Below, piece after piece: positions 1-64,000 of a DNA stretch of 64,000 bases. Position 1 is the first letter of the stretch. Every line of letters starts with the position of its first letter. Origin of the DNA: Candidatus Krumholzibacteriia bacterium (GTDB lineage Bacteria > Krumholzibacteriota > Krumholzibacteriia > JAJRXK01); NCBI GenBank assembly GCA_041484665.1, contig JBGPIA010000001.1:672001-736000 (forward strand), given 5' to 3'. Both the position numbers and the translations under genes were made by a program. The notes below the pieces were generated by a model. That model was not told the origin of the DNA. It was given only the letters and a program-made list of their open reading frames with translations, and made no database searches.

Positions 1-1
1 C

Positions 2-2065
2 ACCTTCCACGAGGACAGCGCTGCGCTCCACCTCGACGTCAAGTCCTTGGGCAGGTCGAATGCCTGGGCGGACCTGAACGGTGACCGCCGCGTGGACGTC
101 GTCGCGGTGAGCCACGACCAGGGGGTCGCGGTGTTCTTCCAAACCGCAGATGGCTTGTTCCAGGACGTGACAAAGACGTGCGGTGCGCGCAGGCGGCTGC
201 CCACCTACGGCGTCCTACTGGTCGATGCGGACAACGATGGCGACCGCGACATCTTCCTCGTCCACGGAGGCTTCGTTATTGATCCAGTCGTGAACGCATC
301 CGCACGCTCCCTCTTCCTCAACGACGGAACAGGTCGATTCTCGGACGCCACGCTCGCGTCGGGCCTGGCAGGACCCGGGCGGGGCTTCGGGGCCGTCGCC
401 GTGGACTACGACCGGGACGGCTGGCTCGACCTGTACTTTACCGGATATGACGCACCGAACGTACTCTTCCACAACAAAGGCGGCGGCGTCTTCCGCGACG
501 TAACCGAGGACGCGGGCGCCGGCGCACAGGAGGGGCGCGAGGGGTACAGCACTTCCGTGGTGGTGCTGGATTACGACCGGGACGGCTGGGACGACCTGTT
601 CGTCGCCCAGCGGGACTGGCCTGACGCGGAGCATCCACTCGGCAACAGCGTTCTCCTTCACAATCAAGGTGACGGCACGTTTGTCAACCGAGCGCCTGCT
701 GCAGGTGTACAGGGATATGGCGGCGATTTCGTGGCCACCTGCGGCGACTACGACGGGGACGGCTGGCCGGACTTGTACGTGGCGACCTTTAACTGGGCGC
801 CCAACGGCGTACCCGAGACCTCCGACAGCAACCGTCTCTATCTGAATCGACGCGACGGCACATTTCGCGACGCCACCGCCGAAGCTGGTGTGGCGTACAT
901 CGGGGGAACGATGGGCCTGGCGTCTGGAGACTTCGACAATGACGGTTGGGTCGATCTCTATCTCGGCACTGGAGGCCCCTTTGCGCTGCAGCAGGAGGAG
1001 CAGATCCTGTTCCACAACGAGGGGAACGTCCACTTCGTGCCGGTGCAGGAGGAAGCCGGTGTGTCGCATCTGGGAAGGGGCCACGGGGCGGTTTTCGTGG
1101 ACTTCGACGAAGATGGGGACCTGGATCTCTTCCATTCCCTCGGCGGCTTCTATACAGCAGACCTCGAACGCAGCGCGCTCTACCGGAACAGTGGCGGGCC
1201 CGCCCATTGGATCGCCGTGGAACTGGAAAGCACGCACTGTAACCGAGACGGGGTGGGTGCAGTCGTGGAGGTCACCGCCCAGGACCGGGGCTGGCAGCAG
1301 GAGCTGAGGGCAGGCGATGGTTTTGGATCGATGCCGCCGCTGAGAGCATGGTTCGGACTGGGCGCGACGGCCGCGATCGAGCGGGTCACCGTTACGTGGC
1401 CGTGTGGGGAGAGGCAGAGCCAAGAGCGTCCCGGGGTGGACGGGGTGCTGCACATCCAGGAGCAGTCAGCGCGTCACTCGGGCACGGCTGCAACCGTGCT
1501 GGCCGTCGCAGCCGGCCGGCTGGAGGACGGCGCCGTCTGGCTGGCGTGGCACGACCCGTTCGGCGACGAGCGCGCTGGCGCGTACGCCTTCACCGTGGAG
1601 CGACTCGATGGAGCCGCGTTTCAGGTGCTCAGGGGCTCTCGTCACCCAGACGACGGCGGAAGCGATCACCGGCTCGTGGACGCGGACGCTCCCCGCGACC
1701 GCGGCGTATGCTACAGGGTTTTCACGGAGCCCGGCCTCGGCGTCGCTCTTATCGGCGAAGTCGCGGTTGCCGCATGGGACGCGCCCAGCGAGGCGCTGTC
1801 GTTGCGCGTGTATCCAAACCCCTTCCGGGAACATCTGCAGGTGCAGTACACGCTCCGTGCGCCCGCGTCGGTGACACTTGCAGTCTACTCCGTCGACGGA
1901 CGCCTGGTCCGCCATCTCGAGTGGGGCGAGGGCTCTGCGGGGCGTCACGTCGCGGCCTGGGATGGCACGGACATGGCTGGCGCTCGCGTGGCCGCCGGGG
2001 TGTATCGACTCTCGCTCTCCACCGGCCGGCGCGTAGTCACACGCCCGATCGTCAGGCATCGTTGA
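2..2065 (+). CDS. Secreted FG-GAP repeat / ASPIC-UnbV (CRTAC1-like) protein with C-terminal FlgD-Ig-like domain; 5'-partial
   Basis: Many DxDxDGxxD repeats, an ASPIC-like 'RDGVGAVVEV...WFGLG...VTWPCG' region and a tail 'VYPNPF...VYSVDGRLVRHL...WDGTD...GVY'. The frame is open back to position 2. Confidence 0.85.
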   Translation, partial: TFHEDSAALHLDVKSLGRSNAWADLNGDRRVDVVAVSHDQGVAVFFQTADGLFQDVTKTCGARRRLPTYGVLLVDADNDGDRDIFLVHGGFVIDPVVNASARSLFLNDGTGRFSDATLASGLAGPGRGFGAVAVDYDRDGWLDLYFTGYDAPNVLFHNKGGGVFRDVTEDAGAGAQEGREGYSTSVVVLDYDRDGWDDLFVAQRDWPDAEHPLGNSVLLHNQGDGTFVNRAPAAGVQGYGGDFVATCGDYDGDGWPDLYVATFNWAPNGVPETSDSNRLYLNRRDGTFRDATAEAGVAYIGGTMGLASGDFDNDGWVDLYLGTGGPFALQQEEQILFHNEGNVHFVPVQEEAGVSHLGRGHGAVFVDFDEDGDLDLFHSLGGFYTADLERSALYRNSGGPAHWIAVELESTHCNRDGVGAVVEVTAQDRGWQQELRAGDGFGSMPPLRAWFGLGATAAIERVTVTWPCGERQSQERPGVDGVLHIQEQSARHSGTAATVLAVAAGRLEDGAVWLAWHDPFGDERAGAYAFTVERLDGAAFQVLRGSRHPDDGGSDHRLVDADAPRDRGVCYRVFTEPGLGVALIGEVAVAAWDAPSEALSLRVYPNPFREHLQVQYTLRAPASVTLAVYSVDGRLVRHLEWGEGSAGRHVAAWDGTDMAGARVAAGVYRLSLSTGRRVVTRPIVRHR

Positions 2066-2179
2066 CAGACGGCCACATGCTCGGCGTTGAGATGAGCGGG
2101 TGAACGCACGACATCAGGGAGACGGAAAGGGTTCGGCAACAGCGTGAACCGCCGCGCCCCGCCACACTGACCCAAGAGG

Positions 2180-2605
2180 ATGGACATGCACTCCCTGAGC
2201 CGGTTCTCGCTCTACGAGCGCGTGGGGGGGTTCCCCGGCCTCGCCGCGATCGTCGACGACCTCGTGGAACGACTCTGCGCCGAGCTCTCGCTCGATGCCC
2301 ATGGCGCTCGTTCGTCCGACGATCTGAAGAGATCGCTTCGGGCGCAGAGCATGCACCTGTTGTGCACGGCGGCAGGCGATCCCGGGTTGCTGCTCCGCCG
2401 GCCATGGTTGGACGGAGGAGCGGGCTGGGGGCTGGTCGGCTTCGAGTGGAACACCTTCCTGGCGCAGCTCGAGCGGTCGCTCAGCCGCTTTGCAGTCCCC
2501 GAGGACGACAAACGCGAAATGCTGAGCGTCCTGGCGTCGATCCCCCATCGGCACGTGCATCCACGGTGCAGCCATGAAGCCGCGGCGGGTCATGCGCCGG
2601 CTTGA
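2180..2605 (+). CDS. Group I truncated-globin-like protein, apparently lacking the proximal His
   Basis: 'SLYERVGG..LAAIVDD', 'LCTAAGDP' and 'EWNTFL..L..SL..FAVP' follow the 2/2 globin pattern. GAGG lies before the ATG. Confidence 0.6.
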   Translation: MDMHSLSRFSLYERVGGFPGLAAIVDDLVERLCAELSLDAHGARSSDDLKRSLRAQSMHLLCTAAGDPGLLLRRPWLDGGAGWGLVGFEWNTFLAQLERSLSRFAVPEDDKREMLSVLASIPHRHVHPRCSHEAAAGHAPA

Positions 2606-3317
2606 AGGGCCCGAGTTGGGGGTCGCCACGGCCAGTCTGGCGGCAATTGTCGCGTTACTCCTGCTGCACCATCTCAGCGCTCCCAGCGCCTCCAATCTCC
2701 ACGATCTCTTCCGGAGGCTCATCTACATCCCCGTGATCGTCGCCTTCATCGCGCAGATCCACGGTGACCTCACCACCGTCGAGGGGCGGGCCGAGACGCT
2801 GAGCTTTCTATCCGATCGCAGCGGAGACCTTGCCCCGCGGACTTCTGTGGCGATCATCCGGGGTGAAGTCGGCCGCGCCCGGCGCTTCCTGCTCGACTTG
2901 CGAGACCTCGACCAGAGAACGGAGGGCCGCGTCGGAACGGTCAAGCTCTCGGCGCTCCTGGTCGGCATCGTTGCCGACATGGCTGCCGATCCGCAGGTGC
3001 GTTCGGGGGGTGACCTCCCGGTGCGACTGCTCGCGATTCCAGAGCAGGCTGCGATCCGCGGCAACCGGGCGACCCTGGCCAATTCGCTGCGCGCCCTCCT
3101 GCAGGGGCTTCTCTCCGCGCTTCCACCCTCCGGCCAGCTTGCGGTTGGGCTGTCGCTGGACGATCAGGCAGTCGTCATGACGTTCACCGCCGACGGGGAA
3201 CGAAGCCCGCTGCCGGACCTCCGCGATCCGCTCGGCGCCGCCTTCGGGCCCGCGCCGAGCGATTACAAGTTCCAACAAGCATTGTGCTTGCACCTGCTCG
3301 CGGCCGAGGGCGCGTAG
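2574..3317 (+). pseudogene. Degenerate membrane sensor histidine kinase (pseudokinase or pseudogene)
   Basis: N-terminal TM with 'LHDLFRRLIYIPVI', then HisKA/HATPase-like spacing with H, N, G1 and G2 boxes eroded. HATPase-like sequence continues past the TAG. Confidence 0.5.
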
Positions 3318-3748
3318 ATCGGCGTCCTCCGCCCGTCCAGCACGGTCGCGGTCGTCACACTTCGGTTCCACCCAGAGCCACGCCTCGCGGCGACGCTCGT
3401 CCATCGGCAAGAGCCGGGTGTGCGGCGACCCGGGCGCACGTAACTCGGTAGCACTGGCCCGCTCGCTGGCATCCCAGAGTCGTTCCGCTTCTCCAGCGCG
3501 GCGTCAAGCCGCGCCCGGGGGATGCTGCCCCGCAATCGCGGGCTGCTTCATATGCAGCAGCAGATTCTGGATCTGCTGCCTGCCAAGCAGTCGGGCAAGC
3601 GCCCCCGACCGTGCGCTCCGACCTATCTCGCTCCCCTATAACGAGTTCCACGCATTTCCCGGAGTCGGCCCTCAGGTTGCCTAGAGCACTCGTACCGCGC
3701 GAGGCGCCCCCGGTCCGGGCGCGAACCAAGAGACGGAGGTCGGCAGCC

Positions 3749-5098
3749 ATGGTGAAGACGGGGCTAGTTTCGGCGGCGTTGCTGCTGCTGCTGGGAGTGG
3801 TGGTTCCTGACGCCCACGCGCAGGAGCCTGCAGCGGAGCCGACCGCGAGCCTGCAGGCATTGCTGCAGGAGGCGCTGGCTGCCAACCCCGAGATCGCGCG
3901 CGCACGGGAGCTTTGGCGCGCCGAGCAGAGCCGTGTGCCCTATGTGGGAGCGCTGGAGGATCCGGTCCTGGGAGTTGGATTCGACGACCAGCCTTTCGAC
4001 CGGGGCCTTCTGGGCAAGCGGGAGGTCTCCCTCAGGCAGGCGTTCCCGTTCCCCGGCAAGCGGTCCGTGATGACCGAGATGGCCACCTGGGACGCGAAGG
4101 CCGCCCGCGAGATGGCCCTGGAAACGATCCGGGAGGTCCTGACTGAGGTCAAGCTGGCGTACTTCGGTCTCTTCATGCTGGAGAGCCAGTTGTCCACGCT
4201 TCGAGAGAGCAACGACGCGCTGCGTGATGTCGTCCAGGTGACCCAGACGCGCTACGAGACGGGCGTCGCTGGCCAGCAGGATCTGCTCCTGGCACAGGTC
4301 GAACGCACTGCGCTCGGCGGTGACGTCCGTCGCCTCGAAGCGCAGGTTCGCGCCGCCCGGGCCAAACTGAACCTCCTGCTCGCCCGCGCGCCGGGCACGC
4401 CGCTGGGCCGCGTCAGTGTCACGGACCTGTCGCCGTTCGTCGCGACGCGCGAAGAGTTGTTGGCCGGAGCTCACGGGAACCGTCCACTGCTGCGTGCCAC
4501 TGAGCATGAGGTCGAGGCGGCCAGGGCCGCTGAGCGGCTCGCCCGCATCGCCTACCGTCCGGACTTCATGGTTTCCGCTGGGTACATGACGACGCCGGGC
4601 ATGGACGACGAGTGGCGGGCCGAGATCGGGCTCACCCTTCCGGTCTGGAAGGGGCGCAAGCAGGACGCCGCCGCAGGCGAAGCCGCCCGGCGTCGCGCAG
4701 CCAGCGAGCAAATGCTCGAAAACGAGCGCAACCGCGTGAGCATGACGGTCGAGGAGCAGTTTGCGGAACTGACCTCCGACCGACAGATCGTCGGGCTGTA
4801 CCGCGACGAGATCCTGCCCCTGGCCGAGCTCGCTTACTCCAGCGCGCGCGCGAGCTATCGGACGGGCCAGGTGACGTTCATCCTGCTGCTCGAGAGCCTG
4901 CGCAAGTGGATCGAGCTCAAGCGCATGTATTACGAGGTCCTCGCCGATGCAGAGATGCGGTTGGCCTCGCTGGAGGCCGCCGTGGGATCCGATCTGGGTG
5001 GAATCCACCTGGACCTGGAGGCCGCTTTGTCAACAAGCCCGCAAGCCGCGGGCGGCAGCCGCTCCGACTCGCACGCCATGGAGGAGAAGAAGCAATGA
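3749..5098 (+). CDS. TolC-family outer membrane factor (CusC-like)
   Basis: Signal peptide, 'ALAANPEI', 'QAFPFPGKR', 'YETG...QQDLL' and 'GLTLPVW'. GGAGGT RBS; first gene of the RND operon. Confidence 0.9.
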   Translation: MVKTGLVSAALLLLLGVVVPDAHAQEPAAEPTASLQALLQEALAANPEIARARELWRAEQSRVPYVGALEDPVLGVGFDDQPFDRGLLGKREVSLRQAFPFPGKRSVMTEMATWDAKAAREMALETIREVLTEVKLAYFGLFMLESQLSTLRESNDALRDVVQVTQTRYETGVAGQQDLLLAQVERTALGGDVRRLEAQVRAARAKLNLLLARAPGTPLGRVSVTDLSPFVATREELLAGAHGNRPLLRATEHEVEAARAAERLARIAYRPDFMVSAGYMTTPGMDDEWRAEIGLTLPVWKGRKQDAAAGEAARRRAASEQMLENERNRVSMTVEEQFAELTSDRQIVGLYRDEILPLAELAYSSARASYRTGQVTFILLLESLRKWIELKRMYYEVLADAEMRLASLEAAVGSDLGGIHLDLEAALSTSPQAAGGSRSDSHAMEEKKQ

Positions 5099-6528
5099 AG
5101 GGCACAGCTATGCCCGACGGAGCGAAGCGCCGAGCCCGCAGGGTGGCGCAACTGCTCCTCAGCATCGCCGTGGCGGTCTCGCTGGCGGCTGTCGGCACCG
5201 GGTGCGGGCGGAAGCAGCAACCGACGAACGGTCAGGCCTCTACGACCAAGCCGAAGCAGATCTACTACTGCCCCATGCACCCGACCTACACGAGCGACAA
5301 GCCGGGCGATTGCCCCATCTGCAACATGCACCTCGTCCTCATGGAGCAGACAACCCCCGCGGAGGCGGCGCCTTCCAGCAGCGGAGAGATGCCGGCTAAG
5401 GGAATGGCGTCCATGGAACACGAGGAACACACGCAGGCGCAGCCAGCGCAGCACGAGGGCCACGTCGACGCCCTGACGCCTGGCGGGGGGGCCTTGACCC
5501 CCGCATCGCCCGTGAAGGGGTACACGCCGGTGAGGATCTCATCCGAGAAGCAGCAGCTCATCGGCGTGAGGCTCGCCCCGGCCGAGGTCGGGCCGATGAC
5601 CAAGACGATCCGCGCCGTCGGCCGCGTCGACTACGACGAATCGCGCCTCCACCACATCCACACCAAGGTGGACGGCTGGATCGGCAAGCTCTACGTCTCG
5701 TACACGGGGCAGCGCGTCGACGAGGGCAACCCTCTCTTCAGCTTCTACAGCCCCGAAATCGTCGCCACCCAGGAGGAATATCTCCTGGCCCTGCAGGCCG
5801 CCGCCAAGGCCCCCGCCAGCGATCCGGCGCGTGACCTGGTCTCCTCCGTGGAGAGGCGGCTGCTGCTCTGGGATCTCCATGGCTCCCAGTTGCACGAGAT
5901 CGCGGACTCGGGCAAGGCCAAGACCTACGTCGACATCGCAGCCCACGCCACGGGCGTCGTGGTGGAGAAGCAGGCGCTCGAAGGCATGCGCGTGATGCCC
6001 GGGGAAGAGCTGTACACAATTGCGGACCTGTCGCGCATTTGGGTGAATGCCGCCGTCTACGAGTACGAGCTTCCGTATGTGAAGCTCGGCCAGCAAGCCG
6101 TCATCACGCTGCCCTATGACGCGAAGCAGAACTTCACGGGCCGCATCTCCTACGTGTACCCGTACCTCGACGAGAAGACGCGCACTGCGCAGGTGCGTCT
6201 CGAGTTCGACAACCCGCATCAACTGTTGAAGCCCGGCATGTTCGCGAATGTCGAGATCGAGATCGCCATGGGGCAGCAGGTAACCATTCCGTCGGACGCG
6301 ATCCTCGACTCGGGCGACCGGCAGCTGGTGTTCGTCGCCAAGGGTGACGGCCTGTTCGAGCCGCGCGAAGTGCACCTTGGCCAACGCTTCGCGGAGCGCG
6401 TGGCCGTCACGGACGGCGTCTCTCCAGGGGAAAGCGTCGTAGTCGGCGCTCAATTCCTCATCGATTCCGAGAGCCAGCTTCGCGCTGCATTAGCCGGGAT
6501 GGGGGCCGCCGGGGAGCACCGGCACTAG
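5095..6528 (+). CDS. cusB: CusB-like RND periplasmic adaptor with heavy-metal-binding domain
   Basis: ATGA overlap with the TolC stop. Lipobox-like 'VGTGC', 'YYCPMHP..CPICNM', 'IADLSRIWV', 'LKPGMF' and 'QFLIDSES'. Confidence 0.9.
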   Translation: MKGTAMPDGAKRRARRVAQLLLSIAVAVSLAAVGTGCGRKQQPTNGQASTTKPKQIYYCPMHPTYTSDKPGDCPICNMHLVLMEQTTPAEAAPSSSGEMPAKGMASMEHEEHTQAQPAQHEGHVDALTPGGGALTPASPVKGYTPVRISSEKQQLIGVRLAPAEVGPMTKTIRAVGRVDYDESRLHHIHTKVDGWIGKLYVSYTGQRVDEGNPLFSFYSPEIVATQEEYLLALQAAAKAPASDPARDLVSSVERRLLLWDLHGSQLHEIADSGKAKTYVDIAAHATGVVVEKQALEGMRVMPGEELYTIADLSRIWVNAAVYEYELPYVKLGQQAVITLPYDAKQNFTGRISYVYPYLDEKTRTAQVRLEFDNPHQLLKPGMFANVEIEIAMGQQVTIPSDAILDSGDRQLVFVAKGDGLFEPREVHLGQRFAERVAVTDGVSPGESVVVGAQFLIDSESQLRAALAGMGAAGEHRH

Positions 6529-6655
6529 TCATGGGCCGAGACAGCGGTCCGGATCGACGCAGCGCCCCGCGCCCGGTGGAGATCCGCGAACCCGATTGGC
6601 ACCGAACGAACCTGGCGGGAGCCGAGCCTCGCAGTGACGATGGGAGGAGACGGAC

Positions 6656-9600
6656 ATGATCGAGCGGATCATCGATTACTGTGCGAGGAACAAGTTCATC
6701 GTCTTCCTCTTCCTGTCCGTCGGCCTCGCCGTTGGATTCTGGTCGATGCAGAACATCGGGCTCGACGCCATTCCCGACCTGTCCGACACGCAAGTGATCG
6801 TCTACTCCAGGTGGGATCGCAGCCCGGACATCATCGAAGACCAGGTCACCTACCCCATCGTCACGTCGATGCTGGGAGCCCCGAGAGTGAAGGCGATCCG
6901 CGGGTTCTCGGACTTCGGCTTCTCGTACGTCTACATCATCTTCGAGGAAGGCACCGACATCTACTGGGCCCGCTCCCGAACGCTGGAGTATCTGTCCAAG
7001 ATCATCCCCCGTCTGCCCGAAGGTGTCCGCACCGAGTTGGGCCCCGACGCCACGGGCGTTGGATGGGTGTTCCAGTATGCGCTCATGGATACGACCGGCC
7101 AAAACTCACTAGCGGACCTCCGTTCCTATCAGGATTGGTATCTCCGCTACTACCTCCAGAGCGTGCCGGGCGTCGCCGAAGTCGCCGCTCTTGGGGGCTT
7201 CGTCCGGCAGTACCAGGTCAACGTTAATCCCAATGCCCTGCTGGCCTATGGCGTTTCCACCGGACAGGTGGTGGACGCCGTGCGAAAGGGCAACAACGAT
7301 GTCGGCGGCCGTCTGATCGAGTTCTCCGGCCGCGAGTACATGGTGCGCGGCCGCGGCTATATCAGGTCCAAGGAAGACATCGCCCAGATTGTGGTCGGGG
7401 TCAACGAGAAGACCGGTACGCCGGTACTGGTCAAGAATGTCGCCACGGTCGCGCTGGGCCCCGATCTGCGGCGGGGCGTTGGCGAGCACAACGGCAAGGG
7501 TGAAGCCGTGGGTGGGATCGTCGTCATGCGTCAGGGCGAGAACGCCCTCAAGGTGATCGACCGCGTGAAGGCCAAGCTCGAGGAGATCAAGCCATCGTTG
7601 CCGCCCGGCGTCACGGTCGTCACCACTTACGATCGTGCCATGCTCATCGAGCACTCGATCGACACTTTGAAGGAAACGCTGAAGGAAGAGCTGATCGTCG
7701 TCAGCCTGGTAATCCTTCTGTTTCTGTCACACATCCCCAGCGCCATCATCCCCATCTTCACCCTACCGGCGGCGGTGGTGCTGTCCTTCATCCCCATGAA
7801 GATCATGGGCGTATCCGCCAACATCATGTCGCTCGCCGGCATTGCAGTGGCGATCGGAGCCATGATCGACGCCGCAGTGGTGGTCGTTGAGCAGACCCAC
7901 AAGAAGCTGGAGCACTGGGAAGCGGGCGGGCGCAAGGAGGACTATCGGGAGGTGATCATCACTGCCGTCAAGGAGGTCGGACGGCCCTCGTTCTTCTCGC
8001 TCATGGTCATCGCTGTCTCCTTCCTGCCCATCTTCACCCTCGAGGCGCAGGAGGGGCGCCTCTTCAAGCCGCTGGCCTTCACCAAGAACTTCTCCATGGC
8101 CATCGCCGCCGTGCTGGCGATCACGCTCGATCCGGCCATGCGCTTGCTCTTCACCCATATGCGGGAGTTCTCCTTCCGTCCGCGGTGGCTCGCCAGGAGC
8201 GTGAATGCCATCCTGGTGGGCAAGATCCGAAGCGAGGACAAGCATCCCATCAGCCGACGGCTGTTCAAGGTCTACATGCCGGTTTGCCGGTTCGTGCTGC
8301 GCCACCCTTGGCAGGTGATTGGATCGTCGGTCCTGCTCTTCTCCACGACGTTCTTCGCCTACCATCGGCTCGGCTCGGAGTTCATGCCGCCGCTGAACGA
8401 GGGCGTCATCCTGTACATGCCCACCACCCTTCCCGGGATCTCGGTGACCGAGGCGACACGTCTACTCCAGACGCAAGACAAGATCCTCATGTCCTTCCCC
8501 GAGGTGGAGAGCGTCCACGGCAAGTCCGGCCGCGCCGAGACCTCGACGGACCCAGCCCCATTCTCCATGATGGAGACCGTCGTTACCCTCAAGCCCCAAG
8601 CCCAGTGGCGTCCGAAGCACCGCTGGTACTCGTCCTGGGCGCCCCAGTGGCTCGCTTCCGGGCTGCGCCGGGCTTGGCCCGACCGCATCTCGTGGGACGA
8701 GCTGATCTACGGCGAGCACGGGCTCGATCAAGCGCTGCGTTTTCCGGGAGTCACCAACGCCTGGACGATGCCGGTCAAGAACCGCATCGACATGTTGACC
8801 ACCGGCGTTCGCACTCCGGTCGGGATCAAGGTCTTCGGACAGGACCTGGGTGAAATCGAGAAGATCGGGCAGCACATCGAGGCCGTCCTGAAGGACATCC
8901 GAGGCACGCGGAGCGTATACGCCGAACGCGTAACGGGCGGGTACTTCATCGACTTCGACCTCAAGCGTGAAGAGCTTGCTCGCTACGGTCTGACCATCGA
9001 CGACGCCCAGATGACGATCATGTCCGCCGTCGGAGGGGAGAATGTCACGACCACCGTGGAAGGCAAGGAGCGCTACCCGGTCAACGTCCGCTACCTCGCC
9101 GACTTCCGGACCGACCCCGACCGGCTCTCGCGCGTGCTGATTTCGACCCCCACGGGCGCCCAGATCCCCATCGCACAGGTGGCCGATATCCGCTTGACCA
9201 CTGGCCCCGCCATGATCCGCAACGAGAACGGATTGTTGGCCGGCTATATTTACGTGGACGTTGCCGGTCGCGATCTCGGTGGGTGGGTCAATGAGGCGAA
9301 GTCGATCGTTCGGGACAAGATCAAGCTCCCCACCGGATACACCATCGGCTGGAGCGGTCAATACGAGTTCCTCGAGCGCGTGTTTCGGCGGCTCTCCCTG
9401 GTCGTGCCTCTGACCATCATCCTGGTCTTCGTCCTTATCTACTTCAACACGCGATCCCTGGCGAAGACGGCGATCGTCTTCCTGGCCGTGCCGTTCTCCG
9501 CGATCGGGGCGATCTGGCTGCTCTATGCCCTGGGCTACCACATGTCCATCGGCGTTTGGGTGGGGCTGATCGCGCTGCTGGGCGTCGATGCCGAGACCGG

Positions 9601-9955
9601 CATCTTCATGCTGCTCTATCTCGACCTGGCCTACGAGGATGCGCGCAAGAAGGGGCTCATGCGCGACGTGGCCGATCTCAACGAGGCGATCCTCCACGGG
9701 GCAGTCTTGCGGGTGCGGCCGAAGTTGATGACGGTGGCGTGCGCCTTTGTGGGACTGATGCCAATCATGTGGTCTACCGGGACCGGCGCCGACGTCATGA
9801 AGCGCATCGCCGCGCCGATGGTTGGCGGTCTCTTCACGTCGTTCCTGATGGAGTTGCTGGTCTATCCTGCCATCTACTTGCTGTGGAGGTGGCACTTCCA
9901 CGTAAAGAAGGTGGCCCGCGGGCCGGCGCTCGTGCTGGAAGGGCTGAATCCGTGA
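6656..9955 (+). CDS. cusA: CusA-type Cu/Ag RND efflux permease
   Basis: 'DAIPDLSDTQVI', 'LGPDATGVGW', 'GSEFMPPLNEG', 'NRIDML' and 'MKRIAAPMVGG'. GGAGG RBS. Confidence 0.95.
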   Translation: MIERIIDYCARNKFIVFLFLSVGLAVGFWSMQNIGLDAIPDLSDTQVIVYSRWDRSPDIIEDQVTYPIVTSMLGAPRVKAIRGFSDFGFSYVYIIFEEGTDIYWARSRTLEYLSKIIPRLPEGVRTELGPDATGVGWVFQYALMDTTGQNSLADLRSYQDWYLRYYLQSVPGVAEVAALGGFVRQYQVNVNPNALLAYGVSTGQVVDAVRKGNNDVGGRLIEFSGREYMVRGRGYIRSKEDIAQIVVGVNEKTGTPVLVKNVATVALGPDLRRGVGEHNGKGEAVGGIVVMRQGENALKVIDRVKAKLEEIKPSLPPGVTVVTTYDRAMLIEHSIDTLKETLKEELIVVSLVILLFLSHIPSAIIPIFTLPAAVVLSFIPMKIMGVSANIMSLAGIAVAIGAMIDAAVVVVEQTHKKLEHWEAGGRKEDYREVIITAVKEVGRPSFFSLMVIAVSFLPIFTLEAQEGRLFKPLAFTKNFSMAIAAVLAITLDPAMRLLFTHMREFSFRPRWLARSVNAILVGKIRSEDKHPISRRLFKVYMPVCRFVLRHPWQVIGSSVLLFSTTFFAYHRLGSEFMPPLNEGVILYMPTTLPGISVTEATRLLQTQDKILMSFPEVESVHGKSGRAETSTDPAPFSMMETVVTLKPQAQWRPKHRWYSSWAPQWLASGLRRAWPDRISWDELIYGEHGLDQALRFPGVTNAWTMPVKNRIDMLTTGVRTPVGIKVFGQDLGEIEKIGQHIEAVLKDIRGTRSVYAERVTGGYFIDFDLKREELARYGLTIDDAQMTIMSAVGGENVTTTVEGKERYPVNVRYLADFRTDPDRLSRVLISTPTGAQIPIAQVADIRLTTGPAMIRNENGLLAGYIYVDVAGRDLGGWVNEAKSIVRDKIKLPTGYTIGWSGQYEFLERVFRRLSLVVPLTIILVFVLIYFNTRSLAKTAIVFLAVPFSAIGAIWLLYALGYHMSIGVWVGLIALLGVDAETGIFMLLYLDLAYEDARKKGLMRDVADLNEAILHGAVLRVRPKLMTVACAFVGLMPIMWSTGTGADVMKRIAAPMVGGLFTSFLMELLVYPAIYLLWRWHFHVKKVARGPALVLEGLNP

Positions 9956-10007
9956 CACAGCCTGATCTTTCGATGTGCGGGTCTAACCTAGATACGGAGG
10001 CGATGCC

Positions 10008-10634
10008 ATGATCTCGAAGCTCATCAGATCCACCAGCGTGGTGCCAGCCATGCTGCTGGCCGTTGCGGTCGTCCAGCGGGGCGCGAATGCTGCGCCCCTT
10101 GCCTCCAACGAGGCGAGCGAGCACCACAGCCAAGCGGCGCAGACGGCAAGCCGCGACTGGCGTGTCGCGGTCGATCAGTTTGCGGTGATCGCAACAATCT
10201 TGGCTGCGGACCACATGGACGGCGTCGACGCACGCGCGAAGGGCATGGCGGAGGCTCTCCAGCCGGTTCCAGATCCGCAGGCGAAGGATGACGGCGCCGC
10301 TCAGCTCCGGGCGATCCACGCCGCGATCGGCTCGCTGGCCACGCCAGGCCTGACGATCGAGGCCGCTCGCGAACGGTTCAAGAAGCTCAGCGGCCTCTTC
10401 GTGTCCGTGGCGGAGAGCAAGTACGTCAAGACGGACAACAGGCCCGAGTACGCGGTGTTCTATTGCCCCATGGCCGAGGCCTCGTGGATCCAGGTCGGCG
10501 ATACCGCGGTGAATCCGTACCTGGGGGCGAAGATGCTGAAGTGCGGTACCAAGGAATCGGTCCTCGGCGGCTCGGGCGCGACGCCAGTCAGGAAAGCGCT
10601 CCACCGGCACGACCCCGGCCATACATGGCACTAG
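10008..10634 (+). CDS. DUF3347-like exported metal-resistance-associated protein
   Basis: Signal peptide, 'RERFKKLS' and 'YCPMA..SWIQ..NPYLG.KMLKCG'. GGAGG RBS. Confidence 0.8.
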   Translation: MISKLIRSTSVVPAMLLAVAVVQRGANAAPLASNEASEHHSQAAQTASRDWRVAVDQFAVIATILAADHMDGVDARAKGMAEALQPVPDPQAKDDGAAQLRAIHAAIGSLATPGLTIEAARERFKKLSGLFVSVAESKYVKTDNRPEYAVFYCPMAEASWIQVGDTAVNPYLGAKMLKCGTKESVLGGSGATPVRKALHRHDPGHTWH

Positions 10635-10918
10635 CGCGATGTCGACGCCGCTGACGGCTCCGTCGTAGTGAGCAGCACGGTGATCACGTTTCGAGACTCG
10701 ACCCACGAGGCGGGACAAACTCCGCCTCGCGGGGCGTGCTCGGGGTGGGCGCAGCGCGTGGACGCGGCTAGCACCAGCCCTCGGGTTCGCGTAGGGTGTC
10801 GTCGCCGCGCTGAGATCGAGACCTGGAGCACAGGCATCCCAGTTCGTGCCCCACTTTGCGCCGGGGCGTTGTGGCCACCCACAGAGCGAATGCGCACGCC
10901 ATTTCGGCCGGAGGGTCA

Positions 10919-12337
10919 GTGAACGTTTTGCCGAGGAGCCTGGTCGCAGCGTGTGTGCTGTTGGCGGTCGCCGCGCTCATGACGCCGGTCTTGGCCGCCA
11001 GTGCCGCGATGCTCGCTGCGCGTCCACCGGCATTCCCGGAGGCGATGTCCTCGGGATGGACGGATTCCCTCGCGCCGACCGTTCCGAACCCGTTGACGTT
11101 GGATGCCGCGCTGCAATTCGCCCGCACGCAGCACCCTGATCTCGCCGTGCTCGCGGCAGCAGCCTCCGCGGTTCGCGCCGATTCGATCGCCGCCGGGATC
11201 AAGCCGTTCAACCCCGAGCTGGAACTGGGATTCGCGCGCGGGGGGGACTCCTTCACCAGCGGAACCGACGGCACTCTCGACTTCGCGTTACGCCAGGAAA
11301 TCGAGCTATGGGGTAAGCGGGCCCAGCGGCGTGCCGCGGCGGCCGCTCGGTTGCACACGACGCTGGCGGCGCTGGAGGCACGCCGTCAGCAGATCGAGTC
11401 GCATGCGCGGGCCAGCTTTCGGCGGGGACTCTTCCTGCAGGGACGCCTGGCCACCCTACGCGATCTCGCCGCTCTGGACCGCGAGGTCGTCACCTCGACG
11501 CGCGCGCGCGTGCGCGATGAGTCCGTGACACCCCTCACCGGTCGGCTGACCGAGCTCGACTGGCTGCGTGTCGAAGGCGAGCTCGTAAAGGCGGAAAGCA
11601 CTTACCGCCAGGCGCTGGTCGAGCTGGCGCTGGCGCTGGGCGGACATCTACCCGATGCGCTGGTGCTGCAGGGGGACTCCGCGATCGATACGCTGCGGGT
11701 GTCCGAGGATGCGTTGGTCAATGCCGCGCTCGCCCGCCGTCGCGAGACGGCAGCTCTGCGGCTGCGAGTCGCCGAGCGCCAGAGCGAGCTGCGCGTCACC
11801 CAGTTGGAATGGAAGCCCAACCTCACTGTGGGGGCCGGCCTCGCGTGGGAGCGCCAGTCCTTCGGCCGGTCGGACTTCAGCAGCGATCCAGCGATCGTAG
11901 GCGGTATTGCCCAGCTGAGCGCCCACGACCACCTGTGGCAAGCCCGAGTGATCATGCCGCTTCCGCTGTGGCAGAAGAACCAGGGCGCCCAGGCCCGCGC
12001 TGCCGCAGAGGTGCTGCAGGCGCGACGCGAGCTCGATCGCTTCGTCTTCCAAACTGGGATGGACGCGCGAGCAGCAGTGCGTCGATTCAACGATGCGGCG
12101 CATCTCTGCCGGCTGTACGAGACGTGGTCGGCCCCGCTGTGGCGCGACCTTGCCCTGGTGCGCGGTGCGTACGTCGACGGCCGCATCCCGCTCGAGTCCT
12201 ATCTCACGCAGCGGGGGCGACTGGTCGACACGCTCCTGGCACAGCTCGAGGCGCAAGAGGGCTACTGGGACGCTCGCGGCGAGCTGGAGGCGGTCGTGGG
12301 CGCGGATGTCACCCAATTGGCGGCGGGAGAGCGGTGA
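10919..12337 (+). CDS. TolC-family outer membrane factor (CzcC-like)
   Basis: GTG start after GGAGG. 'NPELEL', 'QEIELWGKR' and 'PLPLWQKNQG'. Confidence 0.88.
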   Translation: MNVLPRSLVAACVLLAVAALMTPVLAASAAMLAARPPAFPEAMSSGWTDSLAPTVPNPLTLDAALQFARTQHPDLAVLAAAASAVRADSIAAGIKPFNPELELGFARGGDSFTSGTDGTLDFALRQEIELWGKRAQRRAAAAARLHTTLAALEARRQQIESHARASFRRGLFLQGRLATLRDLAALDREVVTSTRARVRDESVTPLTGRLTELDWLRVEGELVKAESTYRQALVELALALGGHLPDALVLQGDSAIDTLRVSEDALVNAALARRRETAALRLRVAERQSELRVTQLEWKPNLTVGAGLAWERQSFGRSDFSSDPAIVGGIAQLSAHDHLWQARVIMPLPLWQKNQGAQARAAAEVLQARRELDRFVFQTGMDARAAVRRFNDAAHLCRLYETWSAPLWRDLALVRGAYVDGRIPLESYLTQRGRLVDTLLAQLEAQEGYWDARGELEAVVGADVTQLAAGER

Positions 12338-13860
12338 TGAGCCATCGATTCGAGGGCCTGTGGGTCGCGCTTGGAGTGTTGCTGGCGGCCGGTGTGTGCT
12401 TTGCGCACGAAGGCGAGGGGCACGCGATACCAGCGCCCTCAGCACCGAGCGTCGCTACTCTGCACACCATGACCGCTGCCTCGGAGCAGTTCGAGCTGGT
12501 CGTCAAGCATCTCCCGCTGGCGCCCCGCAAACCCGCCACGCTCGACGTCTATCTGAGCGACTTCGACTCCAACGCTCCCGTGACTGGCGCCACGCTTCAG
12601 CTGAGTCTGCGCGCGCGCCGCGGCGGAAGCGAGCTGTGGAGCGGTGTCGCGGTGCCCAGCGACGCCGCAGGCATCTACCATGCCTCACTCGCTCCTGCAG
12701 ACACGGGGACGTTCAACCTGCTCGTCTCAGTGGCGGCAGGCGAGCGGCAGGACCAGTTCGCGCTCGCTGGCGTCGAGGTGAGGCTGGCGGGTGCGGCGCA
12801 ACCCGCGGGCTCGGCCGCCCCTGTGCGAAGGCCCTGGCAGATCGGCCTGTGGGCGCTGGCAGCGTTGGGTGCTCTCGCGCTGCTCCGGCTCCTACGCCGG
12901 CTCTTGCGCCGGCGCCGTCCGGCCGCGCCAACCGCGAGCGCTCTGCTGATTGCCGCGCTTATCGTAGCAGGCGGCACGCTGGGCTCTGCGCACGAGGGAC
13001 ACGACGAGGGTCCCGCGACGTCCGGCCAAAACCTTGCGCCGGGCGATGCGGTCTACCTGGCGAAGGAGTCGCAGTTCCTGCTGGGCATGCGGACCGTGCC
13101 CGCGGAGCTGCAGAGCGTGCAGAAGCACCTCCACGTGCTCGGGCGTGTCGAGCCGCGCAACGGCGGTCAGCTGGAGATCCTCGCCCCCCAGTCGGGGAGG
13201 CTCTACTTCCCTGCCGGCCGGACTCCCGTGCTCGGCGTGAGGGTGGCGCGCGATCAGATCGTGGCGGCGCTGGTCGTCGTGGACTCGCTGCGCCTGCGCT
13301 CCGCGCTGGACGGCGTCGTCATCGACGTGACCGCCGTCAACGGGCAACTCGTCGCCGCGGGGCAGCGCATCATGACGATCCTCGACCCCGCAGTCGTGTG
13401 GGTGCATGCGGACGTCTACGAGCGGGATCTCGCCAGCGTCGAACATTCCAGCGGCGCTCGCATCGCCTCGCCCGCCTACCCGGACCAGGTGCTCACGGGC
13501 CGCCGCGTTGCCTTGGGAGCCACACTGGGCGAGGTGCAAGGCACGGTTGAGGCTTACTTCGAAGTCGGCAATCCCGGCGGCCGGTTGCGCGTCGGAATGC
13601 TCGTAGACGTGGAGATCGAGCAGGGGGGCGTGGAGGCCGCGCTGATCGTCCCTCGATCCGCCCTGGTGGAGAAGGACGGGCGCAGCCTCGTCTTCGTCCA
13701 CACCGCCCCCGAGCGATTCGCTGCGCGCGAGGTATCGGAGGTGGCCAACCTCGGCGAGCGGATCGCGGTGAGGGGAAACCTGAGGGAGCGCGACCGCGTC
13801 GTGATCGCCGGCAGCTACCAGCTCCTCACCGCGCCGGTCGTTGCGGCGGCGCACCCCTGA
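12337..13860 (+). CDS. CzcB-like RND adaptor with extra N-terminal His-rich domain
   Basis: TGATG overlap. 'HEGEGH' and 'HEGHD' motifs, 'KESQFLLG', 'VWVHADVYE', 'LRVGM' and 'VFVHTAPERF'. Confidence 0.85.
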   Translation: MSHRFEGLWVALGVLLAAGVCFAHEGEGHAIPAPSAPSVATLHTMTAASEQFELVVKHLPLAPRKPATLDVYLSDFDSNAPVTGATLQLSLRARRGGSELWSGVAVPSDAAGIYHASLAPADTGTFNLLVSVAAGERQDQFALAGVEVRLAGAAQPAGSAAPVRRPWQIGLWALAALGALALLRLLRRLLRRRRPAAPTASALLIAALIVAGGTLGSAHEGHDEGPATSGQNLAPGDAVYLAKESQFLLGMRTVPAELQSVQKHLHVLGRVEPRNGGQLEILAPQSGRLYFPAGRTPVLGVRVARDQIVAALVVVDSLRLRSALDGVVIDVTAVNGQLVAAGQRIMTILDPAVVWVHADVYERDLASVEHSSGARIASPAYPDQVLTGRRVALGATLGEVQGTVEAYFEVGNPGGRLRVGMLVDVEIEQGGVEAALIVPRSALVEKDGRSLVFVHTAPERFAAREVSEVANLGERIAVRGNLRERDRVVIAGSYQLLTAPVVAAAHP

Positions 13861-13869
13861 GGCGCTCCC

Positions 13870-16800
13870 GTGTTCGATCGCATCATCCGCTTCTCGCTCC
13901 ACAATCGACTCTTCGTGGTCGCCGCCGCGCTGTTGCTACTGATCTATGGCGTGCGCGTGATCCTGATGCTTCCCGTAGACGTGTTCCCCGATCTCAACCG
14001 CCCGACGGTCAACATCCTCGTGGAAGCGCCCGGGCTCGCGCCCGAGGAGGTCGAGACGCTGGTCACCCTGCCCATCGAGACAACGCTCAACGGCGCTCCG
14101 GGCGTGCAGCGCGTGCGGTCCAGCTCCGGCATCGGCCTCTCGATCCTGTTCGTGGAGTTCGCCTGGGGCACCGACATCTATCGCGACCGTCAGCTTGTCA
14201 GCGAGCGGCTGCAGCTGGCGGCGGGGCGGCTGCCGGCGGGCGTCGTGCCGTCGATGGGCCCGGTGTCGTCCATCATGGGCGAGATCATGTTGCTGGCCAT
14301 GGAGAGTGCGGACGGCACGACACCCCCCATGGAGATGCGCACGCTCGCGGACTGGGTCGTGCGCCAACGCCTGCTCACGATCCCGGGCGTCTCGCAGGTC
14401 ATCCCCATCGGCGGCGGGGTCAAGCAGTATCAGGTCCTGACCGAGCCGCAGAAGCTGGCCGCCATGGGCCTGTCGCTCAAAGAGGTGGAGGACGCGGTCG
14501 CCGCGAGCAACCGCAACACCACCGGCGGATATCTGGAGGCCCAGTCGCAGGAGTACCTGGTGCGCAACGTAGGACGCGTGCGCGACTCCGAAGACCTACT
14601 GAACAGTGTCGTCGCCACCCGCAACGGGATCCCGATTCCCCTGCGCGAGGTCGCGAACGTGCAAACCGGCATCATGGTGAAGCGCGGCGACGGCAGCGTG
14701 GACGGCAAGCCGGCGGTGATCCTCTCGATCCAGAAGCAGCCCGGGGCCAGCACGATCGCGCTGACCCGCGAGATCGAGCAGGCGCTGCAAGAGCTGCGGC
14801 CCTCGCTGCCCGCGGACGTGAAACTGCGTCCCATCTTCAAACAGGCTAATTTCATCGAAGCCGCCATCGGCAATGTGGAGCAGGCACTGCGCGACGGCGC
14901 AATCCTGGTCGTGATCGTGCTCGTGCTTTTCCTGCTGAACTTCCGCACCACTGCCATCACGCTCACGGCCATTCCGCTGTCCTTCGTCAGCACGGCCGTG
15001 ATCATGCGGTTGTTCGGTATCTCGATCAATACGATGACGTTGGGCGGGCTGGCCGTGGCGATCGGCGAGCTGGTGGACGACGCCATTGTCGACGTGGAGA
15101 ACGTCTTCCGTCGGCTCAAACAGAATCGGCACTCGCCGCACCCGCGCCCCGCCTTGCAAGTGGTCTACCTCGCGTCGAAGGAGGTGCGTAACTCGATCGT
15201 CTACGCCACCACGCTGGTCGTGCTGGTCTTCCTGCCGCTGTTTGCCCTCGGCGGAATCGAGGGCAGGCTCTTCGCGCCGCTGGGCGTCGCGTACGTGGTC
15301 TCGATCCTCTCGTCCTTCGTCGTCTCCTTGACGGTCACCCCTGCGCTCTGCATGTACCTGCTGCCCCGGGCGAAGGTGATGGCGCGTGAAGCGGACTCCT
15401 TCGTCGTCCGGCACCTCAAGCGTTGGGACCAGCGTCTGCTGCACTGGACCCTGCCGCACCCCCAGTGGGTGATCGGCGCCGCGGCGCTGCTCGTGGCGGG
15501 TGCGATCACGCTGGTGCCGCTGATGGGCCGGGAGTTCTTGCCGCCCTTCAATGAGGGAACCGCCACCATCAACGTAATCGCCACGCCCGGCACGTCGCTG
15601 AGCGAGTCGAACCGACTGGGCACCATCGCCGAGCGGCTGCTGCTGAGCGTACCGGAGGTGATCTCGACCGGGCGCCGGACGGGGCGCGCCGAGCTGGATG
15701 AGCACGCAGAGGGGGTGCACTACACCGAGATCGACGTGGACTTCCGGAAGTCGGACCGCAGGCACGAGGACGTCCTGGCGGACGTCCGGGCCCGCCTGTC
15801 GCAGATCCCGGGCGTGGTGCTCAACATCGGGCAGCCCATCTCCCATCGCCTCGACCACCTGCTCTCGGGGGTCCGGGCGCAGATCGCGGTCAAGCTGTTC
15901 GGGCAGGACCTCAACGTGCTGCGGGCGAAGGCGTCCGAGATCCAGGACGTGATGCGCCAGGTTCCGGGCATCGTCGATCTGCAGATCGAGAAGCAGGTGC
16001 TGGTGCCCCAGGTGCGCATCCAGGCCGACCGGGTCGCGTGCGCCCGCTACGGCCTCACCGTGGGGAGCCTCACCGAAACGCTTGAAACTGCCTTGAACGG
16101 CCACGTGGTGTCGCAGGTGCTCGAGGGTCAGCGCGCGTTCGACCTGCTGGTGCGCTACGACGAGGCGTCGCGCTCGAACCTGGACGCGATCCGCGCCGCC
16201 TTGATCGACACCCCGTCCGGCGCGAAGATCCCACTGTCAGCTGTGGCCCAGGTGGAGAGTGCCCGCGGACCCAACGTCATCCAGCACGAGAACGTGCAGC
16301 GCCGCATCGTCGTCTCGGCCAACGTGAGCGGGCGTGATCTTGGGCGCGTGGTCCAGGAGATCCAGACTGGCGTCCGCGATCGGGTGAAGCTGCCGACCGG
16401 TTACTTCATCACCTACGGAGGCCAGTTCGAGAGCCAGCAGTCGGCCACCAGGCTCATCGCGATCCTGAGCCTCTTCTCTCTGGCGTCCATGTTCCTCGTG
16501 TTGTACTCCCACTTCCGGTCGGTGCCGATCACGCTGCAGGTGCTGCTGAACATCCCCCTGGCGTTGATCGGCAGCGTCGTCGCCGTGTTCCTCACCGGCG
16601 GGACCTTCTCCGTCGCTTCGCTGGTCGGGTTCATCACCCTCACGGGGATCGCCTCGCGGAACACCATCATGATGGTCTCGCACTACTTGCACTTGATGCA
16701 GGAGGAGGGTGAGGCGTTCGACATGCACATGGTGATCCGCGGCTCGCTTGAACGGCTCGTGCCGGTCCTGATGACGGCGCTCACGGCTGGGTTGGCGCTG

Positions 16801-17049
16801 ATCCCGCTCGTGCTCGCCAAGGGGGAGCCGGGCAAGGAGATCCTCTACCCCGTGGCGACAGTGATTCTTGGCGGCCTGATCAGTTCTACGCTGCTCGATA
16901 TCATCGTCACACCCGCCGTTTTCTATCGTCTGGGCCGCCGCTCGGCGGAACGCTACGTCCAGCGCGCGACCCAGGTGGAGTTCGACGCACCCAGTGGCGA
17001 AGGTTTTCCACCCCCTGCCGGTTCCCTCTCGAAAGGAGATCCGCAATGA
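13870..17049 (+). CDS. czcA: CzcA-family heavy-metal RND efflux permease
   Basis: 'PVDVFPDLNRPTV', 'GELVDDAIVDVEN', 'AELDEHAEGVH' and 'ERLVPVLMTA'. Confidence 0.92.
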   Translation: MFDRIIRFSLHNRLFVVAAALLLLIYGVRVILMLPVDVFPDLNRPTVNILVEAPGLAPEEVETLVTLPIETTLNGAPGVQRVRSSSGIGLSILFVEFAWGTDIYRDRQLVSERLQLAAGRLPAGVVPSMGPVSSIMGEIMLLAMESADGTTPPMEMRTLADWVVRQRLLTIPGVSQVIPIGGGVKQYQVLTEPQKLAAMGLSLKEVEDAVAASNRNTTGGYLEAQSQEYLVRNVGRVRDSEDLLNSVVATRNGIPIPLREVANVQTGIMVKRGDGSVDGKPAVILSIQKQPGASTIALTREIEQALQELRPSLPADVKLRPIFKQANFIEAAIGNVEQALRDGAILVVIVLVLFLLNFRTTAITLTAIPLSFVSTAVIMRLFGISINTMTLGGLAVAIGELVDDAIVDVENVFRRLKQNRHSPHPRPALQVVYLASKEVRNSIVYATTLVVLVFLPLFALGGIEGRLFAPLGVAYVVSILSSFVVSLTVTPALCMYLLPRAKVMAREADSFVVRHLKRWDQRLLHWTLPHPQWVIGAAALLVAGAITLVPLMGREFLPPFNEGTATINVIATPGTSLSESNRLGTIAERLLLSVPEVISTGRRTGRAELDEHAEGVHYTEIDVDFRKSDRRHEDVLADVRARLSQIPGVVLNIGQPISHRLDHLLSGVRAQIAVKLFGQDLNVLRAKASEIQDVMRQVPGIVDLQIEKQVLVPQVRIQADRVACARYGLTVGSLTETLETALNGHVVSQVLEGQRAFDLLVRYDEASRSNLDAIRAALIDTPSGAKIPLSAVAQVESARGPNVIQHENVQRRIVVSANVSGRDLGRVVQEIQTGVRDRVKLPTGYFITYGGQFESQQSATRLIAILSLFSLASMFLVLYSHFRSVPITLQVLLNIPLALIGSVVAVFLTGGTFSVASLVGFITLTGIASRNTIMMVSHYLHLMQEEGEAFDMHMVIRGSLERLVPVLMTALTAGLALIPLVLAKGEPGKEILYPVATVILGGLISSTLLDIIVTPAVFYRLGRRSAERYVQRATQVEFDAPSGEGFPPPAGSLSKGDPQ

Positions 17050-17627
17050 AATTGAAGCTGAATCCGCTGATCATCGTGCTAGCGTTCGTTGACCTCATGC
17101 TGGTTGGCGCCTGCGGCAAATCCGAACCAGCCCAGAAAGCTCCGGGTACCGGACAGCGGCCGCCAGCCGCGGCCGCGTCGACCCCACAGCAGCAGGCCGC
17201 CACGGTCGACCACAATGGCACGGCCGACGAACTCGGCGGCAAGCACGCGGAGGCGTCGGAAAGCGCAGAGGCCGCTGAGCATGGCGGCGGTGAAGCAGTG
17301 GTGCCCGCGGGCACAGCCGCGGGGATCTGGACACAGATCGCCCAAGAGCAGACCAAGCTGCAAACGGTGATGGAATCCGGGCAACTCTCCGACGTTCATC
17401 ATCTGGCCTTCGGAATCCGCGACTTGGTTGTCGCGCTCGCCGGCAAAGCGGGCACACTCCCGCCCACGAAGGCAGCCAGTCTGCAGTCGCTGGTGGAACG
17501 GGTGAAGACTCGCGCTGCAAACCTCGACGAGTTCGGTGATAGCGGCAACCTGGGAGGGGTCAAGCGCGAGTACGCGGCGTTGCAGCAGGATCTCGCGTCG
17601 CTGAAGCAGCTGGTCGGAGGCGTCTGA
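17046..17627 (+). CDS. Lipoprotein of unknown function, possibly metal-binding
   Basis: ATGA overlap with czcA and an AAGGAG RBS. Lipobox 'LVGAC', His/Glu-rich linker, helical domain with 'VHHLAF'. Confidence 0.75.
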   Translation: MKLKLNPLIIVLAFVDLMLVGACGKSEPAQKAPGTGQRPPAAAASTPQQQAATVDHNGTADELGGKHAEASESAEAAEHGGGEAVVPAGTAAGIWTQIAQEQTKLQTVMESGQLSDVHHLAFGIRDLVVALAGKAGTLPPTKAASLQSLVERVKTRAANLDEFGDSGNLGGVKREYAALQQDLASLKQLVGGV

Positions 17628-17816
17628 GCCCGGGAGGTGAAGCGCTGCGGGCGGGAGCGGGCGCCGGGCTCTCCCCGCCCGGCCATTTCGCTGATCCGGC
17701 CCGGCTTCCCAAGGAACCGGATCTCGTGCAGGAGCGAGATCTCGCGTTGCCCCTTGAGCCATTCCGCCCCTGTGTGCGCGGCCCCAACGCGAGCGCTTCC
17801 GCGCTCCGCTCCAGCG

Positions 17817-19838
17817 CTACCTCACCAGGGCCAGCTCGCGGCTGCGCACGATGGACCCCGCCTCGACGCGACAGAGGTAGGTTCCCGAGGCCACGTCTCG
17901 CCCCCGGTCGTCCCGCCCGTCCCAGCGAATGCCGTGCTCACCTGGCGGCTGCGCGAGGCCGGCCAGGAGCGTGCGCACGAGGCGCCCCGCCGGGTTGTAC
18001 ACCCGGACGCTGACGACTGCCGCCTCGGGCAGCTCGTAGCGGATCAGCGTGGCCGGATTGAACGGATTGGGCACGTTGGGGTGCACGACCAGTCCGCGCG
18101 CTGGAAGCCCCCGCAACGGCGCGCCCGTGGCCCCGCCGGCCGTGACTTGGACGATCACCGCCTCCGAGGGGATGTCGTCCACCATCGCGAAGACCATGTA
18201 GTAGCCCAGGGGCAGCACATTCTCGTCGGAGGGCAGGCTGGCCGTGATGACCGACCCGACCTGCGCCGGCTCCAACACCAGCAGCCGCGGAATTCCGCTG
18301 AACACCCAGTGCGTCGTGACGCCGGTTCCCATCAGGACGACGCTGGTGATCCGCGTGTCCGGCTCGATGGTCAGCTTAATCATCCCGCCGCGCTGCAGAT
18401 CGGTCGCCGCAATGGCTGCAATGCGCGGCCGGACGCCGCGCAGCAGGTACGGCGGCACGTAGGCCTCGATGTCCGACGTCGTCGGCCCGTACTGGAACTT
18501 GATCCGCGTGCCCCCGGTGGTGGCCACACGCCCGTCGCGCAACAGCAGCGTGACGGCGTGATACTCGCGGAACCAGTTCATGTCTGCCACCCGACGCCAG
18601 CGATCGGCGACGGAGTCATAGAGATCGGTCCACTTCACGATCCCCAACGCCGACGAAACCCCGGGCGGCAGCGGGCTCGTTTCGGTCTCGCCGCCCGCCA
18701 CGAGCACGCGCCCGTCGGGCAGCGGCACGACCTCGGTCTGCAAGCGCACCAGTCCGGGGTTCGAGGTGAGGCTCCAGGCCCCCGTCGCCGGATCATAGAC
18801 CTCGCCCATGCTGGCGTTGCCGTCGGGCCCGCGGATGACACCGAGCGCCAGCGCCCGGCCGTCCGCCAGCACCACCAGCGAGTGGTCGCAGTGCCCGGGC
18901 CACGAGCGGTTGGGCTGGTTGAAGTCACCCGTAGGCCGCCACTGACCGGTCGCCGGGTTGTAGAGCTGCGGCGGGGACCATGTGGCCAATACCTCCCCTG
19001 TGTAAAGCAGTGCGCTGGGCGGGAACTCCACGGCGTGCAGCATCGATCCGGTCAGGCTCCAGGTCTGCGTCTGCAGGTCGAAGCGCTCACACGTGGCGGT
19101 GCGCACCGCATCGGGAGCCGTGCCGCCCCCCATGATCAGGAACGAGCCGTCCGCAAGGCGCGCAAGCCCCGGATACCAGCGTCCGGTAGGGGCCTGTAAT
19201 TGCGGCAGCAGCTGCCACGCGTTGGCCTGCGGTGAGTATCGCTTCACCCAGCGGACGGCGTTGCGGAACGAGCCGGGGTCCGCGCCGTCCTGCCCCCCCG
19301 CCATCAGGATGCTCCCGTCCTGCAGCAGGCTGCCATTCATGCACCCCTGCGCCGACGGCGAGCCGGCGGGAAACGACTTGGCGCCGGTGGCGGGATCGAA
19401 GCGGATCGGATCGGTGGTGTCGTGGCAGAAGAACAGCGTGCCATCCGGAAGCAGAATGCCGATGTCGGTCGCGTCGAAGAACTCGGGCGCCGTGGAGCCG
19501 ATGATGTCCCAGCGGCCGGGCTCGGTCTCCGGCTGAAGCGAGAAATCTTGCTGCAGCGGGCCCGCGCCGACCAACGCTCCGGCCTCTAGGTACTGATGCC
19601 TCAGCGCCGCGCAGCCTACTCGGTACGTCCCGGCCAGCGGTACGTCCACGGAGTACGAACCGTCCAGCCCCGAGCGCGTCTCGGTGAACAACGAGAGATC
19701 GGGCAGGAAGACGGTCATGCGCGCGCCGGCGACCGGGAGCTGCGGAGGTGCAGCCTCCCGCACCACCCCACTGACCGTGGCAGCCTCTGCGGGAGCGACT
19801 ACGAGCACGCAGACGAGCAGGCAAGCAAGCCGGTTCAT
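17817..19838 (-). CDS. Secreted Kelch / galactose-oxidase-like copper radical oxidase (AA5-like) with FlgD-Ig-like tail
   Basis: Signal peptide and Kelch 'LxDG' repeats. Motifs GCMN, RWYP, REYH, TTH and 'PLGYYMVF'. Tail 'NVPNPFNP..WDGRD..SGTY'. Confidence 0.85.
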   Translation of the reverse strand: MNRLACLLVCVLVVAPAEAATVSGVVREAAPPQLPVAGARMTVFLPDLSLFTETRSGLDGSYSVDVPLAGTYRVGCAALRHQYLEAGALVGAGPLQQDFSLQPETEPGRWDIIGSTAPEFFDATDIGILLPDGTLFFCHDTTDPIRFDPATGAKSFPAGSPSAQGCMNGSLLQDGSILMAGGQDGADPGSFRNAVRWVKRYSPQANAWQLLPQLQAPTGRWYPGLARLADGSFLIMGGGTAPDAVRTATCERFDLQTQTWSLTGSMLHAVEFPPSALLYTGEVLATWSPPQLYNPATGQWRPTGDFNQPNRSWPGHCDHSLVVLADGRALALGVIRGPDGNASMGEVYDPATGAWSLTSNPGLVRLQTEVVPLPDGRVLVAGGETETSPLPPGVSSALGIVKWTDLYDSVADRWRRVADMNWFREYHAVTLLLRDGRVATTGGTRIKFQYGPTTSDIEAYVPPYLLRGVRPRIAAIAATDLQRGGMIKLTIEPDTRITSVVLMGTGVTTHWVFSGIPRLLVLEPAQVGSVITASLPSDENVLPLGYYMVFAMVDDIPSEAVIVQVTAGGATGAPLRGLPARGLVVHPNVPNPFNPATLIRYELPEAAVVSVRVYNPAGRLVRTLLAGLAQPPGEHGIRWDGRDDRGRDVASGTYLCRVEAGSIVRSRELALVR

Positions 19839-19911
19839 GTGCCAAGCCTTGGGGGACCTGGAGTCTAGCACAATACGGCCTATTTTGGGGGGTGTGCTGG
19901 ACGGCCTGCCC

Positions 19912-20025
19912 ATGTCCACCCTCGCCTGCCACACCGCGGGATCGCTGACGATCGTCGCCGGCGAACCGCTGCACCGCCTACGCGACCGGCTGGGACACTC
20001 CAGCGTGCTCGTGACGTCGCGCTAA
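19912..20025 (+). pseudogene. Tyrosine recombinase/integrase C-terminal remnant
   Basis: Translates to 'TLACHTAGS...GEPL..LRDRLGHSSVLVTSR*', matching integrase box II. TAA stands at the catalytic Tyr position. Confidence 0.7.
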
Positions 20026-20177
20026 CCCGGAGAAAGTACCGCCCGAGGTCGCAATGCGAATTCCGCCAGAAGTGATCCCGCGGCAACCGGTCTTGTGCGC
20101 CCGGCAGACCCGGCCTATCTTGCCGCTCGACCAACTATCGGCGCACGTCACCTGGAACCCCGCGAGGAGGTAGACCG

Positions 20178-21386
20178 GTGAAAATGCAGCCCGCGTTTCG
20201 CTGCCTGCTGCTCCTCGTTCCAATTCTGTCCCTTCTTCCAGTCCGAACTTCCCAAGCGGTGCCCGCATTTGCCCGGCGCGAGGGGGCTAAGTGCCAGATG
20301 TGCCACTTCCGTCTGCCTGAGCTCAATGAGGACGGGCACTCCTACATCCGGCGCGGCCTTAGAGAGGAACGCCGAGGGATGGCGCCGCAGACGGGGATGG
20401 TCATGGGGACCGGAGAGGTGGCGAAGACTCCGCTCGCCTCCACCGCTCGTCCTCTGGGAGAGGCCCTGCCGCTGAGCTGGCAAGATTATCTAACGGTCAT
20501 GGGGCACCATACCTTCGAAGCGCACCGTCATGCACAGGCCGGGTTTCACTCGGGCATGATCGATGGCTGGATCGGCGGGCCGCTCGATCAGCGCTGGTCC
20601 GGCGTCGCGAACTTCGCGTTCGACATCGAGGCCGGCGGCGTCGAGGTGGAACAGGCGTATGCCCAGTTCAACACCTCTTGGAGTCCACGTTTCGCTTCCC
20701 TTCGCTTCGGCCAACTTCTTCCTTTCGCGGTGCTCTTCAACGGGGGTGGCGCTGGCATGTCGCTGTCTGCGCCCGTCGTCCTGGAGACGCCGTCGAGACC
20801 GCGGAATCCTTGGGCACCTGCGACGCTCCTGCGTGGAGTTGAAATTGGCGTGGTAGACCTGCCCAGTTGGAACGCGTACGTGGGCGCGGGCCAGCCCCAG
20901 ATCGACGATCTCGTGGGTGCCAGCCACACGGATGTCTATGCCAGCGCGGAATACCTCATCGGCAAGAAAGGCAACGCCGTCAGCGGCTTCGGCTACAAGG
21001 GCGAGATCGCAGCCTCTCCCGGACAACCCTCGATCGACTACGAGAGAGTCGCGCTGTTCGCCAATGGCTATGGGCCCAGGACGAAGGGAGTGCTGGGGCT
21101 TCTCTGGGGGAGGGACAGGCCGGCCGGGGGCAAATCCCTGGGCACCGCGGGCGGGTTCCTGCTCGGGGAGGTTCTACTTGCGGAGCGATGGGCCGGGTAC
21201 GTGCGCTACGATTACGTAAACCGGGAGGCCCTTGTTGGAGATGCAGAGACCACTGACGGGCCGACCATTGGTGTGTCCTTCTGGGCACAGACCCAGGTGC
21301 GACTCACGCTCGAATCCCAGTTCCTGAAGTCGACCAGTACGTCCCGAGACCGGAGCGCGATCGCCGAGTTAATGTGGGCCTTTTGA
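20178..21386 (+). CDS. Cyc2-like monoheme cytochrome c-porin fusion
   Basis: Signal peptide, then 'AVPAFARREGAKCQMCH..PELN..G'. Beta-strand-patterned body, terminal Phe, GAGGAGG RBS. Confidence 0.75.
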   Translation: MKMQPAFRCLLLLVPILSLLPVRTSQAVPAFARREGAKCQMCHFRLPELNEDGHSYIRRGLREERRGMAPQTGMVMGTGEVAKTPLASTARPLGEALPLSWQDYLTVMGHHTFEAHRHAQAGFHSGMIDGWIGGPLDQRWSGVANFAFDIEAGGVEVEQAYAQFNTSWSPRFASLRFGQLLPFAVLFNGGGAGMSLSAPVVLETPSRPRNPWAPATLLRGVEIGVVDLPSWNAYVGAGQPQIDDLVGASHTDVYASAEYLIGKKGNAVSGFGYKGEIAASPGQPSIDYERVALFANGYGPRTKGVLGLLWGRDRPAGGKSLGTAGGFLLGEVLLAERWAGYVRYDYVNREALVGDAETTDGPTIGVSFWAQTQVRLTLESQFLKSTSTSRDRSAIAELMWAF

Positions 21387-21420
21387 GCCTGCGGGAGGAT
21401 GACTCCTTGGCAACGGCCAT

Positions 21421-21528
21421 ATGGATAGCTACGGGCAAGGCGGCTGGATGGTTCTGTGGTGGATCGGCGGGCTTGCGATCCTGATCGTGCTGGTCTGGTT
21501 TCACGCGAAGAGGCGAGGCGGTAAATAA
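21421..21528 (+). CDS. 35-aa single-TM peptide, possibly a truncated SHOCT-type membrane protein
   Basis: Manual translation MDSYGQGGWMVLWWIGGLAILIVLVWFHAKRRGGK. Not in the ORF track; lies just before DUF302. Confidence 0.45.
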   Translation: MDSYGQGGWMVLWWIGGLAILIVLVWFHAKRRGGK

Positions 21529-21541
21529 GAGGACCCGACAC

Positions 21542-21850
21542 ATGTTGGGCATCGAATACGGGTTCGCGCGCAGTTTGAAGGGTATCTCCTACGGAGCAGC
21601 AAGACAGCGCTTCGAAGTGGCGCTCAAAGAAGCAGGCTTTGGCGTACTCACGGAGATCGATGTCAAGGCCACGCTCAAGGCGCAGTTGGACGCGGACTTT
21701 ACCAACTACTTGATCCTGGGAGCATGCAACCCGACTCTTGCCCACTCGGCGTTGAGCACGGAGCCGGGCATGGGCCTCCTGCTTCCCTGCAATGTCGTGG
21801 TCACGCAGAACTATGACGGTAACGCGGTCGTCTCGAGACGCTGCAGATGA
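21542..21850 (+). pseudogene. DUF302 family protein, C-terminally truncated
   Basis: 'GFGVLTEIDVKATLK', 'ILGACNP' and 'GLLLPCNVVV'. Ends abruptly at 'VVSRRCR', lacking the usual 'DP' and final helix. Confidence 0.75.
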
Positions 21851-22156
21851 GGCTGATCAAGTTCGGCGGAAAGGTCGGGGCGGCGACCCGGCGAAATGTG
21901 CTCCAACTTTCGGCGAGCCATCGGTGGGGTGCCGATTGGACGCGCACGGCGAAGCTCCTGAGCGGGCGCGCGCGCCCGCAGCTTCTCCAGCCCCGGCTCC
22001 CAGCCCCCGGGATCGCAGAGGGATTCGCGGGAGGAGATCCTCAGCCAGCGCACGTACGTGGCTAGATCGATCAAACTGAGTGCCTTGAGAGTCTCGCCGG
22101 CCTGAGTCGCTGCCGCAGTGCGGGCAAGCCGATGGCAGCCAGCCCAGGGAAAAGCG

Positions 22157-24574
22157 ATGAGAGCAGCACGCTTCGCAGAGGAAGCGGCCCGATCGGCAGT
22201 GGATCCCGTGTGCGGGATGAAGGTCGATCCATCCAGGGCGACGCATCGATTCGAGCACGCGGGAGCCGCGTACGTGTTCTGCTCCAGCCAATGCCGCGAG
22301 AAGTTCGCAGCGACCCCGGATGCATGGCTCAGGCCGAAGCCGCCGCGCGGCGGGGATTTCATCCCCGCGGAGCGGCGGGCGGCCGGTCCCTCCAGCGGAC
22401 CGCCCGCCCCCGCTGTTTCAGAAACGACGCCACCAGGGCAGCGGCGCGCGGAACGTGACCTGGTCTACTCGTGCCCCATGCACCCGGAGGTCGTGCGTTC
22501 CGAACCCGGGAGCTGCCCGATCTGCGGCATGGCGCTCGAGCCACGCACGATCGCGGTCGGCCACGAGAAGAACCCCGAACTCGACAGCATGCGTCGCCGG
22601 TTGTGGGCCAGCATCGCTCTGACGCTCCCGCTACTCCTGATCGCAATGGCCGAGGTCGTGCGCCTCCACGCGCTGCTGCCGGCCGCCTCGCCTCGGGTGA
22701 TCACGCTCGTGCAGCTCCTTCTTGCCTCCCCGGTCGTCGTCTGGGGAGCGTGGCCGTTCTTCGTCCGTGGCTGGAAGTCGGTCGCGACGCGCAAGCTCAA
22801 CATGTTCACCCTGATCGGACTCGGCATCTTCGTCGCCTACGGCTACAGCCTGGTCGCCGCGCTTCTCCCTCGGTTCTTCCCGCCTTCATTCCGGAACGCG
22901 CACGGCGAAATTCCGGTCTACTTCGAGGCCGCGGCCGTGATCACCACGCTCGTGCTCCTGGGGCAGGTGCTCGAGCTGAGGGCCCGCAGTCAGACCGGTG
23001 CGGCCATCAAGGCGCTGCTGGGCCTTGCCCCCAAGACCGCCCGCCTGATCCGCAGCGACGGAGGCGAGGAGGACATCCCCCTCGATCAGGTCCGTCCCAA
23101 AGACAAGCTCCGCGTACGTCCCGGCGAGAAGGTACCGGTGGACGGTGCCGTGCTCGAAGGCTCCAGCGCGATCGACGAATCCATGGTCACCGGCGAGTCG
23201 ATCCCCGTGGAGAAGGTCCCTGGAGACCACGTGATCGGCGCGACCGTGAACGGCACCGGCTCGCTGGTGGTGGAGGCGCGCAAGGTAGGTGCTGACACGC
23301 TACTCTCCCAGATCGTCCAGTTGGTGGCCGACGCGCAGCGCAGCCGCGCCCCGATCCAGAAGCTGGCCGATCGAGTGTCGGGCTACTTCGTCCCGGCCGT
23401 GATCGGCATTGCTGCCGTTACGTTCGTGGTGTGGGCGCTGGTCGGCCCGCATCCGCGCATGGCGTACGCGCTGATCAATGCCGTGGCCGTTCTGATCATC
23501 GCCTGCCCGTGCGCGCTCGGACTGGCGACGCCGATGTCGATCATGGTGGCTGTAGGCAAGGGCGCCACCGTCGGGGTTCTGTTCAAGGACGCCGAGGCCA
23601 TCGAGATGCTACGCAAGGTGGACACACTTGTGGTGGACAAGACCGGTACCCTGACGCAGGGAAAGCCCAAGCTCGTGTCAGTGGTGCCCGGCGATGGATG
23701 GGATGAACGTACGGTGCTCCGGTTCGCCGCCAGCCTCGAGCGCGGGAGCGAGCATCCGCTCGCCGCCGCGATCGTCGCCGGCGCCAGCGAGCGCGGGAAC
23801 GAGCTCACGACCGCCGGCGAGTTCCAATCGGCCACCGGCAAGGGGGTAAAGGGCAGCGTCGACGGCCATGCCGTCGCGCTCGGCAATGCGAAGCTCCTCC
23901 AGGATCTCGGCGTCGCTGCGGGCGAACTCGCGCGCCGCGCCGACGCGCTTCGGGCCGACGGCCAGACCGTCATGTTCGTTGCGGTCGACGGCAAGATTGC
24001 CGGTCTCATCGGGGTCGCCGACCCGATCAAGGAAACCACGCCCGACGCAATCCGAAACCTGCACGACGGGGGAATACGCGTCGTGATGCTCACGGGCGAC
24101 AGCCGCACGACAGCCGAAGCGGTCGCGCGGAAACTCGGGATCGACGAGGTCGTGGCCGAGGTCCTCCCCGACCGAAAGGCAGAGGTCATCCGTCGCTTGC
24201 AGCAAGAGCACCGCTTCGTCGCCATGGCGGGCGACGGAATCAATGACGCCCCGGCGCTGGCCCAAGCCCAGGTGGGAATCGCAATGGGCACGGGAACGGA
24301 CGTGGCCATGGAGAGCGCGGGCGTGACCCTGGTCAAGGGTGATCTGCGGGGGATCGTGCGCGCACGGGTCCTCAGTCGCGCCACCATGCGCAACATCCGG
24401 CAGAATCTGATCTTGGCCTTCGTCTACAACTCGCTGGGAGTGCCCATCGCGGCCGGCGTGCTCTATCCGGTCTTCGGGCTGCTCCTCAGCCCCATGATCG
24501 CCGCGGCCGCGATGAGCTTCAGTTCGGTCTCGGTGATTGGGAATGCGCTGCGCCTGCGGCGCCTGACGCTCTAG
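22157..24574 (+). CDS. copA: Cu(I)-translocating P1B-type ATPase with YHS and CPMH metal-binding domains
   Basis: [44 protein letters not shown] and MSFSS. Start uncertain (GTG 22118 is an alternative). Confidence 0.95.
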
Positions 24575-24584
24575 AGAAGCCCGC

Positions 24585-24607
24585 CCCCTTCGCAGGAAGC
24601 GAAGGGG
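24585..24607 (+). terminator. Hairpin after copA
   Basis: CCCCTTCGC-AGGAA-GCGAAGGGG, a 9-bp stem with no U-tract. Confidence 0.4.
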
Positions 24608-24739
24608 CAGGCCGGCGAGCGGGTTTCCGACAGCCTCGCAGGTGAGGCCAGCGGGCAGCCGAAGCACCGCTGTGGGGCGCTCCCCTGCGAAAGGTCGCCA
24701 GCCCTCGACAAGACGGCCGCCATCCAGGACTCTCCCCCC

Positions 24740-26053
24740 ATGGGAGCCTCTTCCCGCGCCATTACCGCCTGGTGCTTGTACGACGTCGGCAACTCCGCGT
24801 TCGCCACGACAGTGATTGCCGCGCTGCTCCCCGTCTATTTCAGCGAGGTGGCCGGCGCATCGCTCCACGCCGATCCCGCGCGCGCCCGGGTGCTGGCCAC
24901 CACCACCTGGGCGTGGGCCAACACGCTGTCGCTGGCGGTGGTCGCGGTCGGGTCGCCGCTCCTGGGGGCGGTGGCCGACCTGCGTGGCGGTCGCAAGCGG
25001 CTGCTTGCCGGCTTCGCCGTGATCGGGGCGCTGCTGACCGCGCTGCTGGTGACCGTGGAGCGCGGCGATTGGCTGCGCGCGGCCACGCTGTTCGCCTTCG
25101 CCCAGGTCGCCTACTCGTGGTCCATCGTGATGTACGACTCGCTCCTGCCCCACGTCGCCGATCCCGGCCAGCTCGACCGGGTATCCTCCCGCGGGTTCGC
25201 TTGGGGGTACCTCGGCGGGGGCGTGCTGCTGGCGGCGCAGGTCGCTGCGATCCTCAAACCTCGGTGGTTTGGCCTGCACGACGCTGGCATGGCGACGCGG
25301 CTGTCGTTCCTGACGGTCGGGGTCTGGTGGCTCCTCTTCACGCTGCCGCTGTTGAGGCACGTCCACGAGCGACGTGGACGCACGGTGGTGGCCGGCTCGG
25401 TCCGCGCGCTGGAGCTTCCGCGGCGCACGCTCGCGCTACTGTGGAAGACGCTGCACGAGCTGCGCGGGCACCGCGACGCATTCCGCTTCCTGATCGCGTT
25501 CTGGCTCTACAACGACGGCATCGGGACCATCGTGCGCATGGCCACCATCTTCGGCGCCGAGATCGGCGTGGGGCGCACGACGCTCATCGGCGCCATCCTG
25601 CTGGTCCAGTTTCTGGGCTTCCCGTTCTCGCTCTTGTTCGGCCGGCTGGCGGCCCGCTTCGGGCCCAAGCGTGCCGTGCTGGCGGCTCTCGTGGGCTACG
25701 TGGGAATCTGCGTGTTCGCCACGTTCATGACCTCCGCCCTGCACTTCTGGCTGCTGGCCGTGCTGGTGAGCGTAGTGCAGGGCGGGGCGCAAGCGCTCAG
25801 CCGCTCGCTGTTCGCCGCCATGATCCCCGTAGAGCGCAGCGCCGAGTTCTTCGGTTTCTACGACCTCAGCTCCAAGTTCGCCGGGATCCTGGGGCCGCTG
25901 GTGTTCGCGGCCGCCGGGACGCTGCTGGGCAGCAGTCGGTTCGGCGTGTTGGCCGTGCTCGTGTTCTTCGTGGCTGGCATCGCCGTGCTGAGCACGGTGC
26001 ATCCCGAGCGGTCCGCCGCGCCAGGCGGCCGGCGCGCGGAGGCGCCGTCGTGA
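24740..26053 (+). CDS. MFS transporter, UMF1/Atg22-like
   Basis: '[12 protein letters not shown]', '[13 protein letters not shown]', 'YNDGIGT', 'QALSRSLF' and 'EFFGFY'. Confidence 0.9.
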
Positions 26054-27318
26054 GCGCGGCCGGCTCCGACGACCTCTCCAGGTTCAACCTCGCGCGCGGC
26101 TTCGGCCTCGCCCCGCCGGCGGGCGGCGACCGGCTCCCGAGCGACGTGCGCGCGTGGGGGCTGGTCTCGTTCTGCTCCGATCTCGGACACGAGACGGTGA
26201 CGTCGCTCTTGCCGGCCTTCCTCGCGGGGCTGGGCGCGCCGCCGGCGTCGCTGGGCCTGATCGAGGGCGTCTCGGATGGCGCTGCGACCTTCACGAAGCT
26301 GCTGGGCGGACGGCTGGCCGACCGCTTGCGCCGCCTCAAGCCGCCGGCGATCGCGGGGTACGTTCTGACCGGGCTGGCCATGCCGGCGATCTCCATTGCC
26401 GGCGGCTGGGGCTCCGTGCTGGTGCTGCGCACGCTCGCCTGGCTGGGACGCGGGGTGCGCGCCCCGCTGCGGGACACGCTCCTGGACCGTGCCGTCGCCC
26501 CCCACCAGCGCGGGCGCGCCTTCGGGCTGGAGCGGGCGATGGATCAAGTGGGAGCGGTGGTCGCTCCCTTGACCGCCAGCCTGCTGCTCCACTTCGCTTT
26601 CGGCATACGCACGATCATGGCGTTGGCCGTGGTGCCCGGGGTCACTGCAGCGCTGATCGTGGCACTCGCCGTGCGCGAGCGGGCGCGCCCGGGCCAGCAT
26701 GGAGCGGCGCAGGCCGACGCGCCCAGCGGCGCCGGCCACCGGCCCCTGCCGGGTTCCTTCAAGCGCATGCTGGTGGCGCTGGGCGTCTTCGGCAGTGGCG
26801 ACTTCGCCAAGACGCTGCTGGTGCTGTGGGCGCTCGGGCCGGCGGCGGGCCGGCTGAACCCCGGCGCGATCAGCGTGGCGGTGCTTCTCTACGCTGGCTT
26901 CAATCTGATGACGGTGCTGGCGGCGTGGCTGGGCGGCCGCGCCTCCGACACCGTGGGGCGCAAACCCGTGCTGGTGACCGCGTATGCCGTCGGATGCCTA
27001 AGCAGCATGGTGCCCGTGCTCGCGCGGCCTTCGCTGGCGAGCGCGGCGCTCGCGCTGGGCCTGGCCGGCCTGCTGGTCGGCACGGAGGAAGCCGTGGAGC
27101 GCGCTTGGGCCGCCGATCTGACACCGCAGGGTCGGCGTGGCTGGGCGTTCGGTCTTGTGCACATGACCAACGGGATCGGTGACTTCGTCGCCTCGGTCGC
27201 GGTGGGAGCGCTGTGGACCGCCTTCGGCGCCCGGATCGCGTTCGCCACCGCCGCCGCGCTCATGGTGCTGGGCACCTTGATGACGGCGGCGGTGCCCGTC
27301 CCCCGGCGCACGGACTGA
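26050..27318 (+). CDS. MFS transporter
   Basis: GTGA overlap. 'SFCSDLGHE', 'GLIEG', 'GRGVRAPLRD' and 'GRAFGLERAMD'; multiple TM segments. Confidence 0.88.
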   Translation: MSAAGSDDLSRFNLARGFGLAPPAGGDRLPSDVRAWGLVSFCSDLGHETVTSLLPAFLAGLGAPPASLGLIEGVSDGAATFTKLLGGRLADRLRRLKPPAIAGYVLTGLAMPAISIAGGWGSVLVLRTLAWLGRGVRAPLRDTLLDRAVAPHQRGRAFGLERAMDQVGAVVAPLTASLLLHFAFGIRTIMALAVVPGVTAALIVALAVRERARPGQHGAAQADAPSGAGHRPLPGSFKRMLVALGVFGSGDFAKTLLVLWALGPAAGRLNPGAISVAVLLYAGFNLMTVLAAWLGGRASDTVGRKPVLVTAYAVGCLSSMVPVLARPSLASAALALGLAGLLVGTEEAVERAWAADLTPQGRRGWAFGLVHMTNGIGDFVASVAVGALWTAFGARIAFATAAALMVLGTLMTAAVPVPRRTD

Positions 27319-27337
27319 TCGGCGTCGGCCGAATGGC

Positions 27338-29395
27338 TCAGTGCAACAACAGCAGCTTCTGCGAGCGATTGCCCTGCGCGGTGCGTAGCCGGCAGACGTA
27401 GACGCCCGCCGGGAGCCGTCGCCCCGCGTCGTCCCGGCCGTCCCACAGCAGCTGGCTTTGCCCCGCTGCGAACGGGCCGTCCCCTAGCATCCGCACGCGG
27501 CGTCCCGCTGCGTCGTACACGGCCACCTGCGCAGTCTGGTCGCGCGGCAGTACGAAGCGCACCAGGCCCCATCCGTTCGTGGGGTTGGGCTGCAGTGGCT
27601 CCAGCACCGGCGAAGTCGAGGGCGCCAGGGTTCCTCCGACGGCCACGGGGCTGCCCGCCACCCGGAACGCATCGATCGCGGGCACGCTCAACCAGTTCCC
27701 TGCCGACGTGAGCGCGCGCGCCTCCAGCGTGTAGACCCCATCGGGCAAGGGCGGCGCGGTCCACGTGAACGCCTCGTCGTAGCCGCCGAAGGCCCCGTCG
27801 TCGGGCGTCGCGCTGAGCCATGGCCAGTTCACAATCCGGCACTGCACGTCGGCAATCGTGACCAGCGTCATTCCGTGAGGCGCGGGCGCGTAGTGCGAAT
27901 TGGGATTGGCGTTGGGAAGGGTGGCGACATGGGCCTGGCCGGTCCAGGTCGGCGTGGCATCGGAGGTCGGGTCGGGCACGAGCGGGTTCAGCGTCACCAG
28001 CGGCTCGGTGTCGAGGATGTCGAGGATGCCGTCGCCATCGGTGTCCCGCCAGCCGATCTGCCTGCGGGACGACGTGCACACGGCGGTGGAGTCGTTCTGG
28101 TTCATCAGGCACACGACGCTCGAGCTGGCGTTGTCCGGGGCGCTCAGGTAGCCCGACCACTGCTGAATGCCTTCGTACTCATCGGTGGCGAAGAAGATGT
28201 GCCCTATCTCGTGCATGGGCACCACACCGTAGTAGCGCTGCCAGTTGTAGGCCCACGTGGAGTAGCGCGCCATGTAGACCCACGGGCCGCCGTAGTAGGC
28301 CCAGGCGTAGCCGCCACCCGAGAACAGCCCCTGGTTGACCGCGGGATCGCTGTCGACGATCACGATGGAGAAGCACCAGTTCGTGTTGAAGGCGTCGCGG
28401 ATCGAGTTGTTGTAGGCAAACCCTTTCTCGAAGCCATTGGCGCCGCTGAATCCCGCGGCGGTCAGCACCTCGTCCATCCAGGTCTTGTCCCACGACTGCG
28501 GGTGCTGGATCGGGACTCCGCTCACGGGCACGTCGGTGTGGACATCCACCACGAACGTCAGGGCGGCTGCGGGACCGCCCTTGCGCACCCAGTTGTCCAG
28601 GCTCGCCATCACGCCGGCCAGCGTCTGGTCCTTCTCCTGCTGCGTCCAATCGTACTGCGAGCCGGCGGCCTCCAGCAGCCAGACGCCCACGGCGCTCGTG
28701 CCCATGAAGAACTCGCTCGTGTCGTAGTACTGGGCGCCATAGGGCAGACGGGCGGAAGTCTTGCCCTGCGCGCGAGGTGGCGATGGCCCCAACGCCACGG
28801 GAAGGGGTCCGGCGTCGGGGAAGGGTGGGCGGCCGCCGTCGTCCGGAACCGGGGGGTGCGGCGCCGCGCTCGCTGTCGCGTCTGCTTGCGTCGTCGAGGG
28901 AGCCGCCGGAAAGACTCCCGACGCGCGCCACTGCACCGCGAGGCTCCACGCCCGGGTGGCGAGCGCGGTCTGCGGTTCCATCGCCACGGCGATCGCCCCG
29001 TTCGCAAGCGCCGCGCTCGCCATCGCCACGTTCGCCGGCGCAGCACCGGCAGAGCCGGATGCGCCGGCTGGGGCTCGCTGGACGCGTGCGATCCAGCGGC
29101 GCAACGGCGGCGCCGCGAGCACTGCGTCGGTGGCGTAGACGACCGCCACCCGGGGGGGCCAGACGACCGACGCGTGGCCGCCCACGGACTCCAACGCGTC
29201 GGCGAACGCCCGCGCGTCGCCGGGAGCGTCCTCGCGCAGCACGACGAAGGCGCAGGAAGCGTCATCCCACGGGGCATCCGCCGCGCCGCAGCGCAAAGCA
29301 AAGGCCGCGCCGACCGCGGTGAGCAAGGCAACCCCGCCGTAGACGGCCAAGGCCAGCCTCAGCCTGGCGAGCGTGGCACATTGCGTGTGCCTCAT
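27338..29395 (-). CDS. Secreted zinc metalloprotease-like protein with FlgD-Ig-like tail
   Basis: Signal peptide, 'HEIGHIFFATDEY' and 'CLMN'. Ig-like domain, then tail 'PNP..VYDAAGRRVRML..WDGRD..GVY'. ATGA overlap with the upstream gene. Confidence 0.75.
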   Translation of the reverse strand: MRHTQCATLARLRLALAVYGGVALLTAVGAAFALRCGAADAPWDDASCAFVVLREDAPGDARAFADALESVGGHASVVWPPRVAVVYATDAVLAAPPLRRWIARVQRAPAGASGSAGAAPANVAMASAALANGAIAVAMEPQTALATRAWSLAVQWRASGVFPAAPSTTQADATASAAPHPPVPDDGGRPPFPDAGPLPVALGPSPPRAQGKTSARLPYGAQYYDTSEFFMGTSAVGVWLLEAAGSQYDWTQQEKDQTLAGVMASLDNWVRKGGPAAALTFVVDVHTDVPVSGVPIQHPQSWDKTWMDEVLTAAGFSGANGFEKGFAYNNSIRDAFNTNWCFSIVIVDSDPAVNQGLFSGGGYAWAYYGGPWVYMARYSTWAYNWQRYYGVVPMHEIGHIFFATDEYEGIQQWSGYLSAPDNASSSVVCLMNQNDSTAVCTSSRRQIGWRDTDGDGILDILDTEPLVTLNPLVPDPTSDATPTWTGQAHVATLPNANPNSHYAPAPHGMTLVTIADVQCRIVNWPWLSATPDDGAFGGYDEAFTWTAPPLPDGVYTLEARALTSAGNWLSVPAIDAFRVAGSPVAVGGTLAPSTSPVLEPLQPNPTNGWGLVRFVLPRDQTAQVAVYDAAGRRVRMLGDGPFAAGQSQLLWDGRDDAGRRLPAGVYVCRLRTAQGNRSQKLLLLH

Positions 29396-30801
29396 GCGGT
29401 AGACCTCCCGTCCGCGAGCCCCAGGCAACGCAGCGCCAGATCCTTCACACCGGTCATGCGCAGGCCGGGCTGGGCCAAGGCGTGCTGCGGCGCGATCAGC
29501 ACCGGCCCATCCATCGCATCGGCCGGGTCCGTACCGTGGCTGCCGCGGACGGGCGAGGGATCCAGTCCGATCACGTCCATGCGGTAGCGCAGGCCGAGCG
29601 TTTTCTGCACCAGGCGCAGCCCTGCGCGCGCCCTCACGCCCGAGGCGTGCGGATCCAGGAACAGCTCCATCGGATCGTAGCCCGGCTTGCGGTGGATCTC
29701 CACGGTGCGGGCGAAGTCGGGCGCCCGGCGGTCATCGAGCCAGTAGGGGTACGCGAACCAGGCGTCGCGGGCGCTGAAGGCCACGATCTCCCCGGCGCGC
29801 TCGTGGTCGAGTCCGGCCGCGGCGCGCTGCGCGCCGACCAGCACGCGCTCCACGCCGTCGAGGGCCGCGATCGTCTCGGCGACGCGAGGGACCAGTCCGG
29901 GTTCGCTCACGTAGACGTGGGCGGCTTGGTGATCGCAGACGGCGAAGGCCTGGCTGTTGAATGTGTCGAGCACCTCCCCGAACGGGCCGTCGCGCACGGC
30001 CAGCCAGCCGCTCTGGCGCAGCGCGCGGTTCAGCAGGACGGTCCTGCGCACCGGCATGAGGCCGTACTCGCTCACGACGATGGGAGTGGCGCCGGTCTGC
30101 TTCGCCGCATCGAGGATCAACCCGACACAGTCGTCCACCTCACGCAGGCACCGCGCGACGCCGGGCACGTCGGGGCCGAAGCGCTGCAGGTCGTAGTCGA
30201 GGTGCGGGAGGTAGACCAAGGTCAGCGTCGGCCGCTTCGTGAGCATCGTCTGCGTCGCCGCGAGCGTGATCCACTCGGTGCTGGGCAGCCCCGCCTTCGG
30301 TCCCCAGAACGAGAAGAACGGAAACGCCCCCAGCTCCTGCTCCATCTCCTCGCTGAAGCCCTCCGGCGTGCCGTGGATGCCAAACGCCTTCGAGCCATCG
30401 CTGCCGTAATGGGGTTTGGGCGTGAGCGACCAGTCGACCGGCGCACCTTGATTGAACCACCAGAAGAGCTTGGCGCAGGTGAAGTGCTCGCCGCGCGCCG
30501 CGGCCAGGCGGCGCGCCGCGGCGTACAGCGTCTCGGCCTGGATCAGTCGGTTGCTCTGCTGCCAGAAGCGGACCTCCATGGTGTCGCGGTAGAGCCAGCC
30601 GTTGGCGACGATCCCATGGCGCGACGGCAGCTCGCCGGTGAGCAGACTGGCCTGCGCCGTGCACGTGACCGCGGGTAGCACGCCCGCCAGCGGGAGCGCG
30701 GCCCCGGTGGCGGCAAGTTTGCACAGGTGCGGGGTGTCGGGGCCGAGATGGCGGGGCGTCAGGCCCACAATGTCGATGAGGCAGACCGGGTGCAGCGGCA
30801 T
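29392..30801 (-). CDS. Alkaline phosphatase superfamily / nucleotide pyrophosphatase, EboF-like
   Basis: 'DIVGLT', 'PAVTCTAQ', 'HGIVANGW', 'FWQQSN', 'YLPHLDY', 'DHQAAH', 'HRKPGYDP' and 'GSHG'. Confidence 0.88.
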   Translation of the reverse strand: MPLHPVCLIDIVGLTPRHLGPDTPHLCKLAATGAALPLAGVLPAVTCTAQASLLTGELPSRHGIVANGWLYRDTMEVRFWQQSNRLIQAETLYAAARRLAAARGEHFTCAKLFWWFNQGAPVDWSLTPKPHYGSDGSKAFGIHGTPEGFSEEMEQELGAFPFFSFWGPKAGLPSTEWITLAATQTMLTKRPTLTLVYLPHLDYDLQRFGPDVPGVARCLREVDDCVGLILDAAKQTGATPIVVSEYGLMPVRRTVLLNRALRQSGWLAVRDGPFGEVLDTFNSQAFAVCDHQAAHVYVSEPGLVPRVAETIAALDGVERVLVGAQRAAAGLDHERAGEIVAFSARDAWFAYPYWLDDRRAPDFARTVEIHRKPGYDPMELFLDPHASGVRARAGLRLVQKTLGLRYRMDVIGLDPSPVRGSHGTDPADAMDGPVLIAPQHALAQPGLRMTGVKDLALRCLGLADGRSTA

Positions 30802-31151
30802 GGTGCGACCGTACACCACCGCTCGCACGCGGGCAAAGGCCGCGACGTCGGCGCCCGGCAAGCGGCTGGGCAGTGTCGCACGCGGCCTGCCGCACGGCAG
30901 GGGCGCGTCCCCGCGCGACTATCCGCTGCCAACTCATTGCGGGGCTTCATCTTAAGACTGTTCCGCCAAACCGCTTCCGGGTCGGGGCGCACGCACGTGC
31001 CGTTCACCTGTCGCGCGGCGGCCCCCGGGCGTGGACCGCGCGCGCGCGTTGCCTATACTGATGCAGATGTCCCCAACCAGAGCCTGGCGACTGCATCCGG
31101 CAAGCTGGGCGCAACGGGCCGATCTCGGCGAAGAAAGCGAGCCCCAGTCTC

Positions 31152-33422
31152 ATGGACCGCGAGCAGATCCAGGCCATCCGCACCCTTTACGAGAGCCTGC
31201 CCCGGCTGCACGAGGAGGGTCGCAAGGTCTTCGGACGGCCGCTGACGTTGGCCGAGAAGATCCTCTACAGCCATCTCTACGACCGCTCGTCGGCGCCGCA
31301 GCGCGGCAAGACGGTGGCCGACCTGCGTCCCGATCGGGTCACGATGCAGGACGCCACCGCCCAGATGGCCCTCTTGCAGTTTGCCAGTGCGGGCAAGAAC
31401 CGCGTCGCGCTGGCGACGACCGTGCACTGCGACCACCTGATCCGCGCACGGGTAGGTGCCGGCGCCGACCTCGACGTCGCCAATAATGAGAACCGCGAGG
31501 TCTACGAGTTCCTGCGCACGGTTTCGGCCAAGTACGGCATCGGCTTCTGGCAGCCCGGCGCCGGGATCATCCATCAGGTCGTGCTGGAGAACTATGCGGC
31601 GCCGGGCCTGCTCGTGATCGGCACCGACAGCCACACGCCCAACGGCGGCGGATTGGGCATGCTGGCGATCGGCGTGGGCGGGGCCGACGCGGTCGACGCG
31701 ATGGTCGGCTTCCCGTGGCAGGTGGTGTGGCCGAAGCTGGTCGGTGTGCGGCTGACGGGCGCGCTGAGCGGCTGGACCTCCCCCAAGGACGTCATCCTCA
31801 AGCTCGCCGGGCTGCTCACCGTCAAGGGCGGCACCGGGAGGATCATCGAGTACTTCGGGCCGGGTTGTGCCAACATCTCCTGCACGGGCAAGGCCACCAT
31901 CTGCAACATGGGCGCCGAGCTGGGCGCCACCACCAGCGTGTTCCCCTTCGACGAGCGGATGGCCACCTATCTGCGCGCCACCGAGCGCGGTGAGATCGCG
32001 GGGCTGGCCGAGCAGCACGCCGCAGAGTTGCAGGCCGATCCGGTCGCCGTGGACAACGCCGAGCACTTCTACGACGAGATCGTCGACATCGACCTCAGCG
32101 CGCTGGAGCCGCACGTCGTGGGGCCACACACGCCCGACCTGGCGCGCCCGATCGGCGAGCTGGCCAAGGCCGTGCGCGAGCACGGTTACCCCGACCAGCT
32201 CTCGGCGGCGCTGGTGGGCAGCTGCACCAACAGCAGCTACGAGGACATCGGCCGTTCGGCGCACGTGGCGCGGCAGGCGGCCAAGCAAGGGTTGCGCGCA
32301 GCCACGAGCTTCCTGGTGACGCCGGGCAGCGAGCAGATCCGCGCGACGATCGAGCGCGACGGGCAGCTCGCGGCGCTGACGGCGATCGGGGGGCTGGTGC
32401 TGGCCAACGCTTGCGGCCCGTGCATCGGGCAATGGCAGCGCGACGACATGCCCAAGGGCACGAAGAACTCCATCCTCACCAGCTACAACCGCAACTTCCC
32501 GCGGCGCAACGACGGCAACGCCGAGACGCTGGCTTTCATCGGCAGCCCGGAGATTGTTACCGCGCTGGCGCTGGCCGGCCGCCTGAGCTTCAACCCGCTC
32601 ACCGATACGCTCACCACACCCGACGGACGCAAGGTCAAGCTCGAGCCGCCCAGCGGTGAGGAGCTTCCCGCGCAGGGCTTCGTCCGCGGCGACAGCGGCT
32701 ACATCCCGCCGGTGGCCGACGGTGGCAGGATCCCGGTCGCGGTCGACCCCAAGAGCGAGCGGCTGCAGTTGCTGCGGCCGTTTGCGCCGTGGGACGGCAA
32801 GGATTTCGTCGACTGCGCCGTCTTGCTGAAGGCCAAGGGCAAGTGCACGACCGACCACATCAGCCCGGCCGGGCCATGGCTGCGCTTCCGCGGGCACCTG
32901 GACAACATCAGCGACAACCTGTTCAGCGGCGCGGTGAACGCGTTCCGTGCCGAGACCGGCAATGGCAAGAACCAGCTCGACGGCACCATCGCCGAGTTCA
33001 GCAAGATCGCCCGCGCGTACAAGAAGGCCGGACGGGGCTGGGTGGCGATCGGCGATGAGAACTACGGCGAGGGCAGTAGCCGCGAGCACGCCGCCATGGA
33101 GCCGCGCCACCTGGGCGGCAAGGCGATTATCGTACGCAGCTTTGCGCGCATCCACGAGACCAACCTCAAGAAGCAGGGCATGCTGCCCCTGTGGTTCGTC
33201 AACGCGGTCGACTACGACAACATCTGCGAGGACGATCGCGTGAGTATCCTGGAGCTGGCCAAGCTCGCCCCCGGCCGCAACGTGCCCATGGTCATCCAGC
33301 ACAGCGACGGGAAAGACGAGCGCCTCGAGCTCCGCCACTCCATGACCGCTGAGGAGATCGAGTGGTTCAAGGCCGGGTCAGCGCTCAATGTGATCCGGCG
33401 CAAGGAGGGCGCAGGGGCCTAG
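31152..33422 (+). CDS. acnA: Aconitate hydratase (mitochondrial-type AcnA family)
   Basis: [40 protein letters not shown] and GSSREHA. Confidence 0.96.
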
Positions 33423-33524
33423 CCGCTGTGCCGTTCTCGCGCGGTCTCCCCCCAAGGCGTTGGCCTGGGCGGGCCCCACGAGAGTGAGCGAGGATGTGCC
33501 CCCGGGAGTGTTGAGGCGGGACGC

Positions 33525-33551
33525 GGAAGCCGGCCTGCACGGCCGGCTTCC
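33525..33551. terminator. Perfect 11-bp hairpin between convergent genes
   Basis: GGAAGCCGGCC-TGCAC-GGCCGGCTTCC. Confidence 0.5.
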
Positions 33552-33692
33552 CGTACGGAGTTCGTTCCGCACACTGTCGGCACGAGCCGGCGCGGTGCCG
33601 GCGTGGTGCCAGCGCTCGCGGGTGCCGTAGCCCGCGGGTGCCGCGTGCGCGCCAGCCGGGCGGCCCGGTCGTCCGATGGCGGGATCGCCGTC

Positions 33693-34265
33693 TCAGTCGC
33701 GATACAGCGCCTTCACGGCGCCCCAGTTCTGATGCCCCAACGGCACGGTCCCCTCACACTGCGTGAACTGGACGTTGTCGTACCCCGCGAACCAGCCGTT
33801 GTTTCCGGCGTCCACCTGCAGACATAGCGCGATGGTATAGGTGCCGGGTGTTACGAGATTGAAGCACAGGGTCGTCCAGGGCTGGACATCCGCGGGTGGG
33901 GAGACGAAGGCCAGCTCGCCGTTGAAGTAGATCTTCGCGCGGCCGGTGAGCTGGCTGGCGTCGATCGTGGCGTGCTCGTAATCCAGGCTGAGTGCGCAGC
34001 CGAGAGGGTCGGCACAGACGAAGGTCTGGCTGATGCAGCCTTCGCCCTCCGAGTTACCGAAGGGCGATTGGATGCGACCGTAGTAAGCGGGATTGCCACC
34101 CGCCTGGGGAAATTGCGCTGACCAGCCCAACGGCACGGAGGCGCTCCAGCCGGTCGGGCCGGCCGAGAAGTCGCCGTTGACGATCTGGGCGCTGCAGGGC
34201 ACGGCCGCCAGCGCCGCCAGCAGCAATGCCGAAAACGCAATCGCAACAGTCACCTTGGGACGCAT
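33693..34265 (-). CDS. Small secreted protein with C-terminal WGAVKALYRD tail (paralog 1)
   Basis: AGGAGG RBS and signal peptide. 'QIVNGDF..G.TGW...YDNV' jelly-roll/CBM-like pattern. Confidence 0.85.
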   Translation of the reverse strand: MRPKVTVAIAFSALLLAALAAVPCSAQIVNGDFSAGPTGWSASVPLGWSAQFPQAGGNPAYYGRIQSPFGNSEGEGCISQTFVCADPLGCALSLDYEHATIDASQLTGRAKIYFNGELAFVSPPADVQPWTTLCFNLVTPGTYTIALCLQVDAGNNGWFAGYDNVQFTQCEGTVPLGHQNWGAVKALYRD

Positions 34266-34576
34266 GGATTCCTCCTGCGATGTGGGGACATTAGTGCTCC
34301 GGCAGTCGAGCTTCGTGCAACCTCGGCCCATGGCAAGCGTGCGCCGGATCGGGCGTCGGCACCCCCGTCGGGCAGAGAAAAGGGCATCCGAATCGAGCGC
34401 AGGACCCAAGGGTACCACATCTGGCGGGTGGCGTGGCGCCAGCGGCGGGGCGGAGGCCGGCGGGATTCTGCCGCCCGGCCCGGCCGATCCCGGGCGGGCC
34501 GACAACGGAGCGCCCGAGGCCCGCGCCCGCGCCCGCGCGCTCCAGCAGCCGCTCCGCCTCACGCAGAAGCGCCCGC

Positions 34577-35152
34577 TCAGTCGCGATAGAGCGACTTGAC
34601 GGTGCCCCAGTCCGTCCGGCTCGCGGGTGTCGTCCCCTGGCACTGGGTGAACCCGACGTTGTCGAAGCACGCCTCCCAGGCATTGTTGCCGGCATCGATC
34701 CCCAGGCAGAGGCCGATGGTGTACGTGCCGGGACGCGTGAGGTTGAAGCACTCCGTCGCCCAATCCAAGACATCGGTCGCGGGCGAGATCAACGCAAGCT
34801 CGCCGTTGAAATAGACCTTCACCCGGCCGGAGAACGGGCTGGCGTCGAGGCTCTGGAGCTTGTAGTCCACGCTCAGCGAGCAGCCGTTGGGATCGGTACA
34901 CGCAAACGTCTGGCTGATGCAGCCTTCGCCCTGCGAGTCCCCAAATGGCGAGAAAACGCGCGCGTACCGGCCGGGGTTGCCTCCCGAAGCAGGAAAGCTC
35001 GCCGGCGACCAGGTGGGAGGTGAGCTGAGGGTCCAGCCGGTCCCGCCGCTCGCGAAGCCGCCGTTGACGATTTGGGCGCCGCTGGAAGTGGCCGCGACCG
35101 CCACGAGCAGCGGCGCGAGGACCATGATGATGGGCATTGCTGTGGGCCGCAT
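34577..35152 (-). CDS. Small secreted protein with C-terminal WGTVKSLYRD tail (paralog 2)
   Basis: AGGAGG RBS and signal peptide. Colinear with paralog 1 (GGNP, SPFG.S.GEGCISQTF.C.DP.GC, DAGNN). Confidence 0.85.
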   Translation of the reverse strand: MRPTAMPIIMVLAPLLVAVAATSSGAQIVNGGFASGGTGWTLSSPPTWSPASFPASGGNPGRYARVFSPFGDSQGEGCISQTFACTDPNGCSLSVDYKLQSLDASPFSGRVKVYFNGELALISPATDVLDWATECFNLTRPGTYTIGLCLGIDAGNNAWEACFDNVGFTQCQGTTPASRTDWGTVKSLYRD

Positions 35153-35253
35153 GGACTCCTCCTGCATCGAGCGCGGGCTTCGAATCTACCACATCCAGCG
35201 CAACGCGTGACACCGCACGCGGCCCAGCGCACGCGGCCCACGACGGCAACGCG

Positions 35254-35970
35254 TTAGCCAGCGCCCGGCCCGTCCGGCAGGGATGGCCGCTGCACGCCCG
35301 CAGGCTCGCGGCGCGCCAGCCCGCCCAGATTGCGCGCGGTCCGCACGATCAGCAGGGTGAGCATGGCCATCGCGGCGAGCAGCCCGCCCAGATCGAAGAC
35401 CGTCGCCCCCACGCCGAGCACCCGGAACGGCAGCGGGCCCACCACAAGCGCGAGCGTGTTGAGCGCGATCAGGATCAGGCGCACCTCGGTCGGCCCGATG
35501 CGACCGTAGGTGTACTTGAACCTCCCGAACACGATCGTCTCCAGGTACACGTTGATCGAAACCAGCAGGTACGCGATCACAACCACCAGGCCGACCGACA
35601 GCAGCATGTACGGAGACCAGCCCAGACCCAGCCCGATCATCATCGTCGCATACGCGTCCACGACGTGGTCGAGGTAGAAGCCGTAGTTGGGCCGCTCGAT
35701 CCGCCGCACGCGCGCCAGCGTCCCGTCGAGGCTGTCCCCGCACCAATGGACCACCAAGAGCGTGCTGGCCAGCCACAGCCAGGCTGGATGTCGATTGGAG
35801 AGGACATACGACAGCGCGATCCCCGTCGCCGCCAGCATGCCCAGCGCGGTGAGGTGGTCGGGCATGACCCAGGCCGGGAGCCCTGCCGCCAGACGCGGCA
35901 GGGCCCAGCGCTCGAAGCGCGCCAACGGCGAGCGTGCTTGCCGCTGGGCCTCTGCGGGTTGCTCGCGCAC
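35254..35970 (-). CDS. CDP-alcohol phosphatidyltransferase family protein
   Basis: 'DSLDGTLAR...GFYLDHVVD' signature, 'PDHLT' and 'GPTEVR'. GTG start inferred. Confidence 0.88.
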   Translation of the reverse strand: MREQPAEAQRQARSPLARFERWALPRLAAGLPAWVMPDHLTALGMLAATGIALSYVLSNRHPAWLWLASTLLVVHWCGDSLDGTLARVRRIERPNYGFYLDHVVDAYATMMIGLGLGWSPYMLLSVGLVVVIAYLLVSINVYLETIVFGRFKYTYGRIGPTEVRLILIALNTLALVVGPLPFRVLGVGATVFDLGGLLAAMAMLTLLIVRTARNLGGLARREPAGVQRPSLPDGPGAG

Positions 35971-36022
35971 GCTAGGGTCCCGGAGTTGGTCCTGCGATCC
36001 GAGGACGCCCCTGCACGGGTAC

Positions 36023-36820
36023 CTACGGCTTCGCTGGTGGTATCGGATCCGGGACAGCGTTGTGGATCGCCGGGATCGACTGCAGGTACGCGAAGATCGC
36101 TCCGAGATCCTCATCCTTCGCAAGGCCGAAGTCCTGCCACGGCATGGGCGGAAGGATGGGCCTGCCCTCTCCCATGTGCTTCCCCGTCCGCATGGCCTTC
36201 AGGAACATGTCCAGCTTCCAGCTTCCGATCCCGGTATCCAGATCGGGCGTGAGGTTGATCGCAAAGCTCACACCCCATGGCCCGGCCCACATGGAAAGAT
36301 CGCCGTTGGTGAGAGCAATCCATCCCTGCGGGCTCAGCACGCCCGCGGGCACGGCGGGGACGGGGTTACCCTGCGGCTGCCCGGAGAGCTGGCGCGTCAT
36401 GTCGGGCTCGGGTCCATTGGGTCCGAGCTTCTTGGGCGTGTGGCAATCGTGGCACCCTATGATGTTCGTCAGGTAGCGCCCCCGCTCGATCCTCGCGTGG
36501 TCGGACGCGCTGGTGGCCCCGCCCTTCTTGGTCAGAGCAGCGCCCTTCGTTGTCGTCGCGGCACCCTTCTCTGCCGCGGCGGCGCCCTTCCCCGCGGCAG
36601 CGGGGCTCGCCGGGCGGGGCCCCTGGGCGGCTTTCTTGGGACTCGCGGGCGCTTGTGCGAAGGTGGTGCTGGCCAGCGCGAGCGCGGCAACGCAGGCGGT
36701 CAACCACACGGCCAGCGGCCGTGCGTTGCGTCCCAGTGGGTTGCGTCGTGATGGCTGCGCGACGAAACGTCGCGGTGGGCGGACGGAAAACGGCCTCTGG
36801 ATGGACTTGCTGCTGGACAT
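36023..36820 (-). CDS. Exported c-type cytochrome
   Basis: 'RGRYL..GCHDCHTP', 'GPWGVSFAINLTPD..TGIG.W' and 'PPMPW'. Ala/Lys-rich linker; GGAGG RBS. Confidence 0.88.
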   Translation of the reverse strand: MSSSKSIQRPFSVRPPRRFVAQPSRRNPLGRNARPLAVWLTACVAALALASTTFAQAPASPKKAAQGPRPASPAAAGKGAAAAEKGAATTTKGAALTKKGGATSASDHARIERGRYLTNIIGCHDCHTPKKLGPNGPEPDMTRQLSGQPQGNPVPAVPAGVLSPQGWIALTNGDLSMWAGPWGVSFAINLTPDLDTGIGSWKLDMFLKAMRTGKHMGEGRPILPPMPWQDFGLAKDEDLGAIFAYLQSIPAIHNAVPDPIPPAKP

Positions 36821-36971
36821 GAGGACCTCCTTGGAACGCAGCATGCGATAGGGCACACTAGCATGCCGAGGCCCGTGCGTCCGTGCAAGAGCACAGGTGT
36901 GATCGCTCCACTGCCGTGCAGCGGGCAACTGCGGATCCCAGGAGTCGCTGCAAGGGCCCGCTGCGCGCCCG

Positions 36972-38021
36972 CTACGGCTGGAGGCCGTCAGCGTTCTGGA
37001 GCTGCACGTCGAATGCGGTCTCATGCACCGCCGTGCCGGCGGCCGACGCGGAGCCGCTCCACAGCAGCACACGGTAGGAGCCCGGGGCGAACGGTGCGGA
37101 CGCCTGCAGGAGCACCAGGAGCGTGCTGCGTTGGAGCTCGGGCGGCGAGATCACGATCCGGGCCACCACCCCGTCGTCCGGGCCGCGCACCTCCACTGCG
37201 GCCGGGCGCCCGCGGTCGAGCTCCGGGGGTACCGCGAGCGTGAGGGTCAGCGCGCGTGCCTCCGCCGCCAGAATCGCGCGGGTGCCGGCCCCACGCACGC
37301 TGGAAGGCGCAACCCAGGGGACCACGAGCCCCTGCACCTCCGAGCTGGCGGCCCCTGCTGCGCCCGCCGCCCGGGACGCGCCGCCGGAAGTGCCGGGGCT
37401 GCCGGAAGTGACCGTCCCGGCACCCGTGGCCGCGGGAGGCACGCCGTGGCCGACGATCCCGGTCCCGGTCGACGTCGACATCAGAGTGGGCCACAGCACC
37501 AGCAACGCGACGGTCGCCGTGGTGCACGCGCCAATCAATCCGCCCATCACCCACGGGATCCAGCCGCGCCGGGGGGCCGGCCCGCGCGGGAAGCCGAGCG
37601 GCGCTCGCCCGGGCACGCCTGCCTGCGCCGTCGCGCCCGCGGGTGCGAAGCCCGCCAGGGCCAGGTCGTCGCGGCAGTCCACGCAGCGCGCCACGTGCTG
37701 GAGCACGAGTTCGCGCTCCAATCCGCGCAGCGCCGGCTCGATGCGGTCCCAGCGCGCGATCAGCCCGGCCGGGACGTGGCCGGGCCGCTCGCGTGCCGCT
37801 CCCTCGGCCGCCCACAGCCCATCCCATTCCGACCGGCAGGGGTCGCACGATGACAGGTGTGTCGCGAGCCGCTGTCCGTCGGTTTCATCCAGCAGACCGA
37901 GTGCGCGGGCCAGCAGTCGGGACAGTGCCCAGGTGTGCTCTCCACCCGCTACACCACCTGCGCCGCCCTGCGCGCCGCTGCTCGCGCCACCGCTCGATTG
38001 CCCCCAGACGTGCTGATCCAT
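36972..38021 (-). CDS. Membrane-anchored anti-sigma factor with two HxxxCxxC motifs
   Basis: HLSSCDPC and HVARCVDC, one TM, a Gly/Ala/Ser/Thr linker and a small beta-rich C-terminal domain. Follows the ECF sigma gene. Confidence 0.75.
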   Translation of the reverse strand: MDQHVWGQSSGGASSGAQGGAGGVAGGEHTWALSRLLARALGLLDETDGQRLATHLSSCDPCRSEWDGLWAAEGAARERPGHVPAGLIARWDRIEPALRGLERELVLQHVARCVDCRDDLALAGFAPAGATAQAGVPGRAPLGFPRGPAPRRGWIPWVMGGLIGACTTATVALLVLWPTLMSTSTGTGIVGHGVPPAATGAGTVTSGSPGTSGGASRAAGAAGAASSEVQGLVVPWVAPSSVRGAGTRAILAAEARALTLTLAVPPELDRGRPAAVEVRGPDDGVVARIVISPPELQRSTLLVLLQASAPFAPGSYRVLLWSGSASAAGTAVHETAFDVQLQNADGLQP

Positions 38022-38077
38022 AGGTCCTCACCACCCTGCAAAGCGCGCTGGCGGCCGCGGCACGGCCGCGGCGCGCG

Positions 38078-38644
38078 CTAGGACTCGTTCCACTGCAGCA
38101 CGCGGCGTAGCTGTGGGTCCGCGGCCAGCTCCCGGCGCGGGACCTCCAGGCAACGCGACCAACGCTTGCGTACGGCCTCGTGGCTCATTCCCAACTCTCG
38201 TGCAACCTGGGCCCAATCATGCTCGGCGAAGTAGGCGCGGGCGAGCGCTTGGCAATCGCCCGCGCCGTGCCGCTGGAATAGCTCGAGCACGATCAGCTCC
38301 AGCCTGCGGTGCAGCTCGCCCACCAGATCGTCGTGAGGCGACCGCGGATCGGCGGCGTCGATTCCGTCTAGTCCCGCCGGCGCGAGCGTGCGGCGGGCGC
38401 GGATGCGGCGGCGGACGAAGTCGGTGTGCGTGCGCCGCGCGATCACCGTCATTAACCCTTCCAGATCGCGCGCGCTTTCACGCCGCACCGCGCGCAGGAG
38501 GTTTACGCAGGCTTCCTGCACCAGGTCGTCGAGCTCCTGGCGCTCCGTCCCGCTCACCTCCAGCTCGAGGCGTCGCCGCAGGAAGCGCCGCGCCGCGTTC
38601 CAGTCGATCTCGCGTTCGCCAGTATGGGCAGAGTCCGCAGGCAT
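38078..38644 (-). CDS. ECF sigma-70 factor
   Basis: Region 2 'DDLVQEA..LL', 'IARR..TDFVRR'. Region 4 'QVARELGMSHEAVRKRWSRC'. Confidence 0.85.
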   Translation of the reverse strand: MPADSAHTGEREIDWNAARRFLRRRLELEVSGTERQELDDLVQEACVNLLRAVRRESARDLEGLMTVIARRTHTDFVRRRIRARRTLAPAGLDGIDAADPRSPHDDLVGELHRRLELIVLELFQRHGAGDCQALARAYFAEHDWAQVARELGMSHEAVRKRWSRCLEVPRRELAADPQLRRVLQWNES

Positions 38645-38897
38645 AGCACGGCGCGACGCGCGGGGTTTCGCCCGACCGGGGCTCGGCCGGGGCAAGAGCA
38701 CGTCGAGCGCGCTGGGGAGTCTAGGGTTGGACACCAGGGCGAGCAACATCGGCGACGACGCAGCCTTCCATACGGGAGCGCGTTGCGGGATGCGAGAGTC
38801 CCGCGAATTCGCTGTCTAGGTCGCCCGCCACGCCGTCCTGTGACAGGTCGGAAGGCGTCGGCAGAGGGCGTCTCCCACGCGCGCGGCGGCTGCGGGA

Positions 38898-41800
38898 TTA
38901 TCGCCAGTCCCCGGCGGCGATGAACGACGCCCAGTAGAACGGGTGCGTGCTGAGCCCGGCGCGACGACGCTCCTCCAGCAGCTGGCGGCTCGCCTCGCGC
39001 ACGGCGGCGGCCGTGTCCAGGCCGCGGTCGAAGCGCTGCTCGTAGAGGTGGTTCATCCAGCTGCGCGCAGCGGCGTCCTCCACGGGCCAGAGGCTCAGCA
39101 CCAGTGAGCGTGCGCCGGCGATGCGGAAGGCGCGCTGCAGCCCCAGCACGCCTTCTCCAGCGCGCACGTCGCCCACGCCGGTGTCACATGCCGAGAGCAC
39201 CACCCACTGCGCCGCCCCCAGGTCGAGGGAAGCGATCTCCTCCGCGGTGAGGATCCCATCCTCGCCCGCGGGGTCGGCCGCAGCGCGGTGGTTCGCGCCC
39301 GCGAGCGCCAACCCGCTGGAGAGCAGCGGATTCTCGGGCGTGGGGGCGCCGGGCTCCCCAGTACTGTGCGACAACTCCCACGCGCCGGCGGCCGGGCGCA
39401 GGGCGGCCCCGGCGGCACACGCCCCCTGCAGGATGAACCCATGGGTCGCGATGTGCAGCACGCTCTGCCCGCCGGCGCTCCGCTTCAGCTTGCCCTCCGT
39501 GGCGTCGCGCCCCGTGACGATCTCGGCAGCCGCGCGGGGGAAGCGGCGGCGATAGATCCCGGCCACCTCGCGTGCCTCGTCCTTGGCCCGCGGAAGGGCG
39601 AGGAAGCGCAGCCGGGCCAGCTCCTCGCACGACGAGCGCTGGCCGCGGAATGCGACCACCGCAGGTTGCTCGGCGACGGACGCAGGCGGCGCGGCACGCG
39701 GGTCCATGTCGAAATCGGGACCTCCAACGGCGAGCATGCGCGGGGGCGAGGCCATGGAGGGCAGCAAGGGTGGCCCCGCGATCAGATCGCGCTCTGCCGT
39801 GAGCACGTGGAGCGTCGGGCCGTCCTCGAGCAGATAGCGGCCGTCCGGCGCAGGAAGCGCCGCGAAGGCGACCAGGTGCAGCGATCCCTCGGCGACGACG
39901 AACACGCGCTGCGCGTCCCCCAGCTGCGCCGCGAGCGGATCCCACACGGCCGCGCGCAGTCGCTCGCCGGCTGCACGGCAGGCCGCCTCGGCCTGCTCCG
40001 CAAATGGGCCTGCCGGAGCCACGCCCTCGGCGATGGTCTGGCGCCAGCGCAGCACGAGCGAGTCCACCGCGCCCACGGATGCGAGCGCGACGATGGCTGG
40101 CTCGGGCGACCCCGCGCGAGCGACCAGGGCGCAGTACCCCGGCTGCTTGCTCCCGTCGTGCACGGACGCGTAGGCCACGAGCGCCGAGCGCTCCGGCAGC
40201 GCCCGCACGGCCGCGTCGTAGCCGACGCTGTCCTGGGCCGCCTGGCGGCCCAGTGACGAGGCGCGCGACGCGACCGCCCGCTCGAGCTCCTCCCGCTTGG
40301 CGCGCGCCTGCGCCACGCGCTGCGCGTAACGCTCGCCGTCATCGCCGGGCCCGCGCACGACGAGGTTGGCCAGCCGCGCCCGAGCGGACTGCAGCCTGGA
40401 CAGCAACGATGTCGTCTCGCTGTCGGCCGCCGCCGAAGCGAGGCTTCGCCGCGCTGCCAACTCATCTTGCACGAGCGCCCGCGAGCGCAGCGCCGCGTCC
40501 CAGGCCGCGCGCACGTGCGACGGCGCCGGATCGCGCAGCGCCGCTGCCAGCGCCACGTCGACCCCGGTGGCACGCACTGCCGCGTAGCGCAGCGCCTGTC
40601 GCTCGGAGAGCCCGCGCGCGAGCAGCCGCAGGTGGTCGCGCCCGATTTGCTCGGCGCGGACTGCCGCCTTCAGCGACGCCTCCAGGTCGCCGCGCTCCAG
40701 CTGCACGAGGGCGAGATCGCGCAGCAAGGCGCCGACGTCGGGATGATCGGGTCCCAGCGCAGCCTCGTCGATGGCCTCGGCCTGCTGCAGTTTGGCCAAC
40801 GCCTCCTCGCGCTGCCCCTGCGCCGCGAGCAGATTGCCGAGGTTGTGCAGGCCGCGCGCGTACTCAGGGTGCCGAGGGCCGAGCGTCTGCTCGTCGATGG
40901 CGAGTGCGCGCTCCAGCGCGGTCCGCGCCGGCTGCAGCTCTCCCAGCCCGAAGAGCAGCTTGGCGTAGTCGTTGAGCCCCTGGGCCAGGTCGGGGTGCTG
41001 GGGACCCTTGCCCTTCTCCACGAGGGCCAGGCCGCGCTCGAACTGCTCCCGGGCTCGCGCATGCTCGCCCATAGCCTGCAGCGTGCTGCCCATGTTGACC
41101 AGCGTCACCCCGACATCGGGGTCATCAGGACCCCGCAGCTTGGTGCGGATCTCCACCGCCCGCTCGAACTGCGCGAGCGCTTCCTGGAACTCACCGGTGA
41201 GGTACATCACGCCGGCGATATTGTTGTGGTCGTCGGCGACGTAGAAATGCTGCGCGCCGTAGGTCTTCTCGTCGATGGCCAACACGCGCTCGAGCAGGTG
41301 GCGCGCCTCTGCGTACTCGCCCGCCGAACGCTCGACATTGGCGAGATTGAACAACGTGGCTCCGACGTTGGGGTGATCGGGGCCGAGGATCTTCTCGTCG
41401 ATGGCCAGCGAGCGCTTCAGCATCGCCCGTGCCCGCTCGTAGTCGCCCAGGCGCGTCAGTACGTCGCCCAGGCTGTTGAGCGCAGCCGACGTGATGGTGC
41501 TCTGTGGCCCGTATGCCGTCTCGCAGAGAGCCAGCGCGCGCCCGTAGTCCCCCTGACTGGCCTCCAGCTCGCCGCGAGCGAGGTGGACGTGGCCGAGCAC
41601 CATCACGGTTGCCTCGACCAGGGGAGATTGCGGCCCGAGCGCCGCCTCGCGGGTCCGCAGCGCCTTCGTGGCGAGATCGAGCGCGACATCCAGATCGCGG
41701 CCCATCAGGCGCAGCAGGTCGGCCAGGTCGGTCTGGGCGGCTGCGACCGCAGGATGGTCCTCTCCGTGGGCCTTCGTGCGGATCTGCAGCTCGCGCTCGA

Positions 41801-42476
41801 GCAGAGGGCGCGCTTCGTCCAGCGCTCCCATGTCCCGGCGCAGCGTCCCCAGCGCTTCGAGGCTCAATGCGATCCGCTCATCGTCCGGTGCGAGGGACTG
41901 CTGGCGCAGGGCCAGCGCCTGTTCGTGCAGCGGCAGCGCCTTCTGATACTCACCGGTACGCCGATAGGAGCGCGCCAGATCGTCGAGCAGCAGGGCCAGG
42001 TCGACGTGGTCCTTGCCCTGCGCACGCTCGCGAAGAGTGAGCGCTCGCTCCAACGCCCGACGGGAGGCCGCGAGCTCGTCGAGGCCATCGAGAACCTTGG
42101 CCAGATGGTGCAGGGTGGTGGCAACCTCGAGGCTGTCCGGTCCCGCCGTGCGCTCCTTGATCGTCAGGGCGCGCTCGACCAGCGCTCGGGCGTCGGAGCC
42201 GCGCTCCTTGCGCTGCTTCCACAGGGTTTCCACGAGACGGTCGATGACCCTGGCCACCTCGATGGAATCGCGGCCGTACTGGGCCTCGGTCTCGGCCAAA
42301 CGCTGCCGCGCCAGCTGCTCGGCCTCGGGCAGCCGGCCGGCATCGCGCAGGGCGCGGATGTCGTCGACCTGTTGCGCGCGGACGCCGCCGCATGGGAGCG
42401 CGCAGACGCCGGTGGCGATCGCAGCCATCAGCCACCGCAGGTGCAACAGGCGAAGCCTACGAGATCGCAGCACCAT
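38898..42476 (-). CDS. TPR-CHAT (caspase-like) protease
   Basis: About 13 ~42-aa TPR repeats (ERAL.I.E..LGPDHP). CHAT dyad motifs 'HIATHG' and 'LSACDTG', plus 'SLWPV.D' and 'HPFYWASF'. Signal-peptide-like N-terminus. Confidence 0.93.
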   Translation of the reverse strand: MVLRSRRLRLLHLRWLMAAIATGVCALPCGGVRAQQVDDIRALRDAGRLPEAEQLARQRLAETEAQYGRDSIEVARVIDRLVETLWKQRKERGSDARALVERALTIKERTAGPDSLEVATTLHHLAKVLDGLDELAASRRALERALTLRERAQGKDHVDLALLLDDLARSYRRTGEYQKALPLHEQALALRQQSLAPDDERIALSLEALGTLRRDMGALDEARPLLERELQIRTKAHGEDHPAVAAAQTDLADLLRLMGRDLDVALDLATKALRTREAALGPQSPLVEATVMVLGHVHLARGELEASQGDYGRALALCETAYGPQSTITSAALNSLGDVLTRLGDYERARAMLKRSLAIDEKILGPDHPNVGATLFNLANVERSAGEYAEARHLLERVLAIDEKTYGAQHFYVADDHNNIAGVMYLTGEFQEALAQFERAVEIRTKLRGPDDPDVGVTLVNMGSTLQAMGEHARAREQFERGLALVEKGKGPQHPDLAQGLNDYAKLLFGLGELQPARTALERALAIDEQTLGPRHPEYARGLHNLGNLLAAQGQREEALAKLQQAEAIDEAALGPDHPDVGALLRDLALVQLERGDLEASLKAAVRAEQIGRDHLRLLARGLSERQALRYAAVRATGVDVALAAALRDPAPSHVRAAWDAALRSRALVQDELAARRSLASAAADSETTSLLSRLQSARARLANLVVRGPGDDGERYAQRVAQARAKREELERAVASRASSLGRQAAQDSVGYDAAVRALPERSALVAYASVHDGSKQPGYCALVARAGSPEPAIVALASVGAVDSLVLRWRQTIAEGVAPAGPFAEQAEAACRAAGERLRAAVWDPLAAQLGDAQRVFVVAEGSLHLVAFAALPAPDGRYLLEDGPTLHVLTAERDLIAGPPLLPSMASPPRMLAVGGPDFDMDPRAAPPASVAEQPAVVAFRGQRSSCEELARLRFLALPRAKDEAREVAGIYRRRFPRAAAEIVTGRDATEGKLKRSAGGQSVLHIATHGFILQGACAAGAALRPAAGAWELSHSTGEPGAPTPENPLLSSGLALAGANHRAAADPAGEDGILTAEEIASLDLGAAQWVVLSACDTGVGDVRAGEGVLGLQRAFRIAGARSLVLSLWPVEDAAARSWMNHLYEQRFDRGLDTAAAVREASRQLLEERRRAGLSTHPFYWASFIAAGDWR

Positions 42477-42488
42477 CGGCGGCCTCCG

Positions 42489-43763
42489 TCAGGAAGCTTG
42501 CAGGGAACCGGGATCGACCGTGCGCTCGTTGCGCGCCACGACCACGGCAGCAGCCAGGTCGCCCGTGACGTTGAGCGTGGTGCGGCACATGTCCAGGAAG
42601 CGGTCGACACCCAGGATCATCCCGATGCCTTCGGCGGGCACGCCCACGAGGCCCAGGATCATCACCACCACGGGAATCGAACCCGCCGGGACGCCCGCCG
42701 TGCCGATCCCGCCCAGGATGCAGATGAACACCACCGTGAGCTGCTGTCCCAGCGCGAGGTGCACTCCGTAGAACTGCGCCAGGAACAGCACCGTCACTCC
42801 CTCGAACAGCGCTGTGCCGTTCTGGTTGGCGGTCGAGCCGATCGTGAGCACGAACCGTGAGATGTGGGGCGGCAGCCGCAGGTTCTCCTCAGCCACCAGC
42901 AGGGCGGTCGGCAGCGTCGCGTTGCTGCTCGCGGTCGAGAACGCCGTGAGCATGGCCGGACGGATCCCCGCGAAGAATCGCCGCGGGCTCATCCCCCCCA
43001 GCCACGACACGCTGATCGAGTAGACGACGAACTGTTGGATGGCCAGGCCTAGCACGACCACGAACACGTAGGCGCCCAGCTGCTTGAGGACGTCGTAGCC
43101 CAGCCGCGCGGTGAGGGTGAAGATCAGGCAGGCCACGCCCAGGGGCGCCATGCGAATCACCAGATCCAGCAACTGCATGACCACATCGTACAGACCCTGC
43201 AGCGCCTCCTCGAAGCGCCGCGCGGCGTCGGTGCGCGTGGACGCCAGCCCAGCTCCCAACAACAGCGCGAAGACCATCACCGCCAGCATGTCGCCGTCGC
43301 CCATGGCCTTCACGATGTTGCCCGGCACCAGGTTGACGAGGAAGTCGACGCCGGTGCTCCCAGGCGCGGGGGCGGCCACCGGGGCGGCGCTGGCCCGCGC
43401 GGCCAGGCGCGCCTTCAGCTCCGGCGAGAACCCCTCGCCCGGACGCAACAGATTCACCAAACCCACACCCAGCAGCACGGCGATCGAGGAGACCACGACG
43501 GTGTAGGCCAGCGTCTTGAGCCCGACGCGCCCCAGATGGCGCAGATCGCCTAGACCGGCGACGCCCAGCGACAGTGAGGCGAGGATCAGGGGAACGACCA
43601 GCATGAACAAGAGCCGCAGGAAAATCTTCCCGATCGGCTCGGTCACGTTGCGTACGGCCCACTGCAGGCCCGCCGCGTCACCCATCGTGACGTGGGCGAG
43701 CACCCCGAGCAGCAGGCCCGCGAGCAGGCCCGCGAGCATTCGGATGGAGAGGCCGCGGTGCAT
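42489..43763 (-). CDS. Dicarboxylate/amino acid:cation symporter (GltP/DAACS)
   Basis: 'FLRLLFMLVVPL', 'AFSTASSNATLP', 'NQNGTALF' and 'DRFLDMCRT.LNV.GD'. Confidence 0.93.
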   Translation of the reverse strand: MHRGLSIRMLAGLLAGLLLGVLAHVTMGDAAGLQWAVRNVTEPIGKIFLRLLFMLVVPLILASLSLGVAGLGDLRHLGRVGLKTLAYTVVVSSIAVLLGVGLVNLLRPGEGFSPELKARLAARASAAPVAAPAPGSTGVDFLVNLVPGNIVKAMGDGDMLAVMVFALLLGAGLASTRTDAARRFEEALQGLYDVVMQLLDLVIRMAPLGVACLIFTLTARLGYDVLKQLGAYVFVVVLGLAIQQFVVYSISVSWLGGMSPRRFFAGIRPAMLTAFSTASSNATLPTALLVAEENLRLPPHISRFVLTIGSTANQNGTALFEGVTVLFLAQFYGVHLALGQQLTVVFICILGGIGTAGVPAGSIPVVVMILGLVGVPAEGIGMILGVDRFLDMCRTTLNVTGDLAAAVVVARNERTVDPGSLQAS

Positions 43764-43886
43764 GGTCCAATCGAGTATGGTGGCGGCCGGCGCGGGCGCG
43801 CAACGGGGAAAGGCCTGGCTGGATCCGAGGCGACCGCTCCTGCAACCGCTCGATCGGGCGGGCGGAGGCGGTGCCGGCCACAGTCG

Positions 43887-44465
43887 CTAGGAGCGACAGT
43901 GCTCGCAGCAGCGCGGGCGCGGATGGTAATCGATCACCTTGCCGCGCAGGTCGAACTCGAAGTGGCAGCACTCCAGCAGTTGCGCGCGCAGCAGCCGCCG
44001 CCCTCGCTGCACGCGTGACTTGGCACCGCTCACCGAGAGCCCCAAGCGCCGCGCCACCTCGGCCTGGGTCAGGCCCTCCAGCTCCGCCAGGCGGACCGCC
44101 TCTTGATACGTGTCCGGCAGCGCCTGCACGAGCCCTGCGAGGTAGCTGGCGATGCGCTGCTGCGGATCGAGCTCGACCTCCGCGCCGCCCGTGGTCTCGG
44201 CCGCCTGCCGCTGCGCCAGCTCCTCCGTCAGCTCCCCGGTCGGCCGGCGACTCCTGTAGTGGTCGGTGAGCACATTGCGAGCGATCTGGTAGACCCAGGG
44301 CGCCAGCCGGCCGCCCTCGCGCAACGTGTCGATGCGGGTGTGCACGCGCAGGAAAACCTCCTGCAGCAGATCGTCGGCATCGTGGGGATCGGCGAGGCGC
44401 CGCGCGAGGAAGCCGTGCAGCTGCGCGCTGAAGCGCTCCCAAATCTCCTGCGTGGGGGCGCTCAC
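43887..44465 (-). CDS. SigZ-like ECF sigma factor with Cys-rich C-terminus
   Basis: 'DDLLQEVF', 'WVYQIARN', 'SGAKSRVQRGR' and tail 'CCHFEFD..RCCEHC'. GTGA overlap with the arsM stop. Confidence 0.88.
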   Translation of the reverse strand: MSAPTQEIWERFSAQLHGFLARRLADPHDADDLLQEVFLRVHTRIDTLREGGRLAPWVYQIARNVLTDHYRSRRPTGELTEELAQRQAAETTGGAEVELDPQQRIASYLAGLVQALPDTYQEAVRLAELEGLTQAEVARRLGLSVSGAKSRVQRGRRLLRAQLLECCHFEFDLRGKVIDYHPRPRCCEHCRS

Positions 44466-45289
44466 GCTTTGCGCGCTGCGAGCGTCACGCTGAGTACGGT
44501 GAAACCCTCGCTGCGGTACGCGTCGTACGTGGCCTCGTCGAGCACCTCCACCTCGGTGAACCCGGCCGCGCGCACGAGCTGCAGGTACGCCTCGCGGTCC
44601 AGGGCCCCGGCGATGCATCCCGTCCATTGCTCGACGCTGGCGCGGATCGCGGCGGGCATCTCCCCGCGCGTCACGATGTCGGCGATCACGAAGCGCCCGG
44701 TGCGTGGGCGCAGCACGCGATGGATCTCGGCGAAGGCCTTGCGCTTGTCGGGGACCAGATTGATCACGCAGTTGGACAGCACCACGTCGACGCTCCTAGT
44801 GGCGACGGGCAGGGCCTCGATCTCGCCGAGCCGGAACTCGACCTCGCGGTAGCCCCCGGCGCGGGCGTTCTCCCGCGCGCGGGTGATCATCTCTGGGGTC
44901 ATATCCACGCCGATCGCGCGTCCGCCCGGGCCCACCGCGGCGGCGGCCAGGAAGACATCCACACCCGCGCCGCAACCCAGGTCCAGCACGGTCTGTCCCG
45001 GCTGCAGAGCGGCGAAGCGGGTCGGGATCCCGCACCCCAGCTGCAGGTTGGACCCCGCTGGGAGGGAGGCATCCAGGGCGCCGTACTCCACCAGAGCGGA
45101 GACGTCCTGCGGCGCGCAGCAGCCGGCGCCGACGTCCGCGCTCGCGCGGGCTCCTTGCGCGAAGCCTTGCGCCGCCGGGCTGCCGCAGCATCCGCCGCCC
45201 TGTCGAGCGAGGGCGGCGTAGCGCCGCCGCACGTCTTCCTTGATCGAGTCCACGCCGTTGCTCGGATCCACGTAGTTGATCGAGTCCAT
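44462..45289 (-). CDS. arsM: Arsenite S-adenosylmethionine methyltransferase
   Basis: CC pairs, 'LGCGIP', 'VLDLGCGAG.D', 'GVDMTPEM', 'SNCVINL.PDK' and 'GCIAGA'. GGAGG RBS. Confidence 0.92.
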   Translation of the reverse strand: MDSINYVDPSNGVDSIKEDVRRRYAALARQGGGCCGSPAAQGFAQGARASADVGAGCCAPQDVSALVEYGALDASLPAGSNLQLGCGIPTRFAALQPGQTVLDLGCGAGVDVFLAAAAVGPGGRAIGVDMTPEMITRARENARAGGYREVEFRLGEIEALPVATRSVDVVLSNCVINLVPDKRKAFAEIHRVLRPRTGRFVIADIVTRGEMPAAIRASVEQWTGCIAGALDREAYLQLVRAAGFTEVEVLDEATYDAYRSEGFTVLSVTLAARKA

Positions 45290-45724
45290 CGCCGACCTCC
45301 GTTGGTTCATGGGCACGCACCCAATAGACGGACGAGGAGCAGAAAGGACGCAAGCGGCGCCGCGGGTGCGCGGAGGGAACGCTCAGACGAATCGGCCGGG
45401 GTCGGATCCTCCGTAGATCGCGATCAGCAGTCCGTCCGGAGCGCGCGGCTGCAGACAACGCTGCCCCACGGCAGGGTGGCAAACCCGCAGAGCGGCCGTG
45501 GGGGCCATGCTGTCCAAGTCCAAGTGATTGCAGCATCTACAGCGATCAGCGCGACCTGCTCCCCACGCCTGCACTCCGGGGAGCGCTCTGCCCTCCCCGG
45601 CGCCGTACCCGCTGGGTGGGCGGGCGGATGGAATTTCGCGATCGGCGTTTTGCCCGATAGAGGATCTTTATTCCTAGGATGGACTGAACTAAGTTAGGAC
45701 ACGTGCAATTTGAATCAGTCCAAC

Positions 45725-45752
45725 TTGAATTTAGCATAGATCCTGCTAGAAT
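45725..45752 (+). promoter_or_regulatory. Sigma70-type promoter for the glutamine synthetase gene
   Basis: TTGAAT-16 nt-TAGAAT with extended -10 TG, inside a conspicuous AT-rich tract. Confidence 0.6.
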
Positions 45753-45823
45753 TGTTGAAATGGACGACATTCGATCGATCCCCCCGGCGCTCGCCGGCGC
45801 AACCCCAGTTCCAGGGAGGCCAG

Positions 45824-47263
45824 ATGGACTCGACCCCGCTGCGCACGTTCCTTGAGATCCCCTACGAGAAACTCGAGGAGATGAACCTCGAGGTGAAGGA
45901 GGCCCGGCTCAACCGGGTGTCGCCCGACCGGCTGCGCGAGCAGCGCATGGCCTACCTTGCCGACGAGAAGCGCATCAAGGCGGTGACCGTCTGCTTCACC
46001 GACCTCGAGGGCCGCTTCCACATGCTCGACTACGACAAGAAGTTCCTGCTGAAGTCGGCCGACAACCTGACCTTCGACGGCTCCTCGATCAGGGGGTTCT
46101 CCCAGCAGGCCGAGTCGGACCTGCGCCTGGCGATCGACTGGCCGGCATTCTACTGGCTGCCGGCCGACGTGTTCGGCCCGGGCAAGGTCTTGGCGTTCGG
46201 TGAGGTGCGCGAACGTGATGGGTCACCCTATGCCGCCGACCTGCGCGGCAGGCTCAAGCAGTACGCCGAGACGCTGATCAAGAAGGACGGCACGGTCTGC
46301 TACGCGGCCAACGAGATCGAGGGGTTCCTCTTCAAGGGGCGCGACGCCGAGCGCCGCTATCACGACACCGGCACGTTCGAGTTCATCTCCACCGGTGGGT
46401 ACTATCACTCGCTGCCGGGCGATGCGCTCCGCCTCTTCATCGATGCCGCCGCCGAGGTCCAGCGCGCCATGGGCTTCGCCAACGAGAAGGACCATCCGGA
46501 GGTGGCCCCCTCGCAGTTCGAGATGAACTACGGCTACACCGAGGCTCTCATCGCCGCCGATCAGGTCCAGCTCTACAAGCTGCTGTGCCGGCAGGTGGCG
46601 GCGAAGTTCGACATGACCGCCTGCTTCCTGCCCAAGCCCATGACCGGGGTCAACGGCAACGGCATGCACACCAACATGTCGCTGGCGCATGGCGGCAAGA
46701 ACCTCTTCTACGACAAGAACGGCGAGGACGGGCTGTCGCACCTGGGCTGGGACTTCCTCGAGCGCATCTTGAACAACGCGACGGACACCTGCCTCATCCT
46801 CAACTCCAGCGTGAACGCCTACCGCCGCCTGGATCCTCACTTCGAGGCGCCCAACCAGATCAAGGCCAGCGCGATCAATCGCGGCGCGATGATCCGCATC
46901 CCGTTGGGCAACGAGCGCTCCGCCCGCATCGAGGTGCGCTCGGTGGCGCCCGACGCCAATCCCTACCTGGCGATCTACACGCTGCTGCGCACCGGGATCG
47001 AGGGGCCGCAGTCGACCGAGGACAACGACACCAAGCGCAGCCGCACGCGCTTCCTGCCCGACAACATCCAGGACGCGATCCGCATGTTCAAGGCCAGCCA
47101 CTTCGCCGCCACGCTGCTGGGCGAGGAGGTCCACGGCAAGTTCGGCGAGGTCAAGATGGCGTCGGCGGAGCGCTGCCCGAAGGCTCTGGGCGCACTGGTG
47201 AAGGCCGCGGAGATCCAGTTCCACCACGAGGTCACCAACCAGTACCTCTGGAACCAGTTCTAG
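45824..47263 (+). CDS. glnA: Glutamine synthetase (type I-like)
   Basis: FDGSSI.GF, ESDL, HPEVAPSQFE, PKP..GVNGNGMH.N.SL, NAYRRL and RIEVRS..PDANPYL. GGAGG RBS. Confidence 0.92.
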   Translation: MDSTPLRTFLEIPYEKLEEMNLEVKEARLNRVSPDRLREQRMAYLADEKRIKAVTVCFTDLEGRFHMLDYDKKFLLKSADNLTFDGSSIRGFSQQAESDLRLAIDWPAFYWLPADVFGPGKVLAFGEVRERDGSPYAADLRGRLKQYAETLIKKDGTVCYAANEIEGFLFKGRDAERRYHDTGTFEFISTGGYYHSLPGDALRLFIDAAAEVQRAMGFANEKDHPEVAPSQFEMNYGYTEALIAADQVQLYKLLCRQVAAKFDMTACFLPKPMTGVNGNGMHTNMSLAHGGKNLFYDKNGEDGLSHLGWDFLERILNNATDTCLILNSSVNAYRRLDPHFEAPNQIKASAINRGAMIRIPLGNERSARIEVRSVAPDANPYLAIYTLLRTGIEGPQSTEDNDTKRSRTRFLPDNIQDAIRMFKASHFAATLLGEEVHGKFGEVKMASAERCPKALGALVKAAEIQFHHEVTNQYLWNQF

Positions 47264-47312
47264 ACGCCCTCTGAATGCGCGGCGCGCCCGGTACGGGTCC
47301 GGGCGCCGCCGC

Positions 47313-48092
47313 TCAGTCGTGCGGCCGGCTCGACGTCGCGTCCGGGGGAGCGCGCTCGGGCTGCAGCTCCCCCGGCCGGAAGCTTGGAGTGCGGGCAAAG
47401 GCCGAGCGCTCGCCCAGCCCCACGATGCCCTTGAGGACGCCCACCGCCTGCCGCGGGACGCCGGAGAAGAGCCCGCCCCCGTCCCGAGCGCGGATGCCGC
47501 CGCGCAGCCACTGCTCCAGATCGCGGACCGCGCCGATCTCCAGCGGCTCGAGCCGAGCCTCCACCATCACGTAGTAGCGGCCCGATGGATCGAGGGCGGA
47601 GCGCTCGGCCACCTTCGCTCCGTGCTCGCTGCAGACGGCCTGCTCGAGCGCCCCGATGCTGCGTACGACCGTCATGCGCGCGTGCACGGAGTCGAAGACG
47701 CCGTAGCTCTCGTCGACCACATCGAACAGGATCTTGTAGGCGGACCCGCCGCCGCCGATCTCGGTGTCCCACCACGAAGCACGGTCGCGCCACAGCTCCC
47801 ACCGTATGACCAGACTCGCGGGGAGCCCCGAGCGTAAGGCTTCGACGACGCTCGCATCGAAGAGACCGTCGACCTGGAAGTCGACCGCTACGTGCGCGCC
47901 AGCGATGTAGGGCGAGGCGAGATCGATGGCGGCGGCCGGCGCGCCCGCGGCGGCTGCAGGCCGCAGCAAACAGAACGCGACCAGCTCAAGCATGCTACGG
48001 GCAACGCCACGGCGCCGATCAAGGGCCGACGCCGGGCGGGCGGACAGCCGGCGCATCGGACGCAGGGCGTGGCCCTCGGCCGCAGCGCGCAT
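47313..48092 (-). CDS. DUF4390-like exported protein
   Basis: 'EALRSGLP..L...ELWRDR..WWD....YKI.FD', 'YYVMVEARL'. TGATG overlap with the upstream gene; alternative start 47993. Confidence 0.7.
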   Translation of the reverse strand: MRAAAEGHALRPMRRLSARPASALDRRRGVARSMLELVAFCLLRPAAAAGAPAAAIDLASPYIAGAHVAVDFQVDGLFDASVVEALRSGLPASLVIRWELWRDRASWWDTEIGGGGSAYKILFDVVDESYGVFDSVHARMTVVRSIGALEQAVCSEHGAKVAERSALDPSGRYYVMVEARLEPLEIGAVRDLEQWLRGGIRARDGGGLFSGVPRQAVGVLKGIVGLGERSAFARTPSFRPGELQPERAPPDATSSRPHD

Positions 48093-49651
48093 CAGAACGC
48101 GCGATTGAGACGTAGCTGCACGAGCACGTCGCGCTCCCCCCGGTCCAGCCGCTTGAGCACCTCCACGCGCAGATCGTCGTCGCCCAGCTGCAGCCCCATC
48201 CCGATGCTGCTCTTCCACTGACCGGGATCGATCCGCGCCGCCCGGTCCGCCCAGGCCATCCCCGTGTCGAACAGTAGCACCGCCTGCACGTCCTCGATCA
48301 CCGGAAACACGTACTCGGCGTTCGCGAGGAAGACTCGCTCCCCACCCAGCGGCGGGGCTGTGCCCGGCGCGGGCGCAGCGGCTGGATCGGGCACGAGCAG
48401 CGTCTGGTAGGGATACCCGCGCACGGTTCCCAGCCCCCCTACGACGTAGCGCTTCTGCTGCGGCAGGACCCCGTGGAGGTTCGTGCCCGACCGCACGCGC
48501 AGATCCAGGATCTGGTCGCGGCCCATGCGCAGGCGGGTGCGCAGCTGACCGGTCAGCTGGCGGAACTCGAAGTCGCCGCCGAACAGGTCCCGCCCGCTGT
48601 GCTCGTAGCTGAGCTGGGCGGAACGGAGCCGGCTCCCCAGACGCGCCTGCACGAACAGGCTGCGCATGCTGCCGGCGTCGATGGGCGGATTCGGGATGAA
48701 CTCGCCGCGCCCGAACGACCAGTCGGCGGTGTTGGGGAGCGACGTGTAATCGACGGCGCGGAACTCGCCGCGCACCTGCAGCGCCTCCGACGGCTCCAGT
48801 ACGACCCCTATGCTGCCGCCCTCGCTGCGATAATAGTCGCGAAAGTCCTCCTTGAAGAAAATCGCTGCCGCGCTGTTCTCGCCGCTGCCGATGCCAGTCT
48901 GGTCGGTGTAGTCGGTGTGCGCGAAGCCCGAAGCCTCCACGCAGAGCGAGCGGCTGCGGGTGACCGGCTGGCTGACCGTGACGAGCGTGCTCCAGCGTTT
49001 GCTGCGGAATCCGTAACCGATGTTTCCAGAGAGCGCCGGCTGGAACGGCTCGGGCGTGCGCATCCGGCCGCGCAGCGACAGCACCAGGCCGTCGGCGCGC
49101 TGATAGGCTACGAGGTCGTCGTCGAGATCGCACTCAACATCGAAGCGATAACGGCGCTCGGGCGACAGCACCTCGCCATCCCGTCCGATGGATACGACGG
49201 ACACCCACCCGTGCCCGCGGTGGCGCGCCACCTGCGGGTTCCCAGCGTCCAGATGATGCGACCAGCCAGTCGAGTCCTCCACGACGAATTCGTAGACGTG
49301 ACGGCCGGGGGTCAGATCCACGCGCACCTCCCAGAGGCTGTCGGCAACGTCGTGCTCCATCGGGAGCTCCTCCCACTGGAGGAAGTCGCCGGTCAAGGAG
49401 ACGCTCAGGTAGCCCTCGTCCTCGTAGCGGAAGCGGATCTGCCCGTCGTCGCTGCAGGGCGCCAGTCGATCGACGCGGCCATAGCTGCGCCAGTGCGCCG
49501 GCACGCGATCCGCGTGGTCGAGCTGGGAGTCGCTCATCGACTCTGCCGGCGGCGCGGGCATGGCGCAGCGGCACGGAAAGGTCAGCAGTGCGATCGCCAC
49601 GAGCGCCAGCGCCAGCGCAACGAAGAGCATGTTGACCGAGCGCTCCATCAT
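48092..49651 (-). CDS. Omp85/BamA-TamA-like outer membrane protein with N-terminal glycogen-binding (CBM48/E-set-like) domain
   Basis: 'VSLTGDF..W..LPM...WEV...LTPG.H.YEFVV', then a barrel with 'GGLGTVRGY', 'NAEY', 'FDTG.AW' and terminal Phe. Confidence 0.75.
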   Translation of the reverse strand: MMERSVNMLFVALALALVAIALLTFPCRCAMPAPPAESMSDSQLDHADRVPAHWRSYGRVDRLAPCSDDGQIRFRYEDEGYLSVSLTGDFLQWEELPMEHDVADSLWEVRVDLTPGRHVYEFVVEDSTGWSHHLDAGNPQVARHRGHGWVSVVSIGRDGEVLSPERRYRFDVECDLDDDLVAYQRADGLVLSLRGRMRTPEPFQPALSGNIGYGFRSKRWSTLVTVSQPVTRSRSLCVEASGFAHTDYTDQTGIGSGENSAAAIFFKEDFRDYYRSEGGSIGVVLEPSEALQVRGEFRAVDYTSLPNTADWSFGRGEFIPNPPIDAGSMRSLFVQARLGSRLRSAQLSYEHSGRDLFGGDFEFRQLTGQLRTRLRMGRDQILDLRVRSGTNLHGVLPQQKRYVVGGLGTVRGYPYQTLLVPDPAAAPAPGTAPPLGGERVFLANAEYVFPVIEDVQAVLLFDTGMAWADRAARIDPGQWKSSIGMGLQLGDDDLRVEVLKRLDRGERDVLVQLRLNRAF

Positions 49652-49726
49652 CTACCGCCTCGTGCTGCACGGGCTGCCCCGCGCACGAACTGCATCATGG
49701 GGGGTGCTTGCGATCCAGAGCGAACG

Positions 49727-49741
49727 GCAACGCACGTGCCA
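49727..49741 (-). promoter_or_regulatory. Sigma54 -24/-12 promoter
   Basis: Minus strand reads TGGCACGTGCGTTGC (GG-N10-GC), about 75 bp upstream of the Omp85-like gene. Confidence 0.8.
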
Positions 49742-49959
49742 CGGCCCCGGCGCGGCTCTGGTCGCACAGTGGAAACTGGGATCCCCTTGGAGCGTCGCGG
49801 GTTCGGGCCGGCGAGCCAGCGTTTCCGACGCCGTCTGCCCGGTCCGCACCCGGGATCGCCGTGTGCCGGTGACAGCAGGAGCGTGTCCTCGCGACACGGC
49901 GGCGCGACACCGCGGCGCGACCGCGCGCCCGCGCGAAGCGGTCGCGGCGCAACCGCGCA

Positions 49960-51330
49960 CTAACGGCGGATTCCCAGCCGCTGCAGCTTGCGGTGGAGAT
50001 TTCCCCGGTCGAGTCCCAACCTTCGCGCGGCCTCGGCGATGTTGCCGCCGGAGGCCTGCAAGGCCTGCTGGATGCGCTCGCGCTCGAAGCGAAGGAGGCC
50101 AGCCGCAAGATCTTCGTCCTGTGGCACGGGCTCCTCCGCACGCGCCGGGTGCGCAGGCCCACCGACGAGCTCGCGCATCGCCTCCGCCTCCACCGTCGTT
50201 GCGGGGATCATGATCACCACGCGCTCCATCAGGTTCTTCAGCTCACGCACGTTGCCTGGCCAGTCATGGGCGCGCAGCAGCGCGATGGCGCCTTGCGTGA
50301 GGCGTTTGGCGGGCCGGCCATTCGCGCGGCAGAAGTGCGCCAGGTAGAACCCCGCCAGTTCATCTGTATCCTCGATATGCTCGCGCAGTGGCGGCACGTG
50401 GATCGGAACGACCTTGATCCGGTGGTAGAGATCTTCGCGGAAACGCCCGTCGGCCAGCAGCCGCTGCAGATCCTGGTTTGTGCTGGCAAGCACGCGCACG
50501 TCGAGCTGCACCGTCCGGCTTCCGCCCAGCCGCTCCATGCAGCGCTCCTCGAGCACGCGCAGGAGCTTGGCCTGGGTGGCGGCGTTCATGTCGCCGATTT
50601 CGTCGAGCAGGAGCGCCCCGCCCTGCGCCAACTCGAACTTGCCGCGCCGCAGCGCCACGGCACCGGTGAACGCGCCCTTCTCGTGGCCGAACAGCTCGCT
50701 CTCCAGCAGCTCGAGCGGGATGGCGGCGCAATTCACTTTGAGCAGGGGGCCTTCCCGGCGCCGCGAGCCCGCGTGCAGCGCGCGGGCCACCAGCTCCTTG
50801 CCCGTGCCGCTCTCGCCGCTGATCAGCACGCGCGCCTCGCTGGGCGCGGCGCGGGCGATCTCCTCGCGCAGCCGTGCCATGGCAGCGCTACGCCCCAGGA
50901 TCTCCCCGCCTTCCCCGGCCATCTGCTGCAGCGCGGCGTTCTGGGCGCTGAGGCGCTCCATGTGCAAGCAGTTGCGGATGGAGAGCAGCAGCCGTTCCAC
51001 GGCGATCGGCTTCTCGACAAAGTCGTACGCCCCCAGCCGCGTCGCCTCCACGGCCAGCGCGATCGTGCCGTGTCCGCTCATCACGATCACCGGCGGCAGC
51101 AGCGCGCGTTCGCCAGGATCGCGCAGCACCGTGAGCCCATCCTCGCCGGGCAGGCAGACATCCATCAGGACGAGATCGAACGCCGCGCGGGCCAGCAGTT
51201 CGCGTGCGCTGCTTAGATCGCCCGCGCTGGACACGTCGAATCCCTCGTCGGCCAACAATCCGCCGAGCATCCGGCGGATGTTGGGCTCGTCGTCCACCAC
51301 CAGGACCCGCCGGCGTATGACATCGCTCAC
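49960..51330 (-). CDS. Sigma54-dependent response regulator (NtrX/NtrC family)
   Basis: REC domain (VVDDE, MDV, SGHG, EKP), GESGTGKE, GAFTGA, WPGNVREL and a Fis-type HTH. Confidence 0.95.
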   Translation of the reverse strand: MSDVIRRRVLVVDDEPNIRRMLGGLLADEGFDVSSAGDLSSARELLARAAFDLVLMDVCLPGEDGLTVLRDPGERALLPPVIVMSGHGTIALAVEATRLGAYDFVEKPIAVERLLLSIRNCLHMERLSAQNAALQQMAGEGGEILGRSAAMARLREEIARAAPSEARVLISGESGTGKELVARALHAGSRRREGPLLKVNCAAIPLELLESELFGHEKGAFTGAVALRRGKFELAQGGALLLDEIGDMNAATQAKLLRVLEERCMERLGGSRTVQLDVRVLASTNQDLQRLLADGRFREDLYHRIKVVPIHVPPLREHIEDTDELAGFYLAHFCRANGRPAKRLTQGAIALLRAHDWPGNVRELKNLMERVVIMIPATTVEAEAMRELVGGPAHPARAEEPVPQDEDLAAGLLRFERERIQQALQASGGNIAEAARRLGLDRGNLHRKLQRLGIRR

Positions 51331-52862
51331 GGGGCAGCCTCCTGGCCGTGCGGCGCGCCGCGGCGATCGTCGGGTGGACCGGGCGCCGCGGCAGTGTCGA
51401 CCGGCAGCTCCACCCGCAGCTCGGCCCCCCGCGGGGTAAGCGCGTGGGCGGACACGCGCCCGCCATGGTCGGCCACGATCTTCTGGACGATGGCCAACCC
51501 CAGCCCCGTCCCGCCGGGCTTGGTGGTGAAGCCCGCCTCGAAGATGCGCCCGGCGTCCTGCGGGAGACCGGCGCCGCCGTCCTGCACGCTGACGCGCAGC
51601 CGGCCATCCTCCCGCTCGGCGCGCAGCACGAGCTCACCGCGTCCGTCCATGGCCTCCACAGCGTTCTTGACCAGATTGGCGAAGACCTGGCGCAGCAGGC
51701 CGGCATCCCCCTGGACGGGCGGGGCGCCCTCCCATCCGATCCAGCGGACCTGCAGCGCGTCGCGGTCGGCGTAGAGCTCCACCACGGCGCGCAGGATCGC
51801 CTCGAGATCGACCGGCGCGCGCTGTGGCTCGGGCAGGCGCGCGAATTCGGAGAACTCGTCGGCCAGCCGCCTCAGGTTTCCGGTTTCCTCCAGCAGCGTG
51901 TCCAGGCACTCCAGCACCGTGGCGTCGCTCGTGCGCTGGCGGATTCGGTGCGCAGCCAGGCCGATGGGCGTCAGCGGATTCTTGATCTCGTGCGCGAGCC
52001 GGCGCGCCACCCCTTGCCACGCGGCGATCCGGGCCGTGCGCACCACCGTCTGCTTGCTCTCCTGCAGCTCGGCTGTCATGCGATTGAACGCCTCCACGAG
52101 GTCGCCGACCTCGTCGACGGCGCGTACGCGCACGCGGTGGTCGAGGTTGCCAGCCGCCACGACCTCCATGCCCGCCGCGAGCGCGCTGATCGGCCCGGCG
52201 ATCCGCCGCGTCAGCAGCCGCGACAGCAACAGCGACACCGTCAGCAGCACCGCGCCCGTGCCCAGCAGGGTGAGCACGACGTCACCGCGCAGCAGCTTGC
52301 CGTAGAACAGCCGCAGCTGGCGGGCGCTGCGGCTGCCTCCGGCGATGGCGTCGAGGTCCGCCGCCAGCGCCGGGTCCAGGGGGCGCTCCACCACCAGCGC
52401 GCGCCTCTGGCCCGCGACCTCCACCGGGACAACCGCGCATAGATACGTGCGTCCGCCGTGCTCGCTACGCTCGCCACTGGACCGGTCCGTGGTTTCCGGC
52501 TGCTCCAGACGCGCGAGGATCCCGCCCTCCAAAGGCGGCAGACCCGAGGTCACCGCTGCTTGGGCCGCCAGGCTCTCGGCCAACGCCTGTGTGCGGAGCC
52601 GTTGCGCGTCGAGCACCCGACGCGCCAGATCGAGCGAGCTCTCCATAGAGGCGCGAAAGCCCGCGCTGTCCAGCACCTCGAGCTGGCGGCCGCTCATGCG
52701 CCAGTCGAGCCAGAGCACCAGGACCGTTGGAATGGATGCCAACGAGAGGAACGTCCAGAACAGCCGCCGCTGCAGTCGCGAGGCTCCCCGCAGCGTCCCG
52801 ATGGCGGACGCGGCGCCAACGGCCAGGGCCACAGCGAGGGCGGCTGCGATCCAGAGGGGCAT
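51327..52862 (-). CDS. HAMP sensor histidine kinase (NtrY-like)
   Basis: TM segments, HAMP, 'AWQGVARRLAHEIKNPLTPI', 'NLVKNA', 'DGGAG' and 'GTGLGL'. Confidence 0.93.
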   Translation of the reverse strand: MPLWIAAALAVALAVGAASAIGTLRGASRLQRRLFWTFLSLASIPTVLVLWLDWRMSGRQLEVLDSAGFRASMESSLDLARRVLDAQRLRTQALAESLAAQAAVTSGLPPLEGGILARLEQPETTDRSSGERSEHGGRTYLCAVVPVEVAGQRRALVVERPLDPALAADLDAIAGGSRSARQLRLFYGKLLRGDVVLTLLGTGAVLLTVSLLLSRLLTRRIAGPISALAAGMEVVAAGNLDHRVRVRAVDEVGDLVEAFNRMTAELQESKQTVVRTARIAAWQGVARRLAHEIKNPLTPIGLAAHRIRQRTSDATVLECLDTLLEETGNLRRLADEFSEFARLPEPQRAPVDLEAILRAVVELYADRDALQVRWIGWEGAPPVQGDAGLLRQVFANLVKNAVEAMDGRGELVLRAEREDGRLRVSVQDGGAGLPQDAGRIFEAGFTTKPGGTGLGLAIVQKIVADHGGRVSAHALTPRGAELRVELPVDTAAAPGPPDDRRGAPHGQEAAP

Positions 52863-53104
52863 GGGGTCGCGCGCGGAATGCCCTCGACGGTGGGGCTCCG
52901 CGCTGCTGGGCCCGGCAACCGTCCCGGCACAGGCCGGTCCTGGAGGTGTGCGCGCCTCCTGCGCGGAGTATAGCCCAGCGCGGCGCGACTGCAGCAGCGC
53001 GAACCCGTACCGAAGCGGGCGCGGGCAGGCGTCCGGGCGCGGCGGCGCGTGCGTGCGGCGGCACGGCTGCGCTACACTGATCTCCCCGGGTCCGGGAGCT
53101 GTCC

Positions 53105-54601
53105 ATGCGCCACCCCCACGCCTCGCTCGAGCAGCTGCCGCCTTCCGCCACGCTGCGACCTGCAGACGCCGGGGCCGGCCTGGAGCTCGCGCCGGAGGCG
53201 ATGCGGCGCCTCGGCTATCGCGCGGTGGACGCGGTGATCGACCACATCGCGAACCTGCGCGAGCGCCCCGCCGTGCGCGGGGCGACGCGCGCGCAGATGG
53301 AGGCGCTGTTACGCGAGGAGCTGCCGCGCACGGGCGGCGATCCCGAGCGGCTGCTGCAGCAGCTCCTGGAGGACGTGACGGCGTTCGGCGTCCGCACCGA
53401 GCATCCCGCCTTCTTCGGCTACATCCCGCTCTCGCCGACCTTCCCCGGCATCGTGGGCGATCTGTTGGCCACCGGCACCTCGCTGTTCGCTGGATCGTGG
53501 CTGGGCTCGCCCGGCGCTGCCACCCTGGAGGTGGTCGTGACCGATTGGTTCGCGCGCCTGGTGGGCATGCCCGAAAGCGCGGCCGGTCTGCTCACCTCGG
53601 GCGGCTCGATGGCGAACCTCATCGGCCTGGCGTGCGCGCGCCGCGCCAAGCTGGGCGAGCAGCTCGCCGGTGCGCGCGTCTACACCAGCGACCAAGCGCA
53701 CGCCGCCGTGGCGCGCGCGGTGGTGCTGCTGGGCCTGGCGGCGGAAAGCGTCGTCGTACTGGCATCCAACGACCGCTTCGAGCTCGACGTCCCGGCGCTC
53801 GAGGAGGCGATCGCGCGCGACCGCCGCGCCGGCCTGCGCCCCTTCTGCGTCGCGGCCACGGCGGGAACGACGAACACCGGGGCGATCGACGCGCTGGTCC
53901 CGCTCGCGGATCTGTGCGCAGCCCACGAGCTGTGGCTGCACGTCGACGGGGCGTACGGCGGCTTCGCCGTTCTCACCGGCCGGGGCAGGCGCCTGCTCGC
54001 GGGGATCGAGCGCGCCGACAGCGTAGTGCTCGACCCGCACAAGTGGCTCCATCAGCCGCTGGAATGCGGCTGCGTCCTGCTGCGCGATGAGGCGGAGCTG
54101 CTGCGCACATTTGCGTCCAACGCGGACTACCTGCAGGACATCCCTCGACTCAACCGCGAGATCAACTTCTTCGAGCGCGGCATCGAGCTGTCGCGCAGCG
54201 CGCGAGCCGTGAAGATCTGGCTGAGCCTGAAGACGTTCGGAGCGGACCGCTTCGGCCAGGCGGTCGATCAGGCGCTGGACCTGGCCCTGTACGCCGCGGC
54301 GCGCGTGGACGAGGCCGCGGATCTGCAGCGCATGGCGCCCGTGCCGCTGTCCACGGTGGCGATGCGCTGTGTGCCGCCCGGCTGGGCCGACGACGATCCG
54401 CACCTGGACACGCTGCAGTTGTCCATCGTGGACGCGCTGATCCGGCGGCAGGCGCCGGTGTTCCTTACCTCAACGCGCCTACGGGGCCGCGTCGCCCTGC
54501 GCCTCTGCGTGCTCTCGCACCGCACGACGGCCGCCGACGTGGACCTGGCCCTCTCGACGGTGCAGCAGCTCGGCCGCGAGCTGGCGCAGATCCGGCTCTA
54601 G
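53105..54601 (+). CDS. Group II PLP-dependent amino acid decarboxylase
   Basis: HP.FFGYI, TSGGSMAN, AGTTNTGAID, WLHVDGAYG and DPHKW. Confidence 0.92.
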   Translation: MRHPHASLEQLPPSATLRPADAGAGLELAPEAMRRLGYRAVDAVIDHIANLRERPAVRGATRAQMEALLREELPRTGGDPERLLQQLLEDVTAFGVRTEHPAFFGYIPLSPTFPGIVGDLLATGTSLFAGSWLGSPGAATLEVVVTDWFARLVGMPESAAGLLTSGGSMANLIGLACARRAKLGEQLAGARVYTSDQAHAAVARAVVLLGLAAESVVVLASNDRFELDVPALEEAIARDRRAGLRPFCVAATAGTTNTGAIDALVPLADLCAAHELWLHVDGAYGGFAVLTGRGRRLLAGIERADSVVLDPHKWLHQPLECGCVLLRDEAELLRTFASNADYLQDIPRLNREINFFERGIELSRSARAVKIWLSLKTFGADRFGQAVDQALDLALYAAARVDEAADLQRMAPVPLSTVAMRCVPPGWADDDPHLDTLQLSIVDALIRRQAPVFLTSTRLRGRVALRLCVLSHRTTAADVDLALSTVQQLGRELAQIRL

Positions 54602-55914
54602 GCCAGCATGCGTCCGCGCACGAGCTCCAGCAGCTGTTGGTAGCCGCCCAGGAACTGGTGCAGCGTGTGGATCGAGGCACCGAAGCCCGCGAACTCCTCT
54701 GGCCGCATCCCTTCCTCGCCGTAGGCGCGGCGGAAGTCGGGGAACGCAGCCTGCAGCGCCGCCACCACGCGCGGCTCCACCGGACGATCCAGCGTCGGCT
54801 GCGGCTCGATGCCGGAGGCGTCGAACTGCTTCCACCAGCGGTAGGGCATCGATTGGATCACGCCGTCACCGATCAACTCGCTCCAATGCAGCCCGTGCCG
54901 GTAGGCAGCGGCCAGCAGTCGTGCCTGGTAGCCGCGGGCGCGGAAGAGGGCGACCGCTCGCTTGAAGACGGCCACTCCTGCCCAGTGCACGAAGCCGGGC
55001 TCGATCGTCACGCGATCGCGCTCCATGACGCGCTGCAGATGGTCTTCGATGCGCCCCACCATGATCGTGACCACGGATGCCGCAGCGGCGCTGGCAGCCG
55101 CGCCTATGGCCGCACCGGGCGCCGAGGTCGCGCGCTTTGGCTCGTCGCCAGCGACAGCGCCAGCACCCGTCCGCGCCAGACCGCGCTCGATCGCCGCCGC
55201 GCACGCCAGGGCTTGCGCCACGCTGAAGCTGACGGTGGCGTTGATGCAGATGCCGGCGGCCGTCAGCTCCTCGATGGCCGCCAGCCCGGCGGCGGTCGCC
55301 GGGATCTTCACGGCGATGTTGGGAGCGATGAACGCCAGGTGCCGGGCGTGGGCGACCATGCGCTCCGCGTCGCGGTAGAGCTGTGGATTCACCTGCACGC
55401 AAAGGCGTCCCTTGCGGCCGGCCGTGGCCGCGTGGACCGGAGCCAACAGCGCCGCCGCCCGCCGCGCCACGCTCTCCACCAGAAGCCACGCCAGTTCGTC
55501 CTCGCCGGCATGCGCGTTCGCCGCGACCAGCTGGTCGAGCACGGGCAACCAGGTCTGTGGCGCGCTCTGGACGGCCTGGTGCACGATCACTGGGTTGGAC
55601 GTGGCGCCCACGGCTCCCTTCTGCACGGCCTCTTGCAGCTCCCGCAGGTCACAGGAGTCGTTCCAGAAGTCCACACCCAGGCGGATGGTCCGTCGGATCG
55701 GCGAGTCTTCACCGGGGCGTGCCGCGTCGCCAGCCCGGGCGCTCGGAGTGCCCGGAGCGCGCAGATGTGCTCCAGAAGCGCCGGCAGCGGTGCCCAAGAA
55801 CCCCGGAGTGCGTGCGGGGCGAGCAGTGCCAGGCTTGCCAGGCTTGCCAGAACGGGTGCTCATGCGCGCGGGCGACGCTGCGCCCGGACTCCCTCCTTCC
55901 CGCTGACAGGTCAA
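54598..55914 (-). CDS. Transaldolase-family protein (start uncertain)
   Basis: WNDS, GATSNP, VKIP, INATVSFS and GRIED. The N-terminal low-complexity extension may be non-coding. Confidence 0.85.
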   Translation of the reverse strand: MTCQREGGSPGAASPARMSTRSGKPGKPGTARPARTPGFLGTAAGASGAHLRAPGTPSARAGDAARPGEDSPIRRTIRLGVDFWNDSCDLRELQEAVQKGAVGATSNPVIVHQAVQSAPQTWLPVLDQLVAANAHAGEDELAWLLVESVARRAAALLAPVHAATAGRKGRLCVQVNPQLYRDAERMVAHARHLAFIAPNIAVKIPATAAGLAAIEELTAAGICINATVSFSVAQALACAAAIERGLARTGAGAVAGDEPKRATSAPGAAIGAAASAAAASVVTIMVGRIEDHLQRVMERDRVTIEPGFVHWAGVAVFKRAVALFRARGYQARLLAAAYRHGLHWSELIGDGVIQSMPYRWWKQFDASGIEPQPTLDRPVEPRVVAALQAAFPDFRRAYGEEGMRPEEFAGFGASIHTLHQFLGGYQQLLELVRGRMLA

Positions 55915-55947
55915 TGTCGGCCGCCGATCGGTCAGCCGACCGACCGC

Positions 55948-56853
55948 TCAAACGCCGATCGACCGGCGCAGGTACTCCCGCCCCATGCGCGCGTAGTGCA
56001 ACGGAGGCTGCCGCGCCGGATCCTGGTCGGCCTCCACCACGACCCAGCCGCGATAGCCGACGCGGGCGAGCTGCTCGAAGATGCCCCGGAAATCGACGCT
56101 CCCGTCGCCCGGCACCGTGAACACCCCCGCGCGCACGGCCTGCGCGAAGCTCATGCGCTCTGCGCGCGCCCGCTGTGCGAGCTGCAAGCGCACGTCCTTG
56201 AGGTGGACGTGCACCACGCGCGCGGCGTGATCGCGCAGCGTCGCCACGGGATCCACTCCGGCCAACGCCAAGTGGCCGGTGTCCAGGAGCAGCCCGACGT
56301 CGGGAGCCCGCGCCAGCAGCTCGTCGATCTCCGCGCGCGTCTGCACCACCGTGCCCATGTGATGGTGGTAGGCCAGGCGCAGTCCGCGTGCGCGTGCCAG
56401 CGCCGCCATCTCCTGCAGCGCGCGGCCCAGGCGCTCCCAGCCGGCACCGTCCAGGGCGCGGGCGCCGCGATCGAAGCGCAGCGGCACAAGCGGATCGCCG
56501 TAGGTCTGCCCGCTGCACTCGGCCACGATCGCCACGGGCGCGCTCAGCGCCTCCAGCAGATCGACTTGCCCGGTGAACCGGCGCAGCTCCTCTTCCGGGT
56601 CGCCGTCGAGCAGAAAGAGGCTGTGCCAGCCCGAGACCACTCGCAGCTCGTGTTGGCGCAGCAATGCCAGGAGTGCTCGCGCGTCGCGCGGGTACTTGTG
56701 CCCCAGCTCGGTGCCGGCGTAACCGGCCGCGTGCATCTCCGCCAGGCAGCGCTCCAGCGGGATGTCGCCGCCGAGGTCGTGGAAGTCGTCGTTGCTCCAC
56801 AGGATGGGGTTGACGCCCACCTGCACGTCGAGGCGCCGCACGGGTTGGATCAT
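55948..56853 (-). CDS. iolE: myo-inosose-2 dehydratase
   Basis: PI.WSNDD, GTELG, YHHHMGT, LDTGH, HVHLKD, FTVPGDG and VEADQDP. Confidence 0.95.
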   Translation of the reverse strand: MIQPVRRLDVQVGVNPILWSNDDFHDLGGDIPLERCLAEMHAAGYAGTELGHKYPRDARALLALLRQHELRVVSGWHSLFLLDGDPEEELRRFTGQVDLLEALSAPVAIVAECSGQTYGDPLVPLRFDRGARALDGAGWERLGRALQEMAALARARGLRLAYHHHMGTVVQTRAEIDELLARAPDVGLLLDTGHLALAGVDPVATLRDHAARVVHVHLKDVRLQLAQRARAERMSFAQAVRAGVFTVPGDGSVDFRGIFEQLARVGYRGWVVVEADQDPARQPPLHYARMGREYLRRSIGV

Positions 56854-56959
56854 CGTTCCCCCGTGCGGCGCAGCCCGCGCCGCTGGGTCGCCGTCGTTGC
56901 GCGAGTCGCGGGAGCGCCGCGCCGCGTGGCAGCGCGGCGGCTCGCGGCAGCGCAGCGGC

Positions 56960-58864
56960 TCATGGGAGCACTTTTTGCGCGCCGCGCGCCGCCTCGTAGG
57001 CCTGGCGCGCCCGCTGCACGGCCGGGTCCGCGGAAACCTCGGCCACGGGGACGTCCCACCACGCGGTGGCGGGCAATGGCTCCGCGGAGCGGACGGTCAC
57101 GTGGATCAGCGCGCTGCGGCGCTCCCGCCGCGCGGCCCGCAGCGCATCGCGCAGCTGCCCTTCGGTCCCGGCGGTGAACGCCGCCGCGCCCAGGCTGCGC
57201 GCGTTCTGCGCGTAGTCGATGGACAACAGCGGTCCGTCCAAGCGTCCGGACGTGGCATCGCGGCGCCGGAACTCGTTGCCGAACCCAGCGCTGCCGCTGG
57301 AGCGCTGCAGGTTGTGGATACTTTGGTAGCCGCCGTTGTCGATCAGCAGCACGACGATCGGCCGGTCCTCCTGCAGCGAGGTCACCAGCTCCGTGTGCAG
57401 CATCAAGTAGCTCCCGTCGCCCACCATGGCGATCACAGTGCGCTCTGGCCGTGCGAGCTTCACGCCCAGAGCGCCGGCGATCTCGTAGCCCATGCAGGAG
57501 TAGCCATACTCGGCGTGGTAATCGTCGGGATCGCGGCAGCGCCATAGCTTGTGCAGATCGCCGGGCAGGCCGCCCGCGGCATGGACGATGGTTGCCTGCG
57601 GGCCGGCCTCCTCGTTGACGATGCGGATCACCTGCGCCTGGGCCAGGCTGCCGGCCGCAGGGTCCGCGGCGGCATCGCCCGCCCTGACGTTGCGGGCCAC
57701 GTCGCCGGTGAGCGCACGCCACGCCGTGTCCCAGGCGACCTGCGCGCGCGTGATCTCTGCCGCGTACGCCGCGTCCACCCGGAACCCCGCCAGCGCGGCG
57801 CACAGCTCCTCGAGCACGGTGCGCGCATCGCCCACAAGCTCCACGGCACCCCGCTTGCTGGCGTCGAACGGATCGATCTGCACGCTGATCCAGCGCACGT
57901 CGGGATGCTGGAAGAGACTGCGCGAAGCCGTCGTGAAGTCCGACAGGCGCGTGCCGACGGCGAGCACCAGGTCAGCCTGCTGGGCGATGGCGTTGGCGGC
58001 CGCGGTACCCGTGACCCCGATTCCGCCCAGACACAGCGGGTGATCGTCGAGCAGCGCACCCTTGCCGGCCTGCGTGAAACCCACCGGGATGCCGGTGGAT
58101 TCCACGAAGCGCTGCAGGCTGGTGGCGGCCTGCGAGTAGTGCACGCCGCCGCCGGCGACGATCAGCGGGCGCCGCGCGCTGCGCAGCAGCTGCGCCGCCG
58201 CGGCGATCTGGGCCGGGTCGCATCCCGGGCGCGGCACAACGAGGACGCGACGCGCGAAAAAGATCTCAGGGTAGTCCCAGGCCTCTGTCTGCACATCCTC
58301 CGGCAGGCAGAGGGTCACCGCACCCGTCTCCACGGGTGAGGCCAGCACGCGCATGGCCTCGGGCAGGGCCGCCAGCAGCTGCTCGGGCCGCTGGATACGG
58401 TCCCAGTAGCGCGATACCGGCCGCAGGCAGTCGTTGACGCTCACGTCCATGCTGCCGCGATGCTCGAGCTGCTGCAGCACCGGCGCCGGGCGGCGGCTGG
58501 CAAACACGTCACCGGGCAGCAGCAGCACCGGTAGGCGGTTGATCGTCGCCACGGCCGCGCCGGTGACCAGGTTGGTCGCCCCCGGTCCCACCGACGTCGT
58601 GCAGGCGAACGCAGACAGGCGCCGCCGCGCCTTGGCAAACGCGACCGCCATGTGCACCATCGCCTGTTCGTTCTTGGGCTGCAGGAACGGGAGCTGCGCC
58701 CCGCCGTGCTCGGCGAGCGCCTGCCCGAGCCCGGTCACGTTGCCGTGTCCGAAGATGCCCGCAACGGCATGGATCAGCCGGTGCTCGGCCCCATCGCGGG
58801 TCACGTGCTGCTCCTTGAGGAAGCGCACGAGGGCGGCCGCCATGGTCAGCCGCACGGTCTTCAC
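56960..58864 (-). CDS. iolD: THcHDO acylhydrolase (TPP-dependent)
   Basis: GIFGHGNV, NEQ.M.H, PVLQQLE, EYGYSCMGYE and GDGSYLM. GTGA overlap with iolB. Confidence 0.95.
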   Translation of the reverse strand: MKTVRLTMAAALVRFLKEQHVTRDGAEHRLIHAVAGIFGHGNVTGLGQALAEHGGAQLPFLQPKNEQAMVHMAVAFAKARRRLSAFACTTSVGPGATNLVTGAAVATINRLPVLLLPGDVFASRRPAPVLQQLEHRGSMDVSVNDCLRPVSRYWDRIQRPEQLLAALPEAMRVLASPVETGAVTLCLPEDVQTEAWDYPEIFFARRVLVVPRPGCDPAQIAAAAQLLRSARRPLIVAGGGVHYSQAATSLQRFVESTGIPVGFTQAGKGALLDDHPLCLGGIGVTGTAAANAIAQQADLVLAVGTRLSDFTTASRSLFQHPDVRWISVQIDPFDASKRGAVELVGDARTVLEELCAALAGFRVDAAYAAEITRAQVAWDTAWRALTGDVARNVRAGDAAADPAAGSLAQAQVIRIVNEEAGPQATIVHAAGGLPGDLHKLWRCRDPDDYHAEYGYSCMGYEIAGALGVKLARPERTVIAMVGDGSYLMLHTELVTSLQEDRPIVVLLIDNGGYQSIHNLQRSSGSAGFGNEFRRRDATSGRLDGPLLSIDYAQNARSLGAAAFTAGTEGQLRDALRAARRERRSALIHVTVRSAEPLPATAWWDVPVAEVSADPAVQRARQAYEAARGAQKVLP

Positions 58865-59778
58865 GACGTTCCCCCGGCCGGCGACCGACCATCGGGCGGC
58901 CCAACCGTCGGCGTCAAAGCGGTCGTCGGCTCCCCGCTCGCGGGCGCGGCGGGCGGCGGGCTGACGTCCGGCAGCCAGCCTTGCTGCGCGGGGTCCAGCA
59001 GCCAGCGATGCTCGGGCTCGTACGTGAAGCCGGTATAGGGTCGGCCTTCGAGGTGGCGCACCACCCACAAGTACCACATGCCGTAGCCCGGCGCAGCCGC
59101 CTGCGCGTGGGTGCGACCGGGAGGGATCTTGAGCGTGTCGTAGTGACGGACCTTGAACACGCTCTCGCCGAGCTCGGCGTGGCCAAAGCCCTGCGGCAGC
59201 GTGAACCGATAATGGTAGATCTCCGGCTGCGCGTGATGGTGCGGAGGGTAGCTCGACCAGCGCCCGGCGAGCGTCGCGACCTCCCCCACCACGAGGTTGG
59301 ACTGCGGCCGGGAGGCGCGGTCGAAGACCAGCCGCACCTCGCGCCGGCAGGCTCCCTGCGCCAGGCCGGCGCCGCGATCCTCGCGCGTGATTTCGTCCGG
59401 CCGGAACAGGCGCGGCGCGAAGCGCTGGCCGTTGCTCGCCCGCGCCACGGCCAGCTCAGCCCGCCCGCCCGCGGCCGCCAGTCGCACCGAGGCGCCAGCA
59501 GCGACGTGCAGTGCGGTGGGCGCCTCGCCAAACAGCGACGCGCGCCGCGCCTCGTGCTGGTGGCCGTCGATCGTGACGATGATCTGCCCGTCGAGGAGAA
59601 CCCAGCAGGTCTCCTTGGATGTCTGCTCGCCGTGGGCCGTCCAGGCGCCGCCCGGCTCCAGCACGAGCACGCTGAAGTCGACGCCCATGTCGAGGACGTC
59701 CTCGCCCTCGCGCGTGATGGGGGTCGGCCCGGGAGGGAATCCCTGGCGGAAGCAGTTGATCAGGGCGGCGTCATCCAT
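58861..59778 (-). CDS. iolB: 5-deoxy-glucuronate isomerase
   Basis: 'WSSYPPHHH.QPEIYHY' and 'APGYGMWYLW'; operon context. Confidence 0.92.
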   Translation of the reverse strand: MDDAALINCFRQGFPPGPTPITREGEDVLDMGVDFSVLVLEPGGAWTAHGEQTSKETCWVLLDGQIIVTIDGHQHEARRASLFGEAPTALHVAAGASVRLAAAGGRAELAVARASNGQRFAPRLFRPDEITREDRGAGLAQGACRREVRLVFDRASRPQSNLVVGEVATLAGRWSSYPPHHHAQPEIYHYRFTLPQGFGHAELGESVFKVRHYDTLKIPPGRTHAQAAAPGYGMWYLWVVRHLEGRPYTGFTYEPEHRWLLDPAQQGWLPDVSPPPAAPASGEPTTALTPTVGPPDGRSPAGGTS

Positions 59779-59816
59779 CGGCCATCCCAGCGAGCGCAGC
59801 GACGTCGCGCGCGCCG

Positions 59817-60839
59817 CTAGACATCCTCCACGGCAATTGGGCGCCGCTGCGTCAGGGAGCGCTTCGCCGCCAGGGCCAGGTTGACGGCCAGCAGGCCGTC
59901 GCGTCCGGTGACCGGCGGCGGCGTGTCGTCCACGATGCACTGGGCGAAGGCCCGCAGCTCGGCGACGTAGGAGTCGCGATAGCGCTCCAGGAAGAAAAAC
60001 AGCGGCCGATCGTGCTGCTGGCCGCTCTCGTTCCACAGGCTCACCTGGGTGGGGGTGCTGTTGCCGGCGGTCAGGCAGCCGCGGCTGCCGAAGACCTCCA
60101 CGCGTTGGTCGTAGCCGTAGACCGCCTGGCGCGAGTTGTCGATGGTGGCGATGGCTCCGCTGCGGTAGCGCAGCAGTGTCACCGCCGTGTCTACGTCACC
60201 GGCCGCGCCGATGTCCGGGTCGATCAGGGCGCTCCCCGTGGCGAACACCTCCACCACCTCCTCCTGCGCCAGGTAGCGCGCCATGTCGAAGTCGTGGATC
60301 GCCATGTCCAGGAACAGCCCCCCCGAAATCTTGACGTAGTCCAGGGGCGGCGGCTGGGCGTCACGGCTGGTGATGCGCACCAGCTGGGGCGCGCCGACCT
60401 CGCCTCTGCGCACGCCATCGGCCACGCGCTTGAAGCTGGGATCGAAGCGCCGGTTGAACCCCACCTGCAGCTTGACGCCGGCGCGCTCGCACGCGGCGAT
60501 GGCGCCGCGGACGCGTCCAGCGTCGAGGTCGATGGGCTTCTCGCAGAAGATGTGCTTGCCGGCAGCGGCGGCCTGCTCGATGAGGGCGGCGTGGGTGTCC
60601 GTGGAGGAGCTGATGACGACCGCGTCGATCCGGGGGTCGTCGAGCACGGCGCGCGGGTCGGCGACGGCGCGGGCGCCAGGACACGCGCTGGCGGCTTCCT
60701 CTGCCGCGGCCAGACGTACGTCGGCGACGGCGGCCACGCTCACGCCCGGCAGCTGGAATGCGAGATTCTCCGCATGGAGCCGGCCGATCCGCCCCGCCCC
60801 GATCACCCCGACGCTCAACGTCCTGGAAGACATGGCCAT
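59817..60839 (-). CDS. iolG: Inositol 2-dehydrogenase
   Basis: GAGRIG, CEKP, GFNRRFD, DMAIHDFD and YGYDQRVE. Confidence 0.92.
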   Translation of the reverse strand: MAMSSRTLSVGVIGAGRIGRLHAENLAFQLPGVSVAAVADVRLAAAEEAASACPGARAVADPRAVLDDPRIDAVVISSSTDTHAALIEQAAAAGKHIFCEKPIDLDAGRVRGAIAACERAGVKLQVGFNRRFDPSFKRVADGVRRGEVGAPQLVRITSRDAQPPPLDYVKISGGLFLDMAIHDFDMARYLAQEEVVEVFATGSALIDPDIGAAGDVDTAVTLLRYRSGAIATIDNSRQAVYGYDQRVEVFGSRGCLTAGNSTPTQVSLWNESGQQHDRPLFFFLERYRDSYVAELRAFAQCIVDDTPPPVTGRDGLLAVNLALAAKRSLTQRRPIAVEDV

Positions 60840-61182
60840 CCGTCCCACACTCGGCACCCCATCCCGCGCCGGCGGCCGGAAACGCATCGCCCCCGCGGCA
60901 AAACGCCCTGCTGGGCGGGCGATCCAGCTTGCCGGAGCCTCCGGAAAAGGCTTAGCAGGCGCCCCGCGCGCCGGCAAGGACAGGAGCAAGCCGGGTGCCT
61001 GCGCCCGGCGTGCGCCTGCCCGGCCGCCGCGAGACCGGCACGAGATGCCGGCTGGCCGGCGACCCGCCTGCGCAGGCCGCAAGCTGGTCTTTCCTTTGCT
61101 TCATGAAGGGACTTGAGCCAGTATGTCAAGGCTGCGAACGCAACACCCTGGATCCGACACCCCCTCCGCCCGTCCATCTACC

Positions 61183-63033
61183 ATGCCCCGCGCAGTGCAG
61201 ACCTCCCTCGACGAGCTGGCCGACCGGTACCTGGAGCTCCACCAGCACAAGGAGCAGCTCTTCTGGCGGGTGATGATGGGCCTCTCCCAGGAGCACGCGC
61301 AGCTCCAGGAGGCCGAGGTGGCCCTGCGCAGCTTCGTCAGTGACCCGGCGCGGCTGGCCGACCTGCGGCGCCAGCGCAGCGAGCTCGGACTCTCCCCTGC
61401 GGACGCTTCCGTGGTGGATGGCTGGATCCAGCTCTTCGCGCGCAATGTGGTCGAGCAGCCCCGTGCCCGGGCCATGCAGCGCGAGCTCATCGCCCTGGAG
61501 AGCGAGCTGGAGCGCCAGCGCGGGCAGATGGACCTGGGCTACGTCGACCCGGCCACCGGCGAACCGGTCGCCGCCACTTCGATCGTGCTGGGCAACATGG
61601 TGCGCACCGAGCGCGATGAGCCCCGGCGCAAGTCCGCCTGGGAGGGGTTGCGCACGATCGAGGAGTTCGTCGTGCGCCACGGATTCCCCGAAGTGGTCGT
61701 GGCGCGCAATCGCTTCGCCCGCGCGCTGGGCTACGAGGACTATTACGACTACAAGGTCCAGTGGGCCGAGGGCTTCGACAAGAGGACCTTGTTCGTGCTG
61801 CTGGACGATCTCGAAGCGCGCACGGCGTCGCGCGCCCGCGAAGATCTGCGCACACTGCGCGGCCCCTCGGGTGTCGATCCGGCTGTGCCCTGGAACCACG
61901 CGTACATCACGTCCGGCTCCCTGGCCCAGGAGAAGGACCCTTACTTCAGGTTCGAGGACGCCCTGGAGCGTTGGGGACGCAGCTTTGCGGCGCTGGGGAT
62001 CCGCTACCGCAAGGCCAGCGTGACGGTCGATCTCATCGACCGCAAAGGCAAGTACGAGAACGGCTTCATGCACGGGCCCACCCCGGCGTTCCTGCGGCGC
62101 GGGGAGTGGCTGCCCGCTGCGATCAACTTCACCGCCAACGCGGTGCCCGACCAGCCCGGCAGCGGGCTGCAGGCGATGGTCACCCTGTTCCACGAGGGCG
62201 GCCACGCGGCCCACTTCGCCAACATCGTGACGGCTGCGCCGTGCTTCAGCCAGGAGTTCGCCCCCACTTCGGTGGCGTTCAGCGAGACGCAGTCGATGTT
62301 CTGCGACAATCTGCTGGGCGACGCCGACTGGCAGACGCGCTACGCGCGCGACGCGCAGGGCAAGCCCATCCCCTTCGAGCTCATCGCGCGCGCCCACACC
62401 CTGCGCCAGCCGGCAGCGACCTTCGACATCCGCAGGCTGCTGACCGTCTGCTACTTCGAGCGAATGCTCTACGAGCTGCCCGAGGCCGAGGTGACGCCGG
62501 ACCGCATCCTCGCTCTCTGCCGCGCCGTCGAGCAGCGGCTGCTGTTCTTCGACCAGGGTTCGCCGCGTCCGACGCTGTCGATCCCCCACCCCCTCAGTGG
62601 TGACGCATCGTGTTACTATCACGGCTACGTGCTGGCCGACATGGCGGTGGCCCAGACGCGCGCGCACTTCCAGCGCCGCTACGGTCACATTCTGGACAAT
62701 CCGCGCGTGGGCGCCGACCTCACCGAAACGTACTGGAAGCCCGGCAACGCGGTGACATTCCTGGAGTACGTCCGGCGCCTGACGGGGCGGCCGGTGTCGG
62801 CCGACGACCTCGTTGCCCGCGCTAACCGCAGCGTGGAGGAAGTCGTGCAGGAGGCGGCGGAAGCGGTGGCGCGGCTGCCGCGCATCCCCGAGCACCGCGG
62901 ACCGGTCGACCTGGATCTGGAGCTGGCGGTGGCGCACGGCGCCGAGCTGGTGGTGCGGCCGGGCGTGCCCTTCGCGCAAGCGGCCGAGACCTTCCGGCAG
63001 TGGGTGCGCGCGCGCTGGCCGCAGGGCGGCTGA
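61183..63033 (+). CDS. M3-family oligoendopeptidase
   Basis: 'TLFHEGGHAAH', 'ETQSMF', 'RNRFARALGY.DYY' and 'YYHGY.LA'. Confidence 0.88.
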   Translation: MPRAVQTSLDELADRYLELHQHKEQLFWRVMMGLSQEHAQLQEAEVALRSFVSDPARLADLRRQRSELGLSPADASVVDGWIQLFARNVVEQPRARAMQRELIALESELERQRGQMDLGYVDPATGEPVAATSIVLGNMVRTERDEPRRKSAWEGLRTIEEFVVRHGFPEVVVARNRFARALGYEDYYDYKVQWAEGFDKRTLFVLLDDLEARTASRAREDLRTLRGPSGVDPAVPWNHAYITSGSLAQEKDPYFRFEDALERWGRSFAALGIRYRKASVTVDLIDRKGKYENGFMHGPTPAFLRRGEWLPAAINFTANAVPDQPGSGLQAMVTLFHEGGHAAHFANIVTAAPCFSQEFAPTSVAFSETQSMFCDNLLGDADWQTRYARDAQGKPIPFELIARAHTLRQPAATFDIRRLLTVCYFERMLYELPEAEVTPDRILALCRAVEQRLLFFDQGSPRPTLSIPHPLSGDASCYYHGYVLADMAVAQTRAHFQRRYGHILDNPRVGADLTETYWKPGNAVTFLEYVRRLTGRPVSADDLVARANRSVEEVVQEAAEAVARLPRIPEHRGPVDLDLELAVAHGAELVVRPGVPFAQAAETFRQWVRARWPQGG

Positions 63034-63122
63034 CCTCTCCCCACCCAGCCCGCGCCCCTGCGGGGCGTTTGGAACGCCGCGGCCTTCGCGCGCGAGGTCG
63101 CCAAGCTGTAGAATCGAGAGCG

Positions 63123-64000
63123 ATGAGCCAGGTGACGCGCATTCCGGACTCCGAGGCCTTCGCCCGCATCAGCGCGCGCCTGCGCGCGGTTGTCACGTCC
63201 GACGCCTTCGCATGGTGGGAGGCGGGCCGGCAGAGGGTCACTGGCGGCGACCCCGCACCGCTAGCCGCCCTCTTCCCCGCGCTCGTGCGCAAGCTGGGGC
63301 GCGATCCGCTTCTCGAGCCGACCGACGCCGGGCGCTTCCTGGCTGGCGAGCGCTTCCTGGTGGATCTGGCCGCCTACCGGCGCGCCGACGCCGCAGGTGC
63401 GCTGCTCGCGCTGGCCGCCGTCGCCGGCGGCGCCGACCCGTCGTTCCTGCGCACGCGTTTCAATGAGGGCGACCTCGACGAGCGGACGACCGTCCTGCGC
63501 ACGCTGCCGTTCTTGGGCGGCGCGCCGGTGGTGCTCGACCTCATGGGGGAAGCCCAGCGCTCCAACACGCAGGACCACTTCGAGGCGGCCGCCTGCGACA
63601 GCGACGTGGCGATGCGGCGCCTGCCGCAGGCCGATCTCAATCGCATGGTGCTCAAGATGGCGTTCCTGGACGTGCCCGTCTGGCGGATGCTGGGCGGTCT
63701 GCAACGGGCCGACGGGGAGCTCAGCCGCAAGCTGCAGGACTTCGCCACCGAGCGCGAGGCCGCCGGACGCCCGGTGTGGGTGGGGACGCTCGCCTTCATT
63801 GCCCGCGCGCCGGTGGACGGGACGCGCGCACGACTGGTCGGCCACCTGGAGCACGGCGACGATCGCCAGCGCCTGGCGGCCGCACAGAACATCGCCGTGC
63901 TGCGCGACCGGTCGCTGGCGCGCTACGTGCGCGAGCGGCTGGGACGCGAGCTGAGCCCCGCAATCCGGGCCGCAATGCACGAGGCCCTTGCGAAGCTCGA
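63123..64000 (+). CDS. EboA-domain protein with helical C-terminal extension; 3'-partial
   Basis: Manual translation (absent from the ORF track because no stop falls in the window): MSQVTRIP...GDLDERTTVLRTLP..RSN..MVLKMAF..RADGELSRKLQDFATEREAAGRPV. Confidence 0.8.
   Translation, partial: MSQVTRIPDSEAFARISARLRAVVTSDAFAWWEAGRQRVTGGDPAPLAALFPALVRKLGRDPLLEPTDAGRFLAGERFLVDLAAYRRADAAGALLALAAVAGGADPSFLRTRFNEGDLDERTTVLRTLPFLGGAPVVLDLMGEAQRSNTQDHFEAAACDSDVAMRRLPQADLNRMVLKMAFLDVPVWRMLGGLQRADGELSRKLQDFATEREAAGRPVWVGTLAFIARAPVDGTRARLVGHLEHGDDRQRLAAAQNIAVLRDRSLARYVRERLGRELSPAIRAAMHEALAKL

Follow-up and report, generated by a model that had tools for sequence, protein, structure and literature searches.

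Gene context and predicted structure of a sigma54-linked Omp85–DUF4390 operon beside an NtrYX-like pair: a possible envelope-sensing feedback loop with an outer-membrane component

We describe here a four-gene unit found in a 64 kb stretch of DNA from a Candidatus Krumholzibacteriia bacterium (the whole stretch analysed is called the window). The best reading of this unit, to which we give a probability of about 0.45, is a feedback loop that senses the envelope and includes an outer-membrane component. The NtrX-like activator is likely phosphorylated by the NtrY-like kinase encoded next to it and would bind a conserved tandem enhancer to turn on a sigma54 promoter; this promoter would drive a POTRA-less Omp85 barrel and a PlrP-like (DUF4390) protein, both of which probably feed back on the kinase. 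The reading builds on a gene set and order, coupled junctions, a promoter, a phased enhancer and a linkage among relatives that are established at the level of sequence, and on barrel and CBM48-like folds established by predicted models.

Results

The four genes lie on the minus strand in the order kinase–regulator–Omp85–DUF4390, and the features of the locus are as follows.

51327..52862, minus strand: NtrY-like sensor kinase, 511 aa (profile matches and sequence reading)
49960..51330, minus strand: NtrX-like sigma54 activator (receiver, AAA+ with GAFTGA, Fis HTH)
49884..49896, no strand: candidate enhancer site 1, palindrome TGTC-N5-GACA, 155 nt 5' of the -24 box
49862..49874, no strand: candidate enhancer site 2, 133 nt 5' of the -24 box
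49727..49741, minus strand: sigma54 -24/-12 promoter element TGGCACGTGCGTTGC
48092..49651, minus strand: Omp85-superfamily protein, 519 aa (signal peptide, linker, CBM48-like domain, barrel)
49187..49456, minus strand: AMPK-beta/CBM48-type beta-sandwich, residues 66–155 (predicted model; predicted periplasmic)
48095..49120, minus strand: 16-strand Omp85 barrel, residues 178–519 (predicted model)
47313..48092, minus strand: DUF4390 (PlrP-like) protein, 259 aa (profile match, E 1e-14)

All five elements named in an earlier reading made from the sequence alone (the sequence-only reading) are at the positions it gave. The kinase stop and regulator start overlap in GTGA, and the Omp85 and DUF4390 genes are, as that reading had proposed, coupled through a TGATG overlap. 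Neither an intrinsic terminator nor a sigma70 promoter was found in 47100–53200. RpoN is encoded in the genome, and the unit looks self-contained, in agreement with the sequence-only reading.

The kinase (52862–51327) has three hydrophobic transmembrane helices, a periplasmic region of about 135 aa and HAMP, HisKA (with HEIKN) and HATPase parts. The regulator consists of a receiver, a sigma54 AAA+ domain with ESELFGHEKGAFTGA and a Fis HTH ending in DRGNLHRK. Both proteins were found where they had been reported, with GAFTGA intact. The pair is NtrYX-like but stays below the family cut-offs, the regulator scoring 423 against the 600 required by the NtrX family model NF051870, and the kinase having no match to an NtrY-specific model and no PAS domain in a profile search. 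The best solved-structure match of the regulator is 5m7n, presumably Brucella NtrX, from which GAFTGA is missing in the aligned stretch. Across the activator clade to which our regulator belongs, GAFTGA and a DRANLHRK-type HTH are conserved.

The promoter element TGGCACGTGCGTTGC at 49741–49727 is the sole exact match in the window (0.09 expected); taken alone, this single match, which was also reached in 9 of 100 shuffles, is modest evidence. In the intergenic regions of 26 relatives, however, a site with at most one mismatch is present in 5 (0.11 expected) and one with at most two mismatches in 18, while the antisense strand of the same regions never gave better than three mismatches. These counts support a conserved sigma54 promoter in front of omp85–DUF4390, where the sequence-only reading had seen a consensus one, and the predicted +1 is placed near 49715 by the conventional -24/-12 geometry.

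Two palindromic sites, at 49896–49884 and 49874–49862, had not been part of the sequence-only reading. They form a tandem, helically phased pair with the consensus TGT[CG]-N5-[CG]ACA and a spacing of 22 bp, that is two helical turns. The strict motif occurs in 25/25 loci against a shuffle mean of 0.375, in a pattern first spotted by eye in these loci and then counted, with kin among the loci not being independent. The palindrome spacer is always 5 (25 loci, compared with 0–2 loci for other spacers), the offsets phase at 10.5 bp (R 0.78), and the whole genome (5.45 Mb) contains one tandem enhancer. Among held-out CBM loci, the sigma54 site was present in 12/12 and the paired enhancer in 11/12; just 1/22 CBM-less cassettes has the paired enhancer. 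A wider enhancer regulon was not supported: the genome holds three other single-site and promoter pairs, two of which adjoin other activators. What this locus adds is the CBM48 form of the cassette together with its enhancer.

RpoN, a -24/-12 site, a GAFTGA activator and an upstream enhancer some 80–160 bp away are all present. The operon is probably driven by the NtrX-like activator encoded beside it; judged from the sequence, this activator likely binds the candidate enhancer. Since the genome encodes at least 26 sigma54 activators, another activator could serve this enhancer, and one relative (L050) has kept the enhancer with no NtrX within the available flanking DNA.

The Omp85-like gene, described earlier by its VRGY motif and terminal Phe, is well corroborated. 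PF01103 matches with 48.4 bits (cut-off 24), DUF5686 and Omp85 profile matches cover the two barrel halves, the predicted model has 16 strands at residues 181–515, and the top Foldseek matches of the barrel are TamA/BamA (E 2e-11). A signal peptide is followed by a low-confidence linker at residues 25–63. The loop-6 VRGY is located at 410–413 between strands 11 and 12, the beta-13 motif reads LFDTG at 460 (FFDTG in many homologs) and the C-terminal residue is Phe; loop-6 (V/L/M)RG(Y/W) and beta-13 FxDxG have been described as Omp85 motifs (PMC11358297). The conservation of VRGY in most members (23/34) fits a retained Omp85-type activity.

The barrel could be a regulated output only, namely an accessory outer-membrane assembly or repair factor that is induced by the NtrYX-like pair under envelope stress, with DUF4390 being in the operon for feedback without barrel contact. 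The retained Omp85 fold, loop-6 VRGY and beta-13 (F/L)FDTG would be consistent with this, and assembly is the conservative hypothesis for POTRA-less Omp85s according to Heinz and Lithgow (PMC4104836); furthermore, envelope genes are under NtrYX control in Rhodobacter (PMC7240162). However, a profile search of the protein gave no POTRA match at E<=0.1, and it scores 33.3 against 297 for TIGR03303 and 28 against 625 for NF047950, the cut-offs of the BamA/TamA insertase models. In addition, the strand-16 Gly (-4 position), present in 23/24 1-POTRA barrels and in the BamA candidate of this genome, is missing in 34/34 barrels of the present type, the window protein included. We take this Gly to be the G807-type kink tied to the insertase role of BamA/TamA. 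Its absence is not decisive, because a BamA G807V mutant has been reported as a darobactin-resistant strain (PMC10476194). An output-only barrel also leaves unexplained why two Omp85 types and a third, PDZ-bearing type are encoded directly 5' of DUF4390, and we regard it as unlikely, albeit a serious contender. Orthology with BamA was rejected, given the scores below the family cut-offs, 11 other Omp85 matches in the genome and the absent strand-16 Gly.

Pfam and structure prediction yielded the combination that had been expected, an E-set domain plus a barrel. AMPK1_CBM (PF16561) matches residues 73–135 with 28.6 bits (cut-off 26.8), PF02922 stays under its cut-off (17.2 versus 22.4), and the N-domain is modelled as a beta-sandwich (pLDDT 94) that in fold comes closest to the glycogen-binding domains of AMPK/SNF1 (TM about 0.73; E 8e-12). 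That the domain might be a POTRA was rejected, as it is all-beta, matches CBM48 and has no POTRA profile match, in keeping with the earlier assignment. Read against the strand topology of BamA, the model places the N-terminus in the periplasm, and the N-domain is hence predicted to be periplasmic.

The sequence-only reading had further proposed a glucan-binding output, and in the fullest form of this idea the CBM48 domain traps maltodextrin in the periplasm for alpha-glucan uptake or capture and the two-component pair responds to glucans. Besides the fold matches, two of the AMPK contact residues (list from PMC4032982) favour it: the W100 equivalent (W93 in the window protein) is kept in 24/24 main-clade domains, and a W133-like Trp is in column in 19/24, being shifted by one in the window protein (W130, near W133) and after a short insertion. 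Moreover, the plant domain AKINbeta2 still bound starch although it has just these two Trp (PMC4032982). Secreted CBM48 enzymes are also encoded in the genome, as is a fusion of CBM48 to a barrel within a starch locus. An alpha-glucan locus separate from the cassette, however, already exists. The K126 equivalent is kept in 1/24 main-clade domains (R in 10; E in the window protein) and that of N150 in 0/24 (V in the window protein), whereas all four contact residues are retained in 8/9 of the genome's other CBM48s; in other CBM-bearing barrels, the two equivalents are kept in 7/8 and 1/8, respectively. W149 is a new, invariant and family-specific Trp. There are no alpha-glucan genes nearby, no glucanase, binding protein or transporter recurs among the neighbours of the cassette loci, and the domain is missing from 22 sister cassettes. 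This weakens the case for a glucan-binding output, and glucan capture appears improbable.

Within the barrel family the N-domain is swappable, with variants including CBM48, bactofilin-like and laminin-G, and many members have no N-domain at all. The variation, lectin-type folds included, resembles that of passengers and could point to a type Vd-like adhesin whose barrel exports its own N-terminal module to the cell surface, a mode that has been proposed for PlpD (PMC4104836). Such self-display is hardly credible given the periplasmic N-terminus predicted from the model, the lack of a POTRA, the short linker and the many family members without any module to display.

The synteny survey showed DUF4390 directly 3' of the barrel in 25/26 relatives and NtrX directly 5' in 22/26, the others having it 4 kb away (one), cut off by contig ends (two) or absent (one). 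When loci were picked by DUF4390 alone, Omp85 was directly upstream in 51/53 (13/14 and 38/39 in two sets; the miss in the latter ends at a contig edge), and the DUF4390 domain has an NtrY-like kinase gene no more than 5 kb away. Two barrel types precede DUF4390, the present one and a 1-POTRA type whose cassette has the order Omp85–DUF4390–NtrY–NtrX and of which the window genome also has one (L071); the third type, PDZ-bearing and beside a HAMP protein, is likewise directly 5' of DUF4390. The Omp85–DUF4390–kinase linkage is tight in several phylum-level groups, and the conserved core, as read from gene order, is Omp85, DUF4390 and the NtrYX-like pair. A cluster of ECF sigma, zf-HC2 and bactofilin-like membrane protein also recurs next to the cassette; of 62 loci, these were seen in 13, 8 and 30, respectively.

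The four genes might nevertheless be inherited neighbours that share regulation and have no mechanistic link, both partners being found apart elsewhere. Most FCB-group loci of the same barrel family have neither DUF4390 nor NtrX nearby, which implies barrel functions beyond the cassette; the nearest ESM Atlas clusters (all matches <0.9, leads only) are Omp85 proteins mostly from Gemmatimonadota. In a midpoint-rooted FastTree tree of 127 barrel sequences, from which 15 duplicate loci as well as short or weak matches had been excluded, the cassette barrels mostly form one clade, and much of the linkage would then be one inherited event; support for an order of CBM gain and loss is 0.56 or none. 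Against mere neighbourhood, the same linkage is seen again with another barrel type, where the gene order differs, and with a barrel that falls outside the clade (L203). Translational coupling and a dedicated enhancer accompany it, and we hold this explanation to be very improbable.

Discussion

DUF4390 has been described as PlrP, the third component of NtrYX-family systems, and genetic evidence indicates that PlrP limits PlrS phosphatase activity via the periplasmic domain (PMC13001219). For this reason the operon makes more sense as a part of a signalling loop than as an effector. By analogy with the role proposed for Bordetella PlrP, it is fairly likely that the DUF4390 protein tunes the kinase through its periplasmic region, which would amount to feedback. 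The candidate signal peptide of the window protein is weak, with no 19-residue stretch above 1.6 hydropathy; hydrophobic N-termini are visible in homologs.

In the feedback loop that we favour, we tentatively assign to the barrel, at slightly less than even odds, not the role of an insertase or sugar channel but that of the outer-membrane end of a relay, where it would hold or release the DUF4390 protein depending on the state of the outer membrane. Such a loop may be an undescribed way of monitoring the cell envelope. That DUF4390 is nearly always right behind an Omp85 gene suggests that the input to the sensor is outer-membrane state. On the other hand, Bordetella-type PlrP genes sit behind rsmB, and Omp85 is never mentioned in the available part of that report (PMC13001219), so that the linkage shows co-regulation and not a relay. 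As for the CBM48-like domain, it would be a periplasmic addition specific to the lineage and would bind a glycan or a partner protein via its remodelled tryptophan surface. A broader proposal, which we put forward as doubtful, is a four-part trans-envelope signalling system across several FCB-group phyla. Its outer-membrane receptor would be a repurposed Omp85 barrel that acts together with an NtrY-like kinase and a shuttle resembling PlrP, while exchangeable modules in the periplasm, such as the remodelled CBM48 of this locus, would set what is sensed. The findings bear on the signal sensed by NtrYX-type systems and on the job of DUF4390, and they add an architecture beyond those in the available part of the classification of Heinz and Lithgow, in a family whose non-BamA members mostly have no known function. 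Both the enhancer and the promoter can be specified base by base, which would allow a reporter version of the circuit to be built in a laboratory strain.

The sequence-only reading had not recognised the architecture as characterised, and we likewise found no published description of it or of the cassette in the literature searched, that is main texts outside subscription journals. The closest known system is PlrP–PlrS–PlrR of Bordetella (PMC13001219), which likewise has a DUF4390 gene no more than 5 kb from a HEIKN-bearing HAMP kinase and its regulator, the DUF4390 protein being a predicted periplasmic modulator. It differs in that here DUF4390 lies 3' of the pair under its own sigma54 promoter, while Bordetella rsmB–plrP is 5' of the kinase; an Omp85 gene takes the place of rsmB, and the kinase has no PAS domain, unlike PlrS. 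An AAA+ domain with GAFTGA is retained in the present regulator, in contrast to beta-proteobacterial NtrX, which has no AAA+.

The POTRA-less Omp85s that Heinz and Lithgow (2014; PMC4104836) grouped into the WD40, Metallo and noNterm subfamilies and the noNterm paralogs of Leptospira (PMC11358297) have the same 16-strand barrel, loop-6 RGY and beta-13 FxDxG-like motif, and such POTRA-less subfamilies, like the window barrel, occur in addition to BamA. The architectures given in the available part of PMC4104836 do not include a CBM48-like N-domain, and 'carbohydrate' does not occur in the available main texts of PMC4104836 and PMC11358297. BamA/TamA, although the top structural matches, share 12–15% identity with the window barrel, which has no POTRA, is under their family cut-offs and lacks the strand-16 Gly. 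The AMPK-beta glycogen-binding domain has the same beta-sandwich, with W100 and a W133-like Trp kept here, but in our protein K126 and N150 are replaced, Trp149 is new and invariant, and the domain is predicted to be periplasmic and is fused to a barrel. In ZraSR–ZraP and CpxAR–CpxP, the two-component system drives transcription of a periplasmic protein that modulates the sensor of that system, sigma54-dependently in the case of Zra, and in RcsF–BamA–IgaA an outer-membrane barrel sequesters the signalling protein RcsF. The likeness of these systems to the cassette is one of logic only, and we claim no sequence relation.

The operon and its control region

The kinase, activator, promoter, Omp85 gene and DUF4390 gene proposed in the sequence-only reading were all found, with the GAFTGA motif intact and the stop/start overlaps present, and the observation of the operon is real. 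It comprises four genes and a 308-bp gap.

52862-47313, minus strand: whole operon, in the order below
Minus strand: sensor kinase with three hydrophobic helices, HAMP, HisKA (HEIKN) and HATPase
Minus strand: receiver-AAA+-HTH regulator with GAFTGA, its start overlapping the kinase stop
49741-49727, minus strand: sigma54 promoter TGGCACGTGCGTTGC, in the 308-bp gap
Minus strand, 3' of the gap: 519-aa Omp85 protein with AMPK1_CBM, DUF5686 and Omp85 matches
Minus strand, directly 3' of the Omp85 gene: DUF4390 gene, joined to it by a TGATG overlap

The domain search found no PAS domain in the kinase. A convergent glutamine synthetase gene (45824-47263, plus strand) and a divergent PLP-dependent decarboxylase gene (53105-54601, plus strand) are not kept beside the cassette in relatives.

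The proposed consensus sigma54 promoter also stood: TGGCACGTGCGTTGC is the sole exact match within the 64-kb window (0.09 expected), the site is conserved in relatives, and the genome encodes RpoN and at least 26 sigma54 activators. Leaving out L033, a relative with no upstream DNA, 26 regions were compared: five hold a -24/-12 site with at most one mismatch, against 0.11 expected, and 18 hold one with at most two. Upstream of the promoter, the palindrome TGT[CG]-N5-[CG]ACA occurs in 25/25 loci (shuffle mean 0.375; L052 was dropped for its doubtful promoter), with a spacer of 5 only; it is tandem in 18 loci, 18-22 bp apart, and the whole genome holds a single tandem site. Palindrome-promoter distances show a 10.5-bp periodicity (R 0.78) among kin that are not independent. 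Since the palindrome was first read from the loci on which it was counted, 12 held-out CBM loci served as a test, giving a sigma54 site in all 12 and a paired palindrome in 11. The 22 window-type cassettes lacking a CBM have a promoter-like site in nine cases and a paired palindrome in one, and within the window's phylum 7 of 11 cassettes of the 1-POTRA type have a sigma54-like site ahead of the Omp85 gene. The activators of window-type cassettes share GAFTGA and a DR(A/G/T)xLHRK helix, and we infer that the adjacent activator would bind the candidate palindrome.

Elsewhere, four palindrome copies at 33-bp spacing (L203:3268-3380) precede a bactofilin-type barrel outside the cassette clade. 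Three sigma54 sites of the window's genome (contig C1, 447671 and 319285; contig C2, 589474; all minus strand) have a single relaxed palindrome 92-128 nt upstream, and two of them adjoin other activators.

Conservation of the cassette

Searching proteins with the 519-aa query gave 31 matches, of which 24 span the full length: the query itself plus 23 homologs at 39-51% identity. Matches that carry a name are labelled Candidatus Eisenbacteria or Latescibacterota, and the genome records give Krumholzibacteriota and Eisenbacteria; 27 of 201 sampled genomes of the window's phylum, in 4 of 9 families, carry the full CBM-barrel. The synteny survey bore out the proposed linkage, with DUF4390 directly 3' of the CBM-barrel in 25 of 26 relatives and NtrX directly 5' in 22. 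Apart from L203, the barrels of the cassettes group in a single clade (local support 0.95). In most FCB-group loci that encode the same barrel family, DUF4390 and NtrX are both missing from the neighbourhood. That the cassette is a chance neighbourhood is, in our view, very improbable. Neighbours that recur across 62 loci include genes for a bactofilin-like membrane protein (30 loci), for RlmN (21), for an ECF-type sigma factor (13) and for a zf-HC2 protein (8); the window's own flanks fall in none of these clusters.

The genome's second DUF4390 gene lies in another cassette.

Contig C2, about 318.1-323.7 kb: L071, with 1-POTRA-type Omp85, DUF4390, NtrY-like kinase and NtrX-like activator (GAYTGA)

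Twenty-four examined loci share these four genes; in L071 the activator is followed by two more, one long and lipoprotein-like, the other small and barrel-like. Among 14 further loci chosen from DUF4390 matches regardless of barrel, 12 have the L071 layout, one has no barrel in its gene neighbourhood, and one differs.

L075:5432-10145: PDZ-bearing Omp85, DUF4390, and a HAMP protein with what we take to be a PP2C-like motif

L075 is a barrel-DUF4390 pair with a different predicted inner-membrane output. DUF4390 was also present in 74/81 and 13/15 genomes of two further phylum-level groups; 39 of their 101 matches were examined (mainly stronger ones lying on longer contigs, plus second copies), and 38 have an Omp85 gene directly 5'. 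Overall, 51 of 53 DUF4390-chosen loci have Omp85 directly upstream.

The barrel and its N-terminal domain

Structure prediction upheld the Omp85-like barrel with a CBM48/E-set-like N-domain. The AlphaFold2 model (24 sequences, pLDDT 80.7) begins with a signal helix and a linker of low confidence; residues 66-155 then form an all-beta domain and residues 181-515 make up 16 strands, of which strands 11 and 12 are joined by the long loop that contains VRGY. The best listed Foldseek matches of the barrel were TamA and BamA structures, and those of the domain modelled alone (pLDDT 94) were AMPK/SNF1 glycogen-binding domains. Oriented by BamA topology, the model is predicted to place the CBM48-like domain in the periplasm; display of the N-domain at the surface is the least probable reading of all.

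The genome has 12 Omp85 matches, one a BamA-sized candidate. A Gly at position -4 is present in that candidate and in 23 of 24 1-POTRA barrels, and absent from 34/34 barrels of the present type; this strand-16 Gly near the C-terminus is presumably the G807-type position of BamA, linked with a kink. PMC10476194 reports a BamA G807V mutant as a darobactin-resistant strain. That the barrel is an induced assembly helper seems possible but doubtful.

The sugar contacts of AMPK are W100, K126, W133 and N150 (PMC4032982). Across 24 main-clade CBM domains W100 and a new Trp149 are invariant and a W133-like Trp is kept in 19, but a single domain keeps K126, which is replaced by Arg in 10, and no domain keeps N150, whereas 8 of the 9 other CBM48s of the genome keep all four contacts; alpha-glucan genes are also absent among the recurring neighbours of the 62 loci. 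The same paper describes a domain that has the two Trp alone and yet binds starch, so that the case for glucan binding by the barrel's CBM48 is weakened rather than refuted. We regard the proposed capture of glucan by the barrel as unlikely.

Other CBM48 genes of the genome include:

Contig C14, 79-99 kb: L165, an alpha-glucan locus with a secreted 3xCBM48 alpha-amylase, a 2011-aa glucodextranase-C/FlgD protein, a 2xCBM48 protein, a binding protein, a permease, and a 761-aa CBM48 protein that ends in Phe and has no Pfam match outside its CBM48
Contig C2, 4151-5425, plus strand: ATPase (N-terminal motif presumably ParA/MinD-like) with a C-terminal CBM48 keeping all four sugar contacts

The barrel family is far larger than the CBM-barrel set. 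Its best 150 representatives, from a search whose query included three bactofilin-type rows, comprised 21 CBM-barrels, 2 bactofilin-CBM-barrels, 67 bactofilin-barrels, 30 with short or cut N-termini, 29 with other N-termini (including laminin-G, 4; DUF4252, 4; POTRA, 2; toast-rack, 1) and one without a barrel. Given this variety, the N-domain is a swappable module. At seven loci (L149, L164, L185-L188, L190) the barrel of the same cassette has two bactofilin-like repeats and 1-3 CBM48, and the enhancer site there is single and lies at -115 to -118. The 1812-aa protein P0049 has 17-18 tandem CBM48-like repeats. One subgroup (P0013-P0025; barrel alignment A1, columns about 625-660) has an insertion rich in Asp and Trp between strands 12 and 13, in a turn predicted to be periplasmic, and N-terminal linkers hold similar stretches.

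A possible feedback loop and known systems

In the Bordetella PlrSR system, genetic evidence indicates that PlrP, a DUF4390 protein, acts through the periplasmic domain of its NtrY-family kinase to limit the kinase's phosphatase activity (PMC13001219). The present kinase-regulator pair appears to drive transcription of a PlrP-like DUF4390 modulator of its own together with an Omp85 barrel, and these two products would close a feedback loop onto the pair. We tentatively suggest, with a probability of about 0.45, that the barrel is the outer-membrane end of this loop, because different barrels recur just before DUF4390 and because the present barrel lacks insertase features.

A carbohydrate-binding architecture is absent from section 10 of the ten-subfamily Omp85 classification (PMC4104836), and a search of the main texts of open-access papers yielded neither a CBM48-Omp85 fusion of this kind nor the cassette. 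NtrYX has been tied to envelope genes (PMC7240162). The locus adds a CBM48-type architecture whose binding face is remodelled, together with an enhancer that is defined precisely.
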